64,000 nt of DNA from an uncultured Poribacteria bacterium (GTDB lineage Bacteria > Poribacteria > WGA-4E > WGA-3G). Below, in pieces: positions 1 to 64,000 of the stretch. Within the stretch, counting starts at the first letter, position 1. Every line of letters starts with the position of its first letter. The position numbers were made by a program, and so were the translations under genes. The notes below the pieces were generated by a model. That model saw only the letters and a list, made by a program, of their open reading frames with translations, searched no databases and was not told where the DNA came from. The DNA lies in NCBI GenBank assembly GCA_958296135.2, contig CATQHZ020000001.1, forward strand, positions 2,560,001-2,624,000. The letters are read 5' to 3'.

Positions 1-164
1 AGCCCCATATCCGCTATCTTCACCGTGGGAGCTCGCCACACGCCGTAGATATACTCGCCGTTTTGGTGGACTGCTGTCCAATTTCCCCGCTCCTCCTCAC
101 AAGAAACGACAAGAAGCAGTGAGATAGAGAAGAGTGTCAATACGAATTTGCCATACGTTTCCAT
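1..164 (-). CDS. 5' part of an exported/lipoprotein-like protein (runs off window), possibly LptC-like
   Basis: ATG at 164, METYGKFVLTLSSISLLLVVSC signal/lipobox; directly downstream of LptE-like gene. Confidence 0.45.
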   Translation of the reverse strand, partial: METYGKFVLTLFSISLLLVVSCEEERGNWTAVHQNGEYIYGVWRAPTVKIADMG

Positions 165-224
165 TGTTCCGCCCTCGGTTTACAAGGCGCGAGGCCAAAG
201 CGCGCCTGCCAGAAACTCTGTCCC

Positions 225-731
225 TTACCACTGCTCCGCAAACTGATTGTAAAGATCTTCAATCAGTTCATCGATGAGTAACCCTTTCGCCTGCGGCAAA
301 GTTTCAGGAGGCTCGCCTCGGTTAGGCACAATGTAGAAATCGTGAATCTGCACGTGGTTGTTGCTCTCGGCAATGATGTTGTTGCGCACCCGGTCCAGAA
401 ACTCGTACTCCACCTGAAGGGTTATCCGCAGCAATTCAACTTGGCCGTTCGGACCGAACCCGTGCTCCTTGATATGGTAGTCCTGAACCCGCAGCGTGAA
501 TTGGGAATCGTTCCCATCCTGCCACTTCCGATTGAAGCGTTGGATCAGTTTCTCGTGGATAACCTCATCGTAAGGCCGCTGCGAAGCCTCATCGTAAGCG
601 AAATCAGCATCCTGAACCTCGACAGGCGAAACCCGTATCGTCTTGATATGCTCCAGATACTCTGATTTGGAGACATACCCGCAGCCAGCAATGAAGAGGA
701 GTGCCACTATCGTCATCAATTTGACTCGCAT
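225..731 (-). CDS. LptE-like LPS assembly lipoprotein
   Basis: Lipobox IAGC-GY, KTIRV motif, ~170 aa, C-terminal helix typical of the LptE family. Confidence 0.65.
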   Translation of the reverse strand: MRVKLMTIVALLFIAGCGYVSKSEYLEHIKTIRVSPVEVQDADFAYDEASQRPYDEVIHEKLIQRFNRKWQDGNDSQFTLRVQDYHIKEHGFGPNGQVELLRITLQVEYEFLDRVRNNIIAESNNHVQIHDFYIVPNRGEPPETLPQAKGLLIDELIEDLYNQFAEQW

Positions 732-866
732 GTTATCCCTCCGTAATTGACGCAAATTCCTATCAGCTGTTCATCTGGCATTCGGGATTGCCGGAGCCCG
801 AATATAACGAACTCCGATGAAGAATGAGAATGAAATCGGATTATGCCGCAAACGTCCCGCTGTCCC

Positions 867-943
867 GTAGGGAGAAAGCCGTTACGCCTTAAGTCTGTCA
901 TCTGTGCCGGGTTTCCAGCGAAGATACCCACTGTCCCTCGCCA
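867..943 (+). repeat. GTAG REP palindrome with ~50 bp insert in its loop
   Basis: GTAGGGAGAAAGCC-[gttacgcc...ataccca]-CTGTCCCTCGCC; similar to 21706-21781 and 44212-44335. Confidence 0.6.
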
Positions 944-971
944 CAAAGCACGCGGGGGACAGACCTCCGCA

Positions 972-1247
972 CTACGGGCCAAGGGCGTTTAGGAACGCGG
1001 GGAGCAGGAAATTCACGGGCGCGGCCTTAGGGCGCGGTGCCTCCCGTTCCCGAGTCCCATAAAACACGGAACGAGCCGTATCCACAACCCACTTTTTGTA
1101 CTCGGGGGACGATAACACGACAAAAACGACAATCAGTAGGATAAGCATGACAGCTAAAAAATAGGTCGTCCACTTCTGATCGAGGAAATCGCCCTTTGCC
1201 TTCTGAATTCGCCGCTTGCTTGCAGGCGAGAGTTTCCGATGTTTCAT
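972..1247 (-). CDS. small single-pass membrane protein
   Basis: Basic N-terminus then hydrophobic YFLAVMLILLIVVFVVL. Confidence 0.6.
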   Translation of the reverse strand: MKHRKLSPASKRRIQKAKGDFLDQKWTTYFLAVMLILLIVVFVVLSSPEYKKWVVDTARSVFYGTREREAPRPKAAPVNFLLPAFLNALGP

Positions 1248-1329
1248 GGTGATGTCCGCCTGTGTCTTTACATCTGACGACTGCTACTCCAAAAGGAACG
1301 CCCAATGCAAGCCGAGCGGCACGTCCGCG

Positions 1330-1675
1330 CCGCGCAGCTGCCGGTCGCTTAACTCACCAGTTGCAGATATAGGCGTTAACACCATTGCTGAAGCCGCCCT
1401 TTCACCAATGGCAACTGTTCACGGAGGCGGGACTGTTACGGATAACCACTCGGGGTTCTATTCTTAGGCCAACTTCACTCCTTCCAAAACGAAATCACCC
1501 GTGTTCGTGAGCGCGATTGACAAAGCCCTAGGGGTTTCCTTCACCAGCGTGATAGTTCCTGTGCTATTTCTCGCGAAAGCGGTTAAATTCGTCAGTAGAA
1601 AAAATAAAATCGGGAAGATAAATTTTAAACATAAAGGAGGTATTCTGTCTGCCGAAGATAAACACGATTCAACAT
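1330..1675 (-). pseudogene. degraded secreted (Ig-like) protein gene
   Basis: Strong RBS AAGGAGG + ATG 1675, frameshift, then signal-like LKFIFPILFFLLTNLTAFA and LSIALTNTGDFVLEGVKL interrupted by TAA/TAG/TGA. Confidence 0.45.
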
Positions 1676-1709
1676 TCAGAATACCTCCTTAAAAATTCGA
1701 TTTGACGGG

Positions 1710-1744
1710 AAAGAGGCAGGGGAAGTAAGTAACCCCCGCCTCTC
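1710..1744 (-). terminator. probable pnp terminator hairpin
   Basis: GAGAGGCGGGGG...CCCCTGCCTCTTT just after the pnp stop. Confidence 0.5.
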
Positions 1745-1760
1745 ATGTCAAAACATCCAT

Positions 1761-4049
1761 CTACCGGGTGCGTCCTCTCGGAATACGAGGCACACGCCGA
1801 TTGCGGGAGTCGCGTCCGTTATCGCGCTGATCATAGCGGTTACCGCCGCGCCTATCATTGCGCCGGTCTCCGCCGCGGCTGTCGCGATAACTCGGGCGGC
1901 CTTCCCGCGGGCCGTTCATATCCCCGCCGCGCTCTGAGTCTGATTCCACGCTGAGTTCTTCAACGGGGATACCCCGAGCAGCGACTAAGGTCAGATCGAC
2001 CCGGTCCTGCTCATCAATGGTGAGTATGCGGACGGTGACTTCGTCGCCTACCTCCATCACATCTTCCGCGCGGCGAACATACCCATCGCCCATCTGCGAG
2101 ATGTGGACGAGGCCGTCTTTGCCGGGTAGGATTTCAACGAATGCGCCAAACGGTGCAGTGCGCACCACTTTGCCGGTGTATTCCTTGCCGATTTCGGGCA
2201 TCGCCGTGATAGCACGAACCTTCTCTTCAGCGCGTTTGACATCTTCCGCGCTCATCGCCGCGATCTCCACCGTGCCATCGTCCTCAATGTTGATGGTAGT
2301 GTTCGTCTCCTCCTGAAGGCCTTGGACCGTCTTGCCGCGGGGGCCGATGAGGTCCCTAATCTTCTGCTGCGCAATCTGGAGAGTGTAAATGCGAGGCGCG
2401 TAAGGCGACAACTCTTCGCGCGGTTCTGCAATAACGGCGTTCATCTGCTCGATAACCGCGAGGCGCGCGTCCCGCGCCTGATGAATCGCACGGCGCATCA
2501 ACTCCGGCGTGACACCCTCAATCTTGATGTCCATCTGGACAGCCGTGATACCCTCACTCGTTCCAGCGACTTTGAAATCCATGTCGCCGAGGAAATCCTC
2601 CGTCCCAAGCATATCGGTGAGGATAACCTCCTGCTCGCCCTCTTTAATCAGCCCAACACCGATACCCGCAACCGGTCGCTTAATCGGCACGCCTGCATCC
2701 ATGAGCGCAAGCGTCGCGCCGCAGACAGTCGCCATCGAGGAGGACGCGTTCGATTCCAATATCTCCGAAACGACGCGGATGGTGTAAGAGAAATCCTCCT
2801 TCTCAGGAATAACGGGCTCTAACGCCTTCTCTGCAAGCGCGCCGTGTCCAATCTCCCTGCGGCCGGGGCCCATCATCCGCTTCACTTCGCCCGTGCTGAA
2901 CGGCGGGAAGTTGTAGTGGAGGAAGAAGGAACGTCTCGACTCCCCATCAAGCCCACGTTGCACATCTTCATCCCCGGAGGTACCGAGGGTTGTAACACAG
3001 AGTGCCTGCGTCTGGCCGCGGGTGAAAAGAGCCGAACCGTGCGTGTGCGGCAGCAAGGCAACTTCACCAGAAATAGCACGGATATCTGTCACGCCGCGCC
3101 CATCAACACGCGTTCCTTGCGTGAGGATTGCGTTGCGCATCTCCTCTTTCTCAATGTCGCTGAGGAGAGCAGTGGCATCCTTCGTCACCGTGGCAGCTAT
3201 CTCCTCCGATGCTCCCTCAAGGATTTCGGAAAGGACATCTTCCCGCACCTGTTCAAGGTATGCCTCCCGCTCCTTCTTATCCGCCATCCCGATGGATTCC
3301 CGGACGCGTGAGGTAGCGAGGTGCCGAACGCGAGTGCTGAGGCTTTCATCCACACCCTTGGGCTTGTAATCGCGCTTCTCGCTGCTGATAACAGCCGCCA
3401 AGCCCTCCTGAAGTCGGATGACCTCCTTGATTTGCTGATGCGCGGCGATAATCGTGTCAATGACTTCGTCTTCCGGGACCTCGTGCCCGCCACCCTCAAC
3501 GGACATCACAGCGTCCGATTTGCCACTCACAAAAAGCTCCACATCGGATCCGTGCAGCTCTTCATAAGTGGGGTTAATTATCAACTCTCCATCAACTCTT
3601 CCGACAGTTACGGCGGCAACGGGGCCGTTAAACGGGATGTCGGAGATGGCCAATGCAGCGGAGGTACCGATGAGGGCTGGCACATCCGCGGGATGGACAC
3701 CATCCGATGAGAACACGTTGCACAATACCTGCACCTCCGCTTTAAAATCCTTCGGGAATAGCGGCCGGATGCAGTGGTCGATCAGGCGTGCGACGAGTTG
3801 TTCAGACGATCCGGGGCGTGGTTCGCGGCGGCCATAGACTGTCGGGATTTTGCCGCCCGCGTAGGCTCTCTCTCGGTAATCTACTGTGAGGGGGAAGAAA
3901 CCCAGGTCATTTTCGCTTTCATCGGCGACTACCGTGACCAGGACAACCGTTCCACCGTATTGCACCCAAACGGCACCGTCCGCTTGTTTCGCAACTTTTC
4001 CGGTTTCAATAGATAACTTCTCGCTCCCAAGTTGCATTTCTACTTTCAT
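1761..4049 (-). CDS. pnp: polyribonucleotide nucleotidyltransferase
   Basis: FFPLTVDYRE, RREIGHG, SSSMAT, GDMDFKVAG, KH and S1 domains. Confidence 0.98.
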   Translation of the reverse strand: MKVEMQLGSEKLSIETGKVAKQADGAVWVQYGGTVVLVTVVADESENDLGFFPLTVDYRERAYAGGKIPTVYGRREPRPGSSEQLVARLIDHCIRPLFPKDFKAEVQVLCNVFSSDGVHPADVPALIGTSAALAISDIPFNGPVAAVTVGRVDGELIINPTYEELHGSDVELFVSGKSDAVMSVEGGGHEVPEDEVIDTIIAAHQQIKEVIRLQEGLAAVISSEKRDYKPKGVDESLSTRVRHLATSRVRESIGMADKKEREAYLEQVREDVLSEILEGASEEIAATVTKDATALLSDIEKEEMRNAILTQGTRVDGRGVTDIRAISGEVALLPHTHGSALFTRGQTQALCVTTLGTSGDEDVQRGLDGESRRSFFLHYNFPPFSTGEVKRMMGPGRREIGHGALAEKALEPVIPEKEDFSYTIRVVSEILESNASSSMATVCGATLALMDAGVPIKRPVAGIGVGLIKEGEQEVILTDMLGTEDFLGDMDFKVAGTSEGITAVQMDIKIEGVTPELMRRAIHQARDARLAVIEQMNAVIAEPREELSPYAPRIYTLQIAQQKIRDLIGPRGKTVQGLQEETNTTINIEDDGTVEIAAMSAEDVKRAEEKVRAITAMPEIGKEYTGKVVRTAPFGAFVEILPGKDGLVHISQMGDGYVRRAEDVMEVGDEVTVRILTIDEQDRVDLTLVAARGIPVEELSVESDSERGGDMNGPREGRPSYRDSRGGDRRNDRRGGNRYDQRDNGRDSRNRRVPRIPRGRTR

Positions 4050-4199
4050 TCGTGCTCTTACTCCTATTCTTCTTAATCTAAATTCGCGAAATTCTCTACG
4101 TTCGTGTTGCGCGCTGCTATTTTCTGCGCGTCGTGTCTGCGCGCTGTGAGCGCGCGCATCGCTTCTTCGCGGCCCGCATCGGGGGCCGAAAACGCCATC

Positions 4200-4490
4200 C
4201 TAACTCCCACTGGCTCCGATTGTGTCCCGAAGGCCGAGCTCGTTGATTAAACGGTAATAGCGCGTAATATCCTTCTTGTAAAGATACCGTAGCAGCCGAC
4301 GCTGCTTACCAACTAAGCGGAAAAGCCCGTAGCGGGAGTGATAGTCCTTCCTGTGCGTCCGAAGATGTTCAGTGAGCTGTTTAATGCGCGCATTTAAAAC
4401 GGCCACCTGCGCTTCCGGGGAACCGGTATCCCGTTCGTGCATCTGGTGCTGTTGGATGATTTCCTGCTTCCGTTCTGCATCAATCGCCAA
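4200..4490 (-). CDS. rpsO: 30S ribosomal protein S15
   Basis: [10 protein letters not shown]...[11 protein letters not shown]; RBS AAGGAGG; upstream of pnp. Confidence 0.97.
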
Positions 4491-4541
4491 TCGCCTTTAC
4501 CTCCTTTTGGTTAAATAGTGCGTATCCGTTCGTCATTATAT

Positions 4542-4570
4542 ATTATACCACAGATCGACATAGAATTCAA
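4542..4570 (-). promoter_or_regulatory. sigma70 promoter for rpsO-pnp
   Basis: TTGAAT-17 bp-TATAAT with TG just upstream of -10. Confidence 0.7.
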
Positions 4571-4739
4571 ATTAAAATGATTTTGCGTCATCTCGTTTGC
4601 GAACGCCTCTTTGCAAACGGGCCATTGCAAACAGGCAAGATCGGCGAGCCGGTTCCCCTACGGAGAGGGGCCCCGTTGTTGATTTTCATCGCTGACATCA
4701 ACAACGGAAAACTGAATACCTCTGGGACAGGCCCCCGCG

Positions 4740-5714
4740 CTATGGGCCACGGACGAATTCTGTCTCGGCGAGAATCTGGGTTGCGGCAGCAATATCGCGC
4801 TGAATCTGCTGCACCAACGATACCGGGCTCGGGAACTTCCGCTCACTCCTGATTTTGTCAACGAAAAATATCTCCACCGATTTGCCGTAGATAGTCTCAT
4901 CAAAATCGAAGAAATGCGCCTCTATCTGAAGCGTCTGGCCATCAAACGTCGGCCGGATGCCGATGTTCAAAACACCCTCCAGGGTTTGCGCCTCGCCTGC
5001 AAGGGAGCGGCCGCATTCTGGCATTAACCGCGCGCGGATTGCATAAACGCCGTTCGGCGGGCAGATCTGGTTATGCGTCTCTATATTCGCCGTCGGGAAA
5101 CCGAGGTGCCGGCCTCGCCCATCGCCGTGAACCACATCGCCAACAATTGAATAGGTTCTGCCAAGCAATCGGGCACCCCAACCGAGGTCTCCCCGCGCGA
5201 TGGCCTCACGAATGCGGGTGCTATGCACAGGCGAACCGTTCATCTGTGTCGGTGGCACAACTGATACCTCAAACGGACGGCACCGGCTGAGTGCCTCCAA
5301 GTGATGCGCGTTTCCTTCCCGTCCCTTTCCAAATTGGCACGCGTATCCTACCACGATATGCTTGGCGCGGCATTTCTCTAATAGCACGCGCTCCACAAAG
5401 GTATCCGGGGACATGGACGCAATCTGTGCATCAAAGCGAAGAATAACGGTTTTGTCGATGCCGAGTTGCTCAAGGATTTCAATGCGTTTGGACAGCGGCA
5501 TTAAGACAGGCGGACACCGCTCCGGTGCAAGAAACGCCAGCGGGTGCGGATAGAATCCCACCAGAATGCTTATCAGATTGGCCTGTGCAGCCCGTTCAAG
5601 AAGCATCTCAATAACGGCTTGGTGCCCAATATGTATGCCATCAAACACGCCAAAGGTTACCGCCGCGGTGCTATCCAACGCGGGTATGTCGTCCAAGTTA
5701 TAGAAAGTTTCCAC
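4740..5714 (-). CDS. ribF: riboflavin kinase/FAD synthetase
   Basis: GVFDGIHIGHQ, SxRIR, GRHLGFPTAN, GIRPTF. Confidence 0.96.
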   Translation of the reverse strand: METFYNLDDIPALDSTAAVTFGVFDGIHIGHQAVIEMLLERAAQANLISILVGFYPHPLAFLAPERCPPVLMPLSKRIEILEQLGIDKTVILRFDAQIASMSPDTFVERVLLEKCRAKHIVVGYACQFGKGREGNAHHLEALSRCRPFEVSVVPPTQMNGSPVHSTRIREAIARGDLGWGARLLGRTYSIVGDVVHGDGRGRHLGFPTANIETHNQICPPNGVYAIRARLMPECGRSLAGEAQTLEGVLNIGIRPTFDGQTLQIEAHFFDFDETIYGKSVEIFFVDKIRSERKFPSPVSLVQQIQRDIAAATQILAETEFVRGP

Positions 5715-5873
5715 GTTTCTCCCCTTCGGGTTTTCGTATTTCGCAATGCGTTCAGCGACGGTCTCTTGTCCTAATTGCGTTTACTTCCCAGGCCGACTTG
5801 ACGTTGTCAAGTCTTGCATGTCTGGGGAGCGGGGGTTTCTCCTTGAAAGCGTGTTTGGCACTGCACCCGCAGC

Positions 5874-6893
5874 CTAGGCCTGATTGCGAGAGATGTATCG
5901 TTCTGCTTTTGAAACGAGCGCGGCAAGGGCGGCAAGGTAGGGCAGCTCCAGCCGGCAGCCGGACGCGCGTTCGTGGCCGCCGCCGTTGAATTCCGCAGCA
6001 AGCGCGCCGACATCAACGCGCCCCTTACTCCGGAGACTCACCCTCGCGTTACCATCGGCGAGCTCGGTAACACAGAGAGCCACCTCAACGCCTGCAATCG
6101 ATTGAAGCTGGTTGACAACGCCTTCCACCGCATTTTCCGCTGTCCCCGTTTTATCAAACATCTCCTGCGTCACGTAAACCGATGCAATTTTGCCGTTATC
6201 GGTGACGTTCAAAGTGCCGAGGACTTCGCTCAACAGCCGAATCTTGCAGACCGGCACCTGTTCATAAACGTTACGGTAAACCTCATCGGGAGGGAACTCG
6301 CCTATCTCAATCAACTCCGCAGCGACACGATGCGTTTCCGGCGTGGCATTGCTATGGCGAAAACAGCCGGTGTCAAACATAATACCGGTATAGAGACAGA
6401 GCGCGCACGATTTGCAGAGCCACACCTCCGTGGCAGACCGCTCCCGACGCGCATACGCCTTGATCAGCCGGTAAACCATCTCAGAAGTGGAGGAAGCAGC
6501 GGCATCAATTAGGTTGATATCCCCAAACGCCTCCGCGGTAGCGTGATGGTCGATGTTCACGAGCATCTGTAGCGGCAGCAACTTTTTGCACAACTTCGTG
6601 CCTATACGTTCTCGGGTACTCGCATCCAATACCACCAAAACCTCCGGACGATACTTTCCTACAGCATCTACGCCTTCAATTCTATCCCAACGCGGCAGAA
6701 ACCGATAAGTGACAGGCACTTCATCGGTATTGAATATTTTCACCGATTTCCCCAGTTTCCTGAGAAAGAAATAGAGGCCGAGCTCCGCGCCGATAGCATC
6801 GCCATCCGGATGAAGATGCGTCGAGAGCGCGAACGTCTCATACTGCTCAAATAGCGTTAGAAGTGTACCACAATCGCGCATGAAAAAATCCAC
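5874..6893 (-). CDS. nrnA: DHH family phosphoesterase (NrnA-like)
   Basis: HPDGDAIG, IDHH, DTGCF, SLRS, GGGH. Confidence 0.88.
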   Translation of the reverse strand: MDFFMRDCGTLLTLFEQYETFALSTHLHPDGDAIGAELGLYFFLRKLGKSVKIFNTDEVPVTYRFLPRWDRIEGVDAVGKYRPEVLVVLDASTRERIGTKLCKKLLPLQMLVNIDHHATAEAFGDINLIDAAASSTSEMVYRLIKAYARRERSATEVWLCKSCALCLYTGIMFDTGCFRHSNATPETHRVAAELIEIGEFPPDEVYRNVYEQVPVCKIRLLSEVLGTLNVTDNGKIASVYVTQEMFDKTGTAENAVEGVVNQLQSIAGVEVALCVTELADGNARVSLRSKGRVDVGALAAEFNGGGHERASGCRLELPYLAALAALVSKAERYISRNQA

Positions 6894-6924
6894 ATTTGCA
6901 GGTAGGCGCGCTTGGAACGCGCGC

Positions 6925-7293
6925 CTACGGAGACGTTAAAGAGTCATCGTCCGATTCTACCGAGCGGAGGAGTTCATCTATTCGCATCAGGTTATCTACA
7001 GATTCATCCAAAGTGAACCGCAACTCTGGAGAATAACGGAGCGTGAGTCGGCGGCCAATCTCGCGCCTCATGAACCCAGTCGCGCTTTTCAAGCCGGCGA
7101 GGGTGCTATCCTTCTGTGCCTCATCGCCGATGACGCTCACCTTGACATCTACATATTTCAGGTCCGGTGACACCTCGGCTTGGGTGACAGTGCAAAATTC
7201 AACGCGCGGGTCCTTGAGGGAACGCTGGATAATCTCGCTCAACTCCCTCTGGATAAGAGCCCCTACCCGGTCTTGCCTTCTATTGTTTGTCAT
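6925..7293 (-). CDS. rbfA: ribosome-binding factor A
   Basis: KDPRV, SPDLK, LRYSPELRF. Confidence 0.96.
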   Translation of the reverse strand: MTNNRRQDRVGALIQRELSEIIQRSLKDPRVEFCTVTQAEVSPDLKYVDVKVSVIGDEAQKDSTLAGLKSATGFMRREIGRRLTLRYSPELRFTLDESVDNLMRIDELLRSVESDDDSLTSP

Positions 7294-7363
7294 GTCAGTT
7301 TCCTCATTGGACTGATGCTGGCGACTGCGGTAGCCGCGCCTTCCCTACATGCACCCGTCTAAA

Positions 7364-7648
7364 TCAAAAGAAAAAATCGGTTTCATAATCCACCAACTCA
7401 GCATCGGTATGTGTCTCAATAAAAGTTACCACGTGCGCGAGGAGCCCGTTCAGATGCGCTGCATCGTTGGAAACTGAGACGACAGCTAACACCGCCGATT
7501 GATGCGCATCCAAAGCATCTACTTCTGCAACAGCCACATTGAACCGATTTTTGAGCCGGGTGATGAGACTCTTGATAACCCTGCGCTTCGCCTTGAGCGA
7601 ACGGCTTTCGGGAATGCGAAGGTAGAACTTACAGACACCGATGTGCAT
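7364..7648 (-). CDS. DUF503 (YlxP) family protein
   Basis: SLKAKRRVIKS...RFNVAVAEV; between infB and rbfA. Confidence 0.9.
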   Translation of the reverse strand: MHIGVCKFYLRIPESRSLKAKRRVIKSLITRLKNRFNVAVAEVDALDAHQSAVLAVVSVSNDAAHLNGLLAHVVTFIETHTDAELVDYETDFFF

Positions 7649-7657
7649 GAGCGCGCC

Positions 7658-9715
7658 TTACGCAAGCGATCTTGCCACATGTTCGTGGATGTAGCATTCC
7701 AAGACATCGCCAACCTTCAGATCCGCGAACGTCTCAATGCCGATGCCGCATTCATAGTTCGCCTGCACCTCGTTCACGCTGTCCTTGAAACGGCGGAGCG
7801 AATTCACCTTGCCCTCGTGAATTAAGCGGTTATCGCGCAGCACCCGCAAAGGCTGGTTGTAAGAAATTCTACCCCAGTTGACATAACTGCCCGCGACGAG
7901 CCCGAGCCGCGGCACTTTGAAGAGCTCCCGCACTTCAGCACGGCCGATGACAACCTCGCGCACCTCCGGCTCGAGTAGGCCTTCCATGGCAGAACGGATA
8001 TCGGAAATGAGGTTATAGATGATGTTATAGGTGCGCACATCAATGCCCTCCGTCTCCTTCGCTTGCACCGCTTCCGTAGTCGGATGAACGTTGAAACCGA
8101 CGACGATAGCCTGCGATGCCGAAGCAAGCAGGATGTCTGTTTCCGTAATCCCCCCAGCCGCTTGGTGGATAATGTTGATTTTCACCTCATCGGTACTGAG
8201 ATTGACTAGCGACTCAGAGACAACTTGCACAGAACCCTGCACATCGCCTTTGACAATCACGTTCAGTTCCTTGACATCTCCCTCCTGAATCTGTTGGAAG
8301 AGAGCATCGAGACTGACATGGCTCTTCGCGCCAAGCTTCTCGGTGCGGTACCTGTCTTGCCGAGTCTCGCTGATGGATTTCGCATCCTTTTCCGATTCAA
8401 CGACGTGGAACCGGTCGCCAGCCTCCGGAACCCCGGTAAAGCCGAGGACTTCAACTGGAGACGAAGGACCTGTGTTCTTCATCCGTTTCCCGAAGTCATC
8501 CATCATCGCGCGCACTTTCCCAGAGTATCTACCAGACACGAACACGTCGCCCACTTTCAGCGTTCCAGATTGCACGAGGACGGTCGCGACTGCACCGCGG
8601 CCTTTGTCCACCTGCGCTTCAATGACAACGCCGCGCGCCAACTTATCCGGATTCGCCTTCAGTTCAAGTAGCGCGGCCTCAAGGAGGAGCATCTCCAGCA
8701 AAAAGTCAATACCGGTTCCATCTATCGCCGAGGTCTCCACGCAGATTGTCTGCCCGCCCCATTCTTCTGGAATGAGTTCATGTTCCGCCAGTTGTTGTTT
8801 AACAAAGTCTGAGCGCGCGCCGGGGACATCAATTTTGTTAATCGCGACGACGATGGGGACATTAGCGGCTTTGGCGTGGTTGAGTGCCTCTATCGTCTGC
8901 GGCATTACGCCATCGTCGGCAGCAACAATCAGCACAACAATATCTGTCACTTGTGCGCCGCGCGCCCGCATCGCCGTGAAGGCGGCGTGGCCGGGGGTAT
9001 CCAAGAAAACGATGCTACCAGTATCCAACGTCACATGGTAAGCACCGATATGTTGGGTGATATTACCGGCCTCAGATTCACTGATGTTTGATTGCCGAAT
9101 TCTATCTAGGAGCGACGTTTTGCCGTGGTCCACGTGGCCCATGATAGTGATAACCGGGGCGCGCGGCCGGAGTGTCTCCGGCGGATCGGGTGTCTCCGCT
9201 AAAAGGGTGTCCTCCAGCGTTGGTGCTTTAATGGCTTCAAAACTAAAGTGCGTGCTAAGCCCGGCCAGCGTATCGTAATCCAACCGCTGATTGATGTTCG
9301 CCATCACCCGCAGGTTCATCAGACGGAGGATGAACTCGTTTGGCAGCAAATTGAGCGACGCAGCCAGGTCGGCAACGGTAATGCCCTCGGTGATTTGCAA
9401 GGGGGTGCTGCGCCCGGCAGCTGCACCGATATCAGCCGTGCCTATCGCAGCATCATCCTGTTTCGCGGCGGCTTCCTCCTGCGGTTCATCCTGCAATTCC
9501 GCTTCTAGCAACGCGACTGTTTTCGCATCAAGCGGACTCATGTGGTTTTTGACGCGAATCCCGTGCGCCGCGAGCAAGTCAAGGAGCACCTTGCTCCTCA
9601 AGTTATACCGCTTTGCCAATTCATGCACACGCATGCTTGTCGGGGTAAGTTGATTGTCCTCACGATTCGCTTTGGCCGAGCGCGGCTGCCGCCTCCGCCG
9701 TGGGGCTTTTCTCAT
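7658..9715 (-). CDS. infB: translation initiation factor IF-2
   Basis: GHVDHGKT, DTPGH, NKID, KGDVQGS, ECGIGI. Confidence 0.98.
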   Translation of the reverse strand: MRKAPRRRRQPRSAKANREDNQLTPTSMRVHELAKRYNLRSKVLLDLLAAHGIRVKNHMSPLDAKTVALLEAELQDEPQEEAAAKQDDAAIGTADIGAAAGRSTPLQITEGITVADLAASLNLLPNEFILRLMNLRVMANINQRLDYDTLAGLSTHFSFEAIKAPTLEDTLLAETPDPPETLRPRAPVITIMGHVDHGKTSLLDRIRQSNISESEAGNITQHIGAYHVTLDTGSIVFLDTPGHAAFTAMRARGAQVTDIVVLIVAADDGVMPQTIEALNHAKAANVPIVVAINKIDVPGARSDFVKQQLAEHELIPEEWGGQTICVETSAIDGTGIDFLLEMLLLEAALLELKANPDKLARGVVIEAQVDKGRGAVATVLVQSGTLKVGDVFVSGRYSGKVRAMMDDFGKRMKNTGPSSPVEVLGFTGVPEAGDRFHVVESEKDAKSISETRQDRYRTEKLGAKSHVSLDALFQQIQEGDVKELNVIVKGDVQGSVQVVSESLVNLSTDEVKINIIHQAAGGITETDILLASASQAIVVGFNVHPTTEAVQAKETEGIDVRTYNIIYNLISDIRSAMEGLLEPEVREVVIGRAEVRELFKVPRLGLVAGSYVNWGRISYNQPLRVLRDNRLIHEGKVNSLRRFKDSVNEVQANYECGIGIETFADLKVGDVLECYIHEHVARSLA

Positions 9716-9942
9716 AATAATTCCTCCTTTTTCGCTCCGCCGAGCCGATACCTGCTACCCTTCCGGAAAAACGCATCCTCAATGCACGTTTCAGAACGGC
9801 AGGTGTAGACACCACGCCCGGGGAGATTCTTGTGCCGGTCCAACTGCACCACTCGTCCCGCTTGACACGCGAATCGGATTAAGGTCCTCTGCGGAAATTT
9901 ACCTCGGCACCCAATACAGGTGCGAATAGGTTGTTTCACCAT
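9712..9942 (-). CDS. ylxR: YlxR/DUF448 RNA-binding protein
   Basis: PIRTCIGCR, PGRGVYTC; upstream of infB. Confidence 0.88.
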   Translation of the reverse strand: MVKQPIRTCIGCRGKFPQRTLIRFACQAGRVVQLDRHKNLPGRGVYTCRSETCIEDAFFRKGSRYRLGGAKKEELL

Positions 9943-10065
9943 GGCAGTCCAAAACCAGAAAGATTCAGTTGTCCCTCTTTGATGTTACCCACGAATCGGA
10001 CGGTTGCGAGCCCGAACAACAGATATGGGACAACTCAATGCCTCCGGTCCAAAACGGAGTGACGT

Positions 10066-11739
10066 TTAGGGTATCTCCTCGTCACATTCCTCGTCAAATT
10101 CTTCAACGCTCAGTGCTGCTATCGCCTCCAGCTCAACACCCTCGCTTGAAACGGCAGGTGCTGTTTCTGCATGTTCGCCTGACGATTCAGGTCTGTCATC
10201 TTCAACGACAGGTGCCGGTGCCTCATCAGCTGCAGTCGCCGTCAATTCGGGTTCAACGGCCTCAACGCCAAGCACGGGCTCTTCTGCCGTGTCAAATTCT
10301 TCAACGCTCAGTGCTGCTATCGCCTCCAGCTCAACACCCTCGCTTGAAACGGCAGGTGCTGTTTCTGCATGTTCGCCTGACGATTCAGGTCTGTCATCTT
10401 CAACGACAGGTGCCGGTACCTCATCAGCTGCAGTCGCCGTCAATTCGGGTTCAACGGCCTCAACGCCAAGCACAGGCTCTTCTGCCGCGAACATCGCCTC
10501 CTGCGAGAGCGGCCGCGCCTCTTCGTCCGTTTCCTCTTCCTGCAAGAGCGCGGTTTCAGCGACAGGCGCGTCCGCTTCCGTAAGCATCGCTTCCCCCGGC
10601 CCGGAATGGACGGCAGGCGCGTCGGAGAATATCTCCGCACCTGCAGCGACACCTTCTTCTCCGACATCCTGCAATGCCGCCGGTTTGAAGAGTTCATCAA
10701 TAGAGACAACTGCCTCCGATTCACTCTTGATGTCAATCTTCCACCCGGTCAGCTTCGCAGCGAGGCGCGCATTCTGGCCACGCCGCCCAATGGCAAGCGA
10801 GAGTTGATTGTCCGGGACAATGACGCGGGCATTTCTGGCCGCCTCGTTGAGCTCAACCCGCGAGACCGTGGCGGGACACAGCGCGTTGCCGATAAAAACT
10901 CTCGGGTCATCGCTCCACTCCACCAAATCGATCTTCTCATCATCCAACTCAGCGACAATGCTTCGCACGCGGACACCTTTAACACCGACGCATGTGCCGA
11001 CAGCATCGATTGACTCTTCCACCGCGGTGACAGCAACTTTCGAGCGTTTCCCAGGGTCGCGGGCGATTTCCACGATTTGCACCTGGCCTTCAAAAATTTC
11101 AGGCACCTCTTGTTCAAATAACACCTGGATCAGGTTTTTATCGGTGCGTGAGACGACGATGGGCGCGCCTCGGTTCGCCTCCCGCACCTGTAAGATGAGG
11201 CATTGCAACCGTCTGCCGCGTTCGTAACTGTGCCCTGGCGCAACCTCGCGCAGCGGCAAAAACGCCTCGGTTCGTTCCAAATCGAGAATGATGCCCCGGC
11301 GTTCAAACCGCTGGACATGGCCCGTGACAAGCTCGCCCTCGCGCCCCTCAAATTCATCGTAGATTTTCTCGCGCTCCGCCTCTTTTATTTTTTGACGGAG
11401 GATCTGCCGCGCTAATTGCGCCGGGATCCGCCCAAACTCCATCGGATTAATTTCCACCTCAAGCGTTTGCCCAAGTTCCGCACCGGCATGGAGCTTCCGC
11501 GCAGTGTCAATCGGAATCTCTTTCAAGAAATCCCGCATAATGTTGACAACTTTTTTCGGCACATAGCACCGTATCTCGCTCGCGTCAAGGTTAATCTCCA
11601 CAGAAACATCGGCATTCGCACCGTAAACGCGACGCGCCGCCGCGAGCAGAGCCGCCTCGATCGCCTCAACGAAAACTTGCTGCGGTAACTCCGTATGCGC
11701 TGTGTTTTGACGAAGAACATTTTGCAGGTTTGCTAACAT
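10066..11739 (-). CDS. nusA: NusA with long acidic C-terminal tail
   Basis: FGRIPAQ, EVPEI, ARDPGKRSK, SLAIGRRGQNARLAAKLTGWKIDI. Confidence 0.97.
   Translation of the reverse strand: MLANLQNVLRQNTAHTELPQQVFVEAIEAALLAAARRVYGANADVSVEINLDASEIRCYVPKKVVNIMRDFLKEIPIDTARKLHAGAELGQTLEVEINPMEFGRIPAQLARQILRQKIKEAEREKIYDEFEGREGELVTGHVQRFERRGIILDLERTEAFLPLREVAPGHSYERGRRLQCLILQVREANRGAPIVVSRTDKNLIQVLFEQEVPEIFEGQVQIVEIARDPGKRSKVAVTAVEESIDAVGTCVGVKGVRVRSIVAELDDEKIDLVEWSDDPRVFIGNALCPATVSRVELNEAARNARVIVPDNQLSLAIGRRGQNARLAAKLTGWKIDIKSESEAVVSIDELFKPAALQDVGEEGVAAGAEIFSDAPAVHSGPGEAMLTEADAPVAETALLQEEETDEEARPLSQEAMFAAEEPVLGVEAVEPELTATAADEVPAPVVEDDRPESSGEHAETAPAVSSEGVELEAIAALSVEEFDTAEEPVLGVEAVEPELTATAADEAPAPVVEDDRPESSGEHAETAPAVSSEGVELEAIAALSVEEFDEECDEEIP
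10093..10487. repeat. near-perfect 198 bp tandem duplication in nusA tail
   Basis: Copies start at 10093 and 10291; 66-aa unit AEEPVLGV...VEEFD. Confidence 0.92.
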
Positions 11740-11986
11740 TCTCCCTCTCCTTTCTCAAATTGTGTTATACCCATCACCGGCTGTCGTTCAAACCCGCCTG
11801 AAGTTTCATAAGTGAATCGGGGCATGTCTCGCATTATTTCCGCAGGGCCTCTTGGAAACAAGGCAGCACCGCGCATCCCCCGAAAAACGTATCTTTCGGG
11901 CCGCTAAGAACTAAAGCGCGCCCCTCTTCATCACAGGCAGTCATCTTCCTTGGCATTACGTCATCCTGATAACGAAAGGGTGCTTA

Positions 11987-12439
11987 TCACCACTCCAACT
12001 GTACCTGCGCCTCGCGAATACGCGAAAGCGCAACGTGAACGCGCCCCCCGACAGCTTGCGTGAGCACCACGTGCCCATCCGATACTTCCGCTACCGTGCC
12101 TTGCACCTCGTCAGGTTGCCCGTTTGCCGCCACGGCATCAATACGAACGCGCCGCCCCTGATTCCGCCGAAAATCCGCCGCCGTCCTCAAAGGCCTATCT
12201 ATCCCCGGCGACGCTACCTCCAACTGCGCATAAGGCACCAAGTGTTGATACACTTCCAAAATCGGACGGACAAGCAGGTTCACCGCTTGGCAATCGGCTA
12301 CCGATAACCCGCCAAGTTTGTGAATTAAGAGGCGTAACGTCTTACCTTGCGCTTCAACGTCTACCAACTCAATGCCCTCGCTGTCCAGCAACGGAACTAA
12401 CGTCTCAACAATAGAGGACTTTTCGGTTTCAGTCATCAT
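11987..12439 (-). CDS. rimP: ribosome maturation factor RimP
   Basis: LEVASPGIDRPL; upstream of nusA. Confidence 0.93.
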   Translation of the reverse strand: MMTETEKSSIVETLVPLLDSEGIELVDVEAQGKTLRLLIHKLGGLSVADCQAVNLLVRPILEVYQHLVPYAQLEVASPGIDRPLRTAADFRRNQGRRVRIDAVAANGQPDEVQGTVAEVSDGHVVLTQAVGGRVHVALSRIREAQVQLEW

Positions 12440-12535
12440 CTCTCCTACGCGCAGCCCTTTCCTCTGTAGGTAGGACTCGCCTGAACCCAACTACAAAAAT
12501 ATATTAACCGCTCTCCGTTTTGAAGTCAAGCCAAT

Positions 12536-12961
12536 TTAGGAATGCGTTTCAAAAAACTCAATCACTTCACCGCTGGGACCTGTGAAAAAGGCGATAGTCG
12601 CGCTGATGCCGCCGAGTTGCACATCAACCGGCTCCACCGTGATTTTGGCACCCGCCTGCCGGACATGTTCCGTCGCAGCGCGGGCATCGGTTGTGGCGAG
12701 CGCGAAGTGCGTCACCGGATCATTCGGGCTTGCGTCGCCAGCCGACGGTGAATCCGCAGTGGGCTGAAACAGCTCTATATGACTGCCATCGCCCATATCC
12801 AATAGCACTATCTGCCGGTCGGGGCCGCCGAACTCGGCGACAAATTCCATCCCCAAAACATCTTGATAGAAGGACAAGGAGGTGTCCCAATCGCGCGTCT
12901 GGACCGCGATGTGGTGCGTACCACACCCTTGGATCGCTGAATTTTTCGTTCCAACTGCCAT
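12536..12961 (-). CDS. VOC/glyoxalase family protein
   Basis: HHIAV...FYQDVLG...HFAL...FFTGPSGEVIEF. Confidence 0.9.
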   Translation of the reverse strand: MAVGTKNSAIQGCGTHHIAVQTRDWDTSLSFYQDVLGMEFVAEFGGPDRQIVLLDMGDGSHIELFQPTADSPSAGDASPNDPVTHFALATTDARAATEHVRQAGAKITVEPVDVQLGGISATIAFFTGPSGEVIEFFETHS

Positions 12962-13262
12962 CTGATGCCTCCCTCACCTCTTATTATAGCACAAAACCGA
13001 TACATTCGCAAACATTTTGACATAATTATATCATAATTTCACTTGAAAAGTCAAATTAAAATGTTTTGGGGAATTTTTCTAGCCCTATGTCACTCATTTC
13101 CCGGCGAAAAAACCGCCCCTTTACCGTAGGGCGAGGGAAAACCCGGCGATCGCGAATCGCCGAGGGTTCCCCTCGCCATGCTCGTACCCCCGGCCCACGG
13201 TTTGCAAAACCGCCCAGCGTTGGGGCTTGCAATTTTCCCAAAATTATGCTAGACTATCTCCT

Positions 13263-13877
13263 ATGAGCATGTTTCGTGAACACTGGATCGGCGGGATAGT
13301 TACCTACACCACCTTTTTCGTCATCTCTCTTGTAGCAACCCTCGCCGTTTCACTCCTTACTGAATTACCGCTGACATGGAACCCAACCATCCCCTCACCG
13401 GTGCAGCCGTTGAAAATCATCGGATGCTTCGCCATCGCGGTGCTCTTCGGGTTGTGGCCGGATGTGGACATCAAAAGCAAGAGCCAGAAGCTCTTCTATC
13501 GCGTACTATTTGTCCTGAACGCCGCGCTCCTGGTTTTCGGGATGTATCTCGAATCCGCACTGCTAGGGCTCTTCGCTATGCTCCCGATTATCAGCAAACA
13601 CCGCGGATGGACACACTCCAAAGTTACGATGCTCCTCTTACCGTGCCTCTTCCTGGTCATCCCGATTTACGTGACGTACCCAGAGTGGAGTGCCGGCGGG
13701 GAGAAACCGCTTGAGCTACTCGGATTGCTACTAGAGATGGCAATGCCAAACGCTCTCCAGAACTGGTTACCGTTCTACGTGGCGAGTTTCATCGGCTACG
13801 CGACGCACCTGCATCTCGATGGTATTCTGTTCCAATCGCGCAAAGCACAACGACGAAAGGCAAGGGCCGGCCAATGA
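13263..13877 (+). CDS. YdjM-like membrane metal-dependent hydrolase
   Basis: PDVD, HRGWTHS, HLHLD, several TM helices. Confidence 0.85.
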   Translation: MSMFREHWIGGIVTYTTFFVISLVATLAVSLLTELPLTWNPTIPSPVQPLKIIGCFAIAVLFGLWPDVDIKSKSQKLFYRVLFVLNAALLVFGMYLESALLGLFAMLPIISKHRGWTHSKVTMLLLPCLFLVIPIYVTYPEWSAGGEKPLELLGLLLEMAMPNALQNWLPFYVASFIGYATHLHLDGILFQSRKAQRRKARAGQ

Positions 13878-15313
13878 AAAAGTTGATACCGCGCTTGCAA
13901 AGCGCGCACACGGAAGGATTGCCTTGGAGAGATGACTTCTACCCCGCGAGAGTAGCCGCTCTCTGTCAGCGTGCACCTATTCTCTCTGCACTCGGACCCT
14001 TCGCGAAAACACACGGGGTGGAACTCTACCTCGTCGGCGGCAGCATCCGCGACCTGCTGCTCAATCGTCCCACGGCAGATCTGGACTTCGCGTTGGCTAC
14101 GGACGCACTTCCGTTTGCGAAAGCGTTTGCCACTCACATCGGTGGGACGTTTATCGCGCTAGATGAACGGCCACCCACGGCGCGCGTCGTCCTCAAAACG
14201 CAAACCCTGAGCCTGGATTTCGCGCAATTTCGTGCCGCGTCCCTTATCGATGATTTGCGCCGCCGCGACCTGACGATTAACGCGATGGCAGCCCCGATTG
14301 AAGCGATTTTGAGGGCTGCGCGCTTACAAAGCGCGCCTAACTATAACGTAGCACAGGAGCCTGTCCCCCGAGAACCCTCCATGTTAATCGATCCGTGTGG
14401 CGGCATGGCAGACCTGGCATCGCGCCAACTCCGATTTCCGAGTGAACAAGTGGTGCGCGATGACCCGCTCCGTTTGATTCGTATCTATCGGCTCGCGGCG
14501 CAACTCCGTTTTGAAATATGTCAGGACTCCCACGCGCTCATCCAGAAATATCACTATCTGTTGCCGCGCGTCACTGCCGAACGGATTCGCGACGAAGTCA
14601 TGAAAATCCTTAAGGTAGAACAGGCGTATCCCTATTTGCAAGAAATGTGGGAAGTAGGACTATTAGCGCATATCGTCCCCATCGCAGGTGCGGGCCCCGC
14701 CTACACTCCTGTAGCGCGAGGGACACCTGTCCCTCGCGAGCTTTGGAGGGCATTAGAGACATTTGAAGCAACCCTCCACGTTTATCCCGACTACGATGCC
14801 TATCTCGAAACGGAGTTAGGGTGGGAAGTCAATCGCCGTTCGTTGATTAAACTCTGCCTGCTTTTGCGAGGTGAACTCGGTGACATAGCGAAACGGCTCC
14901 GGCTGAGCCGCAAAGCGGCGCAGTTCCTGAAATGCCTCGCAGCAGAGCACCGGCAATTGGCAATGGAACAGTTGACGCAACGAGAAATAATTCGCTTCTT
15001 GCGACGGACCGGGTCCGATTGGATAGGCGTGTTGCTTTTCGCATCAGCACTGCATGGAAACCTAACGGACGCGCGCATCACACAGATTGTCGATACCTAC
15101 TACCAGCATTTCCTACCTATCCTCAAGCAGGGGCGGCTCCTCACGGGGAAAGAGCTGATCCAGCAGTTCGGCTTAAAAGAGGGCAGGGAGCTCGGGTTTC
15201 TGCTCAAACAGATTGAAGAACGCCAATTTGATGGCGACATTCGGACGCGCGAGGAGGCTTTCGCCGCGGTGGAAGCGTTGATGCGTCGGATGGACACCGC
15301 CCAAAACCCGTAG
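13874..15313 (+). CDS. class II tRNA nucleotidyltransferase (probably CC-adding)
   Basis: VGGSIRD, DLDF, DLRRRDLTINAMA, DDPLR, ERIRDE. Confidence 0.9.
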   Translation: MKKLIPRLQSAHTEGLPWRDDFYPARVAALCQRAPILSALGPFAKTHGVELYLVGGSIRDLLLNRPTADLDFALATDALPFAKAFATHIGGTFIALDERPPTARVVLKTQTLSLDFAQFRAASLIDDLRRRDLTINAMAAPIEAILRAARLQSAPNYNVAQEPVPREPSMLIDPCGGMADLASRQLRFPSEQVVRDDPLRLIRIYRLAAQLRFEICQDSHALIQKYHYLLPRVTAERIRDEVMKILKVEQAYPYLQEMWEVGLLAHIVPIAGAGPAYTPVARGTPVPRELWRALETFEATLHVYPDYDAYLETELGWEVNRRSLIKLCLLLRGELGDIAKRLRLSRKAAQFLKCLAAEHRQLAMEQLTQREIIRFLRRTGSDWIGVLLFASALHGNLTDARITQIVDTYYQHFLPILKQGRLLTGKELIQQFGLKEGRELGFLLKQIEERQFDGDIRTREEAFAAVEALMRRMDTAQNP

Positions 15314-15321
15314 GCACGCCT

Positions 15322-16262
15322 TCAAACCGCAGAGGAGATGGCGGTAGTCCGGGATTTCGCGCGTTTTTTGTGTGGGTCGAGAGATCGCGAGGGACAGGCC
15401 CTCGCGCTACGGTGAAAGGGGCCTACGGTGAAAAGGCCCTTCGTCCGTAGGGCGCGGTCCTGTGCCGCGCCATGCTGCGGTCTAGCGAGAGGAATCGCGA
15501 GGAACAGGTTTTCCCGCGCGCGAGGGGAAAGGGGGCCTTTCTTATCGGTCGAGAGATCGCGAGGGACAGGCCCTCGCGCTACGGTGAAAAGGTGCCTGTT
15601 TCGCGCGACGATTAAAAGGCCCCTTCGTCCGTAGGGCGAGGTCTTGTGCCGCGCCATGCTGCGGTTAAAAGCCCCTGAGTCCGTAGGGCGCGGTCCTGTG
15701 CCGCGCCATGCGATGGTAAAAAGGGCCCCTTCGTCCGTAGGGCGCGGTCCTGTGCCGCGCCATGCGTCGATCTGCAGAGGAGATGGCGGTAGTCCGGGAT
15801 TTCGCGCGTTTTTTGTGTGGGTCGAGAGATCGCGAGGGACAGGCCCTCGCGCTACGGTGAAAAGGGGCCTACGGTGAAAAGGCCCTTAGTCCGTAGGGCG
15901 CGGTCCTGTGCCGCGCCATGCTGCGGTCTAGCGAGAGGAATCGCGAGGAACAGGTTTTCCCGCGCGCGAGGGTGAAAGGGGGCCTTTCTTATCGGTCGAG
16001 AGATCGCGGCGGACAGGCCGCCGCGCTACGGTGAAAAGGTGCCTGTTTCGCGCGACGATTAAAAGGCCCCTTCTACCGTAGGGCGCGGTCTTGTGCCGCG
16101 CCATGCGATGGTAAAAAGGGCCCCTTCGTCCGTAGGGCGCGGTCCTGTGCCGCGCCATTCATCGGTCTATCGAGGAGGATCGCGAGGGGAACCCTCGGCG
16201 ATTCGCGATCGCCGGGCCCTCGCGCTACGGTGAAAAGGGGCCTACGGTGAAAAGGGGCCTTT
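15322..16262. repeat. BIME-like array of GTAG REP palindromes, including a ~445 bp duplication
   Basis: Alternating GTAGGGCGCGGTCCTGTGCCGCGCC and GCGAGGGACAGGCCCTCGCGCTAC; blocks at 15329 and 15774 repeat. Confidence 0.9.
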
Positions 16263-16324
16263 TCTTGCGGGCCGTTTTGAGTCGCAAAAAAATGATAGCA
16301 TCTAAAAAAAATCACATTTTTAAT

Positions 16325-16353
16325 TTGACAAACGCGCAAAAATGTGGTATACT
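16325..16353 (+). promoter_or_regulatory. sigma70 promoter
   Basis: TTGACA-17 bp-TATACT. Confidence 0.75.
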
Positions 16354-16416
16354 ATATTATATCATATCATCGATTTGGGGCATGACATTCAACGCAACCA
16401 ATAAAGGAGCACGAAC

Positions 16417-16578
16417 GTGAACACTCCATTCCGCGCGGATCACCCGATTCGCCTGCAAACATCTGTGAAAGCGACGCTGAAGCCACCGCGGCTGCGCGCC
16501 GTATCCCCGTTTGCGTTTGCGCCTCCCGTTGATGATGCCCTAGACCAGATTACCCCCCCCTTACTTTACGCCAGTTAA
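16417..16578 (+). CDS. putative 53-aa leader ORF containing a C8 tract
   Basis: RBS AAGGAG + GTG at 16417, TAA at 16576; first ORF after the promoter. Confidence 0.35.
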   Translation: MNTPFRADHPIRLQTSVKATLKPPRLRAVSPFAFAPPVDDALDQITPPLLYAS

Positions 16579-16940
16579 TCCTTGATAGACTCGACAGGAA
16601 GGGGCTCTGGGGGGATATCCCTGCTCACAATTCCAATATGAAAAACCGCGCGCGGTGCATGCGCGCGACTCACATTGCTCCGTGGCAACCGCTCACGTTC
16701 GCGTGGACGCGGCTGCCACGGGGCTCTTCGCGTTGCACCGACGGCTGCAACGTCGAGGGCCACCAGCGTTGTTCCGGGGAAATTTCTGTCCCCACTAGGG
16801 ATATAAAGGGGCAGGATAACCGTGGGCATTCGCCCACGGTTACCCTGTTTTCTCCGAGACTGCGACATCTGCTGCGCTCTACTGCAATCGGTGGGACGAC
16901 AACGGTATTATCGGGACCCGAGGTCCCTCCTACTCTTCAT

Positions 16941-17035
16941 GTTTCCGCCGCAATCGGTGCGGCGGAAACTCTAAGGCAAGTCGAGACCGGGAGGTCTCTC
17001 CTACATGTTTCCGCCGCAATCGGTGCGGCGGAAAC
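16941..17035. repeat. two identical 29 bp hairpins in the 5' region of the large secreted gene
   Basis: GTTTCCGCCGCAATCGGTGCGGCGGAAAC at 16941 and 17007. Confidence 0.8.
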
Positions 17036-17079
17036 CCCCTATTCATTTCATTTCATTTTTCTAAGAGGAGAATTTTCCT

Positions 17080-20000
17080 ATGAAAAGGCATTCCATTTTT
17101 TTCTTATGTTTGCTGCTCGTCGTCGGGATAGTTTCGATGCTCGGCATACCGATAGACGCACAAGCCGTAGAATCAGTAGCTGGCATTAGAATCTACGTGA
17201 ACCCAGATGTGGTGCCCAGCTTCGCCGATGCGGGTTATCCAACCGCGGTGCAAACCGGGCAGTCAAGTATACGGGGTCACCCGTGGGCGACGGGGCCGTA
17301 CGTGAAACTCGGTACGAGCCACGGCACGGTGAGCGGCGGTACCGAGATTACTGACTCCAACGACCACGATAGCGCAAGCCCCGTCACGGCGGGTGGGGGG
17401 GATATCATCGCGATTGCGCTTCATCTACAGAATGTAGACCTCTGGTACTTAACGTTAAACTTCCCTGGTTTTGATGCGGCCGGGTTGGGAAGACCAGCGG
17501 CTCACACGACTAACCCGAACAGGATTAAACAGTCACCGCCTCCTAACGTCTACTTGGAAGGCCCCCCCGGCAACGCTGGGCTCAGTCCAGCACTTGCAGA
17601 TGCTACTGCTGTCTACTTTTATCGGGTGAAGAACGGCGACGTTGATACCGACGGTGGGTGGCTTGATTCTGCAGCGATGGCTACCCCTTTTTCTAATAAC
17701 CGATGGGGATCGTCAGCTAAAAAGGCGATCACGTTCGACACTAGAAATGTCAAGTATCCCAGAGTAGATGGCGTAGGCCCGGAGTTGGCTCCTATCCATA
17801 CCCATCCGGTTCGGTTCTCCGACAGTAGTGGCTATCCGATAGATAACGCGCCCAGGGGTGGGCATTCTCGCTATCACGAAATACGCGAGCACTGCATAGC
17901 CCATTCTCTTCTGCGAGGTTCCAGTTACACGAGCGTGTGTGCGCACGTGATGGAGGATGGCTATTCTAAGCCGGCTCTCGCCGACAGCCGGCAGGTTTAC
18001 TACTACGGCTTAGGCGACACCATCTACTATTCGGTGCGGTTTGATAAGGCGGTAACGGTGGACGCTGCCACTCCACCGACGCTGAGATTAGGGGGCGGCA
18101 CGCTCGTTGGTAAATATGCAGACTACCATTCCGGGGCAGGGACCGATACGCTCGTCTTCAGGTATACGGTGGAAGCGGGAGACTACAGATTCAGCGATCT
18201 CCAGCTTTACTCCGCTCTTCGGCATAACGCCTACAATCGGGGCCAACTTTGGCCGGAGGACGACCCGAACGCGAAGTGGATAAGGGACCTCGGTGGCAAC
18301 CGGTTCCTTCAGAGGTGGGCAGACACCCAATCCGCGCTGATGGCCTATTTTATCGGCGAGATGTCAGAGACAGACTGGACTTATGGAGGTGCTTCGGGCT
18401 TTCATTATAACCACATCCTCTGGTCTGGCGATGAAACTATCCGCGCGCTCCCAGGCAGCGAAGCGTCTAAAGTCCGTAATTTCATTGTAGATACCCTGCC
18501 GGCGACGGTGTGGATTCCCGGCTTGATAAAGAACGGCGAGACGCACACCGATGATAAACGGACTGCAATCGTCAGCTTGGATGCTGCCGCTGCACCGGTA
18601 ACAGATTTTGACCTCGGTGTTACGGAAAGCACGACGCAGACAGCGACGTTTGATGTGGAATTCCGTTTTTTCAACCATCCGGATGCGAAGAGTGCGGTAG
18701 CAGACGAAGTGGGGGAGAGTTTTCAACCCGCGGATGTCAGCATTACCGGCCCCGGTGTAACGCGTGATGCGTGGCAGGTTGCGTTGACGTATGTTGGGCT
18801 AGATCACCGGGCTACCGAGCGGTGGCCCCCTTCCCCTCACTGGACAGAGAGCCTTTCGGAGGATTCAACGAGCGCCAGGGAGAGACATATCGCCCGCCAT
18901 CCGGGAGAGATTGCAAGTGAGCATGAGATTCTCCGGGACTATCCGGCATTGGCATTTCCGCTCGGTAGCGCGAAGAATTCTGCGTCGTTCCTCGTCTACA
19001 AAGCGACGATTACGCCGCCGTTCGGTTTCGTCGGCGATGTCACTATCGCCTTGCCGGCGGGTGCCACGATGGACATTGCAGGCAACGCCAGTCTGGCATC
19101 GAATACGTTGACGGTGCCGGTGGACAATCCGTTGCGCGTGGTGGAAACGCCGGAGATTGTCGAGCCCCCCGCGGGTGTCTATACCGCCGGGGATAAGATT
19201 GAAGTGTCGGTGACGTATGCCCAGGAGAATCTACGGTATGAAGGGGCGAACCCGCCGTATCTGGTGGTGTATCTGGGTGAACAGGTGTTGGCCAATGCGC
19301 GGCATGCTGTTTGGACAGCGGCGGCAGGCACGGATTCGACGAAAGTGACGTTTGCGTATACGGTGGCAGCCACGGACACGGTGACGGATGCAGTGCGTGC
19401 TCCCTCTGTTGAGATACTCGTGCCGGAAGAGACGACGTTGTTGTCTGGGCCCCTAGGTGCGCCGGATGGGCAGCAGGTTGGGACAGCGGTGCCAGCTGTT
19501 GCGTCTGGTGCTGCGCCAGCCTCGGTGCCGGAGTTAGATCCGGTGGAAGATACGTCTGGGCGGGAGGTTGCGCCTGTCGTCCGGAAGACACCGGTTATAC
19601 CGGTTGTGCCGTTTTTCCCCGAGGCGGCTTCGCCGAAGGCTGCTGCGTCTGCTGTGCCTCGCAGTCCGATTGTTTTTAACGAGTTCGGCAATGGCAGCGG
19701 TGCTGCAAACGACTGGCTGGAACTCCGCAATGTCACGGGTTCGGCTGTCTCCTTGAAAGACTGGGAGCTCAGTGTCGTGCAAGATGACAAAAAGGAAGAT
19801 ACATCGCTTGTCGTTTTCGCGGATGTGAGCGTGCCGGCGAACGGGCTGTTGCTGCTGGTGAGTACCTCGCCGGCCAAAACGTCTCTCGCCGGTGGCGATG
19901 ATATTGCCACTTCCGCCGTAGAGCAGAAAGGTTCGCCGCATCAGTATCTCGTTGTCTCGGGCCTCGCGTTGCCGGATGATGGGCAGTTCCTGTTGATTCT

Positions 20001-21345
20001 GCGGAACGCCAAGGAGAAACTCGGTATGAACGAGGCATTTGTCGATGTCGCCGGTGGCGGTGGCAGTGACACGGATGCGTTCGTTCGCGAGCAGACAGGT
20101 GACTATGATACCTACGTGTGGCCGTTGCAAGTGCTACAAGCTCCCGGTGGTGATACCGAAGGGGCTCTCGGCTCTGGTAAGGTGTGGCAGCGCGCGAAGG
20201 CAGATATTGTGGGTTACCACAAAGATGCATGGGCAGAAGCCGCCTTCACCGGTATCGGCTATGACAGGAATGTTTCCAAGTCTGCTGCCACCGCTGGCAC
20301 GCCGGGGTATCCGAATGGTGCCGTGAAAACGGGTGCGGCCACGCCAAAAGGCAGTATCACTATCAGCGAAGTGATGTTCGATTCGGGTGGTGGGACACTG
20401 CCACAGTGGATAGAGTTGTATAATAAATCCAAAACCGAGGCACTCAATCTGAACCGGTGGGAACTGGAGTTCCAGAATGTGGATTCCGAGGAGCTCGTCG
20501 GTAGGCCGATTGTGGCGTTGACGTTGCAGGAGAAGGTGATTCAACCGAATCAGACGCTGCTGATTGTCGCGGGCCCTGCGCGTGCATCGTCAAGCACGGT
20601 ATTTCCTGCGGAGCGGGTTTACAACCTGTTGGATTTGCATCAGAGGAACCTGCGCATTAAGACTGCGCGGGATACGTTCCTGAGCGCGGAAGGGTTCTAC
20701 CTGAAACTTACCGATAGCAACGGTAACCTCGTAGACGAGGTTGGCAACACTGATGGTAATCGTCGGACGAAAGATGCACCGGCGTGGGCGTTACCGGTGA
20801 GTGCCGAGGAAGGCGTTCGGAGTTCGCTCATTCGGCGTTACGACAACGGCGTGGCGCGGAAAGGGAAGCAGCGTGCGAGTTGGGCCCTGGCATCGAACGT
20901 CAAGCGACTCGCCGTGTCAGAACTCCATTATGGGCATGCCGAGGATATCGGCACGCCGGGGTATCGCGCTGGCGGTGCCTTGCCGGTGGAGTTGTCAAGT
21001 TTCTCGGTGATGCACAATGAAGCTGGCGCGGTTGTCTTAACCTGGACGACGGAGTCTGAAGTTGACAACGCTGGCTTTAACCTGCGCCGTAGTGAGAAAC
21101 GCACGAGCGGTTTCACGCTGCTGAATGCTGCGTTGATTGCGGGTGCTGGCACGACAGGTGAGCGTCAGACGTATACGTATACGGATACGTCTGCGAAGCC
21201 GGGTGTTGAGTACTATTATCAGATCGAGGAGGTCGCGTTTGATGGCCGGCCGGTGACGTTAGCGACGCGGATGTTGCGGGGGCCTGTCTCTGCGGCAAAT
21301 CGGCAGTTGACGACGTTCGGTGCTGTGAAAAAGCAGGCGAAATAG
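17080..21345 (+). CDS. large secreted protein with Ig-like and two lamin-tail-like domains
   Basis: Signal peptide; VFNE...DWLELRN and ITISEVMF...QWIELYN; GTPGY; LPVELSSF; tail LTTFGAVKKQ. Confidence 0.85.
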   Translation: MKRHSIFFLCLLLVVGIVSMLGIPIDAQAVESVAGIRIYVNPDVVPSFADAGYPTAVQTGQSSIRGHPWATGPYVKLGTSHGTVSGGTEITDSNDHDSASPVTAGGGDIIAIALHLQNVDLWYLTLNFPGFDAAGLGRPAAHTTNPNRIKQSPPPNVYLEGPPGNAGLSPALADATAVYFYRVKNGDVDTDGGWLDSAAMATPFSNNRWGSSAKKAITFDTRNVKYPRVDGVGPELAPIHTHPVRFSDSSGYPIDNAPRGGHSRYHEIREHCIAHSLLRGSSYTSVCAHVMEDGYSKPALADSRQVYYYGLGDTIYYSVRFDKAVTVDAATPPTLRLGGGTLVGKYADYHSGAGTDTLVFRYTVEAGDYRFSDLQLYSALRHNAYNRGQLWPEDDPNAKWIRDLGGNRFLQRWADTQSALMAYFIGEMSETDWTYGGASGFHYNHILWSGDETIRALPGSEASKVRNFIVDTLPATVWIPGLIKNGETHTDDKRTAIVSLDAAAAPVTDFDLGVTESTTQTATFDVEFRFFNHPDAKSAVADEVGESFQPADVSITGPGVTRDAWQVALTYVGLDHRATERWPPSPHWTESLSEDSTSARERHIARHPGEIASEHEILRDYPALAFPLGSAKNSASFLVYKATITPPFGFVGDVTIALPAGATMDIAGNASLASNTLTVPVDNPLRVVETPEIVEPPAGVYTAGDKIEVSVTYAQENLRYEGANPPYLVVYLGEQVLANARHAVWTAAAGTDSTKVTFAYTVAATDTVTDAVRAPSVEILVPEETTLLSGPLGAPDGQQVGTAVPAVASGAAPASVPELDPVEDTSGREVAPVVRKTPVIPVVPFFPEAASPKAAASAVPRSPIVFNEFGNGSGAANDWLELRNVTGSAVSLKDWELSVVQDDKKEDTSLVVFADVSVPANGLLLLVSTSPAKTSLAGGDDIATSAVEQKGSPHQYLVVSGLALPDDGQFLLILRNAKEKLGMNEAFVDVAGGGGSDTDAFVREQTGDYDTYVWPLQVLQAPGGDTEGALGSGKVWQRAKADIVGYHKDAWAEAAFTGIGYDRNVSKSAATAGTPGYPNGAVKTGAATPKGSITISEVMFDSGGGTLPQWIELYNKSKTEALNLNRWELEFQNVDSEELVGRPIVALTLQEKVIQPNQTLLIVAGPARASSSTVFPAERVYNLLDLHQRNLRIKTARDTFLSAEGFYLKLTDSNGNLVDEVGNTDGNRRTKDAPAWALPVSAEEGVRSSLIRRYDNGVARKGKQRASWALASNVKRLAVSELHYGHAEDIGTPGYRAGGALPVELSSFSVMHNEAGAVVLTWTTESEVDNAGFNLRRSEKRTSGFTLLNAALIAGAGTTGERQTYTYTDTSAKPGVEYYYQIEEVAFDGRPVTLATRMLRGPVSAANRQLTTFGAVKKQAK

Positions 21346-21347
21346 AT

Positions 21348-22150
21348 GTAGGGTGAGGGTTGTCCCTCGCGATGTAGAAAACGGCCGTGGCCCCTTGGGG
21401 TTGCGGCTGTTTTCGTTTGGGTTGGGCGATCGCGAGGGGCCCTTAGTTCGTAGGGCGCGGTCCTGTGCCGCGCCATGCGATGGTAAAAAGGGCCCCTTCT
21501 ACCGTAGGGCGCGGGCCTGTGCCGCGCCATGCTGCGGTTAAAAGGGCTCCTTAGTCCGTAGGGCGCGGTCCTGTGCCGCGCCATGCGATGGTAAAAAGGG
21601 CCCCTTCTACCGTAGGGCGCGGTCCTGTGCCTCGCCATGCATCGATCTGCAGAGAAGAGGGCCGAAGTCCTGGGGCTTCGGGCGTTTTTTGTGTAGGTCG
21701 AACGATCGCGAGGGACAGTGGACATCTCTGCAGCGAGGCTGCAGAGATGACAAAGTTTCGGCGTGACGGCCCTCGCGCTACGGTGCGAGGGGGCGGGTTC
21801 GTGTGGTTCGGACGATCGCGAGGGGAACCCTCGGCGATTCGTGATCGCCGGGCCATCGCGCGACGGTGAAAGGGCCCCTTAGTCCGTAGGGCGCGGTCCT
21901 GTGCCGCGCCATGCATCGATCTGCAGAGAAGATGGCCGAAGTCCCGGGGTTTCGGTCGTTTTTTGTGTAGGTCGGTAGATCGCGAGGGGAACCCTCGGCG
22001 ATTCGCGATCGCCGGGCCCTCGCGCTACGGTAAAAGGGGCCGTTTCGGCGTGACGGCCCTCGCACTACGGTAAAAGGGGCCGTCAGTGAAAGGGCCCCTT
22101 AGTCCGTAGGGCGCGGTCTTGTGCCGCGCCATGCATCGGTCTGCAGAGGA
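21348..22150. repeat. second BIME-like REP array
   Basis: Same GTAG palindromes and linkers as 15322-16262. Confidence 0.9.
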
Positions 22151-22205
22151 GAGTTCGTTTCTTCTGGTTGTTAGTGTTATAGAGTATTGCTCTTTGCGCC
22201 GAGCC

Positions 22206-22883
22206 CTAAAAACCCGATGGTTTCCTCCGACGAAAGAACTTTGGAACGAAGGAGAGCAACAAAAACAGACACCCCACGATGCCGAGATAAACCATGGTCT
22301 TCACGAAGTCCCCCTCGCCGCTGACAAACGCGCCGCCGAGTTGCACCAGCACCGTTGTCCCCGGCAACATGAAAATCGCTGAGACGAGCAGATAAGTAGA
22401 AAATCGGATGCTCGTCAGGCCATAGGCGTAGTTTTGCAGGTTAAACGGGAAAATCGGCACGAGGCGCGTAAACATCAAAACGCGCCAGCCTTGCTGTTCA
22501 ACTTGTTCATCGATTTTGCGGAACTGCGGATTGCTCGCCACCCAACTTGCAACCAGCCCGCGCACAGCGTAACGAGCAATAAGGAATGCGAAGGCAATAG
22601 AGATAATCGAGGCAACCGAGGCGTAGAAGACACCCCACACCGGGCCGAAGGCAATCCCCGCCAGCACCGTCACCGGGAAACCGGGCAGGAAGAAAATGGT
22701 GGACACGAGGTAAATCCCCATGTAAATCAGCGGAGCTATCGCCCCGAAGCCCGCAACCCAAGTTTTGATTTTCGGCACGTTTTCCAGCCGAATAGCATCC
22801 GTCACGCCGTAATGTCTTAACAACAAATAAACCGCTGCAAGGGTGCCGGCAGTGATTACAATTTTAATGAGGCTGTTTTTCAT
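22206..22883 (-). CDS. TVP38/TMEM64 (DedA superfamily) membrane protein
   Basis: RLVPIFPFNLQNYAYGLT. Confidence 0.92.
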   Translation of the reverse strand: MKNSLIKIVITAGTLAAVYLLLRHYGVTDAIRLENVPKIKTWVAGFGAIAPLIYMGIYLVSTIFFLPGFPVTVLAGIAFGPVWGVFYASVASIISIAFAFLIARYAVRGLVASWVASNPQFRKIDEQVEQQGWRVLMFTRLVPIFPFNLQNYAYGLTSIRFSTYLLVSAIFMLPGTTVLVQLGGAFVSGEGDFVKTMVYLGIVGCLFLLLSFVPKFFRRRKPSGF

Positions 22884-22894
22884 TGTCTCCTTAA

Positions 22895-24379
22895 CTAATT
22901 CTCCTTCCCTATGGCAATAGCCTCCAAATAGGCTTTGATTTGTGCCCGATACCGGACCGGAATTCGGTTATTTTCAATGGCTTGCGCATACTCTCGCTTG
23001 GCATTCAGCACAACGTCGCTGAAAAGACGGTAGGAACCATCGCCTCTCAGGGCCTCTGCTCCCGTGAAGACCCGGGATAAGCGTTGGGAATCCGCTGAGG
23101 GTTCCGTCGTGAGCGTCAGCTGCTCTCCGTTCACTTGCAACGATGGCGTTTCATCGCCAGTCAGGAGAGACTCTTCACCGTAGCGCGGGGGCCTGTCCCC
23201 CGCGCGCTCTTTATCCATTGACACACTTTCCAAGCGTGCCGGAGATTCGCTCGGCACCGTTTCAAGCGTTCCTTGCACCTCGCCGTTGCCCGCCTCTTGC
23301 CCAGGCGCGCCATCGTTATTGGCCACGCCGCCGGAAGAATTTTGCGGCTCAATGCTTGCCAGCGCGAGCTCTTTCCGACTCGCCGTAAGCTGCGCCTCCA
23401 GCTGCGCCAGCTGCGGGAACGCCTTTACCTGCCGGAGGACTTCGGCAATATCTCGCAAAGTTTCCGGGGACACTGCCTTTCCCTGAATCTCTGCCAGCAA
23501 TGTGTTCGGTAAACGTTCAGCCAAACGCGCAAAGAGTTCAGCGAGTTCAGCCTGGAGTTCCGGTGAAATCTCCGGTTGTTCCGCGAGTGCCTCCAATTCC
23601 GCCGAAAGTTCGTTCGCATTCATCCCCTTAAAGCGCGGTGTCGCCTGTGTCGCTTCGGCGATAGCAGCTTCAACTTCAGCGGCTTGCTCCACCTGTTGCT
23701 TCCGCACCGCTGTATTCAACGCGCTTAACTGCGCCTGTGCATCGCGCACATCCTTTGCGGCTTTCAACTTGTTCACCGTCTCCCGTATTTGTGGAGTATC
23801 AGTCTGCAACTTTTCAAGGTTTTGCACCGCCGCGTCAACAACTTGTTGTTGGGCAACGGTGAGCGGCGGCGGCACGTCATAGAGCCGCGGCACGGCAAAA
23901 GAGAACACAATGAACAGCAACGGAATCGGAACCGCTTTTAGGATGCCGGGCACGCGATACGGAAAAGTCGCACTCAGGTGCTCGCGCCTATCGGAAACGG
24001 CGTTCGCAGTATCGCGAATTTGGAACTGAGCGAAAGCGGAAGTGTCATCGGCACTTATTAATTGATACGCTGTGCTCAACCGTTCCTTGAGCCCCATGCG
24101 CAAGTCGACAATACGCGCCACCGCTCGCAAATCCTTTCGGTGTCTGAAACCTAAGCAGATACCCACACCGACTGCTCCCAAAACGCCGAGCAAACTCATA
24201 TCCGTTATCCGCATCGGAAGCAGGATGAGGCGGTTTACTACAAACAGTATAGCGAGCAGTAAAAGCCCACAAAAGAGCGCGCTTGTCACCTTTTGCAAGA
24301 GGACTTGCTGGTGCATTCGAGTTCGCGCATTCGTTAGGATGTTGAGAATCACACGTTCCGGTCTCACCATGGGAGTCAT
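22895..24379 (-). CDS. membrane-anchored coiled-coil hypothetical protein
   Basis: Three TM helices, GLKERLSTA, C-terminal IPVRYRAQIKAYL. Confidence 0.75.
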   Translation of the reverse strand: MTPMVRPERVILNILTNARTRMHQQVLLQKVTSALFCGLLLLAILFVVNRLILLPMRITDMSLLGVLGAVGVGICLGFRHRKDLRAVARIVDLRMGLKERLSTAYQLISADDTSAFAQFQIRDTANAVSDRREHLSATFPYRVPGILKAVPIPLLFIVFSFAVPRLYDVPPPLTVAQQQVVDAAVQNLEKLQTDTPQIRETVNKLKAAKDVRDAQAQLSALNTAVRKQQVEQAAEVEAAIAEATQATPRFKGMNANELSAELEALAEQPEISPELQAELAELFARLAERLPNTLLAEIQGKAVSPETLRDIAEVLRQVKAFPQLAQLEAQLTASRKELALASIEPQNSSGGVANNDGAPGQEAGNGEVQGTLETVPSESPARLESVSMDKERAGDRPPRYGEESLLTGDETPSLQVNGEQLTLTTEPSADSQRLSRVFTGAEALRGDGSYRLFSDVVLNAKREYAQAIENNRIPVRYRAQIKAYLEAIAIGKEN

Positions 24380-24423
24380 TCCATTAGATAATCATCGCGA
24401 TGGACAGATATAGCCACCCGGCC

Positions 24424-25449
24424 TTACAGAAAAAGGCACATTTTCTCCACCGCTTCCATCACTGCGTCTGGTGTAATCGCCGCGAGGTTTTGGCGTGCAA
24501 CCTCGGGGTGTGCGTCCCACGCTTTCGGTGAAAGCGTCCGCATAAACGGGCAATCCTCGCGTGCGATGACGGTATGTTTACGCCACGGCGGCCCCCACTG
24601 CAACGGGTTTGACGCACCAAACAGCGCAATTGTCGGCGTTTTCAACGCCGTGCTCAGGTGCATCGGACCGGTATCATTGCTAATGTAGAGATGGCACCGC
24701 TGCAGCAGCGCGGCGAGTTGCATCGGCGTTGTATCCTTAACGATAACAGGCGAACGCGCCAGATGAGCTGCCAGATGCGCGGCAAGCTCACCCTCTCGGG
24801 GCCCCGTCGTGATGATGAGGTGCGCGTCATACACTTCGCGCATCCGGTCGCCGACTATTGCGAAATTAGCGCAAGCCCAGCGGCGATAGGTTGTCGCAGC
24901 ACCGGGGTTGAGCCCAATAACCGGCCTGCCATCATCAAGGTTTAACTTCGAGAAAAATCTATTAGCCCACGCTTGCGCAGCGTCATCAACAAAGACTTCC
25001 GGTTCATCAGCCAATTCGCCTTCAATACCGAGCGCGCGGACAACATCCAGATAACGCTGCACCTCATGCTGATTCGTGTTATTCGGCACCGCAAGATTGA
25101 GCAGGCTCTTACCGCCTGCGTTCGTCTCAAACCCAACACGGAACGGAACTCTGGCGAGAAAGGTGTGCAGCACCAACCGGAACGTCGGCTGTAGCACAAC
25201 CGCCATCTGAAATCTCTCCCGAACGAGTTGATAAATCAGTCGCGGCACCGAAGGCTGATACGTCAACACCGCATCCAAATGCGGGTTCGCTGATACCAAA
25301 TCCTCTCGCGTCGGCGCCACCATGTAAGCGATGTAGGCATCGGGAAATCGGCACCGTAGCGCGCGAATAACCGGCGTAGTCAAAACCGTTTCACCGAGCG
25401 GCGCGAGCCTGACGATTAAAATGCGGTTAATTCTTTCAAGTTCAATCAT
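24424..25449 (-). CDS. glycosyltransferase family 9 (heptosyltransferase-like)
   Basis: ILIVRLAPLGETVLTTP, NPGA, SNDTGPMHL. Confidence 0.92.
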   Translation of the reverse strand: MIELERINRILIVRLAPLGETVLTTPVIRALRCRFPDAYIAYMVAPTREDLVSANPHLDAVLTYQPSVPRLIYQLVRERFQMAVVLQPTFRLVLHTFLARVPFRVGFETNAGGKSLLNLAVPNNTNQHEVQRYLDVVRALGIEGELADEPEVFVDDAAQAWANRFFSKLNLDDGRPVIGLNPGAATTYRRWACANFAIVGDRMREVYDAHLIITTGPREGELAAHLAAHLARSPVIVKDTTPMQLAALLQRCHLYISNDTGPMHLSTALKTPTIALFGASNPLQWGPPWRKHTVIAREDCPFMRTLSPKAWDAHPEVARQNLAAITPDAVMEAVEKMCLFL

Positions 25450-25476
25450 CTCACTAGCCGCACTACATAACCTATA

Positions 25477-25640
25477 AGAATCTCGTCAAATGTAGACTAA
25501 TCTGGAAACCTGTGCAAGTCTACGAGTCTCTGAGAGGTCAGCGGTTTCCTGCTTCTTCCGCGCACACGCGGGTTCTGATGCCAGCCTACCAAAGTAGGTG
25601 TTACAGCGTCTCCACAGGCGTTTAGACTCTCGTCCGTGCT
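25477..25640 (-). ncRNA. putative TnpB omega/reRNA overlapping tnpB 3' end plus flanking guide
   Basis: AACGCCTGTGGAGA...GAAGCAGGAA at tnpB 3' end; position follows known TnpB biology. Confidence 0.5.
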
Positions 25641-26723
25641 AGACGCGAGCTGTCGAAGGTTTATAGCGGCGTTAACGTCTCTGTCCTCTACCAATCCGCA
25701 GATACCGCAGTGGTATTCTCTGTCCTTGAGCGTCAGTTTGAATTCGCCACGTTTGACGTATCCACAGTAACTGCATCGCTGTGTTGACGGCCAGAACGTA
25801 TCTGCCGACACAATGCGGATGCCACGCCACACCGCTTTGTATTTAAGTTTGACGAGAAAACCACCGAGGCTTGCATCGGCGAGTGCCTTGCTCAGCTTGC
25901 GATTTTTCATCAAACCTTTCACGGTGAGGCTCTCGATGCCAAGTGCCGAGATGCCTTGCAGGATGCGATGTGTTGCCTGATGATGGGCATCGGTTCGCAC
26001 ATTGGCGATACGGGCGTGCAGGCGGGCGAGGCGTTCCTTCGCCTGCCACCAGTTGCGGCTCATGAACGTCTTGCGGGCGAGTGCCTTGTTTGCGCGACGT
26101 AGTTTGCGTTCATTGACGCGCAAGGCACGCGGATTTTCGTAGACAGTGCCATCGTCCATCGTGGCGAGGGCGGAGATGCCGACATCGCAACCTGCGGCGG
26201 GCAGTGCTGACGTGTCGGGCGGTTCCGGGACATCAACTTCGACGAGGATGCTGAGATACCATCGATGTGCGATTCGCTTAACGAAAGCACGGCGAACTTC
26301 ACCTGTCCATCGAGGGGTTTCATGCAACCTAACCTGTCCAATTATCGGGAGGACGACGTGTTTGCCGTCCTCCGTCATTTTGACAGTATTGACACCATTA
26401 TCAATCTGGAACGCGGGGCGAGACTTATGCGTCTTCCGTTTGGGCGCACCATTCTGTCCCGATTTGTATCTGGCGATAGCATCACCGAAAGCGTGGATAG
26501 CAGTCTTGCCTGCGTTTTGAGAACACGCGGCGAATTCGGGGAACACCTCGCGCTTCCGTGAGTTGAAGATTTTCTTCAAATCGTAGAGGGAGTTACGGCG
26601 GTCGGCGTTCCAATCAGAATGTGCGGCATTATAGGCGGCGCGTGCGAATTGCACATGCAGGTTAAATGCCTCGACCTGTTCCTCAGTTGGAGTGAGTGCT
26701 ATCTTCTGGGCTCGTAATGCCAT
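25497..26723 (-). CDS. tnpB: RNA-guided endonuclease TnpB
   Basis: RuvC-I GCDVG, RuvC-II IESL, Zn finger CSYC/CGIC, RuvC-III DRDVNAAINL. Confidence 0.95.
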   Translation of the reverse strand: MALRAQKIALTPTEEQVEAFNLHVQFARAAYNAAHSDWNADRRNSLYDLKKIFNSRKREVFPEFAACSQNAGKTAIHAFGDAIARYKSGQNGAPKRKTHKSRPAFQIDNGVNTVKMTEDGKHVVLPIIGQVRLHETPRWTGEVRRAFVKRIAHRWYLSILVEVDVPEPPDTSALPAAGCDVGISALATMDDGTVYENPRALRVNERKLRRANKALARKTFMSRNWWQAKERLARLHARIANVRTDAHHQATHRILQGISALGIESLTVKGLMKNRKLSKALADASLGGFLVKLKYKAVWRGIRIVSADTFWPSTQRCSYCGYVKRGEFKLTLKDREYHCGICGLVEDRDVNAAINLRQLASSTDESLNACGDAVTPTLVGWHQNPRVRGRSRKPLTSQRLVDLHRFPD

Positions 26724-26830
26724 AGGTGTCACCGTTCGCCGTTGTTTTTCCTTCCTACTAAGGTAAGGTGGAGGTGAGAGACACGGCGGGATGCCGCGCT
26801 TAGTAGGTCTCACCTCCCAACGGCAACTAT

Positions 26831-26859
26831 ATTATACCACAAATCCACGCCGAATGCAA
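26831..26859 (-). promoter_or_regulatory. tnpB promoter
   Basis: TTGCAT-17 bp-TATAAT. Confidence 0.65.
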
Positions 26860-27088
26860 GTCAAAATGCACACTGCTAGATTAGGGTAGGTTCTCCTAGT
26901 ATCTCATAGATTCATCGCCACTGCACCGAGCCCTAACAATCGCGGGGGACAGGCCCCCGCGCTACGTTATGAGAAGGCTAACTTGAATTGGCAAGCGACA
27001 GACAGATACAGAAAACAGATATAGAAATCTAGCCTGACAAAAAAATGCACATTATGATATAATACCCGAAAACGCACAGGATGTCAAC

Positions 27089-27823
27089 GTGAATTTGCTC
27101 CTCCAAAGATTACGAGAAAAATATCTGCACAACTGGGAACGACAGGCAACGCTGATTTTGCTCGCCGCTGCGCTTCTCCTGACACTGCACCGGTACTACA
27201 GCCGCACACGGTTCTTTCGGAGCCACTTCGCGACGTATTTTGAAAATTTCCCGCTGGCAGAGAGCTATCCTTACTACTACTGGTTTTTGACAACCGCCCT
27301 CACGCTGTTCCTCCTGCCGGCTCTCGTCGCCAAATTTGGAACAAAGACGCGGCTTTGCGATTACGGACTTCGGTTCGGTAATCAGAAACTCGGTTGGAGT
27401 GTGACAGCAGCGGCGTGGATAGTCATGATACCTGTTGTGATTGGCGCGGTGCTCGTGTATCCACCCTTCCTCGCAAAGTATCCGCTTTGCAAGGCCGTCT
27501 CGGCAAGCTGGCAGGCGTTCCTGCCGTATCAACTCGCCTACGGCGTTTACATGTTCTCGTGGGAATTTTTCTTCCGTGGATTCATGCTGTTCGGGCTGGA
27601 GCGGCGATTCGGGAACTACAGCATCCTCATTCAGACGATTCCGTTTGCGGTGATGCACTATTCCAAACCGATGCCGGAGGCCATCGGTTCAATCGTTGCA
27701 GGCGTATTGCTCGGCGTGCTCGCGCTAGAGACGCGCTCTTTTCTTTATGGTGCAGCAATTCACTGGCTCGTCGCGATGACAATGGATGTCGTCGCTGTAA
27801 CCGTTTCGCATTTTGAAGGTTGA
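27089..27823 (+). CDS. CPBP (CAAX/Abi) intramembrane metalloprotease
   Basis: WEFFFRG, FAVMH, AAIHW. Confidence 0.9.
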   Translation: MNLLLQRLREKYLHNWERQATLILLAAALLLTLHRYYSRTRFFRSHFATYFENFPLAESYPYYYWFLTTALTLFLLPALVAKFGTKTRLCDYGLRFGNQKLGWSVTAAAWIVMIPVVIGAVLVYPPFLAKYPLCKAVSASWQAFLPYQLAYGVYMFSWEFFFRGFMLFGLERRFGNYSILIQTIPFAVMHYSKPMPEAIGSIVAGVLLGVLALETRSFLYGAAIHWLVAMTMDVVAVTVSHFEG

Positions 27824-28053
27824 CAACTCCGGCATCTTGTTATAGGCCTAAACGAACCTCTATAGTTCGGGTTCGTATAAGGTTTCATAAAATAATCGGA
27901 CATTTTTTTTCTCCGCAGGGGCTGCTTGCGCGAGCCCCCTGGAACGTAGCGCGGCGGCCTGTCCCCCGCGAGCACCGTAACCTAGCGAGGGACAGGCCCT
28001 CGCACTACGGCCCCCAGCGATAGCTGCGGAAATAACACGAAGGAGATTTCTTT

Positions 28054-29997
28054 ATGGCTAACAATATTTTTCCACCGGTGGAGACAGCCTATCCTCTCAG
28101 TGCGGCGCACGTCAACAGTTTAGATGCCTATCAAGCGCAGTACGCCGAATCTATCCAAGATGCGGCAGCGTTCTGGGCAAACATCGCCGAACGGTTGACA
28201 TGGTACCAGAAATGGGATACGGTGCGCGACTACGATTTTGTCAACGGCGAAATCAAGTGGTTTGAGGGCGGCACGCTCAACGCATGCTATAACTGCCTAG
28301 ACCGGCACGTAGAAGCAGGGCACGGCGAGGCAACCGCGATTATCTGGGAAGGCAACGCGCCAGACGAAGATAAGCGGTTCACTTACAGCAAACTCCTCGC
28401 CGAGGTGAAAAAGTGCGCCAATGTGCTGAAAACGCAAGGCATCCACAAAGGCGACAGGGTGTGCATCTATCTCCAGATGGTGCCCGAACTAGCAATTGCG
28501 ATGCTAGCATGCGCGCGTATCGGGGCTATCCATTCCATCGTTTTCGGCGCGTTCTCGGCGGAATCCCTCCGCGACAGGATTAACGACTCGGCGTGTAAAC
28601 TGCTCATAACGCAAGATACCGCTATGCGCGGACACCGCCGCGACATCCCGATGAAAGCGAACGCCGACGCAGCAGTCGCCGAATGTCCCTCTATTGAGAA
28701 AATCGTCGTCGTGGAACGGACCGGCGACACAGTAGATTTTGACGACGCGCGCGATGTCTGGTGGCACCAAGCAATGGCAACCGCCGACGCAGAATGCCAA
28801 CCCGAACCGATGGATGCCGAAGAACCGCTTTTCATACTCTATACCTCCGGTTCCACAGGCAAACCGAAGGGCGTGCTGCATACCACCGGCGGTTATCTCG
28901 TTTACGCCGCCTACACGCACCAACAGGTTTTTGACTACCACGAAGGCGATGTCTATTGGTGCACGGCGGATATCGGCTGGATTACCGGGCACTCTTACAT
29001 TATCTACGGCCCGCTCGCAAACCGCGCCATTACCGTGATGTTTGAAGGTGTGCCGAATTATCCCGATTTCGGACGGTTCTGGCAGATCGTGGATAAACAT
29101 CGGATTAACATCTTCTACACCGCACCCACAGCACTGCGCGCCTTGATGAAAGAGGGCAGCAAATGGGTGGAGAACTCTGAGAGAATCTCGCTCAAATTGC
29201 TCGGCACAGTCGGCGAACCGATTAAGGAACCGGAATGGCTCTGGTATTACAACACCGTGGGCGAGAAACGGTGCCCCATCGTCGATACGTGGTGGCAAAC
29301 CGAGACCGGCGGAATTCTGATGACACCCCTGCCTGCAGCAACACCGTTGAAGCCGGGCTCAGCGACGTTCCCCTTCTTCGGCATCGAACCCGTTATTTTG
29401 GACGAAGCAGGCAACGAGGTAGAAGGCAATCCCGCGACCGGGTACCTCTGTATCAAAACGGCGTGGCCCGGCATCATGCGCACTATCTACGGAGATCATG
29501 AACGGTTCTTGGATACCTATTTCCGGCGGTTCCCCGGCTACTACATGACAGGCGACGGCGTGCTGCGCGACGAGGATGGCTACTATTGGATCACCGGTCG
29601 TGTTGACGACGTACTGAACGTCTCTGGGCACCGGCTCGGCACAGCGGAGGTAGAAGGCGCGATTGGACAACATTCAGCGGTGGCAGAAGCCGCTGTCGTC
29701 GGATACCCGCACGATATTAAGGGACAAGGCATCTACGCGTATGTCACCTTAATGACAGGCGAACCTGCCTCGGCGGCGGTAGAAACAGGGATCAAACTCG
29801 CGGTGCGTCAACATATTGGCCCCATCGCCACGCCGGACAAGATTCAGTTTACGCCAGCGTTGCCGAAAACCCGTTCCGGGAAGATCATGCGCCGTATCCT
29901 CCGCAAAATCGCCGAAGGCGACATCACCGAACTGGGCGACACCTCCACCCTCGCCGATCCGATGGTGGTTGACGCTTTAGTAGAAGGGCGGCAGTAG
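28054..29997 (+). CDS. acs: acetyl-CoA synthetase
   Basis: [31 protein letters not shown]. Confidence 0.97.
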
Positions 29998-30107
29998 ATG
30001 CGCAATCTCTATAAGGGCGGATTTCCATATCCGCCCGTTACTATTCTCGTAGGCGTGCTTTCATGAAATTTCAGAATTAAAACGGAAAATTTCCAAACCC
30101 CGGTAGC

Positions 30108-30225
30108 CCGTAGGAGAAACCTCCTCCGGTAGGAGAGACCTCCTGGTCTCGATGCACCCCGGTAGGAGAAACCTCCTGGTCTCGATGCACCCCTCCTGGT
30201 CTCGACTCCTCCCGGTCTCGATGCA
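30108..30225 (+). repeat. tandem GTAGGAGAGACCTCCTGGTCTCGA REP copies
   Basis: Several copies between acs and the next gene; same family at 54968 and 16981. Confidence 0.75.
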
Positions 30226-30321
30226 TGCGATATCGGGCCAGGGATGTCCCGCCTACCGAAATTATCCGATTATTTTTTGAATCTTCACCTAAGCACGCAC
30301 CCAACACATCAGGAGCACAAA

Positions 30322-30816
30322 GTGGCATCAGCACAAAACATCGTTAACGAACTGAAAGAACGTGGCATCACGCACGCCGTAGGCGTTCCGGACAATGGCA
30401 GCGCGCGGATATACGAACTTTTACGCGCGCAACCAGATATTGAAGTCATCACAGTTACCCGTGAAGGAGAAGCGTTCGCCATTGCATCGGGATTATATGT
30501 CGGCGGGAAGCAGCCTGTCATCATCATCCAAAACACCGGCTTTTTAGAATCCGGCGACGCGATTCGCGGCACTGTCGTCAACATGCAGGTGCCGGTGGTA
30601 GTCCTCATCGGGTATCGCGGGTATCACAATCGCAACACCGAGGGGCAGTGGGTAGACTCCGTCGCCACCTTCCTTGAGCCGACGTTGAAGGCGTGGAACT
30701 TGCCTTACGAAATGCTGGAGACAGACGCGGATATCGGGTGCATCCCACGCGCCTTTGCAAAGGCAGAGGCAACATCGCTCCCCGCCGCGGTGCTACTCAT
30801 CGGGCACGCGAGATAG
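30322..30816 (+). CDS. sulfopyruvate/phosphonopyruvate decarboxylase alpha-like (TPP N-terminal domain)
   Basis: GVPD, TREGEAFAIASG, QNTGF, IGYRG. Confidence 0.8.
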   Translation: MASAQNIVNELKERGITHAVGVPDNGSARIYELLRAQPDIEVITVTREGEAFAIASGLYVGGKQPVIIIQNTGFLESGDAIRGTVVNMQVPVVVLIGYRGYHNRNTEGQWVDSVATFLEPTLKAWNLPYEMLETDADIGCIPRAFAKAEATSLPAAVLLIGHAR

Positions 30817-30896
30817 AATAACACCCGTAGGGCGAGGGCTTGTCCCTCGCCGTGCCGCAAATTGCAAAAACCTGTCTGCATTCCCCAAAATATCAC

Positions 30897-30925
30897 TTGA
30901 CACTCGCAAACTTTCATGGTATACT
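30897..30925 (+). promoter_or_regulatory. sigma70 promoter
   Basis: TTGACA-17 bp-TATACT. Confidence 0.7.
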
Positions 30926-30960
30926 ACCCTTAACTAACATAAATGAAGGAGAAATCTGTT

Positions 30961-31824
30961 ATGAATACGTTTATCGCGGAAATGCTGCCGGGCATTGTCA
31001 CATCCCTGATTGCGACCGGAGTCGCCTTACTCGCATCATGGCTGTGGAGCCGAAAACGAAAACAGGACGAGCTCTCCAATCGGCTAGACCGGATGGAGAA
31101 TTCACAACGGAATTTCGCCGAGCGGATAGAGGCGGCATTTCAAAATCTGCGGGCCGAGCTCTCCAATCGGCTAGACCGGATGGAGAATTCGCAGCGAAAT
31201 TCTATCGAGCGGCTGGAGGCTTCGCAACAGAATCTAGCCGAGCAAATGGAGACTTTGAACCGCAATCTTACTGGGCGGCTTGACAACGTCGAAAAAAGCC
31301 TAGAAGTCAATTTTGAAGTCCTCTCCGACAAATTTGACACCCTCTCCGAAAAGTTCGACAACCTGGCCAAGGAAGTCAAACTGTTCAAAAGGGAGGTGGT
31401 GGCAAAATTCGATGCACTGTCCGCCAGTGTTGCCGCAACGAAAGTGGCACTTGAAGCCAAATTCGAGGCGTTGTCCATCACCGTCGCCCTCTCCAAAAAG
31501 GAACTTGAGGGAAAATTTGACCAGCTGGCCGCAGATGTCGCCCTCTTTCAAACGGAGATGGAACGCAAAATGGCAAACCTCGCGGGCAAATTTGACGCGC
31601 TATCCGCGGATGTCAACGTATCAAAAACGGAGATGGCGCAGAAACTCGCCGCCCTATCCGACAGCGTCGCCGAAACGAAAAAGGAGCTGGAAGCGAAAAT
31701 AGACGCACTCGCGGGCAAATTTGACGCGATGGCGTTGAGCGTCGCCGCAGCGCAGAAGGGACAAAAAAGTGAAAAAACACACCGTGCTCAGCAAGCCGCA
31801 ACGCGAGAATTCCGTGAAAAATAG
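30961..31824 (+). CDS. N-terminally anchored repetitive coiled-coil protein
   Basis: TM helix, ELSNRLDRMENSQRN x2, KFDAL-type repeats. Confidence 0.75.
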   Translation: MNTFIAEMLPGIVTSLIATGVALLASWLWSRKRKQDELSNRLDRMENSQRNFAERIEAAFQNLRAELSNRLDRMENSQRNSIERLEASQQNLAEQMETLNRNLTGRLDNVEKSLEVNFEVLSDKFDTLSEKFDNLAKEVKLFKREVVAKFDALSASVAATKVALEAKFEALSITVALSKKELEGKFDQLAADVALFQTEMERKMANLAGKFDALSADVNVSKTEMAQKLAALSDSVAETKKELEAKIDALAGKFDAMALSVAAAQKGQKSEKTHRAQQAATREFREK

Positions 31825-31852
31825 TACCCATGCCGCTATTGAAGAAGATAGA

Positions 31853-32539
31853 GTGAACACGGAATCCCAATCCCTGCTCAACTCCGTAAAGGAATGGTTC
31901 AACCGCCCCGAAGAACTCTCCCAACGCAGCAACGAAGCGGACAACGGACTCTCCAAAGCCGAACAGGCATTCGTTGATGCGCTCCCGGCAGGTAGCCGAT
32001 GCCTCGACATCGGCTGCGCAACGGGACGGCTCGTCTTTGCACTCGCAAAGCAAGGATATGCTCCCACCGGCATCGATGTCGCAGAAGAACAGATTGCGCA
32101 AGCACAACAATTCGCCCAACAACGCAACTGCAACGCAACGTTTCTGCGATACCAACCGCCGACATTGCCGTTCCCCGATGCCTCATTTGACGCGGCGTCC
32201 TTGGTGAAAACCTACTGCTATATCCCACACCGCGCAGCAAGAATCGCTTTTTTGTCAGAAATCGCACGAGTGCTAACGCCAAACGCATCTCTCTATCTGT
32301 CTCAGCAAATTCTCGACCCTTTCTGTGACAATTACGAACCCACTTACGATGACAACTACCATCAATTCGCTTCGGACTACGAGACGCTAGAGGCAGGTGA
32401 CAATTTCACACTCGGCACGCCGAATTACGTCCACTTCTTTTTGGCGGCAGACCTCGGGGAAGAAATAGCGGCATCACCGTTTCGGACAGTCGATGCATCT
32501 CGCGAAGGTGATTTGTTAGTGTCCGTTTTGCAGAAATAG
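31853..32539 (+). CDS. class I SAM-dependent methyltransferase
   Basis: LDIGCATGR, GID, LPFPDASFD, RVLTP. Confidence 0.88.
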   Translation: MNTESQSLLNSVKEWFNRPEELSQRSNEADNGLSKAEQAFVDALPAGSRCLDIGCATGRLVFALAKQGYAPTGIDVAEEQIAQAQQFAQQRNCNATFLRYQPPTLPFPDASFDAASLVKTYCYIPHRAARIAFLSEIARVLTPNASLYLSQQILDPFCDNYEPTYDDNYHQFASDYETLEAGDNFTLGTPNYVHFFLAADLGEEIAASPFRTVDASREGDLLVSVLQK

Positions 32540-32642
32540 AAAATACTGCCAGCGGATAGAGAAATTCATCCTGACAACTCTTGAATGCACAGTAAGGACA
32601 GATTTCCATAACTGTCCGTGTGCTTTGCCGTGCAGGTGGCTT

Positions 32643-33509
32643 TCAATAGAAAATCCGAACCGAAAAACGCGAACTTTGCGCCGCATAGAACCCGCTCACA
32701 AAAGCATAATCCAACGCGAGGTTGCCACCGTGATAGCCAAACCCGGCAGTGAGGCCGCGGGACACGCCTTCAGTAAATCGCCATCCCAACCGCACGGCGA
32801 ACGTGTTATCTCCTGAATTGAACCGATACTCGCCGCCGATTAAGGGATGCCCGTTCGCCATATCAACGGCGACTAAACCACCATCGCCCCTCAGCGCAAC
32901 GCCGACGCGCCATTCCCGCAAAAGTGATTCACTGTAACGTTCTACCGCCTCGCGCTCGTAAGCGACTTGCGATAGCAAATTCGGAAGCACCAGCCCGATT
33001 TTCACAGCACCTACGCGGATTTTTAACGCAGACTGCAGCCCGAAGTCTATCCCCCAACCCGCACCGATGCCTAGCGGCACCCCCGGCTCAAGATTAACCG
33101 AAGTCGAAAAGGACTTGACGTTAAACCCGACATACAGCGGAACCCGCGGCACACGCGCGGCAGCTGATAGCAAAACGATGCGTTCTTGCGATATACCCGC
33201 CGTATCGCTTGAACTCAGCACCGCCGCGCCTATCGTTTGGCCCAGCCGAATTGGGTGCGCCCAGCCGATAAAACTATAGCCGAGCAAGTCATAGAGTTCA
33301 ACGTAACTGAGCCCAATTTCGGGAGAGGACATCTGTGCCGCACCTGCCGGATTCCATAGCAGCGCGCTCGTATCGCGTGCCACCGCTGAATACGCGCCAC
33401 CCATACCCATCGCCCGCGCCGTCAACCCGATATTTTCAAACGCAGCACCCACTTCCATTTCGCAGAAAAATACAAAACCCATCAACGGAACAAGAAAGCG
33501 CGCCTTCAC
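32643..33509 (-). CDS. PorV/PorQ-like outer-membrane beta-barrel
   Basis: ARAMGMGGAYSAVARD...WNPAG; C-terminal LDYAF...aromatic end. Confidence 0.75.
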   Translation of the reverse strand: MKARFLVPLMGFVFFCEMEVGAAFENIGLTARAMGMGGAYSAVARDTSALLWNPAGAAQMSSPEIGLSYVELYDLLGYSFIGWAHPIRLGQTIGAAVLSSSDTAGISQERIVLLSAAARVPRVPLYVGFNVKSFSTSVNLEPGVPLGIGAGWGIDFGLQSALKIRVGAVKIGLVLPNLLSQVAYEREAVERYSESLLREWRVGVALRGDGGLVAVDMANGHPLIGGEYRFNSGDNTFAVRLGWRFTEGVSRGLTAGFGYHGGNLALDYAFVSGFYAAQSSRFSVRIFY

Positions 33510-33817
33510 CGTTTGTGAGGAATCGTTAAAAATAAAAAACGTTTTTGGCCTCCCCCTCAAGCCGTTTATATCCGCCAATTCTATCAAAAGAAACGGCAGC
33601 TGTCAACTTAAATTTCACCACTTTTCAACCAACGCACTCCCAAAATCGTCTAAAATAAAACGGAATGCAGAACGAACTCGGTAGGCGCGGTTTGAAACCG
33701 CGCCTACCGGTGCAGAATTATCACATTTGCGTTCCTGAAAATAAAAAACCTTGCTTAAACCTTAAAAGGTATGGTATCATATTTCTATCATCAAACGTGA
33801 GAAAAAGGAGAAAGCAA

Positions 33818-34615
33818 ATGCGCATATTGCGAATAGGATTGGCAAGTCTTATCGCCTCATGTTGGCTCATCGTGCCGCACAGCGGTGCAGACATTGACAG
33901 CAAAAATATCATGGGGATGTGGCTCTTTGACGAAGGCAAGGGCAACGTCGCCACTGATTCCTCTGACCAGGGTAACGATGGCGACATCCACGACGCGAAG
34001 TGGGTGAACGGCAAATTCGGAAAGGCTCTCGAATTCGACGGTGTCAGCAACTGGGTAGAGGTGCCGCATTCACCGACAGTCGGGTTTAAGGCGGGGACTT
34101 CTTTCACAATCACGCTCCATTTCAAGGGCAGCAAAGTCGGCGGCTCGCTCGTCGGCAAAAACTACGAGGATACCTCGCAGGCACTCCCGTGGTATCTACT
34201 CTGGGACGACGGGGCTAGCAACAAGGTAACCCTCTACCTACGCGATAGTGCTGGAACCAGTTTCCGGGCAGACGGCGCCACAGTTGTCGCTGACGAAAAG
34301 TGGCACTTCATCGTCGGAAGAGCGGACGCTAGCACCGGCATGGCATCCCTGTGGGTAGATGGCAAAATGGAAGGCGAAATCAAGTTCAACGAAAAAGAGG
34401 GATACGGCACAGCCGAAGGTGTCTTCCACATCGGGCGGCACTACGATAGGTATACCGCCGGCATCATTGACGATGTCGCGCTTTTCAACGTCGCCCTAGA
34501 CGAAGAAGACATGGAAACCGTCATGAACGAAGGTATCCAAACCGCTGCCGCCATCGAACCCGTCGACAAACTCACGACGACGTGGGGCAGAATCAAACGT
34601 GGGATGCAACGATGA
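33818..34615 (+). CDS. secreted LamG-like (jelly-roll) protein
   Basis: WLFDEGKG, GKFGKALEFDG, IDDVALFN; tail AIEPVDKLTTTWGRIK. Confidence 0.9.
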   Translation: MRILRIGLASLIASCWLIVPHSGADIDSKNIMGMWLFDEGKGNVATDSSDQGNDGDIHDAKWVNGKFGKALEFDGVSNWVEVPHSPTVGFKAGTSFTITLHFKGSKVGGSLVGKNYEDTSQALPWYLLWDDGASNKVTLYLRDSAGTSFRADGATVVADEKWHFIVGRADASTGMASLWVDGKMEGEIKFNEKEGYGTAEGVFHIGRHYDRYTAGIIDDVALFNVALDEEDMETVMNEGIQTAAAIEPVDKLTTTWGRIKRGMQR

Positions 34616-35379
34616 AACAGATACAAACCGTTACGCCTATTCTAACATCTCTGCAGGCGTTCCTGCAGAAATTGACGTGCCTCGCGCTGGCGATACTGTT
34701 GTTCGCCGGACTGAATTGCGCGACGACAAACCCTGTGAACGAAGAGGGCCGCGTGGAAACGACAACCACAGAAGCCGCCGTGCAACCGACTCCCGCATCC
34801 GAAACGAGTGAACCGGAACTTGAAGCGGCACAACTGCAGGAAGAACAGCCCGCACTTGAACCCGCACCGCAGCCGGCAGAAGAGGAGGTAGAAGAAGTCG
34901 CCGAGAAGTTGGAACCGGGCGAAGGGTTAAGCCTCGGTAGTCAAGCACCGGCGTTTGAATTACCCGATGGCGAAGGAAAATTGCACGCACTCAACGATTA
35001 CATCGGCGACCAGAAGGTGGTTTTGGTATTCTACCGGGGCGGCTGGTGACCTTTCTGCAGAACGCAACTCGGTGAGTTGCAGAATAATTACGCAGCCATC
35101 AAAGCCGCAGGCGCAGAACTCATCGCTATCAGTTCTGATGGAAAAGCCGCAACCCGAAACACCGCGCAGAACCACGGCATCGACTTCCCGCTGCTAGCCG
35201 ATGCAGAACGCGAGGTTATCGCCGCTTACAACGTCATTGACCCGGGCAACAATCGCATCGCGCGGCCGACAACCTATCTCCTCACGTCAGATGGAAAAAT
35301 CGGTTGGAAGTTCCTCGATGTCCGATTGGGGGGACGGGTGCCGCCAGCGAAGATTATTGAGGAATTAGGTAAACTCTGA
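34612..35379 (+). CDS. peroxiredoxin-like (AhpC/TSA) selenoprotein with UxxC motif
   Basis: ORFs 34582-35049 and 35077-35379 are one frame joined by TGA 35047 in FYRGGW-U-PFCRTQL. Confidence 0.85.
35053..35084 (+). promoter_or_regulatory. bacterial SECIS-like hairpin
   Basis: GCAACTC-GGT-GAGTTGC stem-loop whose loop lies ~21 nt after the UGA. Confidence 0.75.
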
Positions 35380-35512
35380 GAGCCGCGCCTCACCTCTGTA
35401 GTTTGAGCTCACCTGAAACTCTGACACCTGTGCCAAGTGAGCTCAAACGGGCCCGGACGGATGAAGATTCAGAAAAGAAACGGGGAATTTTGACTGACCG
35501 GCGGTATCAATT

Positions 35513-36631
35513 ATGAAAACAGACGACTCGGTTATTGCAAACATTCTTGCGGACAGCCAAGAAGCGGCCTGCCACCGAAACACACTAGACCGGCGGCAAT
35601 TTCTAACGCGGCTTGGCACCATCGGCGGAGGCGTTGCACTCAGCACGCTCCCGGCATTCGCGCAAATCGGCGGGCAGCAAATCGTGCCCGAACTCGGAGA
35701 AGCACAACCGTCCACACGCGTTGTGGAAGCCATCGGCAAAGAAGTCTGGGACGGCGAACGGCTCAATGACGCTATCGTCAGCGAGCTGCTCGATCAGGCG
35801 ATGATGAAACTGACAGGACGCGACTCCGCCAAAGAGGCATGGCGCGCCATCGTGCTTCCCGACGACATCGTCGGCATCAAAATCAATCCCCTCGGCGGGC
35901 CCGAACTCAGCACGCATTCCATCATCGTCGATAAAATTATTGAGGGGCTCTACGGCGCAGGCGTTCTCCGGAAACAGGTAATCATCTGGGACCGGTTTGA
36001 GAACCATCTGCTCAACGCTGGCTACCCGATAACGCCGGAGGAAGACGATGTTCGCATCATTGCCTCGGATACCGAGGAAATCGGCTACGACGACAAGGTA
36101 TTCTATGAATCCGAAAAGGATAGCTTCTCCCGCCGCGAAAACGGCAGCACCCGTTCCCGATACTCCCGCATCGTCACGCAGATGGTAGATGTGCTGATCA
36201 ATGTGCCGGTCTTGAAGCACCACGCAATAGCAGGCGTGAGCGGATGCCTCAAAAATCTCGCCTTCGGCAGCGTTGACAACACGCGTCGATTCCACGCGAA
36301 GCCCATCCACTGCGACCCTGCTGTCGGTGAAATTCTGCAACACAGCGCACTGAAGGAGAAACTCGTCCTGAACATCGTTGATGGGCTCGTCGCTTCCTTC
36401 GACCACGGGCCGACATACCACGCCGACAGCACGTGGCAATTCAACAGCCTCTTCGTCAGCGCAGACCCGGTTATTTTGGATGTGCTAGTGCTTCAGACAG
36501 TCAACCAGAAGCGCGAAGAGATGGAATTGAAATCGGTTTCCAAATTGGCCAACTATATCAACACTGCTAGCAGCCTGGGACTCGGCACAAACACGCTGGA
36601 GCAGGTCGATCTTCAGCAAGTGGAGGTTTAA
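35513..36631 (+). CDS. Tat-exported DUF362 protein
   Basis: RRQFL Tat motif, VGIKIN, INVPVLKHH, LKNL, DPV. Confidence 0.85.
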   Translation: MKTDDSVIANILADSQEAACHRNTLDRRQFLTRLGTIGGGVALSTLPAFAQIGGQQIVPELGEAQPSTRVVEAIGKEVWDGERLNDAIVSELLDQAMMKLTGRDSAKEAWRAIVLPDDIVGIKINPLGGPELSTHSIIVDKIIEGLYGAGVLRKQVIIWDRFENHLLNAGYPITPEEDDVRIIASDTEEIGYDDKVFYESEKDSFSRRENGSTRSRYSRIVTQMVDVLINVPVLKHHAIAGVSGCLKNLAFGSVDNTRRFHAKPIHCDPAVGEILQHSALKEKLVLNIVDGLVASFDHGPTYHADSTWQFNSLFVSADPVILDVLVLQTVNQKREEMELKSVSKLANYINTASSLGLGTNTLEQVDLQQVEV

Positions 36632-36633
36632 CC

Positions 36634-36945
36634 ATGTTTTTATATTCGCGCAAAGCGTTCGGTATAGGTTGTCTTGGTAGGCTGCCTTCCTCTGCGTCTC
36701 GGCTTACGCGGGGGCTTCCGATAGCTATCACCCTATTGGCTCTTCTCTGCATCGCGGCGGTATTCTCCGGATGCACAGTCACCTTTACGCAAAACAACGC
36801 GCTCCAATTGGGCATCTCACAGCCGACAGCGGAAGTGACGCAGCTCGTCTCCGAATTTGAGGCAGGCGAAGAAAATAGCGTCGCCGGGGATGTTACACAG
36901 AAAACAGGTAGTGTGTGCGCGGGCGGCGCGTGTATTATCTATTGA
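36634..36945 (+). CDS. small lipoprotein-like protein ending CAGGACIIY
   Basis: RBS GGAGG, hydrophobic segment with FSGC lipobox. Confidence 0.55.
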   Translation: MFLYSRKAFGIGCLGRLPSSASRLTRGLPIAITLLALLCIAAVFSGCTVTFTQNNALQLGISQPTAEVTQLVSEFEAGEENSVAGDVTQKTGSVCAGGACIIY

Positions 36946-36947
36946 AG

Positions 36948-37187
36948 TCAACTAGGGCATTCCCAAGGTAGCCCTATTGAAAGGACACGTCGCCCAAGCA
37001 TGTCTCTTGACGCGCCGTTGTCTGAACAAAGGTCCAGTTCGTGAATCTCATGTGCAAAATTGGCACGGTAGACTCGGCAGGCAGCTTTCCAATTATCCAC
37101 CGCCGCGATGGGTTCAAACCCGGCGTTTTGGAATCCGAGCGTCATCCCACCACATCCGGCAAAGAGGTCGATGAATTTTAGAGGCAT
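36948..37187 (-). pseudogene. truncated C5 DNA cytosine methyltransferase
   Basis: IDLFAGCGG motif I present; ends at ~80 aa with no intact PPC motif. Confidence 0.75.
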
Positions 37188-37362
37188 TGCTGTTCCCTTT
37201 TGCGCGGAGCCAAGGATTCGCAGCCCTGTTCTTTCTCCACGCAGCCGCTTGCGTGAAGTCCTTATACCATTAGTTGCAGCACAGGCAGATCTTCGGGTGG
37301 TGCAGGAAATACGGATTTCTGCTGCACCACCCGAAAAATCCACCCGCAACCTCGTGACGACG

Positions 37363-37950
37363 CTAACGCGACTTCATCTGTCCCCACGTCGTCGTTAAAT
37401 TCCCCTCCGGATCTACCGGCAGGGCCCCTTCTTCAACGAAGATAGTCCACATAATCACCGGATCGCCGATTACCTCGTCGATACCAAGCAACTCCACCGC
37501 TCCTTCAAACGGTTCATTGGATTTGTAGATAAAATACTCCGTCGGATCGTGCGGTGCATCGAGGAATAACGTTTCCCCAGTATCGGTATAGGCTTTCGTA
37601 AACCAACCCTTCGGGTCTTGCCCACGTTCTTCCGGGCGTTTATGTCGACTGTCCCAAGCCGTGTAGACATACACCGGCCGATCGGTCTTAAACGTCAACT
37701 TGTAGTCCTGTCCGCCAGGACAATCTGCTGACGTGGAGACCTGGGTTAAGCCGAGGAACTCCTTCGGGATATTCGTAATCGTATAGTCCCGGTCGTGGAA
37801 GAATTTGCCGCCTTCTTCCAATTCCACGGCAGCATAGATGCCACCCTTGTTGTCCTCAATGTCAGTCACTTTCACCTGTTCCGCGAAAACGGTGAACAAA
37901 GTGACAGCCATCAAGGCGAGCGTCCAAACAGCAATCATTTTCATTTTCAT
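37363..37950 (-). CDS. secreted hypothetical protein with TTTWG tail
   Basis: Signal peptide; C-terminus PVDPEGNLTTTWGQMKSR. Confidence 0.85.
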   Translation of the reverse strand: MKMKMIAVWTLALMAVTLFTVFAEQVKVTDIEDNKGGIYAAVELEEGGKFFHDRDYTITNIPKEFLGLTQVSTSADCPGGQDYKLTFKTDRPVYVYTAWDSRHKRPEERGQDPKGWFTKAYTDTGETLFLDAPHDPTEYFIYKSNEPFEGAVELLGIDEVIGDPVIMWTIFVEEGALPVDPEGNLTTTWGQMKSR

Positions 37951-38300
37951 ATCTCCTTTTACATAAATTAAGGATTAGACGCGGTCTACTGAGAACAATA
38001 CACATTTTATATCGCAACCAGGAGGGCGCGCCTACAAGACAGGACGATTGCGTTTTCGGTTTTCGGCGTTTTCCATCGTGAAAATCCGATGCCCCGGCCG
38101 CGTAAGTCCAAATCGCCGGATCTGGACCTGTTCGGGATTGGGCTGCGCCGCTGGAAACCCGAACGACAGACAGGGAGAACTGAATCGTTCTGCCTACAAG
38201 AAAAAACTAATTGAAAAAAAACGCAAATTATGCGATACTTAAAAGTGTATCACAAATTTGGACAAATGTCCACAACATTTTCATTCAGGAAGGAACCACT

Positions 38301-38600
38301 ATGGTTGAACACATCGTCCTACTCAAACTGAAATCAGGTATCACCGCTGTGCAGCTAGAGACGCTGTCCGACGCGCTGCACGGCATGGCTGACAAAATTC
38401 CCGGCATTGCATCGATAACCGCCGGCACGAACAACAGCCCGGAAGGCAAAAGTCAGGGATATAACTACGGCTTCATCGTCAGATTTACGGACGAAGCGGC
38501 GCGCGATGCATATCTGCCGCACCCTTTTCACCGTCAGGTGGCCGGCGAACACATTCGTCCGCTCGTTGAGGACGTTCTGGTTTTTGATTACACGGCTTAA
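38301..38600 (+). CDS. Dabb stress-responsive A/B barrel protein
   Basis: HIVLLKLK...IPGI...YLPHPFH...VFDY. Confidence 0.9.
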   Translation: MVEHIVLLKLKSGITAVQLETLSDALHGMADKIPGIASITAGTNNSPEGKSQGYNYGFIVRFTDEAARDAYLPHPFHRQVAGEHIRPLVEDVLVFDYTA

Positions 38601-38639
38601 TTCACCGCATTTATGTAAAGCACAAAGGAGGACAACTTA

Positions 38640-40028
38640 ATGAACTGGAACATTGTCGTCGTTGTTTCAGACACGCTTCGCACGGCGTATCTCAGCCCTT
38701 ATGGCAACGATTGGATTCACACGCCGAATTTGGCGCGGTTCGCCGAACAGAGCGTCCGATTTACCAACGCACACCCAGAATGCCTGCCGACGATTCCGAC
38801 GCGCCGCACCTTACATACCGGCAGACGCGCCTTCCCTTTCAGCACTTATACACCGGTGCCATGGGACAACGTTTATACCCCCGGCTGGCAACCGATGTCA
38901 TCCGAGGAACCCGCCATCGCCGAATCGCTCGCTCGGGACGGATATCACACCGGTTTCTTCGCCGATGTACCGCATTACTTCGTCCCAGGGATGAACTTCA
39001 CGCGCGGGTTCCGGCAATGGGAATTCGTGCGCGGCCAAGCCGAAGACCGGTACCGCGGGGCAGCACACGCAGACCCGGCCTTGCTCTCGCGCTACCGCGG
39101 CAATCCGGAACGCATCCGCGCGCACATTGTCAACGTCCAACCCGAACGCCCAGAGGAGATGTGGCCCGCCGCACGGCTGTTCCGTTCGGCCATTGAGTTC
39201 GTTGAGCATAACTATCAGAACACGCCGTTTTACCTCTACGTTGACGGATTCACGCCGCACGAAACGTGGGAAGCACCGCTGCACTACTATGATTTGTATG
39301 GAAGCCGAGAGGACAGAGAACCCATCTGCCTCAACCTCCCCTACGGTTCACTCAACGATGAAGAACTCACGGCGCGCCTGCCCAGCGTCAAAGCAAATTA
39401 CGCGGGTTTGGTCACCCTCGTCGATACGTGGTTCGGTAAACTTGTTGATACGATAGACAGACTCGGTTTGCGGGAAAACACACTCATCTTCTTCCTCAGC
39501 GACCACGGTACCAACTTCGCCGAGAATCCGGACAAAGCCACCGGTAAACCCGCTAACTTTATGTATCCGGGCACGATGGATATCCCGATGATTGCCCGCC
39601 ATCCCGCCGGTGACAACGCTGGCACGACATGCGATGAATTTGTCTACACGCTCGATGTCCCTGCCACCGTAATAGCGGCGAGTGGTGTCACCCCTACCGG
39701 CGAAATTGAGGGGCAAAGCTTACTGCCGCTCATGGAAGGAAAAAGCGGCTTTGAATCGCGCGAATACCTCACCTGCCGGTATGTCAACTCTGTCTGGTAT
39801 AAAGACCGGCGAAGTTGGTATTTCTCCAGCGTTGATCTCCAGCAAGACACCCGTCTGTTCGATCTGGAGACAGACATCGCGTGTCAATACAACATTGCGG
39901 CGCAAGGCGCAGATCGGATTGCCCTCGCGCAGGAACGTATCTTAGCCGATGCAGGTGGACATCTGCCGCACTACAAACGCCAAGGCAGAACGGATGCCCT
40001 CGGCCGGCCGCAGTTTGCAGAAGCGTAA
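38640..40028 (+). CDS. sulfatase-like alkaline phosphatase superfamily hydrolase
   Basis: SDTLR, TPNL, TIPTRR.LHTG, PHE, SDHG. Confidence 0.88.
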   Translation: MNWNIVVVVSDTLRTAYLSPYGNDWIHTPNLARFAEQSVRFTNAHPECLPTIPTRRTLHTGRRAFPFSTYTPVPWDNVYTPGWQPMSSEEPAIAESLARDGYHTGFFADVPHYFVPGMNFTRGFRQWEFVRGQAEDRYRGAAHADPALLSRYRGNPERIRAHIVNVQPERPEEMWPAARLFRSAIEFVEHNYQNTPFYLYVDGFTPHETWEAPLHYYDLYGSREDREPICLNLPYGSLNDEELTARLPSVKANYAGLVTLVDTWFGKLVDTIDRLGLRENTLIFFLSDHGTNFAENPDKATGKPANFMYPGTMDIPMIARHPAGDNAGTTCDEFVYTLDVPATVIAASGVTPTGEIEGQSLLPLMEGKSGFESREYLTCRYVNSVWYKDRRSWYFSSVDLQQDTRLFDLETDIACQYNIAAQGADRIALAQERILADAGGHLPHYKRQGRTDALGRPQFAEA

Positions 40029-40105
40029 CTGCCTATCCGTTGAGCCGGGAACCCTGTCTGTCGCGATGCAAGAACCGCCACTTATTCCCGTAGGGCGAGG
40101 GCCCT

Positions 40106-40334
40106 CACGGTCACGTCTACAGCAAACAGGCGTGTGTCGCACCGCGAAAACACGGTCACGTCTACAGCAAACAAGCGTGTGTCGCACCGCGAAAACACGG
40201 TCACGTCTACAGCAAACAGGCGTGTGTCGCACCGCGAAAACACGGTCACGTCTACAGCAAACGGGCGTGTGTCGCACCGCGAAAGCACGGTCACGTCTAC
40301 AGCAAACAAGCGTGTGTCGCACCGCGAAAACACG
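40106..40334. repeat. five tandem 45 bp units
   Basis: CACGGTCACGTCTACAGCAAACAGGCGTGTGTCGCACCGCGAAAA at 40106, 40151, 40196, 40241, 40286. Confidence 0.92.
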
Positions 40335-40347
40335 CAACCTTATTGCA

Positions 40348-42261
40348 ATGGAAGTCTACTTATCGCAAATCAGCCAGAACCTATACCTCCACCATGGACA
40401 TGTCAACACCGGCATTCTCCGCGATGGAAACCGCGCACTCCTCATCGACCCGAGTGGTAGCGCGCTGCAGACGACGCTCGCAGAATTGGGCATCACCGAG
40501 GTGACGCACGTGTTATTCACGCACCATCATCGCGATAACGTCGCCGGTTTTCTGATTCCGGCGAATGCCCGCGTCGGCGTGCCTGCGAAAGGACAGGCGT
40601 GGTTCACCAAGGTAGAAACGTTTTGGAACGATGCGAAATATCGATGGCATCTCTACAACTATCGGCCGCACAACCTGATGCTTGCGGAATCCATCGCCGT
40701 TACGGATACGTATCGTGAAGGTTCTCAGTTTGTGTGCGGAGATGCGAAGATTCGTGTGCTTGAAACGCCGGGGCACACCGATGAAAGCGTCACCTACCTC
40801 ATCGATGTTGACAACGCACGCTTCGCCTTCACCGGAGACCTGGTTTACGACGAAGGCAGACTCTGGGAACTCTATAGCCTCCAAAAAGCGGAAGAGGTGG
40901 GGGTATCCCCAACAAAGTTGGGTAAATCCTCTAACGCGCAGAAAATCGGCGGCTACCACGGGTTCCTCGGCGCGCGCAAGGAAGTGATGGCAAGCCTTGA
41001 AAAAGTTCGCCGCCATGCACCCACCGCACTTATCCCAACGCACGGCAACGTGATGGACAATCCGGGGCTGGCAATCGATAACCTTGAACGGCAATTGTGG
41101 ACATGTTATGATAGATACGTCGCCATCTCCGCGCTGCGGCACTATTTCCCGAAACTGTTCACCGAATTTGAGGGACGCGCGGGACATATACCCATCCGAG
41201 AAGGCACGCCGCCACCCGAATTCTTACGGCACTTCGGCACAACGTGGCTGATTCTCTCCGAGACGAGTGAGGCGTTCGTGATGGACTGCGGCGCGCCAAC
41301 CGTTATCAAACAGATTCAGCGGATGCAAGCCGAAGGAGAGATTTCAGAAGTAACGCAGTTCTGGATAACGCACTATCACGATGACCACGTCGATGCCATC
41401 CCCGCGTTTCAGGAGACTTTCCCTTGTGAGACGCTCACGGATGCAGTCGTCGCGGAAGTCATTGGAAACCCCAAAGCATTCCGCATCCCCTGCATTTCAC
41501 CTGCTGTCACCCGAATTGACAGAATCACGCGGGAAGGCGACTCGTGGCAGTGGAACGAATTCACGATGACAGCATACCATTTCCCAGGGCAGACCTACTA
41601 TCACGGCGGCCTGCTCGTTGAGGGACGCGACGTGCGGATGTTCTTCGCCGGTGACTCTTTCACGATGGCCGGCATCGACGATTACTGCGCCGGCAATCGG
41701 AATCTGTTAGGAGCAGGTGTCGGTTACCAGAAATGTTTGCGCCTCATTCAACAACTCAAGCCGACGCATATTTTCAACTGTCACGTCAATCCGGCTTTCA
41801 ATTTTACCGACGCGGAGATTGAGTGGATGCTGCGCAACCTCACCGAGCGTGAGAAATGCTACACCGCACTTTTCCCGTGGGAGCACGCCAACTACGGCAT
41901 GGACGAACATTGGGTGCGCTGTCATCCGTATGAGCAGGAAGTTGTACCGGGCAAGACCGCGGCGTTCCGCGTGGACATCACGAACCATTCCGAGGAACCG
42001 CGCACCGCGATTGCCCAACCGATTCTCCCAACAGCGTGGGAAACGGACATCGCGCCAGAAAAAACAACCATTCTGCCCAAGAGGGATGGACACATCGATT
42101 TTTCTATCCCCATTCCTGCTGAGGCGGCCATGCATTCCGAGCGGGTTGTCATTCCGGTGGACATCACCTACGACGCGCGTCCCCTCGGGCAATTCCGAGA
42201 AGCAATTTTCTGTATACCCGGTAGGAGGGTTTGTAACCCCGATATTCTCATAAGGAGATAA
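40348..42261 (+). CDS. tandem metallo-beta-lactamase-fold hydrolase
   Basis: THHHRD and THYHDDH motifs, TPGHT, FPGQT. Confidence 0.85.
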   Translation: MEVYLSQISQNLYLHHGHVNTGILRDGNRALLIDPSGSALQTTLAELGITEVTHVLFTHHHRDNVAGFLIPANARVGVPAKGQAWFTKVETFWNDAKYRWHLYNYRPHNLMLAESIAVTDTYREGSQFVCGDAKIRVLETPGHTDESVTYLIDVDNARFAFTGDLVYDEGRLWELYSLQKAEEVGVSPTKLGKSSNAQKIGGYHGFLGARKEVMASLEKVRRHAPTALIPTHGNVMDNPGLAIDNLERQLWTCYDRYVAISALRHYFPKLFTEFEGRAGHIPIREGTPPPEFLRHFGTTWLILSETSEAFVMDCGAPTVIKQIQRMQAEGEISEVTQFWITHYHDDHVDAIPAFQETFPCETLTDAVVAEVIGNPKAFRIPCISPAVTRIDRITREGDSWQWNEFTMTAYHFPGQTYYHGGLLVEGRDVRMFFAGDSFTMAGIDDYCAGNRNLLGAGVGYQKCLRLIQQLKPTHIFNCHVNPAFNFTDAEIEWMLRNLTEREKCYTALFPWEHANYGMDEHWVRCHPYEQEVVPGKTAAFRVDITNHSEEPRTAIAQPILPTAWETDIAPEKTTILPKRDGHIDFSIPIPAEAAMHSERVVIPVDITYDARPLGQFREAIFCIPGRRVCNPDILIRR

Positions 42262-42265
42262 ACCT

Positions 42266-42685
42266 GTGCTAAACCTATCCCATCCCACCGTGGATATCGC
42301 CATTACGTGTAGCAACTTCGCCGAATCTCTCGACTTTTATCACAAAAAGTTAGGGCTCGAGAAGGTGTTAGAACTAGAAATTCCCGAAACGCTAGCAACC
42401 GAGGTAGGACTTGCACCGACAGGTTTCCGGCAAGTCCGCCTCAAGGCAGGCAACACGCTCATCAAACTGATGGACATTGCATCGCCGCCGCCCACGCCAA
42501 CCGAAGCGTTCCCCGCAGGTGTCCGATGGCTCACCTTCTTTGTCGAAGACATTGAGAAAACGGTGGAAAGCCTGAAACGGAACGGCGTGGCATTTTTATC
42601 CGAACCCGTTAGTGCACCGGATGCCGCCGGCGTTGTTTGCGCGAAAGACCCGGACGGCCTCCTCATTGAATTAGTCCAAATCTGA
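42266..42685 (+). CDS. VOC/glyoxalase family protein
   Basis: FYHKKLGL...KDPDGLLIELVQ. Confidence 0.85.
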   Translation: MLNLSHPTVDIAITCSNFAESLDFYHKKLGLEKVLELEIPETLATEVGLAPTGFRQVRLKAGNTLIKLMDIASPPPTPTEAFPAGVRWLTFFVEDIEKTVESLKRNGVAFLSEPVSAPDAAGVVCAKDPDGLLIELVQI

Positions 42686-42762
42686 TTGCCTCAGAAACCT
42701 CCGACGAGCACCCTAGGCAACTTCACAAAAGCGGTTAATTTGGTATGAGACATACAAAAAAT

Positions 42763-43650
42763 ATGAGAAAATTAACGGATACCCAAATCCAGAGTTTCAA
42801 CGACAACGGCTATCTCCTCGTGGAAGACGCGCTTGCCCCGGAAGATCTGAATCCACTCATCGCCGAATTTGAGGAGATTGTCGATACGGGCGCGACGCAA
42901 CTCCACGAGAACGGTGAACTCGACTCTCCGTTCAAAACGGAAGGGTTTGATACGCGCTTAGCGAAAATCACAGCGCAGTCGCCGGTGGTGTTCCAGAAGT
43001 TGTTCAGCGGCGCACACACAGGGCCCGCCCTCTTCGATCTGCTCGTTAATCCGAAACTGCTAGACATCGCCGAATCACTTGTCGGGCCGGAGATTATGTG
43101 TCACCCGGCATATCGCGTGCGTCCAAAACTCCCAGAACACGACAGAACCCTCGTCCCGTGGCACCAAGACGCAGGCTACATGGAACCGGCGTGCGATGCG
43201 GTGTTGCAACTCACGATTTGGATTCCGCTCATCGATGCCACCGTTGAAAACGGATGCTTGGAAGTTATTCCGCATGCGCATCGCGACGGCGTTTTCCGAC
43301 ACCGCCGCGTCAAAGGCAGACCTTATCTCGATATCCACCCGGATGCCTTACCCGATGTGGAACCGGTAATCGTCCCCGTTCACTTTGGCAGCGTGCTACT
43401 TTTCACGAATTTGACCCCGCATCGTTCCATTCCAAACGTCAGCAACCAGGTCCGGTGGAGTGTCGATACGCGTTATCAAAATGCCGCCAAACCGACTGGG
43501 TATCAGCCGGAGGCGGGGTTCCTCGCGCGGAGCCAGAAGAGACACGAAGATGTCGTCACTTCCCCCGCAGAATTTAAGCAGATCCGAGAGAACCATCAGC
43601 CCGGTCCCGGCCCCCAGCGGTGGGCAGAAGAGGAGAGTCACGATGCGTAA
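42763..43650 (+). CDS. phytanoyl-CoA dioxygenase (PhyH) family protein
   Basis: WHQD, WIPL.DAT.ENGCL, PHRS, RWS. Confidence 0.92.
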   Translation: MRKLTDTQIQSFNDNGYLLVEDALAPEDLNPLIAEFEEIVDTGATQLHENGELDSPFKTEGFDTRLAKITAQSPVVFQKLFSGAHTGPALFDLLVNPKLLDIAESLVGPEIMCHPAYRVRPKLPEHDRTLVPWHQDAGYMEPACDAVLQLTIWIPLIDATVENGCLEVIPHAHRDGVFRHRRVKGRPYLDIHPDALPDVEPVIVPVHFGSVLLFTNLTPHRSIPNVSNQVRWSVDTRYQNAAKPTGYQPEAGFLARSQKRHEDVVTSPAEFKQIRENHQPGPGPQRWAEEESHDA

Positions 43651-44161
43651 ATTCCGCCGATTCCTTCCAATAGGCGCGCCCTCCCGGGCGCGATTTTTCC
43701 TACACTGCGGCTTCCTTCTCACGCTTGCATTCGCGATGAGCGGCGCAACACCTGCGGGCCCAGAAGTCCCTCCAAAACCGAAGGAGATGGAGTGTCGCGG
43801 CAAAATCGTCTGTCTCGCGGAGGAGATGCATACACGCTACAACGCTGAGCTCTTCGGTAACCACGAACATCTGAACGGCCTCAAAACCGAGGATGGCGAC
43901 TACTACACTCTCCTGCGCACCTCGTTGGCAGAGGCGTTATTCGTAGACAAACGGCTGCACGAAAAAGAACTGATTATCACCGGGCGCGTTTTTCCGAAAA
44001 CCCGGTTGCTTGAGGTGATTCGGTTTTCGTCCATCCGCGATGGCATTGTGCACGAAATCTATTACTACTGCGACACCTGCTACATTCGCACCGTTGCCCC
44101 CGGCAATTGCGACTGTTGTCAGGCACCCGTTGTGCTGATTGAGAAACCGAAGCACCTATAA
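43643..44161 (+). CDS. exported hypothetical protein with C-terminal CxxC...CxCC metal site
   Basis: RBS GAGGAG; YYYCDTC...PGNCDCCQAP. Confidence 0.7.
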   Translation: MRKFRRFLPIGAPSRARFFLHCGFLLTLAFAMSGATPAGPEVPPKPKEMECRGKIVCLAEEMHTRYNAELFGNHEHLNGLKTEDGDYYTLLRTSLAEALFVDKRLHEKELIITGRVFPKTRLLEVIRFSSIRDGIVHEIYYYCDTCYIRTVAPGNCDCCQAPVVLIEKPKHL

Positions 44162-44361
44162 ACGCCGTGCGGAGGCCTGTCCCCCGCAAACCTCACACAG
44201 CCCCTTGGAACGTAGCGCGGGGGCCGTCACGGTCACGCCTACAGAAAACGTGCGTGTGTCGCCCCGCGAAAACACGCCACCTTTAACGCTATCATCTCTG
44301 CAGCCTCGCTGCAGAGATATCCACTGTCCCCCGCGAACATCGCACAGCGAGGAAACAAACT

Positions 44362-45573
44362 ATGCCTTTTAGAGAACCTTACCAATTCCGTCCGAAAATC
44401 GCCGCCATTGCGACAATTTACCATAAATACTCGCACGCGCAACACATCGTCGACCGGTTTTTAGACGGATACGGCTGGAACAGCCGCCACCATTACCCTA
44501 AGATGGATTTGGTTTCTCTCCACGTGGAACAGGTGGGAGAAAATGACCTGGGCTGTGAACGCCTGCAACGCTACCCACTCGTGGAATCCTATCCCACTAT
44601 TGCAGAAACGTTGACGCGCGGCGGCGAAGAAATCGCCATCGATGGTGTGCTCCTCATCGGTGAACACGGCGAATATCCCACTAACGAAAAGGGACAACGC
44701 CTCTATCCGCGCTATGAACACTTCAAGCAGGCAGCAGAAGTCTTTGAAAAGAGCGGACGCGGCGTGCCTGTCTTTAACGATAAACACCTTTCGTGGAATT
44801 GGGAGTGGGCGCGCGAGATGTATGACATCTCCCAATCGATGGAATTCGCGTTCATGGCAGGCTCTTCGCTACCCGTTACGTGGCGCACCCCGTCCATTGA
44901 GATGCCACTCGGCACACCGGTATCCGAAGCCGTGTGCGTCGGATACGGCGGCGTGGATAGTTACGATTTCCATGCACTAGAGACACTGCAGTGCATGGTG
45001 GAACGGCGCGAAGGTGGGGAAACCGGGGTGAAGTGGCTGCAGGCATATCGCGGCGACGCATTCTGGGAAGCACACCACACCGGACTCTGGTCCCGCGAAC
45101 TCTTTGAATGCGCGCTTTGCCGCAGTCATACGTTGACACCGGCACGCGCAGGGTTCAACAATCCGTTCCCGACATTGGACGAAATGAAGCAGATTGTCAC
45201 AGAACCGATCGCGTATCACTACGAACATTGCGATGGACTAAAATCCACGATGATTCTGATGAACGGATTGGTGCAGGATTTCAACTTCGCAGCCTATATC
45301 CGGAACGACAACGCCGTGTTATCCACGCAAATGTATCTCCCGATGCCGCCCGCACGGACAACCTTGGCAAACTTCTTTTCACCGCTCGTCAACAACATCG
45401 AACAGATGTTTGTGACAGGCAAGGCAACCTACCCAGTTGAACGCACGTTGCTGACAACGGGGCTCGTGGCAGCAGGCGTTGACAGCCTGTTTGCAGATGG
45501 CGCGATGCAGGAAACACCGCACCTAGACATCGCCTATCAAGCGACAGAAGAGTCAACGTTCTGGAGAACCTAA
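44362..45573 (+). CDS. conserved hypothetical protein (Rossmann/Gfo-Idh-MocA-like), paralog 1
   Basis: SHAQH, VLLIGEHGEYP, FNDKHLS, AGSSLP, HALE. Confidence 0.75.
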   Translation: MPFREPYQFRPKIAAIATIYHKYSHAQHIVDRFLDGYGWNSRHHYPKMDLVSLHVEQVGENDLGCERLQRYPLVESYPTIAETLTRGGEEIAIDGVLLIGEHGEYPTNEKGQRLYPRYEHFKQAAEVFEKSGRGVPVFNDKHLSWNWEWAREMYDISQSMEFAFMAGSSLPVTWRTPSIEMPLGTPVSEAVCVGYGGVDSYDFHALETLQCMVERREGGETGVKWLQAYRGDAFWEAHHTGLWSRELFECALCRSHTLTPARAGFNNPFPTLDEMKQIVTEPIAYHYEHCDGLKSTMILMNGLVQDFNFAAYIRNDNAVLSTQMYLPMPPARTTLANFFSPLVNNIEQMFVTGKATYPVERTLLTTGLVAAGVDSLFADGAMQETPHLDIAYQATEESTFWRT

Positions 45574-45623
45574 CATGTCGCCTGTCAGGGCAGATGTCTC
45601 TATCCGCCCGCTTGGAGGAACTC

Positions 45624-46799
45624 ATGACTACCAAACGCATTGCAGTCATCACTACCATTTACCGCTACCTATCGCACGCGCAGCACTTCGCTGACCGGTT
45701 TCTCGTCGGCTATCCCCGCGAAGGCAGATGGCACCGCCCAGATATGAAAATCGTCTCCCTCTACGTCGCTCAGCGGCCCGAAGGAGACCAGGCTCAAGAC
45801 CGGGCGCGTGAATTCGGCTTCGCTGTCTATCCCACAATCGCCGAAGCACTCCGCTGCGGCGGCGATGAACTCGCCGTTGATGCGGTGCTGCTCATCGGCG
45901 AACACGGCGAGTATCCCAGCAACGAAAAAGGACAGGTGCTTTATCCGCGGTACGAATTTTTCAAGGAATGCATCAAGGTATTCGAGGAAGACGGCCGCGC
46001 CGTGCCTATCTTCAATGACAAACACCTCTCCTATAGTTTTGAGAAAGCACAAGAGATGGTTGCCGATGCGCATCGCCTCAGCTTCGGGTTACTCGCCGGC
46101 TCATCGCTCCCTGTCACATGGCGGCTGCCCGATGTCGAATTGCCGATGGAATGCGAGATAGTCGACGCGCTCATGGTAGGTGTGGGCGGCTCCGACCCGA
46201 TGGATTATCACGCCTTGGAAGCGATGCAGTGCATGATTGAACGCCGAAAAGGCGGCGAAACCGGCGTGTATGCCGTCCAAATGCTAGAAGGCGATGCCGT
46301 TTGGGAAGAAACAGGTGCCTTCTCGCACGAACTTTTAGAAGCCGCGCTCTCCCGAAGCGATACACCCTGCGGATTGACGCTAGAGGACGGCAGAACGCAA
46401 GCTCTGCTCGGTAGCGGCGAATTGAAGAAACTCGTCGAAAATCCATCCGCCTACTTCATCCACTACGAGGATGGCCTGAATGCAACGCTCCTCATGCTCA
46501 ACGGAGCCGTGCGAGATTACTGCTTCGCCGCGCGGTTGAAGGATAATCCCGTGCCGGTGTCAACGCAGTTTTTCTTAACGCCTACCCCGAATGTCACTTA
46601 TTCGGCGTGCCTCATCGCGAAGATAGAGGCACTTTTTGAAACCGGTGTCGCGCCGTATCCGGCAGAGCGCACAATGCTGGTTAGCGGCATTTTGGAGAGT
46701 TGTCTGACATCCCGCGTTCAGGGGTATCGGAAGTTAGAGACACCACATCTTGCGGTTTCATATCGCGCGCCGGCGGAATCACAGCACGCGCGTCGGTAA
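45624..46799 (+). CDS. conserved hypothetical protein, paralog 2
   Basis: Same motifs as 44362-45573; RBS GGAGG before ATG 45624. Confidence 0.75.
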   Translation: MTTKRIAVITTIYRYLSHAQHFADRFLVGYPREGRWHRPDMKIVSLYVAQRPEGDQAQDRAREFGFAVYPTIAEALRCGGDELAVDAVLLIGEHGEYPSNEKGQVLYPRYEFFKECIKVFEEDGRAVPIFNDKHLSYSFEKAQEMVADAHRLSFGLLAGSSLPVTWRLPDVELPMECEIVDALMVGVGGSDPMDYHALEAMQCMIERRKGGETGVYAVQMLEGDAVWEETGAFSHELLEAALSRSDTPCGLTLEDGRTQALLGSGELKKLVENPSAYFIHYEDGLNATLLMLNGAVRDYCFAARLKDNPVPVSTQFFLTPTPNVTYSACLIAKIEALFETGVAPYPAERTMLVSGILESCLTSRVQGYRKLETPHLAVSYRAPAESQHARR

Positions 46800-46991
46800 C
46801 ATCTCTCGTTCGTAAGGGAAACGTTTTCATCTTTTCTCCTGAGCCTAGCGAGGGGAACCCTCGGCGATTCGCGCTCGCCGGGTTTTCCCTCGCCCTACGG
46901 TGGAAACGGAACGGTAGGAGAAACCGCCCGCGTCTCAACTCTCCCGGTACGGACAGGCCCTCGCCCCACAGAAAAGGAAGGCAGAGAATGC

Positions 46992-48698
46992 CTATTTCCT
47001 CACCAGCATTTTCCCTGTCGCCGAGAAATCGCCAGCGGTGAGCGTGTAAAAATAAATCCCGCTTGCCACAGGCTCACCGAGTTCATTGCGGCCGTCCCAA
47101 TAGGCAGCGCGGCTCCTACTCCGATACAGCCCCGCGGGCCGATGTCCCAACGCCAACGTCCGAACCAATGTCCCGTCCACGGCGTAAATAGTCAGTGTAA
47201 CATCCGCAGGCTGGGCAAGTTGATACGGCACCCATGTTTCCGGGTTGAACGGATTCGGGTAATTGGGCAATAGAGCCGTCTCTTTCGGCTTCGCCTCTAT
47301 CTGCCTCAGCGTCGCCAAGAGCTGCTCAAGCACGCGAATTCCCTTTTCATAAGTAGGTTCGCGTGTACCAAACTGCTTCGCTTGGCGAATCCACTGCTGA
47401 ACATCCGCCGCAGTGAAAGCCAAGGGCACCTGCGAATGTGAAGGCGCAGAGAGTTCATCGGCACCGAGCCAACTCGCAACTTGCAGCAGGTCATCGATGT
47501 CAACCGCTCCATCTCCGTTCACGTCGGCGGCCTGCACCAGACGGGTATCGGCATTATTGACGAGCCCATCCCCGTTAACGTCCGCCGTATTCGGCAAGGT
47601 TCGCCCGAAATATTGGGCAACGAACTTTAAATCTTGCAGGTTGACGACACCGTCGCTGTTGACATCCTTCGGGAACTCAATATGATCATCGTAAAGATTC
47701 CAGACTCTTGCGACAGCATCATACTCAAAATAGTATAGGCGAGCATCCGCATCGGTTCTGTGATTCTGGTAGTTTGCGCCGAAGTGACCCCCTTCAGCGG
47801 GAACTGTCCAGACATCGTCACCTACAGCGATTTTAGGATCTCCTTGGAGAACTGTTGGTCCCTGCCAATAGTGATAAAAAGCACCGCCGGGGTTGAGAGA
47901 AGATTGCACCCACCTGTCATCATTTGACCATTTGACATGATAGGTTATCCTAAACGCCGAACGGTTTGTGATTTTGAACGTATGCACAGGTTGCACTGTA
48001 TTCAGCAAGGTCTCTATGTGTTTCACGCGCACGGCCCAAGCATTCACAGCATCGTCGCTCAACGCGATAATCCCAATGAGCACACCTTGTGCGTTGAGAA
48101 CCGGCCCACCGCTGTTGCCGCCCAACACATTCGCATTGAGGAACAAATAACCTTCATCCAGCCCTTGGTAAAGCCCGGGAGTCCAACGCCACAGGTCCAG
48201 TGCCACAGGGTTACCGAGAATATGGACAGTCCCTCCAAAGCGAGGTGTCAGGGGAACCGGCGGGTTGAAGTCGTGGCGAATCTCGCGCGCAGTCGCGGGG
48301 AGCCCCGTGAGCTCAACGATAGCCAGGTCTCTTGTAACATTTTTTGCGATGACACGGCCCGAAGTAGCATAGCCGAGTCGTTCAAGAAACTCGTAATTCG
48401 TCTCATAGTAGTCCCGGCTCTGGATAAGCCGTCCATTGAGGTCTGGGACAGGGAAAAATACCTCTACCCTCTCCGCGCTGCCTGTCACTTGTGCGTTGGT
48501 AACGACAAACCGCTTGTCTCTGTCAATCAGGACACCGCTGCCCTGACTGGCATCGGTATTAATCCACACCACAGAATGCATCGCCTCAGCATAAATCTGA
48601 TCTGCTGGGAGATTTTGCGCGTGGCTAACGCCCTGCGTACTAGAGGCCAGCAAGGCGATGGTTAAAATAAGCACGATAATTTTCTGATGTTTCACCAT
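46992..48698 (-). CDS. secreted trypsin-like protein with dockerin/EF-hand repeats and FlgD/T9SS-type CTD
   Basis: GSGV, DLAI, GNSGGP; DVNxDG repeats; NYPNPFNPETW...WDGRN.GE.VASGIYFY. Confidence 0.88.
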   Translation of the reverse strand: MVKHQKIIVLILTIALLASSTQGVSHAQNLPADQIYAEAMHSVVWINTDASQGSGVLIDRDKRFVVTNAQVTGSAERVEVFFPVPDLNGRLIQSRDYYETNYEFLERLGYATSGRVIAKNVTRDLAIVELTGLPATAREIRHDFNPPVPLTPRFGGTVHILGNPVALDLWRWTPGLYQGLDEGYLFLNANVLGGNSGGPVLNAQGVLIGIIALSDDAVNAWAVRVKHIETLLNTVQPVHTFKITNRSAFRITYHVKWSNDDRWVQSSLNPGGAFYHYWQGPTVLQGDPKIAVGDDVWTVPAEGGHFGANYQNHRTDADARLYYFEYDAVARVWNLYDDHIEFPKDVNSDGVVNLQDLKFVAQYFGRTLPNTADVNGDGLVNNADTRLVQAADVNGDGAVDIDDLLQVASWLGADELSAPSHSQVPLAFTAADVQQWIRQAKQFGTREPTYEKGIRVLEQLLATLRQIEAKPKETALLPNYPNPFNPETWVPYQLAQPADVTLTIYAVDGTLVRTLALGHRPAGLYRSRSRAAYWDGRNELGEPVASGIYFYTLTAGDFSATGKMLVRK

Positions 48699-49003
48699 AA
48701 TAAAACTCCTTTGAATTCGTGATTTCAAAGTGAAATCCGATTAAATTGCGCGAGGCGCGCCGTGAGTTCACGTAATGTGATAGTTACGCGCTAAGTCTCT
48801 CGCGACTGTAGCTGATTTTTGGCATGGTGTGTTCCTTGACATGCCTTAAAACTCCACATACACCCCGCAGCACCGGGGTTAATTATACCACATTTTGACG
48901 ATGTTTTCAAGTGAAATCGTTCTTCAACCACGGCGGAAACCCCAAAGGCTGATGAACGAGAGAAACACGGATGAAGACATGCCGCAGACAGGCACGGAGG
49001 CTT

Positions 49004-49909
49004 TTACGGGAACAGCTGCTTCAACAGATATGGCAACGCTGTCGTGAAAATCGCCGTGAGCGCGCTCGCAATGATGGCAATTTTCGCGAGGCGGCGGTTC
49101 TCTCGTTGCTGCTGCGCCTCACGCTCCTGTTGCTGTTCCTCACGCTCCTGCGCGTCGCGTTTCTCCCGCTCTTCCAATATCGTCACCACCTTGTTGACAA
49201 CGGCTTTCACCTCTTGCACATCGGTTTTCACCTCTTGCACATCGGCTTTTACCTCTTGCACATCGGCTTCCACGCGTGTCAGCCGTTCGCTGTTGGATTT
49301 GCCTTGCGCCTCCACACTGACCAGCCGTTCGCTGTTGGATTTGCCCAGGGCTGCCACACTGACTAGCTGTTCGCTGTTGGCTTTCCCTTGCGCCTCCACG
49401 CGCGCCAACTGTTCGCTGTTGGATTTGCCCAGGGCTTCCACACTGACTAGCCGTTCGCTGTTGGATTTGCCCAGGGCTTCCACACTGACTAGCTGTTCGC
49501 TGTTGGCTCTCCCTTGTGCCTCCACGCGCGCCAACTGTTCGCTGTTGGATTTTCCTTGCGCCTCCACGCGTGTCAGCCGTTCGCTGTTGGATTTGCCCAG
49601 GGCTGTCACACTGACTAACTGTTCGCTGTTGGCTCTCCCTTGTGCCTCCACGCGCGCCAACTGTTCGCTGTTGGCTTTGCTCAGGGCTGCCACACTGACT
49701 AACTGTTCGCTGTTGGCTTTCCCTTGTGCCTCCACGCGCGCCAACTGTTCGCTGTTGGCTCTCCCTTGTGCTGCCACACTGGTTAACTGTTCGCTGTTGG
49801 CTCTCCCTTGCGCTTCCACGCGTGTCAGCCGTTCGTTGTTGGCTTCCCCCTGGGTTTCCACACGGGCCAGCCGGTCGATGGTGTCTTCTCGGAATTCCTG
49901 ATCGTTCAT
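49004..49909 (-). CDS. 14-aa repeat coiled-coil protein with C-terminal TM helix
   Basis: RBS AGGAGG; tandem EQLARVEAQGRANS/EQLVSVAALGKSNS; IAIIASALTAIFTTAL tail. Confidence 0.8.
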   Translation of the reverse strand: MNDQEFREDTIDRLARVETQGEANNERLTRVEAQGRANSEQLTSVAAQGRANSEQLARVEAQGKANSEQLVSVAALSKANSEQLARVEAQGRANSEQLVSVTALGKSNSERLTRVEAQGKSNSEQLARVEAQGRANSEQLVSVEALGKSNSERLVSVEALGKSNSEQLARVEAQGKANSEQLVSVAALGKSNSERLVSVEAQGKSNSERLTRVEADVQEVKADVQEVKTDVQEVKAVVNKVVTILEEREKRDAQEREEQQQEREAQQQRENRRLAKIAIIASALTAIFTTALPYLLKQLFP

Positions 49910-50049
49910 AATCTCCTCCTTTTCGGTTCCGCGGATGGGGTATCCGTCCGTTTTGCACATTTTAACACATAACCGGGAAAATGTGCCAATTCATTTTCAT
50001 TCGGCGAGTGTCAGCGCGGAAATACTACATTTTTCGGAAGTGCAGCGCC

Positions 50050-52599
50050 CTAATTCCCCTGCAACTTCGCCGAAATTTCCGGGAACTCCTGCTCACTGAA
50101 CACTAACTGAAAGATAGCCGGCGCGTCCCCTTCATGAACCGTCATCGTGCCAGCAGTGTTGAATGCACCCTCCAACGTCTTCAACACCTTCTCCTTATAC
50201 CGCGTGTCCACGTTACCACGCAGATGCTCTCCCTTCGTCTCGAAAATCAGCAGCCGCGTCTCACCCGCGATCTGCCCCGCCACCGCGACGAAATCCGGAT
50301 AGATACGCTCCTGTTTCCACCCCTGCACGTAATACGAACCCTGTTGCCGCGCCGCCACCCGATGCCACCAACGCAACGCCTGCTCCTCATCAAGGTAGCA
50401 TGCAAAACGCTTTTCCAACTCAGAATCGAAATAACGCGCGAAGACCGGCTCAAAAAGGCTTAACTGCACCGGTTGGAAATCCTGCCGCGTCAACACCGGC
50501 TCATTAGGACTCACCAATAAGTCGTATTGCTCCACCATGCGGAAATTAGGCTCCCCCATCTCCAAGTCAAAGCGGATTTCACCAGCGTTCAGTTTTTTCC
50601 GAAAACACTGCTCCGCCTGTGTTGCCACCTCACTCTTGACATGTTCGCGCAACACATAAGTGAGATGAGTGCGTCGATCGTAGATATCCTCGTCGGTTTC
50701 GCCGTTTTTCTTCAGACTTTCGATAAGTTCCTGAGCGATGCGCGCCGCCTGCCACAGATTCGGCACAATGTCCGACAGCCGGTTCGCAAAATCGGTGACA
50801 CGAACCGTTTTGTCAATCTGCACCTCCTGAGCGGCGTGGAAAACGGGCAACGTCTCCTCCACATCAACGATGGCGGATTGTCGCCTCACGGTAGCGGGTG
50901 CAGAGGCGTTCGGGTCCGGCGGCGCGATAGCCACCCAATCTATTTCCGCCAAGATATGCGCAGCATAACTAAGGGAAATCCACTCGTCGCCCTTTTTATG
51001 GAGCACCATCGGCAGAAACATCTCCTCACCCCGAAATTTCTCGCGGCGTTCCACAGTAATGCGCCTAACCTTGTCTCCCTCTTGCAAGCTTAACTCGCCC
51101 ATCACTTCGTCGCCTAAGCCGGTGAGTCCTTCCGCTTCTAAGCCGTTCTTCACCTGATTGACGACGGTGCCCACCTCGGTGTTGTTGCAGTAGACATAAC
51201 ACCGATTCAGTGCCTCCCGGTTTGTGAGTCGGGCATGCGGCTGCCGCATCACCCGTCCGACCAGCTGCGTAATCGCGCGCTGTGCCTGCGTATTGTCCAA
51301 CATCACTAAGAGATAGGCGAACGGGCAATCCCACCCTTCCATGAGCGCGGATTTGGTGATTATCCATCGCACCGACGAGTATTTGGAGAGCAGGTCTTCG
51401 CGCCCGAGCTCATCGTTGTCGGCGGATTTGACGCGAATCTCTCTCCCGGAAACGCCTAAATTTTTAATGAGATACTCCCGCACATCCTCGGCATGCACGC
51501 GCTTGCCATCGCGCTGATCTCTGCCGGTTCGCTCAACGCGGACAACGGCGATGGGCCGGATATACCGCCCGGTGCGATGCTCAAATACCTTCGCTTCCTT
51601 ATCAAGCTGATCCAACTCATCAACCGCCTGGCCGAGTGTCAATTGCCACTCGGCATTCGGAAAGGCTGTCACCTGCACTGGCAGCTTAATCATCTGCTCT
51701 TTTTTCAGGTCTGGCCCCTCAATATCGACGAGCAGATTGCTAATGCCGCGGTTCGGTGTCGCGGAGAGCTCAATCACGAGGCTCGGGTCAAGCCGACTGA
51801 TAGAACGCGCGAACTCCTCGTTGGCTTCCCGCTTTTTCGCGCCGTATGCCTTATGCGCTTCGTCTAGCACCACGACAGGCCGCAGTATCTTAAACACGTT
51901 GAACAGACTGTGCTTGACGAACCTGCCCTTCTCATGTCGCTCCAGGTCCGGATATTCGTTAAGCAATCGGGCATCGCCGAGGATATCGCCCGGGTTAGGG
52001 AAAAATGTCGGATAACGCCCGGAATCTCGAAACATCCGCAAGAACTCCTTCCCTTTGCGTCGGTTCGCCGCCGGCAACATCAGCAACATCACGCATAGGT
52101 AGTTGGCGACATCGTCTCTGTTGAATACATCTTCCTTTTCCAACACCTTCACGCGGCCCCCACTTGCCTTTTCCAACATCTGGCGATAGGGATGCTGCCG
52201 AGTCCAGAGAGCCGTTCGCGTCTGCTGATAGATGGCACGACTCGGCACTACCCACAATACGAGGCCGGTTTGGCGATGGAGGCGTTCTAGCGCGGCAGCG
52301 GCGAGCAAGGTTTTCCCACCGCCAGTCGGCACTTTGAAGCAGATATGCGGGATGGGACGATTCGCCTCGTCAGTGCGCGATACGTATTCGCCCGCGCTAT
52401 CCGCAACGCCACCTTTCTCAGACAGGTTTTGCCAGGCTTTTTGCGGGTAATTGCTAATTACATCCGGAATCTCATCAATCCCACCCTGTTTCAACGTCTG
52501 GATTAATGTCTCCATCTCATTCCGCGCCTCTTTGACTTCTTCCAACCAACGGCTAAAAGCATCCAGCGCGCTGAGCTGGTAGGTTTTCAATTGCATCAT
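50050..52599 (-). CDS. type III restriction enzyme Res subunit (DEAH helicase + PD-(D/E)XK)
   Basis: PTGGGKT, DEAH, SATP, EGWD, QLVGR, YPDF...FETKG. Confidence 0.9.
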   Translation of the reverse strand: MMQLKTYQLSALDAFSRWLEEVKEARNEMETLIQTLKQGGIDEIPDVISNYPQKAWQNLSEKGGVADSAGEYVSRTDEANRPIPHICFKVPTGGGKTLLAAAALERLHRQTGLVLWVVPSRAIYQQTRTALWTRQHPYRQMLEKASGGRVKVLEKEDVFNRDDVANYLCVMLLMLPAANRRKGKEFLRMFRDSGRYPTFFPNPGDILGDARLLNEYPDLERHEKGRFVKHSLFNVFKILRPVVVLDEAHKAYGAKKREANEEFARSISRLDPSLVIELSATPNRGISNLLVDIEGPDLKKEQMIKLPVQVTAFPNAEWQLTLGQAVDELDQLDKEAKVFEHRTGRYIRPIAVVRVERTGRDQRDGKRVHAEDVREYLIKNLGVSGREIRVKSADNDELGREDLLSKYSSVRWIITKSALMEGWDCPFAYLLVMLDNTQAQRAITQLVGRVMRQPHARLTNREALNRCYVYCNNTEVGTVVNQVKNGLEAEGLTGLGDEVMGELSLQEGDKVRRITVERREKFRGEEMFLPMVLHKKGDEWISLSYAAHILAEIDWVAIAPPDPNASAPATVRRQSAIVDVEETLPVFHAAQEVQIDKTVRVTDFANRLSDIVPNLWQAARIAQELIESLKKNGETDEDIYDRRTHLTYVLREHVKSEVATQAEQCFRKKLNAGEIRFDLEMGEPNFRMVEQYDLLVSPNEPVLTRQDFQPVQLSLFEPVFARYFDSELEKRFACYLDEEQALRWWHRVAARQQGSYYVQGWKQERIYPDFVAVAGQIAGETRLLIFETKGEHLRGNVDTRYKEKVLKTLEGAFNTAGTMTVHEGDAPAIFQLVFSEQEFPEISAKLQGN

Positions 52600-52611
52600 G
52601 GGAATACCTCC

Positions 52612-54297
52612 CTATGTTTCGCGAACGATGTGTGGGAGTTGACAGAAAGTCACCTCCAAATCCATCAAATCGGCAAGTTCTAAGTATTTGGCGGATGCGT
52701 AAACCACCGCTTTTCTGCCGTTCAGCGCACCAGCGGCACTCATGCGTTCCGCCTGCTCCCATTTCAGCACGGACGCGTTGCTCCGTAAATACTCCAAGTC
52801 CGGCTTATACAGCAGATAATGGTCAAATTTATCATCGCTGTAAAAGAGCCCATCCTCATTTTTCGGAGTTAACGCTCCCGGGCCAGCGGAAACGCCAGTA
52901 GTCGTATAGAGCAGATGCGCAGCGAACGACTCATAAGACGGAAGTCCCCCACCGAGGAGCAATTTCTCTATCTCTGTCGGTTTGCCCAACGTGCAGTAGG
53001 TAAAAGAGCCGCCCAATCCTTCGCGCAGGCTGCCGTTTTTAGCATGCGGGACACCGTTGATAACACGGCGCACACGTTCGGCGGTTATCGTGTCCGCATA
53101 CTCCTCGCACTCAACAAGGATAAACTTTCGTTTTCCATCGTCTTCCTTGTTTAAGGATAGCACGGCGTGGGCGGTTGTCCCAGAACCTGCAAACGAGTCA
53201 AGAACAACGTCGTCTGGACCTACGTTTGCAAACCTGATAAGATCCGCAATCAACGGCACCGCTTTGGGGAAATCAAACACACGTTGTTCATCCATCAGCG
53301 CGTTGATGATATTCGTCCCATTCGCAGCAGCGTATTCAGGCTTATACCAGAGTGAGCGGGGTTTTGAAGTGAATGTATCACCGATGTCTGGCCTCACTTT
53401 CGTGATGAGTTGGTAGCCGCTGCGCTCATGAGGGCGCACGATAAGGTCCTGACGATTGTTTTTAACGCGGTCCCGGCCCCATCGCCATACCGCGTCGCTT
53501 CCATCACTGTGGGTAGGAAACAGTTCTGTATCTTCCGGAGAACGTCGGGACAAACTAATTGATAAGTCTGCACCGATATAGATAGGGAAGTATAAATTCG
53601 GGCGGTCTTCACGGTTAGCACTCGTCCCAGACCGAACTAATCCATATCCTTCCTTGTAATAACCAAGCTCATCTTGTTTCCAATCCTCCGGGTCTTCATT
53701 CGCGGGCAAGCGAGCGAGGCTGACTTGGTTGACATTCTTCGCGAAGACGTGAATGTACTCAGTTACCTGCGTCATCCATCGGCCAGGCAGCGCACCGAGA
53801 TTCTGAACGTAAATCAGAGTGCCGATGAAATTTTGTTCCCCGAAGATTTCTTCTAAACTCGCCAAAAGCCGCCACTGCTCATGGTCATCAATTGACACAA
53901 AAATGACTCCATCTTCCGAGAGCAACTCTCGCAGCAAGTGAAGACGTGGCCACAACATGCACAGCCACTTGTCATGCCGCTCCATGTCTTCCCCATCAAC
54001 AGGTTTGTTCTCTTCAAGCCATGCCTGCATCAACGGGCTGTTTACCCGGTCGTTGTAGACCCAGTCTTGGCTGCCTGTATTATAGGGCGGATCGATGTAG
54101 ATGCACTTCACGCGATTCGCATAGCGCGGCAATAACGCCTTCAGCGCGTAAAGGTTGTCCCCATGGATAATGAGGTTATCTTCGGCAAACCCAGATGGGT
54201 TGCAAGAACGGGCCTCGTCCGGTTCAATCGGGCGATACGGGACCGTGAGGTGATGCGCGTAGATATTATGTTTGCCTTTGAATTCAAGGGTTGGCAT
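52612..54297 (-). CDS. type III Mod DNA adenine methyltransferase
   Basis: IHGDNL, DPPY, FPK, DSFAGSGTT. Confidence 0.92.
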   Translation of the reverse strand: MPTLEFKGKHNIYAHHLTVPYRPIEPDEARSCNPSGFAEDNLIIHGDNLYALKALLPRYANRVKCIYIDPPYNTGSQDWVYNDRVNSPLMQAWLEENKPVDGEDMERHDKWLCMLWPRLHLLRELLSEDGVIFVSIDDHEQWRLLASLEEIFGEQNFIGTLIYVQNLGALPGRWMTQVTEYIHVFAKNVNQVSLARLPANEDPEDWKQDELGYYKEGYGLVRSGTSANREDRPNLYFPIYIGADLSISLSRRSPEDTELFPTHSDGSDAVWRWGRDRVKNNRQDLIVRPHERSGYQLITKVRPDIGDTFTSKPRSLWYKPEYAAANGTNIINALMDEQRVFDFPKAVPLIADLIRFANVGPDDVVLDSFAGSGTTAHAVLSLNKEDDGKRKFILVECEEYADTITAERVRRVINGVPHAKNGSLREGLGGSFTYCTLGKPTEIEKLLLGGGLPSYESFAAHLLYTTTGVSAGPGALTPKNEDGLFYSDDKFDHYLLYKPDLEYLRSNASVLKWEQAERMSAAGALNGRKAVVYASAKYLELADLMDLEVTFCQLPHIVRET

Positions 54298-54434
54298 AGT
54301 CAAATTCCTCCCGAAAAATCCGCGAATTGTCAAAACACTTCTTAAAGTTTAACACACCTTTGCATGAAATGTCAAGCAATTTGTGAAGTAATTTTCACCG
54401 GAAATCTCCTAATCCTGCAGCAAGAGACAGAACA

Positions 54435-54905
54435 CTATGTAGCAAGCACATACGGCCGCTTATCAAGATGATAAACCACATGCCCCTCATTCTCCTTGAA
54501 ACCCAACGACGCATAAAACGCCTCTTCACAATCGGCGACGATGTAGCCAGTGATGAACGTCGCGCCCATCGCTTCCAACTCGCGCAAGAGGCATTCGCCA
54601 AGCGATTTGCCAACGCACCTCTCGTCCGCCTCCAGCAGCGAACCGTTGGCATACTTCGGACTGCCGCCTTGGTAACGAAGGTCCAGCGAGAATTCCATGA
54701 TATGCGCGGAAAGCCCATCAAACGTCGCGCGAGCAAGCCCGATGAGTTCGTCGTCAGCGCGAGCGGCAACAATCAGATGCGGATATTCCAATATCTTCGC
54801 CGCCGTATCTTTGCCAAACCCGACTTCGCAGATGTCATTCCGCTCATAGAAAGCGAACAATTCGTCGGCAGTCAGTTTAGGATTAACGTGGATAGTAACA
54901 GTCAT
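54435..54905 (-). CDS. GNAT-like acetyltransferase
   Basis: LIGLAR, G+SL, FYASLGF; RBS GAGGAG. Confidence 0.7.
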   Translation of the reverse strand: MTVTIHVNPKLTADELFAFYERNDICEVGFGKDTAAKILEYPHLIVAARADDELIGLARATFDGLSAHIMEFSLDLRYQGGSPKYANGSLLEADERCVGKSLGECLLRELEAMGATFITGYIVADCEEAFYASLGFKENEGHVVYHLDKRPYVLAT

Positions 54906-55078
54906 AGTTTCTCCTCCTCATCGAAAATCGCACTTGGCCCGTAGAGCGGGGACCTGTCCCCACCCCGGTAGGAGAGACCTCCCGCGTCTCGAATATCCTT
55001 AAATGATGTGACACAAAATTTGTAATTTTGGTATAATGCATCAACAATCAACTCTCTAATGCAGAAGGATACGCAAAC

Positions 55079-55906
55079 ATGAAATTTGCACGTGAAGAAA
55101 TTTTAGCCAAATTGCGCGCCAATATTGACGCAGGCAAACCGATTATCGGCGCAGGTGCCGGCACCGGCATCTCCGCTAAATGCGAGGCGGCCGGCGGCAT
55201 CGACCTGATTATTATCTACAACTCCGGCAGATTCCGCATGGCTGGCAGAGGCTCTCTCGCCGGCATGATGCCCTACGGTGACGCAAACCAGATTGTCGTG
55301 GAGATGGCCAGCGAAGTACTACCCGTCGTCCAAAACACGCCGGTTCTCGCAGGCGTTTGTGGGACAGACCCGTTTCGGCTCATGGATGTCTTCTTGAAGC
55401 AGATAGATGCCATCGGGTTCTCCGGCGTTCAGAACTTCCCCACCGTCGGGCTGATTGACGGCACCTTCCGCCAACTTCTGGAGGAAACCGACATGGGATA
55501 CGGACCGGAAGTGGCGATGATCCGCACCGCGCACGAAATGAATCTGCTCACTACGCCCTATGCCTTCAACGCCACAGAAGCGGAGCAGATGGCAGACGCA
55601 GGCGCGGATATCCTCGTCGCGCACATGGGACTAACCACGAAAGGCTCCATCGGCGCGAAGACCGCGCTCACGCTTGAGGATGCCGCCAAGCGCGTGCAAA
55701 CAATCCACGACGCAGCAAAGGGGGTCAACCCCGAAACTCTCGTCATCTGCCACGGCGGCCCCATCGCTGAACCCGAAGACGCTAGTTACGTCTTGGAGAA
55801 TACCGAGGGCGTTGTCGGATTCTACGGCGCATCTAGTGCCGAACGCCTCCCCACAGAACGCGCGATTACTGCACAGATCGAGGCGTTTAAAGCAATTCGT
55901 TTCTGA
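55079..55906 (+). CDS. PEP hydrolase-like TIM-barrel protein
   Basis: [37 protein letters not shown]. Confidence 0.9.
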
Positions 55907-56044
55907 GTACCTGCGGATGTCTCTATCCGCCCGTATGGCTCGCCAGAAATGCCCCGGTTGTTTCCCTAATTTTCATCTGAGCCTGAAAAGAAAACTGGCA
56001 TCCAACCTGCAGAAAGCATCTCAATATAAGGAGGAACTAACCCC

Positions 56045-56845
56045 ATGACTGACGAAGAAAAATTTCGCTTTGACCTGACAGGATTTCTCGTCCGGCCCGC
56101 GATTTTAAGCCGCGCCGAGGTTGACGCAATCGTAGACCAGATTGACAGAATCCACCATAATCCCGAATCGCTGCCGCCAGAGCATCGCGCTGTGCCGGGA
56201 GGCCCCGCGAGCGTCCTCATCGATCATCCCAAGGTCATCGATGTTTTGCACGAGATCATCGGCCCCGATATCCGACTTGAAAGCAGCGCCGCGGTGTGGA
56301 GGAAACAGGGGCAAGAGCACGGCGGCCTCCACGGCGGCGGACCGGGCCAAGCAGACCCGATTTTCGGGTATCGCGTTAACAACGGCCGTATTCACGCCGG
56401 AATGGTGCGCGTCGTTTTTGAACTCACCGATGTTACCAAAGACGACGGCGCGACGCATTTTATCGCCGGCAGTCATAAGTCAAACTTCCCAATGCATCCA
56501 GACCACCTGTCATTAGAGGCCGGCAAACGCAGCCCGTTTCTGACCACTTATGAATGCCCGGCGGGGAGTGCCATTTTCTTTACAGAGAATTTGTGTCACG
56601 CCGGCCCGGTGTGGCAGCGTGACACGCCGCGCGTCGCCGTGTTGAACGCCTACGCGCATCTCGCGACACATTGGCATCGGCTGCGCATTCCGCCGGAAGT
56701 GCTTTTGGCATTGCCACGAGAGAAGCAGGCATACTTCCGTGAACCGTGGATCGCCGATTTCCGCACGCGTCCAGCAACGCATAACACCATCGAAAGGTTC
56801 CTCCAAAACGATGAACCGCCGGTTAACACCGATCATCAGCCGTGA
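56045..56845 (+). CDS. PhyH-family Fe/2OG enzyme with HGG instead of HxD
   Basis: FDLTGFL, LHGG, DGAT..IAGSHK, HAG, R. Confidence 0.8.
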   Translation: MTDEEKFRFDLTGFLVRPAILSRAEVDAIVDQIDRIHHNPESLPPEHRAVPGGPASVLIDHPKVIDVLHEIIGPDIRLESSAAVWRKQGQEHGGLHGGGPGQADPIFGYRVNNGRIHAGMVRVVFELTDVTKDDGATHFIAGSHKSNFPMHPDHLSLEAGKRSPFLTTYECPAGSAIFFTENLCHAGPVWQRDTPRVAVLNAYAHLATHWHRLRIPPEVLLALPREKQAYFREPWIADFRTRPATHNTIERFLQNDEPPVNTDHQP

Positions 56846-56900
56846 TAGAAAGCCTTCTTAACACGTAGGGCGAGGGCCTGTCCCTCGCCCTACGTTATTA

Positions 56901-57908
56901 TTAGGGACGCTCCATCGGTACGACAATTTCACCTGAAATTATCCGCGCCTTCAGAGCCTCAACCTGCTCCACTATCTCCGCAGAGAGTTGTTCATCGGGC
57001 GCATAATTAACGCCGCCTTCCGCGAGGCCAGGAGAGTGAATCCCGGGTGTAAAGTTTCCCGCCGCGAAATCGCTGATAACACGATACGCATCGGTATCAA
57101 TTCCCACGAGCAGACTCGTTAAGACAACCTCCGGTGCGGCATAGTTAACATCCATGAAAGTCCAGATGACAAACCGGTCTTCGCCTGCTTGCGCCGCTTC
57201 AATCGCCCCAAACCCGGCGGAATCTGCCATAGAGTAAATGACATCAACGCCGTTTTCATAGTGGTCTAAGGCGATGGTTTTCGCCACATCGGGTTGATAG
57301 AACCCTTGCGCGTTGTCGGCAACATAGCCGATGAGCACCTCTGCCTCTGGATTGACAGCTTTCACACCGGCCACGTAGCCAGCTCCATACTGATACAACC
57401 CGGGCACGTCAGCACCGCCAAGGTAGCCGACTTTTCCTGTCTTTGACGTGAATGCAGCAATCGCGCCGACGAGGAAGGCAGCCTCGTTTGCTTTATACGT
57501 GAAAGAGGCGACGTTGGGCAAGTCAACCGCACCGATAAAAATGACGAACTTGACATCAGGGAACTCCGGTGCCACGCGTGCAAGGGGCTCGCTCATTTGG
57601 AAGCCGGACGTAATCACGAGCCCGGACTGCTGTGCGGCTGCGCGCAGCCGCATCTCCCATGTCTCCGCGTCGCTCTCTACCTCAGTAATTTCAACGCCGC
57701 CCTCGGCTCTCGCTTTTTGCACGCCGTGATAAAGCACATCGCAGAAAGAGGAGTCGCCGAGGCAATCGCCGGGATACACGACGCTCACCTGCATCGGCGC
57801 GCTTGCAGGCTCAGAAAGGATGACTTCCTGCGCCCGCTGGCAACCATAAATACCGAGGAAAACAACGGTTAAAACGATAACGTTCATCAATAAATGCAGA
57901 TTCTTCAT
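56901..57908 (-). CDS. BMP family ABC substrate-binding lipoprotein
   Basis: Lipobox IYGC, D.SF, APEFPDVKF, EAAFLVG, SKTGKVGYLGG. Confidence 0.9.
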   Translation of the reverse strand: MKNLHLLMNVIVLTVVFLGIYGCQRAQEVILSEPASAPMQVSVVYPGDCLGDSSFCDVLYHGVQKARAEGGVEITEVESDAETWEMRLRAAAQQSGLVITSGFQMSEPLARVAPEFPDVKFVIFIGAVDLPNVASFTYKANEAAFLVGAIAAFTSKTGKVGYLGGADVPGLYQYGAGYVAGVKAVNPEAEVLIGYVADNAQGFYQPDVAKTIALDHYENGVDVIYSMADSAGFGAIEAAQAGEDRFVIWTFMDVNYAAPEVVLTSLLVGIDTDAYRVISDFAAGNFTPGIHSPGLAEGGVNYAPDEQLSAEIVEQVEALKARIISGEIVVPMERP

Positions 57909-57929
57909 AATTTCTCCTTATAACGTGAA

Positions 57930-58575
57930 AAAATAGTTTGCATTTTTTCCGTTGAATAGGGTATACTAATTAACAAACGATTTTAACATATTCCACGCCG
58001 AAAGGCAAGAGCGATTTTTTCAGCCATATATGTCAAAACAGACAGCCTTGCGCCCGGCATCGGGTGAGGAAGGAGTTTGTGTCAACGATGCAGAAACAGG
58101 GCATCTATGAGCAGATGGTGCGAGTCCTAGAGAACCATGGCGGGCTGATATTATCACATATCGCTATCTTCGCCTTCTATGGGTATCTGTTTCTCGCACA
58201 TTGGAAACCTAATAGCGGACTGGTGAAACTGCTGCAAGCGCACGGCAGCACCGCACAAGTTGTCTCAATTGCAGCCGTCTTGACAGCCGCATGACTTACA
58301 TGGTGGGGTGAAAAAGTGTTATTTCGACTGAAGGAACGCGAGCGGTTGGCGCACTTAGAAGACCGCGTCGCCGAACTAGAACCTCTGGCTGCCAAAGTCC
58401 CGCTGCTAGAACAGCAGAACGCCGAAAAGGACGCGCGCCTTGCTGAACAGGCCGCGCGCCTTGCTGAACTGGAAAACCAGAAGGCACCGACGCAGCCGGA
58501 GCATCACTAAGGAAAAAGGATTTCTATATCCACCCTTATACCCAATTAACAGGCGGATATGGAAATCCTCCCTTA
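57930..58575. repeat. long direct repeat, copy 1
   Basis: Near-identical to 60760-61427. Confidence 0.95.
58064..58510 (+). CDS. membrane + coiled-coil reading frame split by in-frame TGA (58292)
   Basis: ORFs 58064-58294 and 58316-58510 are in one frame: VLTAA*LTWWGEKVLFRL. Confidence 0.5.
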
Positions 58576-58697
58576 CAATTCATTATCTTCCATCCGAGAA
58601 CTGAATCGTTCTAGTAGAATTGATTTTTTGTTGCGATAGGGCGTAAATATGTGGTAAAATTTATTTATAGAAAGCAACGTCTTGAGGAATAGGAAGG

Positions 58698-60161
58698 ATG
58701 ATGACAGGAAACACCAAACCTACGGATAAACTCCTAGATGTCCAAATTTCTGTGCAGAATTTTGGGCCAATAGAGAAGGCGGAGATTCACCTTCGCCCCT
58801 TAACCGTGTTTGTCGGTGAGAGCAACACCGGTAAAACGTATCTCTCCGCGCTGATTTATGCACTGCATCAGCATTTTGAGGGGTTCCCAGGTTCTCCCTG
58901 GCCTGCCCACACTCTTTTCTTTTTAGAGTCTATCTACCACTATCAGGACTCCTCTTCCTCCACTCAGGCTGCCTTCAAGAAAGAAATTCTGGAGGCACTC
59001 AAAAAATTGAATACGCCTGAGCGGCCGTTCAAGTTTTCGGATTTACCTCAAGGGCTGAGGGGCTTCCTACAGCGTCGTCTGGAAGATTCTGAAAGCTTTG
59101 GAAACCGACTCAAGCGGTGCTTCGATCTGAAGTCTGTTTCAAAATTAGTGCGGTTCTCCGATGGCGCGCGCAACGAACTGAACGTTTTATTGGAGGTTCG
59201 CGAAACCTGTCAAACACGCTGGAATTGTGCATTACAGGATGCCGGATCTGGACTTACTGTTCGTGGATATGTCAACACCAACACCTCCTTTTCCCCAGCC
59301 GAGACAGCGGTGTTTTGGGAGCTATTTGACGTTAACCCTACGGGTTCTCTTTGGGCTCCTGTGAGGCAGACAACAGAAGCGTATTACTTGCCTGCTGCGC
59401 GGAGTGGCATCATGCAAAGCCACGGGGTGATTGCGAGCTCGCTTATAGAGAACGCCACTCGCATCGGTTTGGAACGCTTTCCTGCGATTCCCGCGTTTTC
59501 GGGGATGATAGCGGATTTTCTCAAGTTAATTGTCCGCTATGATGAGCACAACGGCTCTTCGGACGAAATGAGGCGCATCGCCAACGCATTGGAGGACGAG
59601 GTGCTGCGCGGTGAGATACAGGTAAAACGGCCTGTGCCGGAGGGGTACCCGGAATTCCTCTATCACCCGATGAAAACAAATGAGGCACTGCGTCTGAGTC
59701 AATCATCGTCTATGGTATCCGAACTCGCCCCTTTAGTGCTGTTCTTGCGAGGTATCGTTAACCCGGGAGATTTGCTTATCATTGAAGAACCTGAGTCGCA
59801 CCTGCACCCTGGTGCCCAGACCGCGATAGCTCGCACTCTTGCACGTTTGGTCCGAGCGGGAGTGCGTGTAGTTATCACGACGCATAGCGACTGGCTCCTC
59901 CAACAACTCGGAAACCTCATCCGCGAGGGAGAAGCAAATAAACGAAAAAACAGCACACCGGCATCGGCCGATTGGCTAGTCAAGGAAGAGGTTGGCACAT
60001 GGTGGTTCCACCGAGATAAGCCTGTGGAAGAAATCTCGTTTGATCGAATCGAGGGAATAGAGCCACCTGATTACGAAGCAGTTTCCGATACGCTCTATGA
60101 TAGCGCGATTCGCCTCCAGCAACAACTGCTGGAAAAGGAGGCAACCGATGGAATGGAGTGA
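58698..60161 (+). CDS. ABC-type AAA_15/AAA_21 ATPase (defence-associated type)
   Basis: Walker A GESNTGKT, LSQSSSM signature, IIEEPESHLHP, TTHS. Confidence 0.9.
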   Translation: MMTGNTKPTDKLLDVQISVQNFGPIEKAEIHLRPLTVFVGESNTGKTYLSALIYALHQHFEGFPGSPWPAHTLFFLESIYHYQDSSSSTQAAFKKEILEALKKLNTPERPFKFSDLPQGLRGFLQRRLEDSESFGNRLKRCFDLKSVSKLVRFSDGARNELNVLLEVRETCQTRWNCALQDAGSGLTVRGYVNTNTSFSPAETAVFWELFDVNPTGSLWAPVRQTTEAYYLPAARSGIMQSHGVIASSLIENATRIGLERFPAIPAFSGMIADFLKLIVRYDEHNGSSDEMRRIANALEDEVLRGEIQVKRPVPEGYPEFLYHPMKTNEALRLSQSSSMVSELAPLVLFLRGIVNPGDLLIIEEPESHLHPGAQTAIARTLARLVRAGVRVVITTHSDWLLQQLGNLIREGEANKRKNSTPASADWLVKEEVGTWWFHRDKPVEEISFDRIEGIEPPDYEAVSDTLYDSAIRLQQQLLEKEATDGME

Positions 60162-60645
60162 GGTTCTTGACGAAATCCGCAAACGGGTGGGCGAAGAGAA
60201 CCTTACGAACTCCTGCGGCGGCGAGGGATGTCGGGTGGATATGACTGATGTCCCGCGTGAGCGGATTGTGGTAGACGTTGAACGTGTGTTTCAAGTCAAC
60301 CGAAGGAGAGGCAAGCGATGCGACCGGATGCTTTTTTACGTTGATACGGCTAGAAGCAAACTCGTTGTCGTCTTAATTGAACTCAAGAGCGGCAACGTCA
60401 ACGCCAGGAAAGTCTCCGAACAATTGCAAAGCGGGGCAAACTTTGCTTCTGGTTTAGTGCCGCCGGATATTGAAACGACTTGCATCCCAGTGGTGTTCCA
60501 CGGCGCGCGAATTCATGATGCACAACTCCCAAAACTGAAACGAGCCGAAATCCGTTTCCATCGCCGGACGTTTCCTATTTGGAAAAGGAAATGTGGTAGA
60601 CGCACCAAAAATCTGGCGAGTGTGCTGAAACTCGCGTCGGCATAA
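60148..60645 (+). CDS. small PD-(D/E)XK-like nuclease
   Basis: KRCD...VLIELKSG, EQL; RBS AAGGAGG; overlaps ATPase stop. Confidence 0.65.
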   Translation: MEWSEVLDEIRKRVGEENLTNSCGGEGCRVDMTDVPRERIVVDVERVFQVNRRRGKRCDRMLFYVDTARSKLVVVLIELKSGNVNARKVSEQLQSGANFASGLVPPDIETTCIPVVFHGARIHDAQLPKLKRAEIRFHRRTFPIWKRKCGRRTKNLASVLKLASA

Positions 60646-60759
60646 TACCAATAGGACTGACGCAGACCCAACCCGGTACAAACCAATGCATCGAGACGTT
60701 AATGCGCAAGGTTAGTTGGATTCGTGGCAAACTTGAAGGACGCAACGAGTCAAAAAGTG

Positions 60760-61427
60760 AAAATAGTTTGCATTTTCCCGTTGAATAGGGTATACTAATT
60801 AGCAAACGATTTTAACATATTCCACGCCGAAAGGCAAGAGCGATTTTTTCAGCCATATATGTCAAAACAGACAGCCTTGCGCCCGGCATCGGGTGAGGAA
60901 GGAGTTTGTGTCAACAATGCAGAAACGTGGCATCTATGAGCAGATGGTGCGAGTCCTAGAGAACCATGGCGGGCTGATATTATCACATATCGCTATCTTC
61001 GCCTTCTATGGGTATCTGTTTCTCGCACATTGGAAACCGAATAGCGGGCTGGTAACATTGCTGCAAGCGCACGGCAGCACCGCACAAGTTGTCTCAATTG
61101 CAGCAGTTTTGACAGCCGCATGACTTACAGGGTGGGGTGAAAAAGTGTTATTTCGACTGAAGGAACGCGAGCGGTTGGCGCACTTAGAAGACCGCGTCGC
61201 CGAACTGGAACCTCTGGCTGCAAAAGTCCCGCTGCTAGAACAGCAGAACGCCGAAAAGGACGCGCGCAACGCTGAACTGGTAGCGCGCAACGCCGAACTG
61301 GTAGCGCGTAACACCGCATTGGAAAACCAGAAGGCACCAACGCAACCGGAGCATCACTAAGGAAAAAGGGATTTCTATATCCACCCTTATACCCAAATTA
61401 ACAGGCGGATATGGAAATCCTCCCTTA
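60760..61427. repeat. long direct repeat, copy 2
   Basis: Near-identical to 57930-58575, with a 21 bp repeat expansion. Confidence 0.95.
60893..61360 (+). CDS. second copy of the TGA-split membrane/coiled-coil frame
   Basis: VLTAA*LTGWGEKVLFRL; TGA at 61121. Confidence 0.5.
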
Positions 61428-61503
61428 TAAGCGAGAAACCGAAAGAGGCCTGCTTACTTAAAGGACAAGAAACGCTCGCCCAACGCATTGCGAAAAACGA
61501 AAA

Positions 61504-64000
61504 ATGAACATTCTACACGAACTCAACGAAAAACAGAAACAAGCAGTCACGCATCAAGACGGACCGCTACTCGTCATCGCGGGGCCCGGCACCGGGAAAA
61601 CAAAAGTCATCACGCACCGCATCGCCTACCTCATCCGCCAACACGGCGTGAGACCGGAGCAAATCCTCGCAATCACGTTCACCAATAAGGCGGCGCAAGA
61701 AATGCAGGAACGAGTCAACCGCGAGATTGGCGCGCCGCACGGCTCCAACGTCAAGGTCTGCACCTTCCACGCGTTTTGCGTCCGAGTGCTACGAAAGCAC
61801 GCCGCCGCAATCGGGTTGAGCGAAAACTTCACTATTTTCGACCAGGAGATTCAAGACGAACTCTTCACCGAAGCAGTCCGCGAACTCATACTCGATCCTG
61901 ACGAATATCCGCCTTGGATGCTGCGGAATATCATCAGCACCGCCAAAGGCAAACTCGGCGACGTTGGATTCTGTCGGGAGGATGGCACGCCGATCGAGGA
62001 TACAACCCAGATTGCCGATATCGGTAGCGTGGCAAAGGCATATCAACGCAAACTTGATGCATACAACGCACTAGACTTCGACGATCTGCTGGCAAAAACG
62101 GTCACCTTGCTTGAACAAGCACCGGCCGTGCAGAAAACCTATCATCAGGACATCCGCCATATCCTCGTGGACGAGTATCACGATGTGAACGGCGTGCAGT
62201 ATCGCCTATTGCAACTGTTGTGCGCGCCGCCATCCCGAAACCTGATGGTAGTCGCCGATGAAGACCAGGCTATCTACAGCTGGCGCGGTTCCAACCCGCA
62301 ATATATCGCCGATTTCACCGCCGAGTTTGAGCCGCGCGTCATTCATTTAGACGAGCACTATCGCTGCAGCGAGAAAATCTTGCGCGCCGCAGAAGAAGTC
62401 ATATCAAAAAATGCGGAACGCCAAAATCGGCACACACTGAAAACCCACGAAGGCGTAGGACGCGACATCTTCCATTATACCTTCACAACGCAGGTTGAGG
62501 AGGCACAGCGCATCATCCAGATTATCCGAAAACTGATCGCGCAGCGGAATTACTCCTATCGGGAAATCGCGATTTTCTACCGTCAGCATAAACTCGCGAA
62601 CGTCTTGGAAGAGCAGCTGACCAAGGAAAACATTGAATTCCAGCGAATCCAACCCACCAACGCGTTTCAGGCAGAGAACACCAAAGCCATCGTCGCTTAC
62701 CTCAGCTTCGCGCAGTGGCAAATCCCGCGAGACTTAGAACTCGCCATCAGTTTCCCTGAAAAACGGATTGACGATTTGACGTGGGTGCGACTCAAGTGGC
62801 TCGCCCAACGCGAACGCATTCCGTTGGTAGAACTGCTGAAAAATATTGACGCATACCCCAAAGATGTCGGCCCATTAACCCGCCGAAATGTGAAGCAGTT
62901 TTGGGCGCAACTTGACGAATTGATGGCGGGAATGGACGATGAACGGCCAGCTAAAATCGTTCAGAAGTTGTTTGACATCCTGGAACATTCTCGTTCACCT
63001 TACCGCGAGGAAGAAGTCGCTGACATCGAGAAGCACCCGGTGAACGCAAACCTCAATATCGCCCGCGATGTCCTCTACAGCGCGATTGATGGAAGCGAAC
63101 GCATCCAGATTACCGCCGCTTACGGCATCGACGCGTACTGTGCCGCGCATATCCTCCGGCAGACACTGGAGACGTATCTCGCGCAGCCCGTTCACATCCG
63201 ATTCCTCCCGGTAGAAGAGCCCTCCCGGTCGCGACAACCCGCCTCTCCCCCGGAAGGTACCGATGTCCACCTGCTCATCGGTGCTCTTGTAGCAGACGCG
63301 AACACCGCCGCGAGGACAATTCTGATTGGCAACGCCACCGCCACAGACGACAGCGCGATTCACCTGCAACCCGATGGGGCACTGAGCATCACCGCGCTGG
63401 CATTATGCCAACGCCTGATTGGCCGCTTTGAAAGCCCAAACATGGCAGATATGGTTGTCTATGACTTGGAGACAACAGGAATTAAGCCGAAAACTGCCCA
63501 GATTGTTGAGATAGGCGCGCACCGACTCAGTGCCATTGGAGACGAGGTGGACAAGTTCTATCGCTTGGTGAAACCACCGGGCGGACACATCCCGCGGGCA
63601 AGCACCAACGTCCACGGAATTGACGAGGCAACTGTCAAAGACTCGCCGAGTATTGAGACAGTGCTTCCGGAATTCTGTCAATTCATCCGGGACAGGATTC
63701 TGATAGGCCACAACGTCGCGAAATTTGATAACCCTATCCTTGAACGCGACCTGCGCGAGCACCTGAAGATGGAGTTTCGCAATCCTTATTACGATACGCT
63801 TGTCACCGCGAGACGGCTTTTCCCGCGGGAACGGTGTAACATTAAGGCACTCGCCGATAGGTTCGGCATCCCGCACGGCCGCTTACACAACGCGCTTGAT
63901 GACATTGCGGCGAACCGCGAAATCTTCAAGACATTAATTCAACTAGATTCACACAAGCGCGAGATAACGTCGTTAACGGAACTTCTACCGTTTGTCGGGC
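61504..64000 (+). CDS. UvrD/PcrA helicase fused to a degenerate RecJ-like segment and DEDDh exonuclease (runs off window)
   Basis: ATG 61504: AGPGTGKT, FTNKAA, VDEYHD, YRC; later YDLETTG, HNVAKFD, HNALDD. Confidence 0.88.
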   Translation, partial: MNILHELNEKQKQAVTHQDGPLLVIAGPGTGKTKVITHRIAYLIRQHGVRPEQILAITFTNKAAQEMQERVNREIGAPHGSNVKVCTFHAFCVRVLRKHAAAIGLSENFTIFDQEIQDELFTEAVRELILDPDEYPPWMLRNIISTAKGKLGDVGFCREDGTPIEDTTQIADIGSVAKAYQRKLDAYNALDFDDLLAKTVTLLEQAPAVQKTYHQDIRHILVDEYHDVNGVQYRLLQLLCAPPSRNLMVVADEDQAIYSWRGSNPQYIADFTAEFEPRVIHLDEHYRCSEKILRAAEEVISKNAERQNRHTLKTHEGVGRDIFHYTFTTQVEEAQRIIQIIRKLIAQRNYSYREIAIFYRQHKLANVLEEQLTKENIEFQRIQPTNAFQAENTKAIVAYLSFAQWQIPRDLELAISFPEKRIDDLTWVRLKWLAQRERIPLVELLKNIDAYPKDVGPLTRRNVKQFWAQLDELMAGMDDERPAKIVQKLFDILEHSRSPYREEEVADIEKHPVNANLNIARDVLYSAIDGSERIQITAAYGIDAYCAAHILRQTLETYLAQPVHIRFLPVEEPSRSRQPASPPEGTDVHLLIGALVADANTAARTILIGNATATDDSAIHLQPDGALSITALALCQRLIGRFESPNMADMVVYDLETTGIKPKTAQIVEIGAHRLSAIGDEVDKFYRLVKPPGGHIPRASTNVHGIDEATVKDSPSIETVLPEFCQFIRDRILIGHNVAKFDNPILERDLREHLKMEFRNPYYDTLVTARRLFPRERCNIKALADRFGIPHGRLHNALDDIAANREIFKTLIQLDSHKREITSLTELLPFVG

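Follow-up and report, generated by a model that had tools for sequence, protein, structure and literature searches.

The 64,000-nt stretch of DNA analyzed here (the window) belongs to the genome of a Candidatus Poribacteria sponge symbiont, the host of an adjacent ATPase-nuclease gene pair; we label this source genome G000 and its relatives in the same genus G001 and G002. The pair forms a cassette bounded on the left by a gene for a BMP/PnrA-like substrate-binding lipoprotein (56901..57908, minus strand, 335 aa; Pfam Bmp, 2.5e-53) and on the right by a gene for a helicase of the UvrD/PcrA type into which a DEDDh exonuclease domain is inserted (plus strand, 61504..64000 and on beyond the window end). 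At its full length the helicase has 1043 aa, with a UvrD_C tail, and it matches Pfam UvrD-helicase (1.1e-81) and RNase_T (3e-31). It is 65-67% identical to its counterparts in other genera, where the BMP gene adjoins it too. Two long direct repeats on the plus strand, delimited by pairwise alignment, enclose the cassette: a left copy of 649 nt (57930..58578) and a right copy of 671 nt (60760..61430). As the earlier note had observed, no transposase or integrase is present. None of these families was found with Pfam among 24 proteins (10 + 14) spanning position 44362 to 7.7 kb past the window end, a set in which four flanking proteins had no match at all, and there are no inverted repeats of at least 30 nt within 55000-64000. 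A composite transposon or integrative island was rejected on these two grounds.

The first gene of the cassette (58698..60161, plus strand) encodes an ABC-type ATPase of 487 aa. Its Pfam matches, AAA_15 (1.6e-23) and AAA_21 (2.5e-13), both exceed their cut-offs. Three stretches are invariant in 35 homologs: G40-S42-N43-T44-G45-K46-T47, I361-I362-E363-E364-P365-E366, and T394-T395-H396-S397, which we take to be the Walker A motif, the Walker B stretch, and the segment with the H-loop histidine, respectively. By these motifs and by its families (PF13175/PF13304), the protein belongs to the ABC-type AAA_15/AAA_21 defense class. Among the PADLOC models, PD-T4-4_A (PDLC04033) is the best match, at 1.6e-38 in two stretches, followed by PDC-M47A (2.1e-33), AriA (6.8e-25), HEC-02A (5.6e-16), Old (1e-14), and GajA (about 1e-13). 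Variable inserts occupy residues 61-135 and 181-220. The ATPase is likely to be the sensor/regulator subunit of the pair.

The second gene (60145..60645, plus strand) encodes a partner of 165 aa that resembles PD-(D/E)XK nucleases in predicted fold and motif. Its start codon is most likely at 60145 rather than 60097, because homologs measure 157-171 aa; with this start, the gene overlaps that of the ATPase by 17 nt. The AF2 model (pLDDT 93, pTM 0.90) has as its top structural match Can2 (8bao_B; 139 residues aligned, rmsd 3.8), with a VIA-align Z of 8.4 that falls within the range the tool flags as a possibly common arrangement. Cdn1, VC1899, Can2, Can1, and restriction enzymes follow; among the 14 best VIA-align rows, the titles identify at least 10 as nucleases. 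Foldseek returned no match to the PDB at E ≤ 0.001, so the fold evidence is moderate. The D...ExK motif (D59, E78, and K80) is invariant across 40 sequences; in 106 distant relatives E78 never varies, and conservation of D59 and K80 is 90% or higher. We therefore assign the partner, with moderate confidence and on the strength of a predicted model, to the PD-(D/E)XK superfamily, as a protein carrying the D...ExK motif on a restriction-endonuclease-like fold. There was nothing meaningful in Pfam, NCBIfam, or PHROGs, and a sequence-profile search of the PDB with the 106-member alignment gave nothing below E 0.1. Matches to PADLOC models are weak: PDC-M47B at 2.4e-5, over 52 of 174 profile positions and confined to the catalytic core, and PD-T4-4_B at E 0.023 and 0.044. 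Homology to the described B components thus rests on the catalytic core. Across the family, PDC-M47B is matched by 36 of the 40 close and 36 of the 106 distant members, and PD-T4-4_B by 17 of the 40 close relatives at E ≤ 1 (best 3.5e-5) and by 3 of the 106 distant ones at E ≤ 0.001. The family comprises 640 clusters at 50% identity among 1.84 billion representatives; a pattern scan of metagenome contigs yielded 111 pattern matches, none confirmed.

A complex prediction for ATPase and partner scored 0.33, against 0.00 for the best of three controls; among solved complexes 116 of 157 attain the same mark, as do 2 of 215 mismatches, and passing scores of 0.60 or less include 18 of the 157 and both passing mismatches. 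The prediction runs had at least 89% of contacts in common, with a partner pLDDT of at least 83, and lend weak support to a predicted contact between the two proteins. Relative to G002, dN/dS is 0.24 for the ATPase and 0.25 for the partner, compared with 0.12 and 0.09 in the genes on either side; these values imply a pair that is maintained yet evolves faster. Over the same comparison, dS is 0.38-0.46 for the cassette and 0.73-0.84 for the flanks, a hint of exchange between lineages.

Family, motif, and fold evidence bear out the initial view of the pair as an ABC-ATPase plus PD-(D/E)XK module of defense type. That the pair is undescribed, as the earlier note suggested, does not hold, since its architecture is that of PD-T4-4 and the ATPase matches PD-T4-4_A and PDC-M47A strongly, the partner PDC-M47B weakly. 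PD-T4-4 of E. coli consists of an ABC ATPase (PF13175) and a PD-(D/E)XK nuclease and was discovered in an ICE-like element (Vassallo et al. 2022, PMC9519451). ATPases of this sort can therefore pair with proteins other than HNH or TOPRIM, the partners named in the earlier note. Like PD-T4-4, the Poribacteria pair has two genes, one for an ABC ATPase of AAA_15 type and one for a PD-(D/E)XK nuclease; it differs in lying in another phylum and outside any ICE or prophage, in belonging to a six-fold paralogous family, and in a partner that reaches PD-T4-4_B only at the E values given above. Both components match PDC-M47, a two-gene PADLOC-DB v2 candidate for whose name a literature search found nothing in print, but the B match is limited to the catalytic core. 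HEC-02 joins an ABC ATPase to a NERD PD-(D/E)XK protein (bioRxiv 10.1101/2024.01.29.577857). It shares with our pair an ABC ATPase with variable inserts and a separate effector of the PD-(D/E)XK superfamily; however, the Poribacteria partner has no HEC-02B match, and no Hma system surrounds the pair. PARIS (AriAB), Septu (PtuAB), Gabija (GajAB), and OLD likewise have an ABC-type ATPase as first component, but their effectors are described as TOPRIM or HNH proteins, whereas the Poribacteria partner is restriction-endonuclease-like. The PADLOC models for AriB, PtuB, and GajB gave no match from the partner. Membership in PARIS, whose AriB partner is a TOPRIM (DUF4435) protein, was rejected on the fold and on the lack of an AriB match at E ≤ 1. 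The pair is thus a likely anti-phage ATPase plus nuclease module of an already described kind.

The repeats are real features of the genome. In a repeat search, 57944-58243 and 60773-61072 are 97% identical and other blocks 78-97%; the full pairwise alignment has 620 matches, 28 mismatches, and 24 gap columns (95.7% identity ungapped, 92.3% with gaps), the gaps including a 21-nt indel within a coiled-coil-coding stretch. Short-read contigs support both copies: one runs from BMP into the left copy (56900-58003), one from the end of the left copy through the whole cassette into the right copy (58546-60832), and one from the right copy into the helicase gene (61398-62600). An assembly artifact is ruled out by these contigs. 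All derive from a single sample, probably the source sample, sequenced in four runs, and thus give no independent support. In run X1, depth was 98.5 and 101.8 over copy-specific segments (58409-58573 and 61238-61425), about 100 in the flanks, and 158.9 over a segment shared between the copies (57974-58438).

Each copy is made up of a promoter region, a leader, a small gene, and a hairpin. The opening 95 nt of the left copy are a divergent promoter region that G001 and G002 have at the same site and that, on this comparison, is native to the BMP-helicase site. Promoter-like sites lie at 58008-57980 in the left copy (minus strand, facing BMP) and at 60767-60796 (plus) and 60837-60809 (minus) in the right copy; the cassette has its own at 58631..58660 (plus strand, TTGCGA-18-TAAAAT, with TG), conserved in G001 and G002. 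The small gene, which would encode two TM segments and a coiled coil, spans 58088..58510 in the left copy and 60917..61360 in the right (both plus strand), where it has a 7-codon insertion in the coiled coil. The earlier note spoke of repeats with genes of their own, which needs correction: the two small ORFs in each copy are one gene of the 147-aa type, split by an identical in-frame TGA (58292-58294 and 61121-61123). The left-copy gene is probably a pseudogene or a split gene. Its counterpart in G002 is a single 147-aa ORF, 81% identical to the left copy and located between proB-like and proA-like genes, and it is absent from the syntenic G000 site. Selenocysteine insertion or read-through at the TGA was weighed as a possibility; three intact paralogs elsewhere in G000 have a sense codon at this position. 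The small ORFs match no Pfam, NCBIfam, or PHROG family, and with the query used the family is confined to this genus. At its 3' end the left copy has an imperfect palindrome (58518..58568, plus strand); folding of the 83 nt at 58508-58590 gives -27.1 kcal/mol (z -6.0), a value that 0 of 200 shuffles equaled. The right-copy hairpin (61369..61420, plus strand) was found by pattern match, with two occurrences in the window against none expected, and genome-wide the arm motif turns up 292 times with at most 2 mismatches. Scans of the whole window for tRNA genes and Rfam families gave zero of each, so the repeats hold no known RNA gene.

The same site in the relatives is arranged differently. G002 has BMP, cassette, and helicase without the 650-bp repeats; copies of the promoter region measure 95 nt on the left and 58 nt on the right, and the cassette is also bracketed by 40-nt REP-like units. 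In G001, an 86%-complete MAG with the locus on a 4-kb contig, the cassette was lost by a 1.9-kb deletion internal to it. In an outgroup genus the helicase gene is preceded by a single promoter of this kind, and there is no cassette. Downstream of the cassette, both G001 and G002 have an intact gene for a 98-aa protein with a coiled coil and a C-terminal TM segment. Comparison with them identifies a remnant in G000 (60678..60766, plus strand), only the middle part of this gene; on its 3' side it breaks off where the right repeat begins, at a gtgaaaa(a)atag stretch that the two share. Since the truncated gene is intact in G001 and G002, the right-repeat junction is derived in G000. Helicase DNA identity (86.4% between G001 and G002, compared with 84.6% and 83.4% to G000) makes these two look slightly closer to each other, and their common ancestor may, from these sequences, have lost long repeats. 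A scan of genome contigs with the partner found one close ortholog only, that of G002; the polarity of events therefore rests on three genomes.

G000 contains six full ATPase-partner pairs, each single and between ordinary metabolic genes. One of the five other pairs adjoins Uma2 and an ApaLI-type R-M system and is the only one of the five in a defense neighborhood. Across the phylum the partner family is patchy: 97 of the 121 genomes sampled have it, with 1-9 matches each.

We favor, with moderate confidence, a reading in which a module of the PD-T4-4/PDC-M47 kind is the cargo and the repeats are a lineage-specific segmental duplication outside the system. By analogy with its class, the ATPase would sense an infection cue via its hypervariable inserts and hold or release the small nuclease; the genes would be translationally coupled and the proteins probably in a complex. 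The freed nuclease would then, as in that class, cut nucleic acid and stop the phage or the cell. Each repeat copy would combine the 95-bp divergent promoter of the site, the nonsense-mutated small gene (a genus-specific 2-TM/coiled-coil gene located elsewhere in the sister species), and the REP-like hairpin, and the duplication would have set the second copy before the helicase gene, destroying the small gene downstream of the cassette.

The earlier note saw the repeats as a means by which the cassette is gained, lost, or amplified, that is, as working parts of an integrase-free mobile cassette acting through homologous recombination. In principle, such recombination could delete or amplify the cassette: 95.7% identity over about 650 nt suffices for RecA-type recombination. 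The short direct repeats around the G002 cassette (the 58-nt promoter copy and the REP-like units), the tandem cassettes of other Poribacteria (as in G017 and G062, where 2 kb separates partner genes), the 167-nt duplicated ATPase 5' fragment that flanks the 2.29-Mb paralog, and the lower dS of the cassette all speak for this view. The long repeats, however, occur in G000 only, the G002 cassette does without them, the G001 deletion lies inside the cassette rather than between repeats, and none of the five other G000 cassettes has flanking repeats of the 650-bp kind (four of these loci have no flanking direct repeat of at least 40 nt). Recombination between the repeats is, as far as these genomes go, not the route by which the relatives gained or lost the cassette, and we regard the mobile reading as improbable. 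Contigs of the four runs, from one sample, contained no excision or amplified joints; contigs drop rare forms, and the result is neutral. The G000 arrangement might instead be original, a circle of cassette plus module DNA having entered a resident module by a single Campbell-type crossover, with relatives later losing the small gene on both sides. Such a crossover yields exactly module-cargo-module, and if G001 and G002 are sisters the losses could have occurred in one ancestor. This is very unlikely: the left edge of the right copy lies inside a gene that both relatives have intact, separate deletions with different end points would be required on the two sides, the small gene of G002 occupies a different locus and has flanks of its own there, and the nonsense codon is common to both G000 copies.

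Function raises a different alternative, that the pair is not anti-phage at all and is instead a selfish, toxin-antitoxin-like addiction module or a DNA-repair accessory expanded in Poribacteria. Six copies in one genome, mostly amid metabolic genes, would suit such a role, as would the naming of Pfam AAA_21 after a putative AbiEii toxin of type IV TA systems and the helicase-exonuclease gene next to this copy. Yet genomes that lack the cassette conserve that helicase as well, the best PADLOC matches of both proteins are defense or defense-candidate models, and a copy number of 0-9 with hypervariable ATPase inserts fits sensors under diversifying pressure; a role other than defense is accordingly unlikely.

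On the favored reading, the locus extends the ABC-ATPase plus PD-(D/E)XK defense class by a diverged family of nuclease partners without a Pfam match. Poribacteria maintain as many as six or more such pairs as paralogs, with ATPases that vary chiefly in the inserts, and thus offer a natural series for asking how sensors gain specificity. The locus also carries a caution, in that long direct repeats around a defense cassette can be a secondary, lineage-specific rearrangement and not a mobility device. One further idea, a long shot, is that the 2-TM/coiled-coil family marks small variable "defense islets," its copies and their REP-like hairpins serving as homologous landing pads for a recombinase-free exchange of R-M, TA, and ATPase-nuclease cassettes between strains. 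It is suggested by the dS of the cassette, below that of its flanks, and by the surroundings of the small-gene family: all seven loci examined, in two genomes, lie one or two genes from R-M, Uma2, HEPN/PIN, or ATPase-nuclease genes.

The ATPase of the cassette (58698-60161) belongs to the AAA_15/AAA_21 families (Pfam), and its top PADLOC models are PD-T4-4_A (1.6e-38) and PDC-M47A (2.1e-33), followed by NsnB and AriA. Across 35 aligned homologues, residues G40-T47, which we take to be the Walker A stretch, I361-E366 and T394-S397 are invariant. The partner gene has a 17-nt overlap with the ATPase gene and most likely starts at 60145, ending at 60645, since its homologues are 157-171 aa long and this start yields 165 aa. 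The product has no family match in Pfam, NCBIfam or PHROG. An AlphaFold model based on 40 homologues is nevertheless confident (pLDDT 93, pTM 0.90), and its top match among representative structures is Can2 (8bao_B; Z 8.4, rmsd 3.8, 139 aligned). Ranked lower are Cdn1, VC1899, two more Can2 entries, Can1, R.BspD6I and Upx, and the list also includes a repair endonuclease and several restriction enzymes; Foldseek returned no match to the model at E<=0.001. Residues D59, E78 and K80 are invariant among the 40 homologues, and C23, C28, C58, C112 and C149 are invariant or nearly so in the homologue alignments. From the model and these residues we read the partner as a small PD-(D/E)XK nuclease, so that the fold guessed in an earlier note on this DNA is borne out.

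A predicted complex of ATPase and partner scored 0.33, the best of three controls 0.00. Of the 157 solved complexes used for calibration, 116 attained 0.33, 18 of them at 0.60 or under; of the 215 mismatches, two did so, both at 0.60 or under. The runs agreed in at least 89% of contacts, with partner pLDDT of at least 83, and the prediction weakly supports a complex.

The earlier note took the pair to be possibly undescribed. As a kind it is not: in published accounts, PD-T4-4 already joins a PD-(D/E)XK nuclease to an ABC ATPase of family PF13175 (PMC9519451), and in HEC-02 the partner of the ABC ATPase is a NERD PD-(D/E)XK protein (bioRxiv 10.1101/2024.01.29.577857). The cassette resembles HEC-02 in having a separate PD-(D/E)XK-type protein beside the ATPase, and shares the two-component architecture of PD-T4-4, but its partner matches PD-T4-4_B at 0.023 and PDC-M47B, of a PADLOC candidate system, at 2.4e-5, the catalytic core alone being covered. 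Within the partner family, PDC-M47B models detect 36/40 close and 36/106 distant members, PD-T4-4_B 17/40 close members at E<=1 and three of the 106 distant ones at E<=0.001. The name PDC-M47 is absent from the searchable literature. We place the cassette in the known ABC-ATPase + PD-(D/E)XK class as a new and diverged member, with a presumed function in defence; automated tools may well overlook it.

Five additional full ATPase-partner pairs were found in the source genome by tblastn (ATPases 41-49% identical, partners 39-60%). Each lies alone among ordinary genes, e.g., those for oxidoreductases, DUF1611, TPR and lectin-like proteins, and one adjoins Uma2 and an ApaLI-type R-M system. The six ATPases are similar at aa 21-60 and 300-400 and vary at aa 61-135 and 181-220, both in sequence and in length; a preprint on ABC-ATPase defences proposes that the variable regions set trigger specificity. 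The partner profile has 1-9 matches in each of 97 of the 121 sampled genomes of the phylum and none in the other 24, and 640 representatives in a library of 1.84 billion proteins match the partner at E<=0.001. Between the source genome and G002, of the same genus, dN/dS is 0.24 for the ATPase and 0.25 for the partner, compared with 0.12 for the flanking BMP gene and 0.09 for the helicase gene.

The two near-identical repeats reported around the pair are real. An automated search paired 57944-58243 with 60773-61072 (97%) and found three more blocks, and full alignment extends the copies to 57930-58578 and 60760-61430. It has 620 matching and 28 mismatching positions and 24 gap columns (95.7% identity ungapped, 92.3% with gaps). 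Contigs from four runs of one sample, probably the source sample and hence not independent support, span both borders of each repeat. Depth in run X1 was 98.5 and 101.8 over copy-specific stretches, about 100 in the flanks and 158.9 over the stretch common to both copies. Border-spanning contigs and single-copy depth together rule out an assembly artefact, a possibility that the earlier note had raised. Among the same contigs, which drop rare forms, none skipped the cassette.

Each copy comprises about 95 nt with predicted promoter-like sites on both strands, a short leader, a small gene and a strong hairpin (-27.1 kcal/mol, z -6.0), whose arm motif has 292 matches scattered through the genome at <=2 mismatches. 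The earlier note's view that the repeats carry their own genes holds insofar as a gene is present in each copy; it is one gene split by an in-frame TGA, not two, since the G002 counterpart is a single unbroken ORF of 147 aa with two predicted membrane helices and a coiled coil. The TGA falls within the second helix in both copies, and three further paralogues in the source genome are intact.

The history of the site was reconstructed from three genomes of the genus (the source genome G000, whose contig G000:C1 contains the window at 2560001-2624000, and G001 and G002); source names and record titles of relatives read Candidatus Poribacteria. In G002 the same BMP-cassette-helicase order is found, with ATPase and partner proteins 80-81% identical to ours, the 95-nt region at the left, a 58-nt copy before the helicase and REP-like 40-nt units on either side, but no 650-nt repeats. 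G001 (86% complete; locus on a 4-kb contig) has an internal deletion equivalent to 58693-60577, retaining the cassette's 5' leader and the partner's final 26 codons. The ~95-nt part of the left copy is native BMP-proximal sequence common to both relatives. An outgroup genus has a single homologous promoter ahead of the helicase, a BMP-helicase distance of 367 nt and no cassette.

An intact 98-aa coiled-coil/TM gene lies 3' of the partner in G001 and downstream of the cassette in G002. In the source genome only its middle is left (60678-60766), and the right repeat starts there at a shared gtgaaaa(a)atag stretch. As this fragment must come from a whole gene, the right-hand junction is derived in the source lineage. 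The right copy holds nt 59-95 of the promoter region, which in G001 and G002 occur on the BMP side only, suggesting that it was duplicated from the left copy. The shared TGA implies that the nonsense mutation predates the duplication or that the copies were since homogenised, and at ~4% divergence the duplication is not very recent. We read the repeats as a duplication, particular to this lineage, of promoter, broken small gene and hairpin. G001 and G002 seem slightly nearer each other than either is to the source genome, and any polarity given to events beyond the right-hand junction is tentative.

The 98-aa ORF (L011 1042-1338 in G001, with a matching ORF in G002) contains 33-nt tandem repeats encoding TRETNQRIETL units. 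Its product has a coiled coil and, at the C-terminus, a membrane helix, with weak coiled-coil matches only (Pfam, PHROGs), and the ORF may be a third cassette gene since lost by the source genome. The BMP-helicase spacer differs from genus to genus: G006 and G020 have 367 nt, G012 (L016) has 820 nt and G024 has 738 nt; in G009 (L046 2277-3509) it is ~2.4 kb, with two minus-strand ORFs of 119 and 285 aa and no Pfam family. Insertions may recur at this site.

Do the repeats mobilise the cassette by homologous recombination, as the earlier note proposed? At 650 nt and 96% identity they could recombine in principle, and the G002 cassette is likewise bracketed by short direct repeats. Yet the long repeats are private to the source genome among the genus genomes compared, the G002 cassette occupies the site without them, and the sole observed loss, in G001, was internal and occurred without repeats. 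Tandem cassettes in other genomes (partner genes ~2 kb apart in G002 and in the Poribacteria G017 and G062) and a duplicated ATPase 5' fragment beside one paralogue keep a weak form of the proposal alive, as does the silent-site divergence described below. Of the five other paralogous loci, however, four lack a flanking repeat of >=40 nt. No recombinase gene lies near the cassette by Pfam (24 window and flank proteins), confirming the reported lack of a transposase or integrase. Lower silent-site divergence from G002 in the cassette (dS 0.46 and 0.38) than in the flanks (BMP 0.73, helicase 0.84), by simple single-gene Nei-Gojobori estimates, could reflect later exchange between lineages or codon-usage effects. 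We regard gain, loss or amplification through the repeats as unproven, and the data can be explained without it.

The duplicated fragment is a 167-nt direct repeat (92%) at L024 4081-4247 and 5928-6094 (G000:C1 ~2.287-2.289 Mb), bracketing an ATPase-partner pair; its downstream copy is a stray ATPase 5' end of 37 codons, 84% identical to the window ATPase, and looks like the remnant of a tandem cassette.

A single protein query for the small gene gave six matches in the source genome (including L029-L031, at G000:C1 ~4409700-4410161, 3215667-3216029 and 248172-249049), seven in G002 (including L021, L065 and L066) and no other among 41 family genomes. One G002 copy lies between proB-like and proA-like genes, beside Uma2; the syntenic site of the source genome lacks it. 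All seven loci examined have defence-type genes within one or two genes, though against a dense background of such genes. Among these neighbours are a type ISP R-M enzyme with a DEAD helicase, N6_N4 methylases, Uma2, an Eco57I-like methylase, a HEPN-nucleotidyltransferase with a PIN protein, and the window cassette. This family and the paralogue series deserve most further attention.

The restriction-type gene load of the 5.19-Mb source genome is unusually heavy, with 72 N6_N4 DNA methylase matches (68 above cut-off) and 28 Uma2, and fits the defence enrichment reported in abstracts on sponge symbionts. Some 4 kb upstream of the cassette, a type III-like R-M pair (50050-54333, minus strand) comprises a ResIII/DEAD helicase (849 aa) and an N6_N4 methylase (573 aa). 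In the UvrD/PcrA-type helicase (1043 aa; 61504-64000, continuing to G000:C1:2624635), aa 651-808 form an inserted exonuclease domain of the DEDDh (RNase_T) type, ahead of the UvrD_C end. The helicase also matches the PADLOC GajB and PDC-S48 models, yet occurs where the cassette is absent, and is conserved in other genera at 65-67% identity, usually adjoining the BMP gene.
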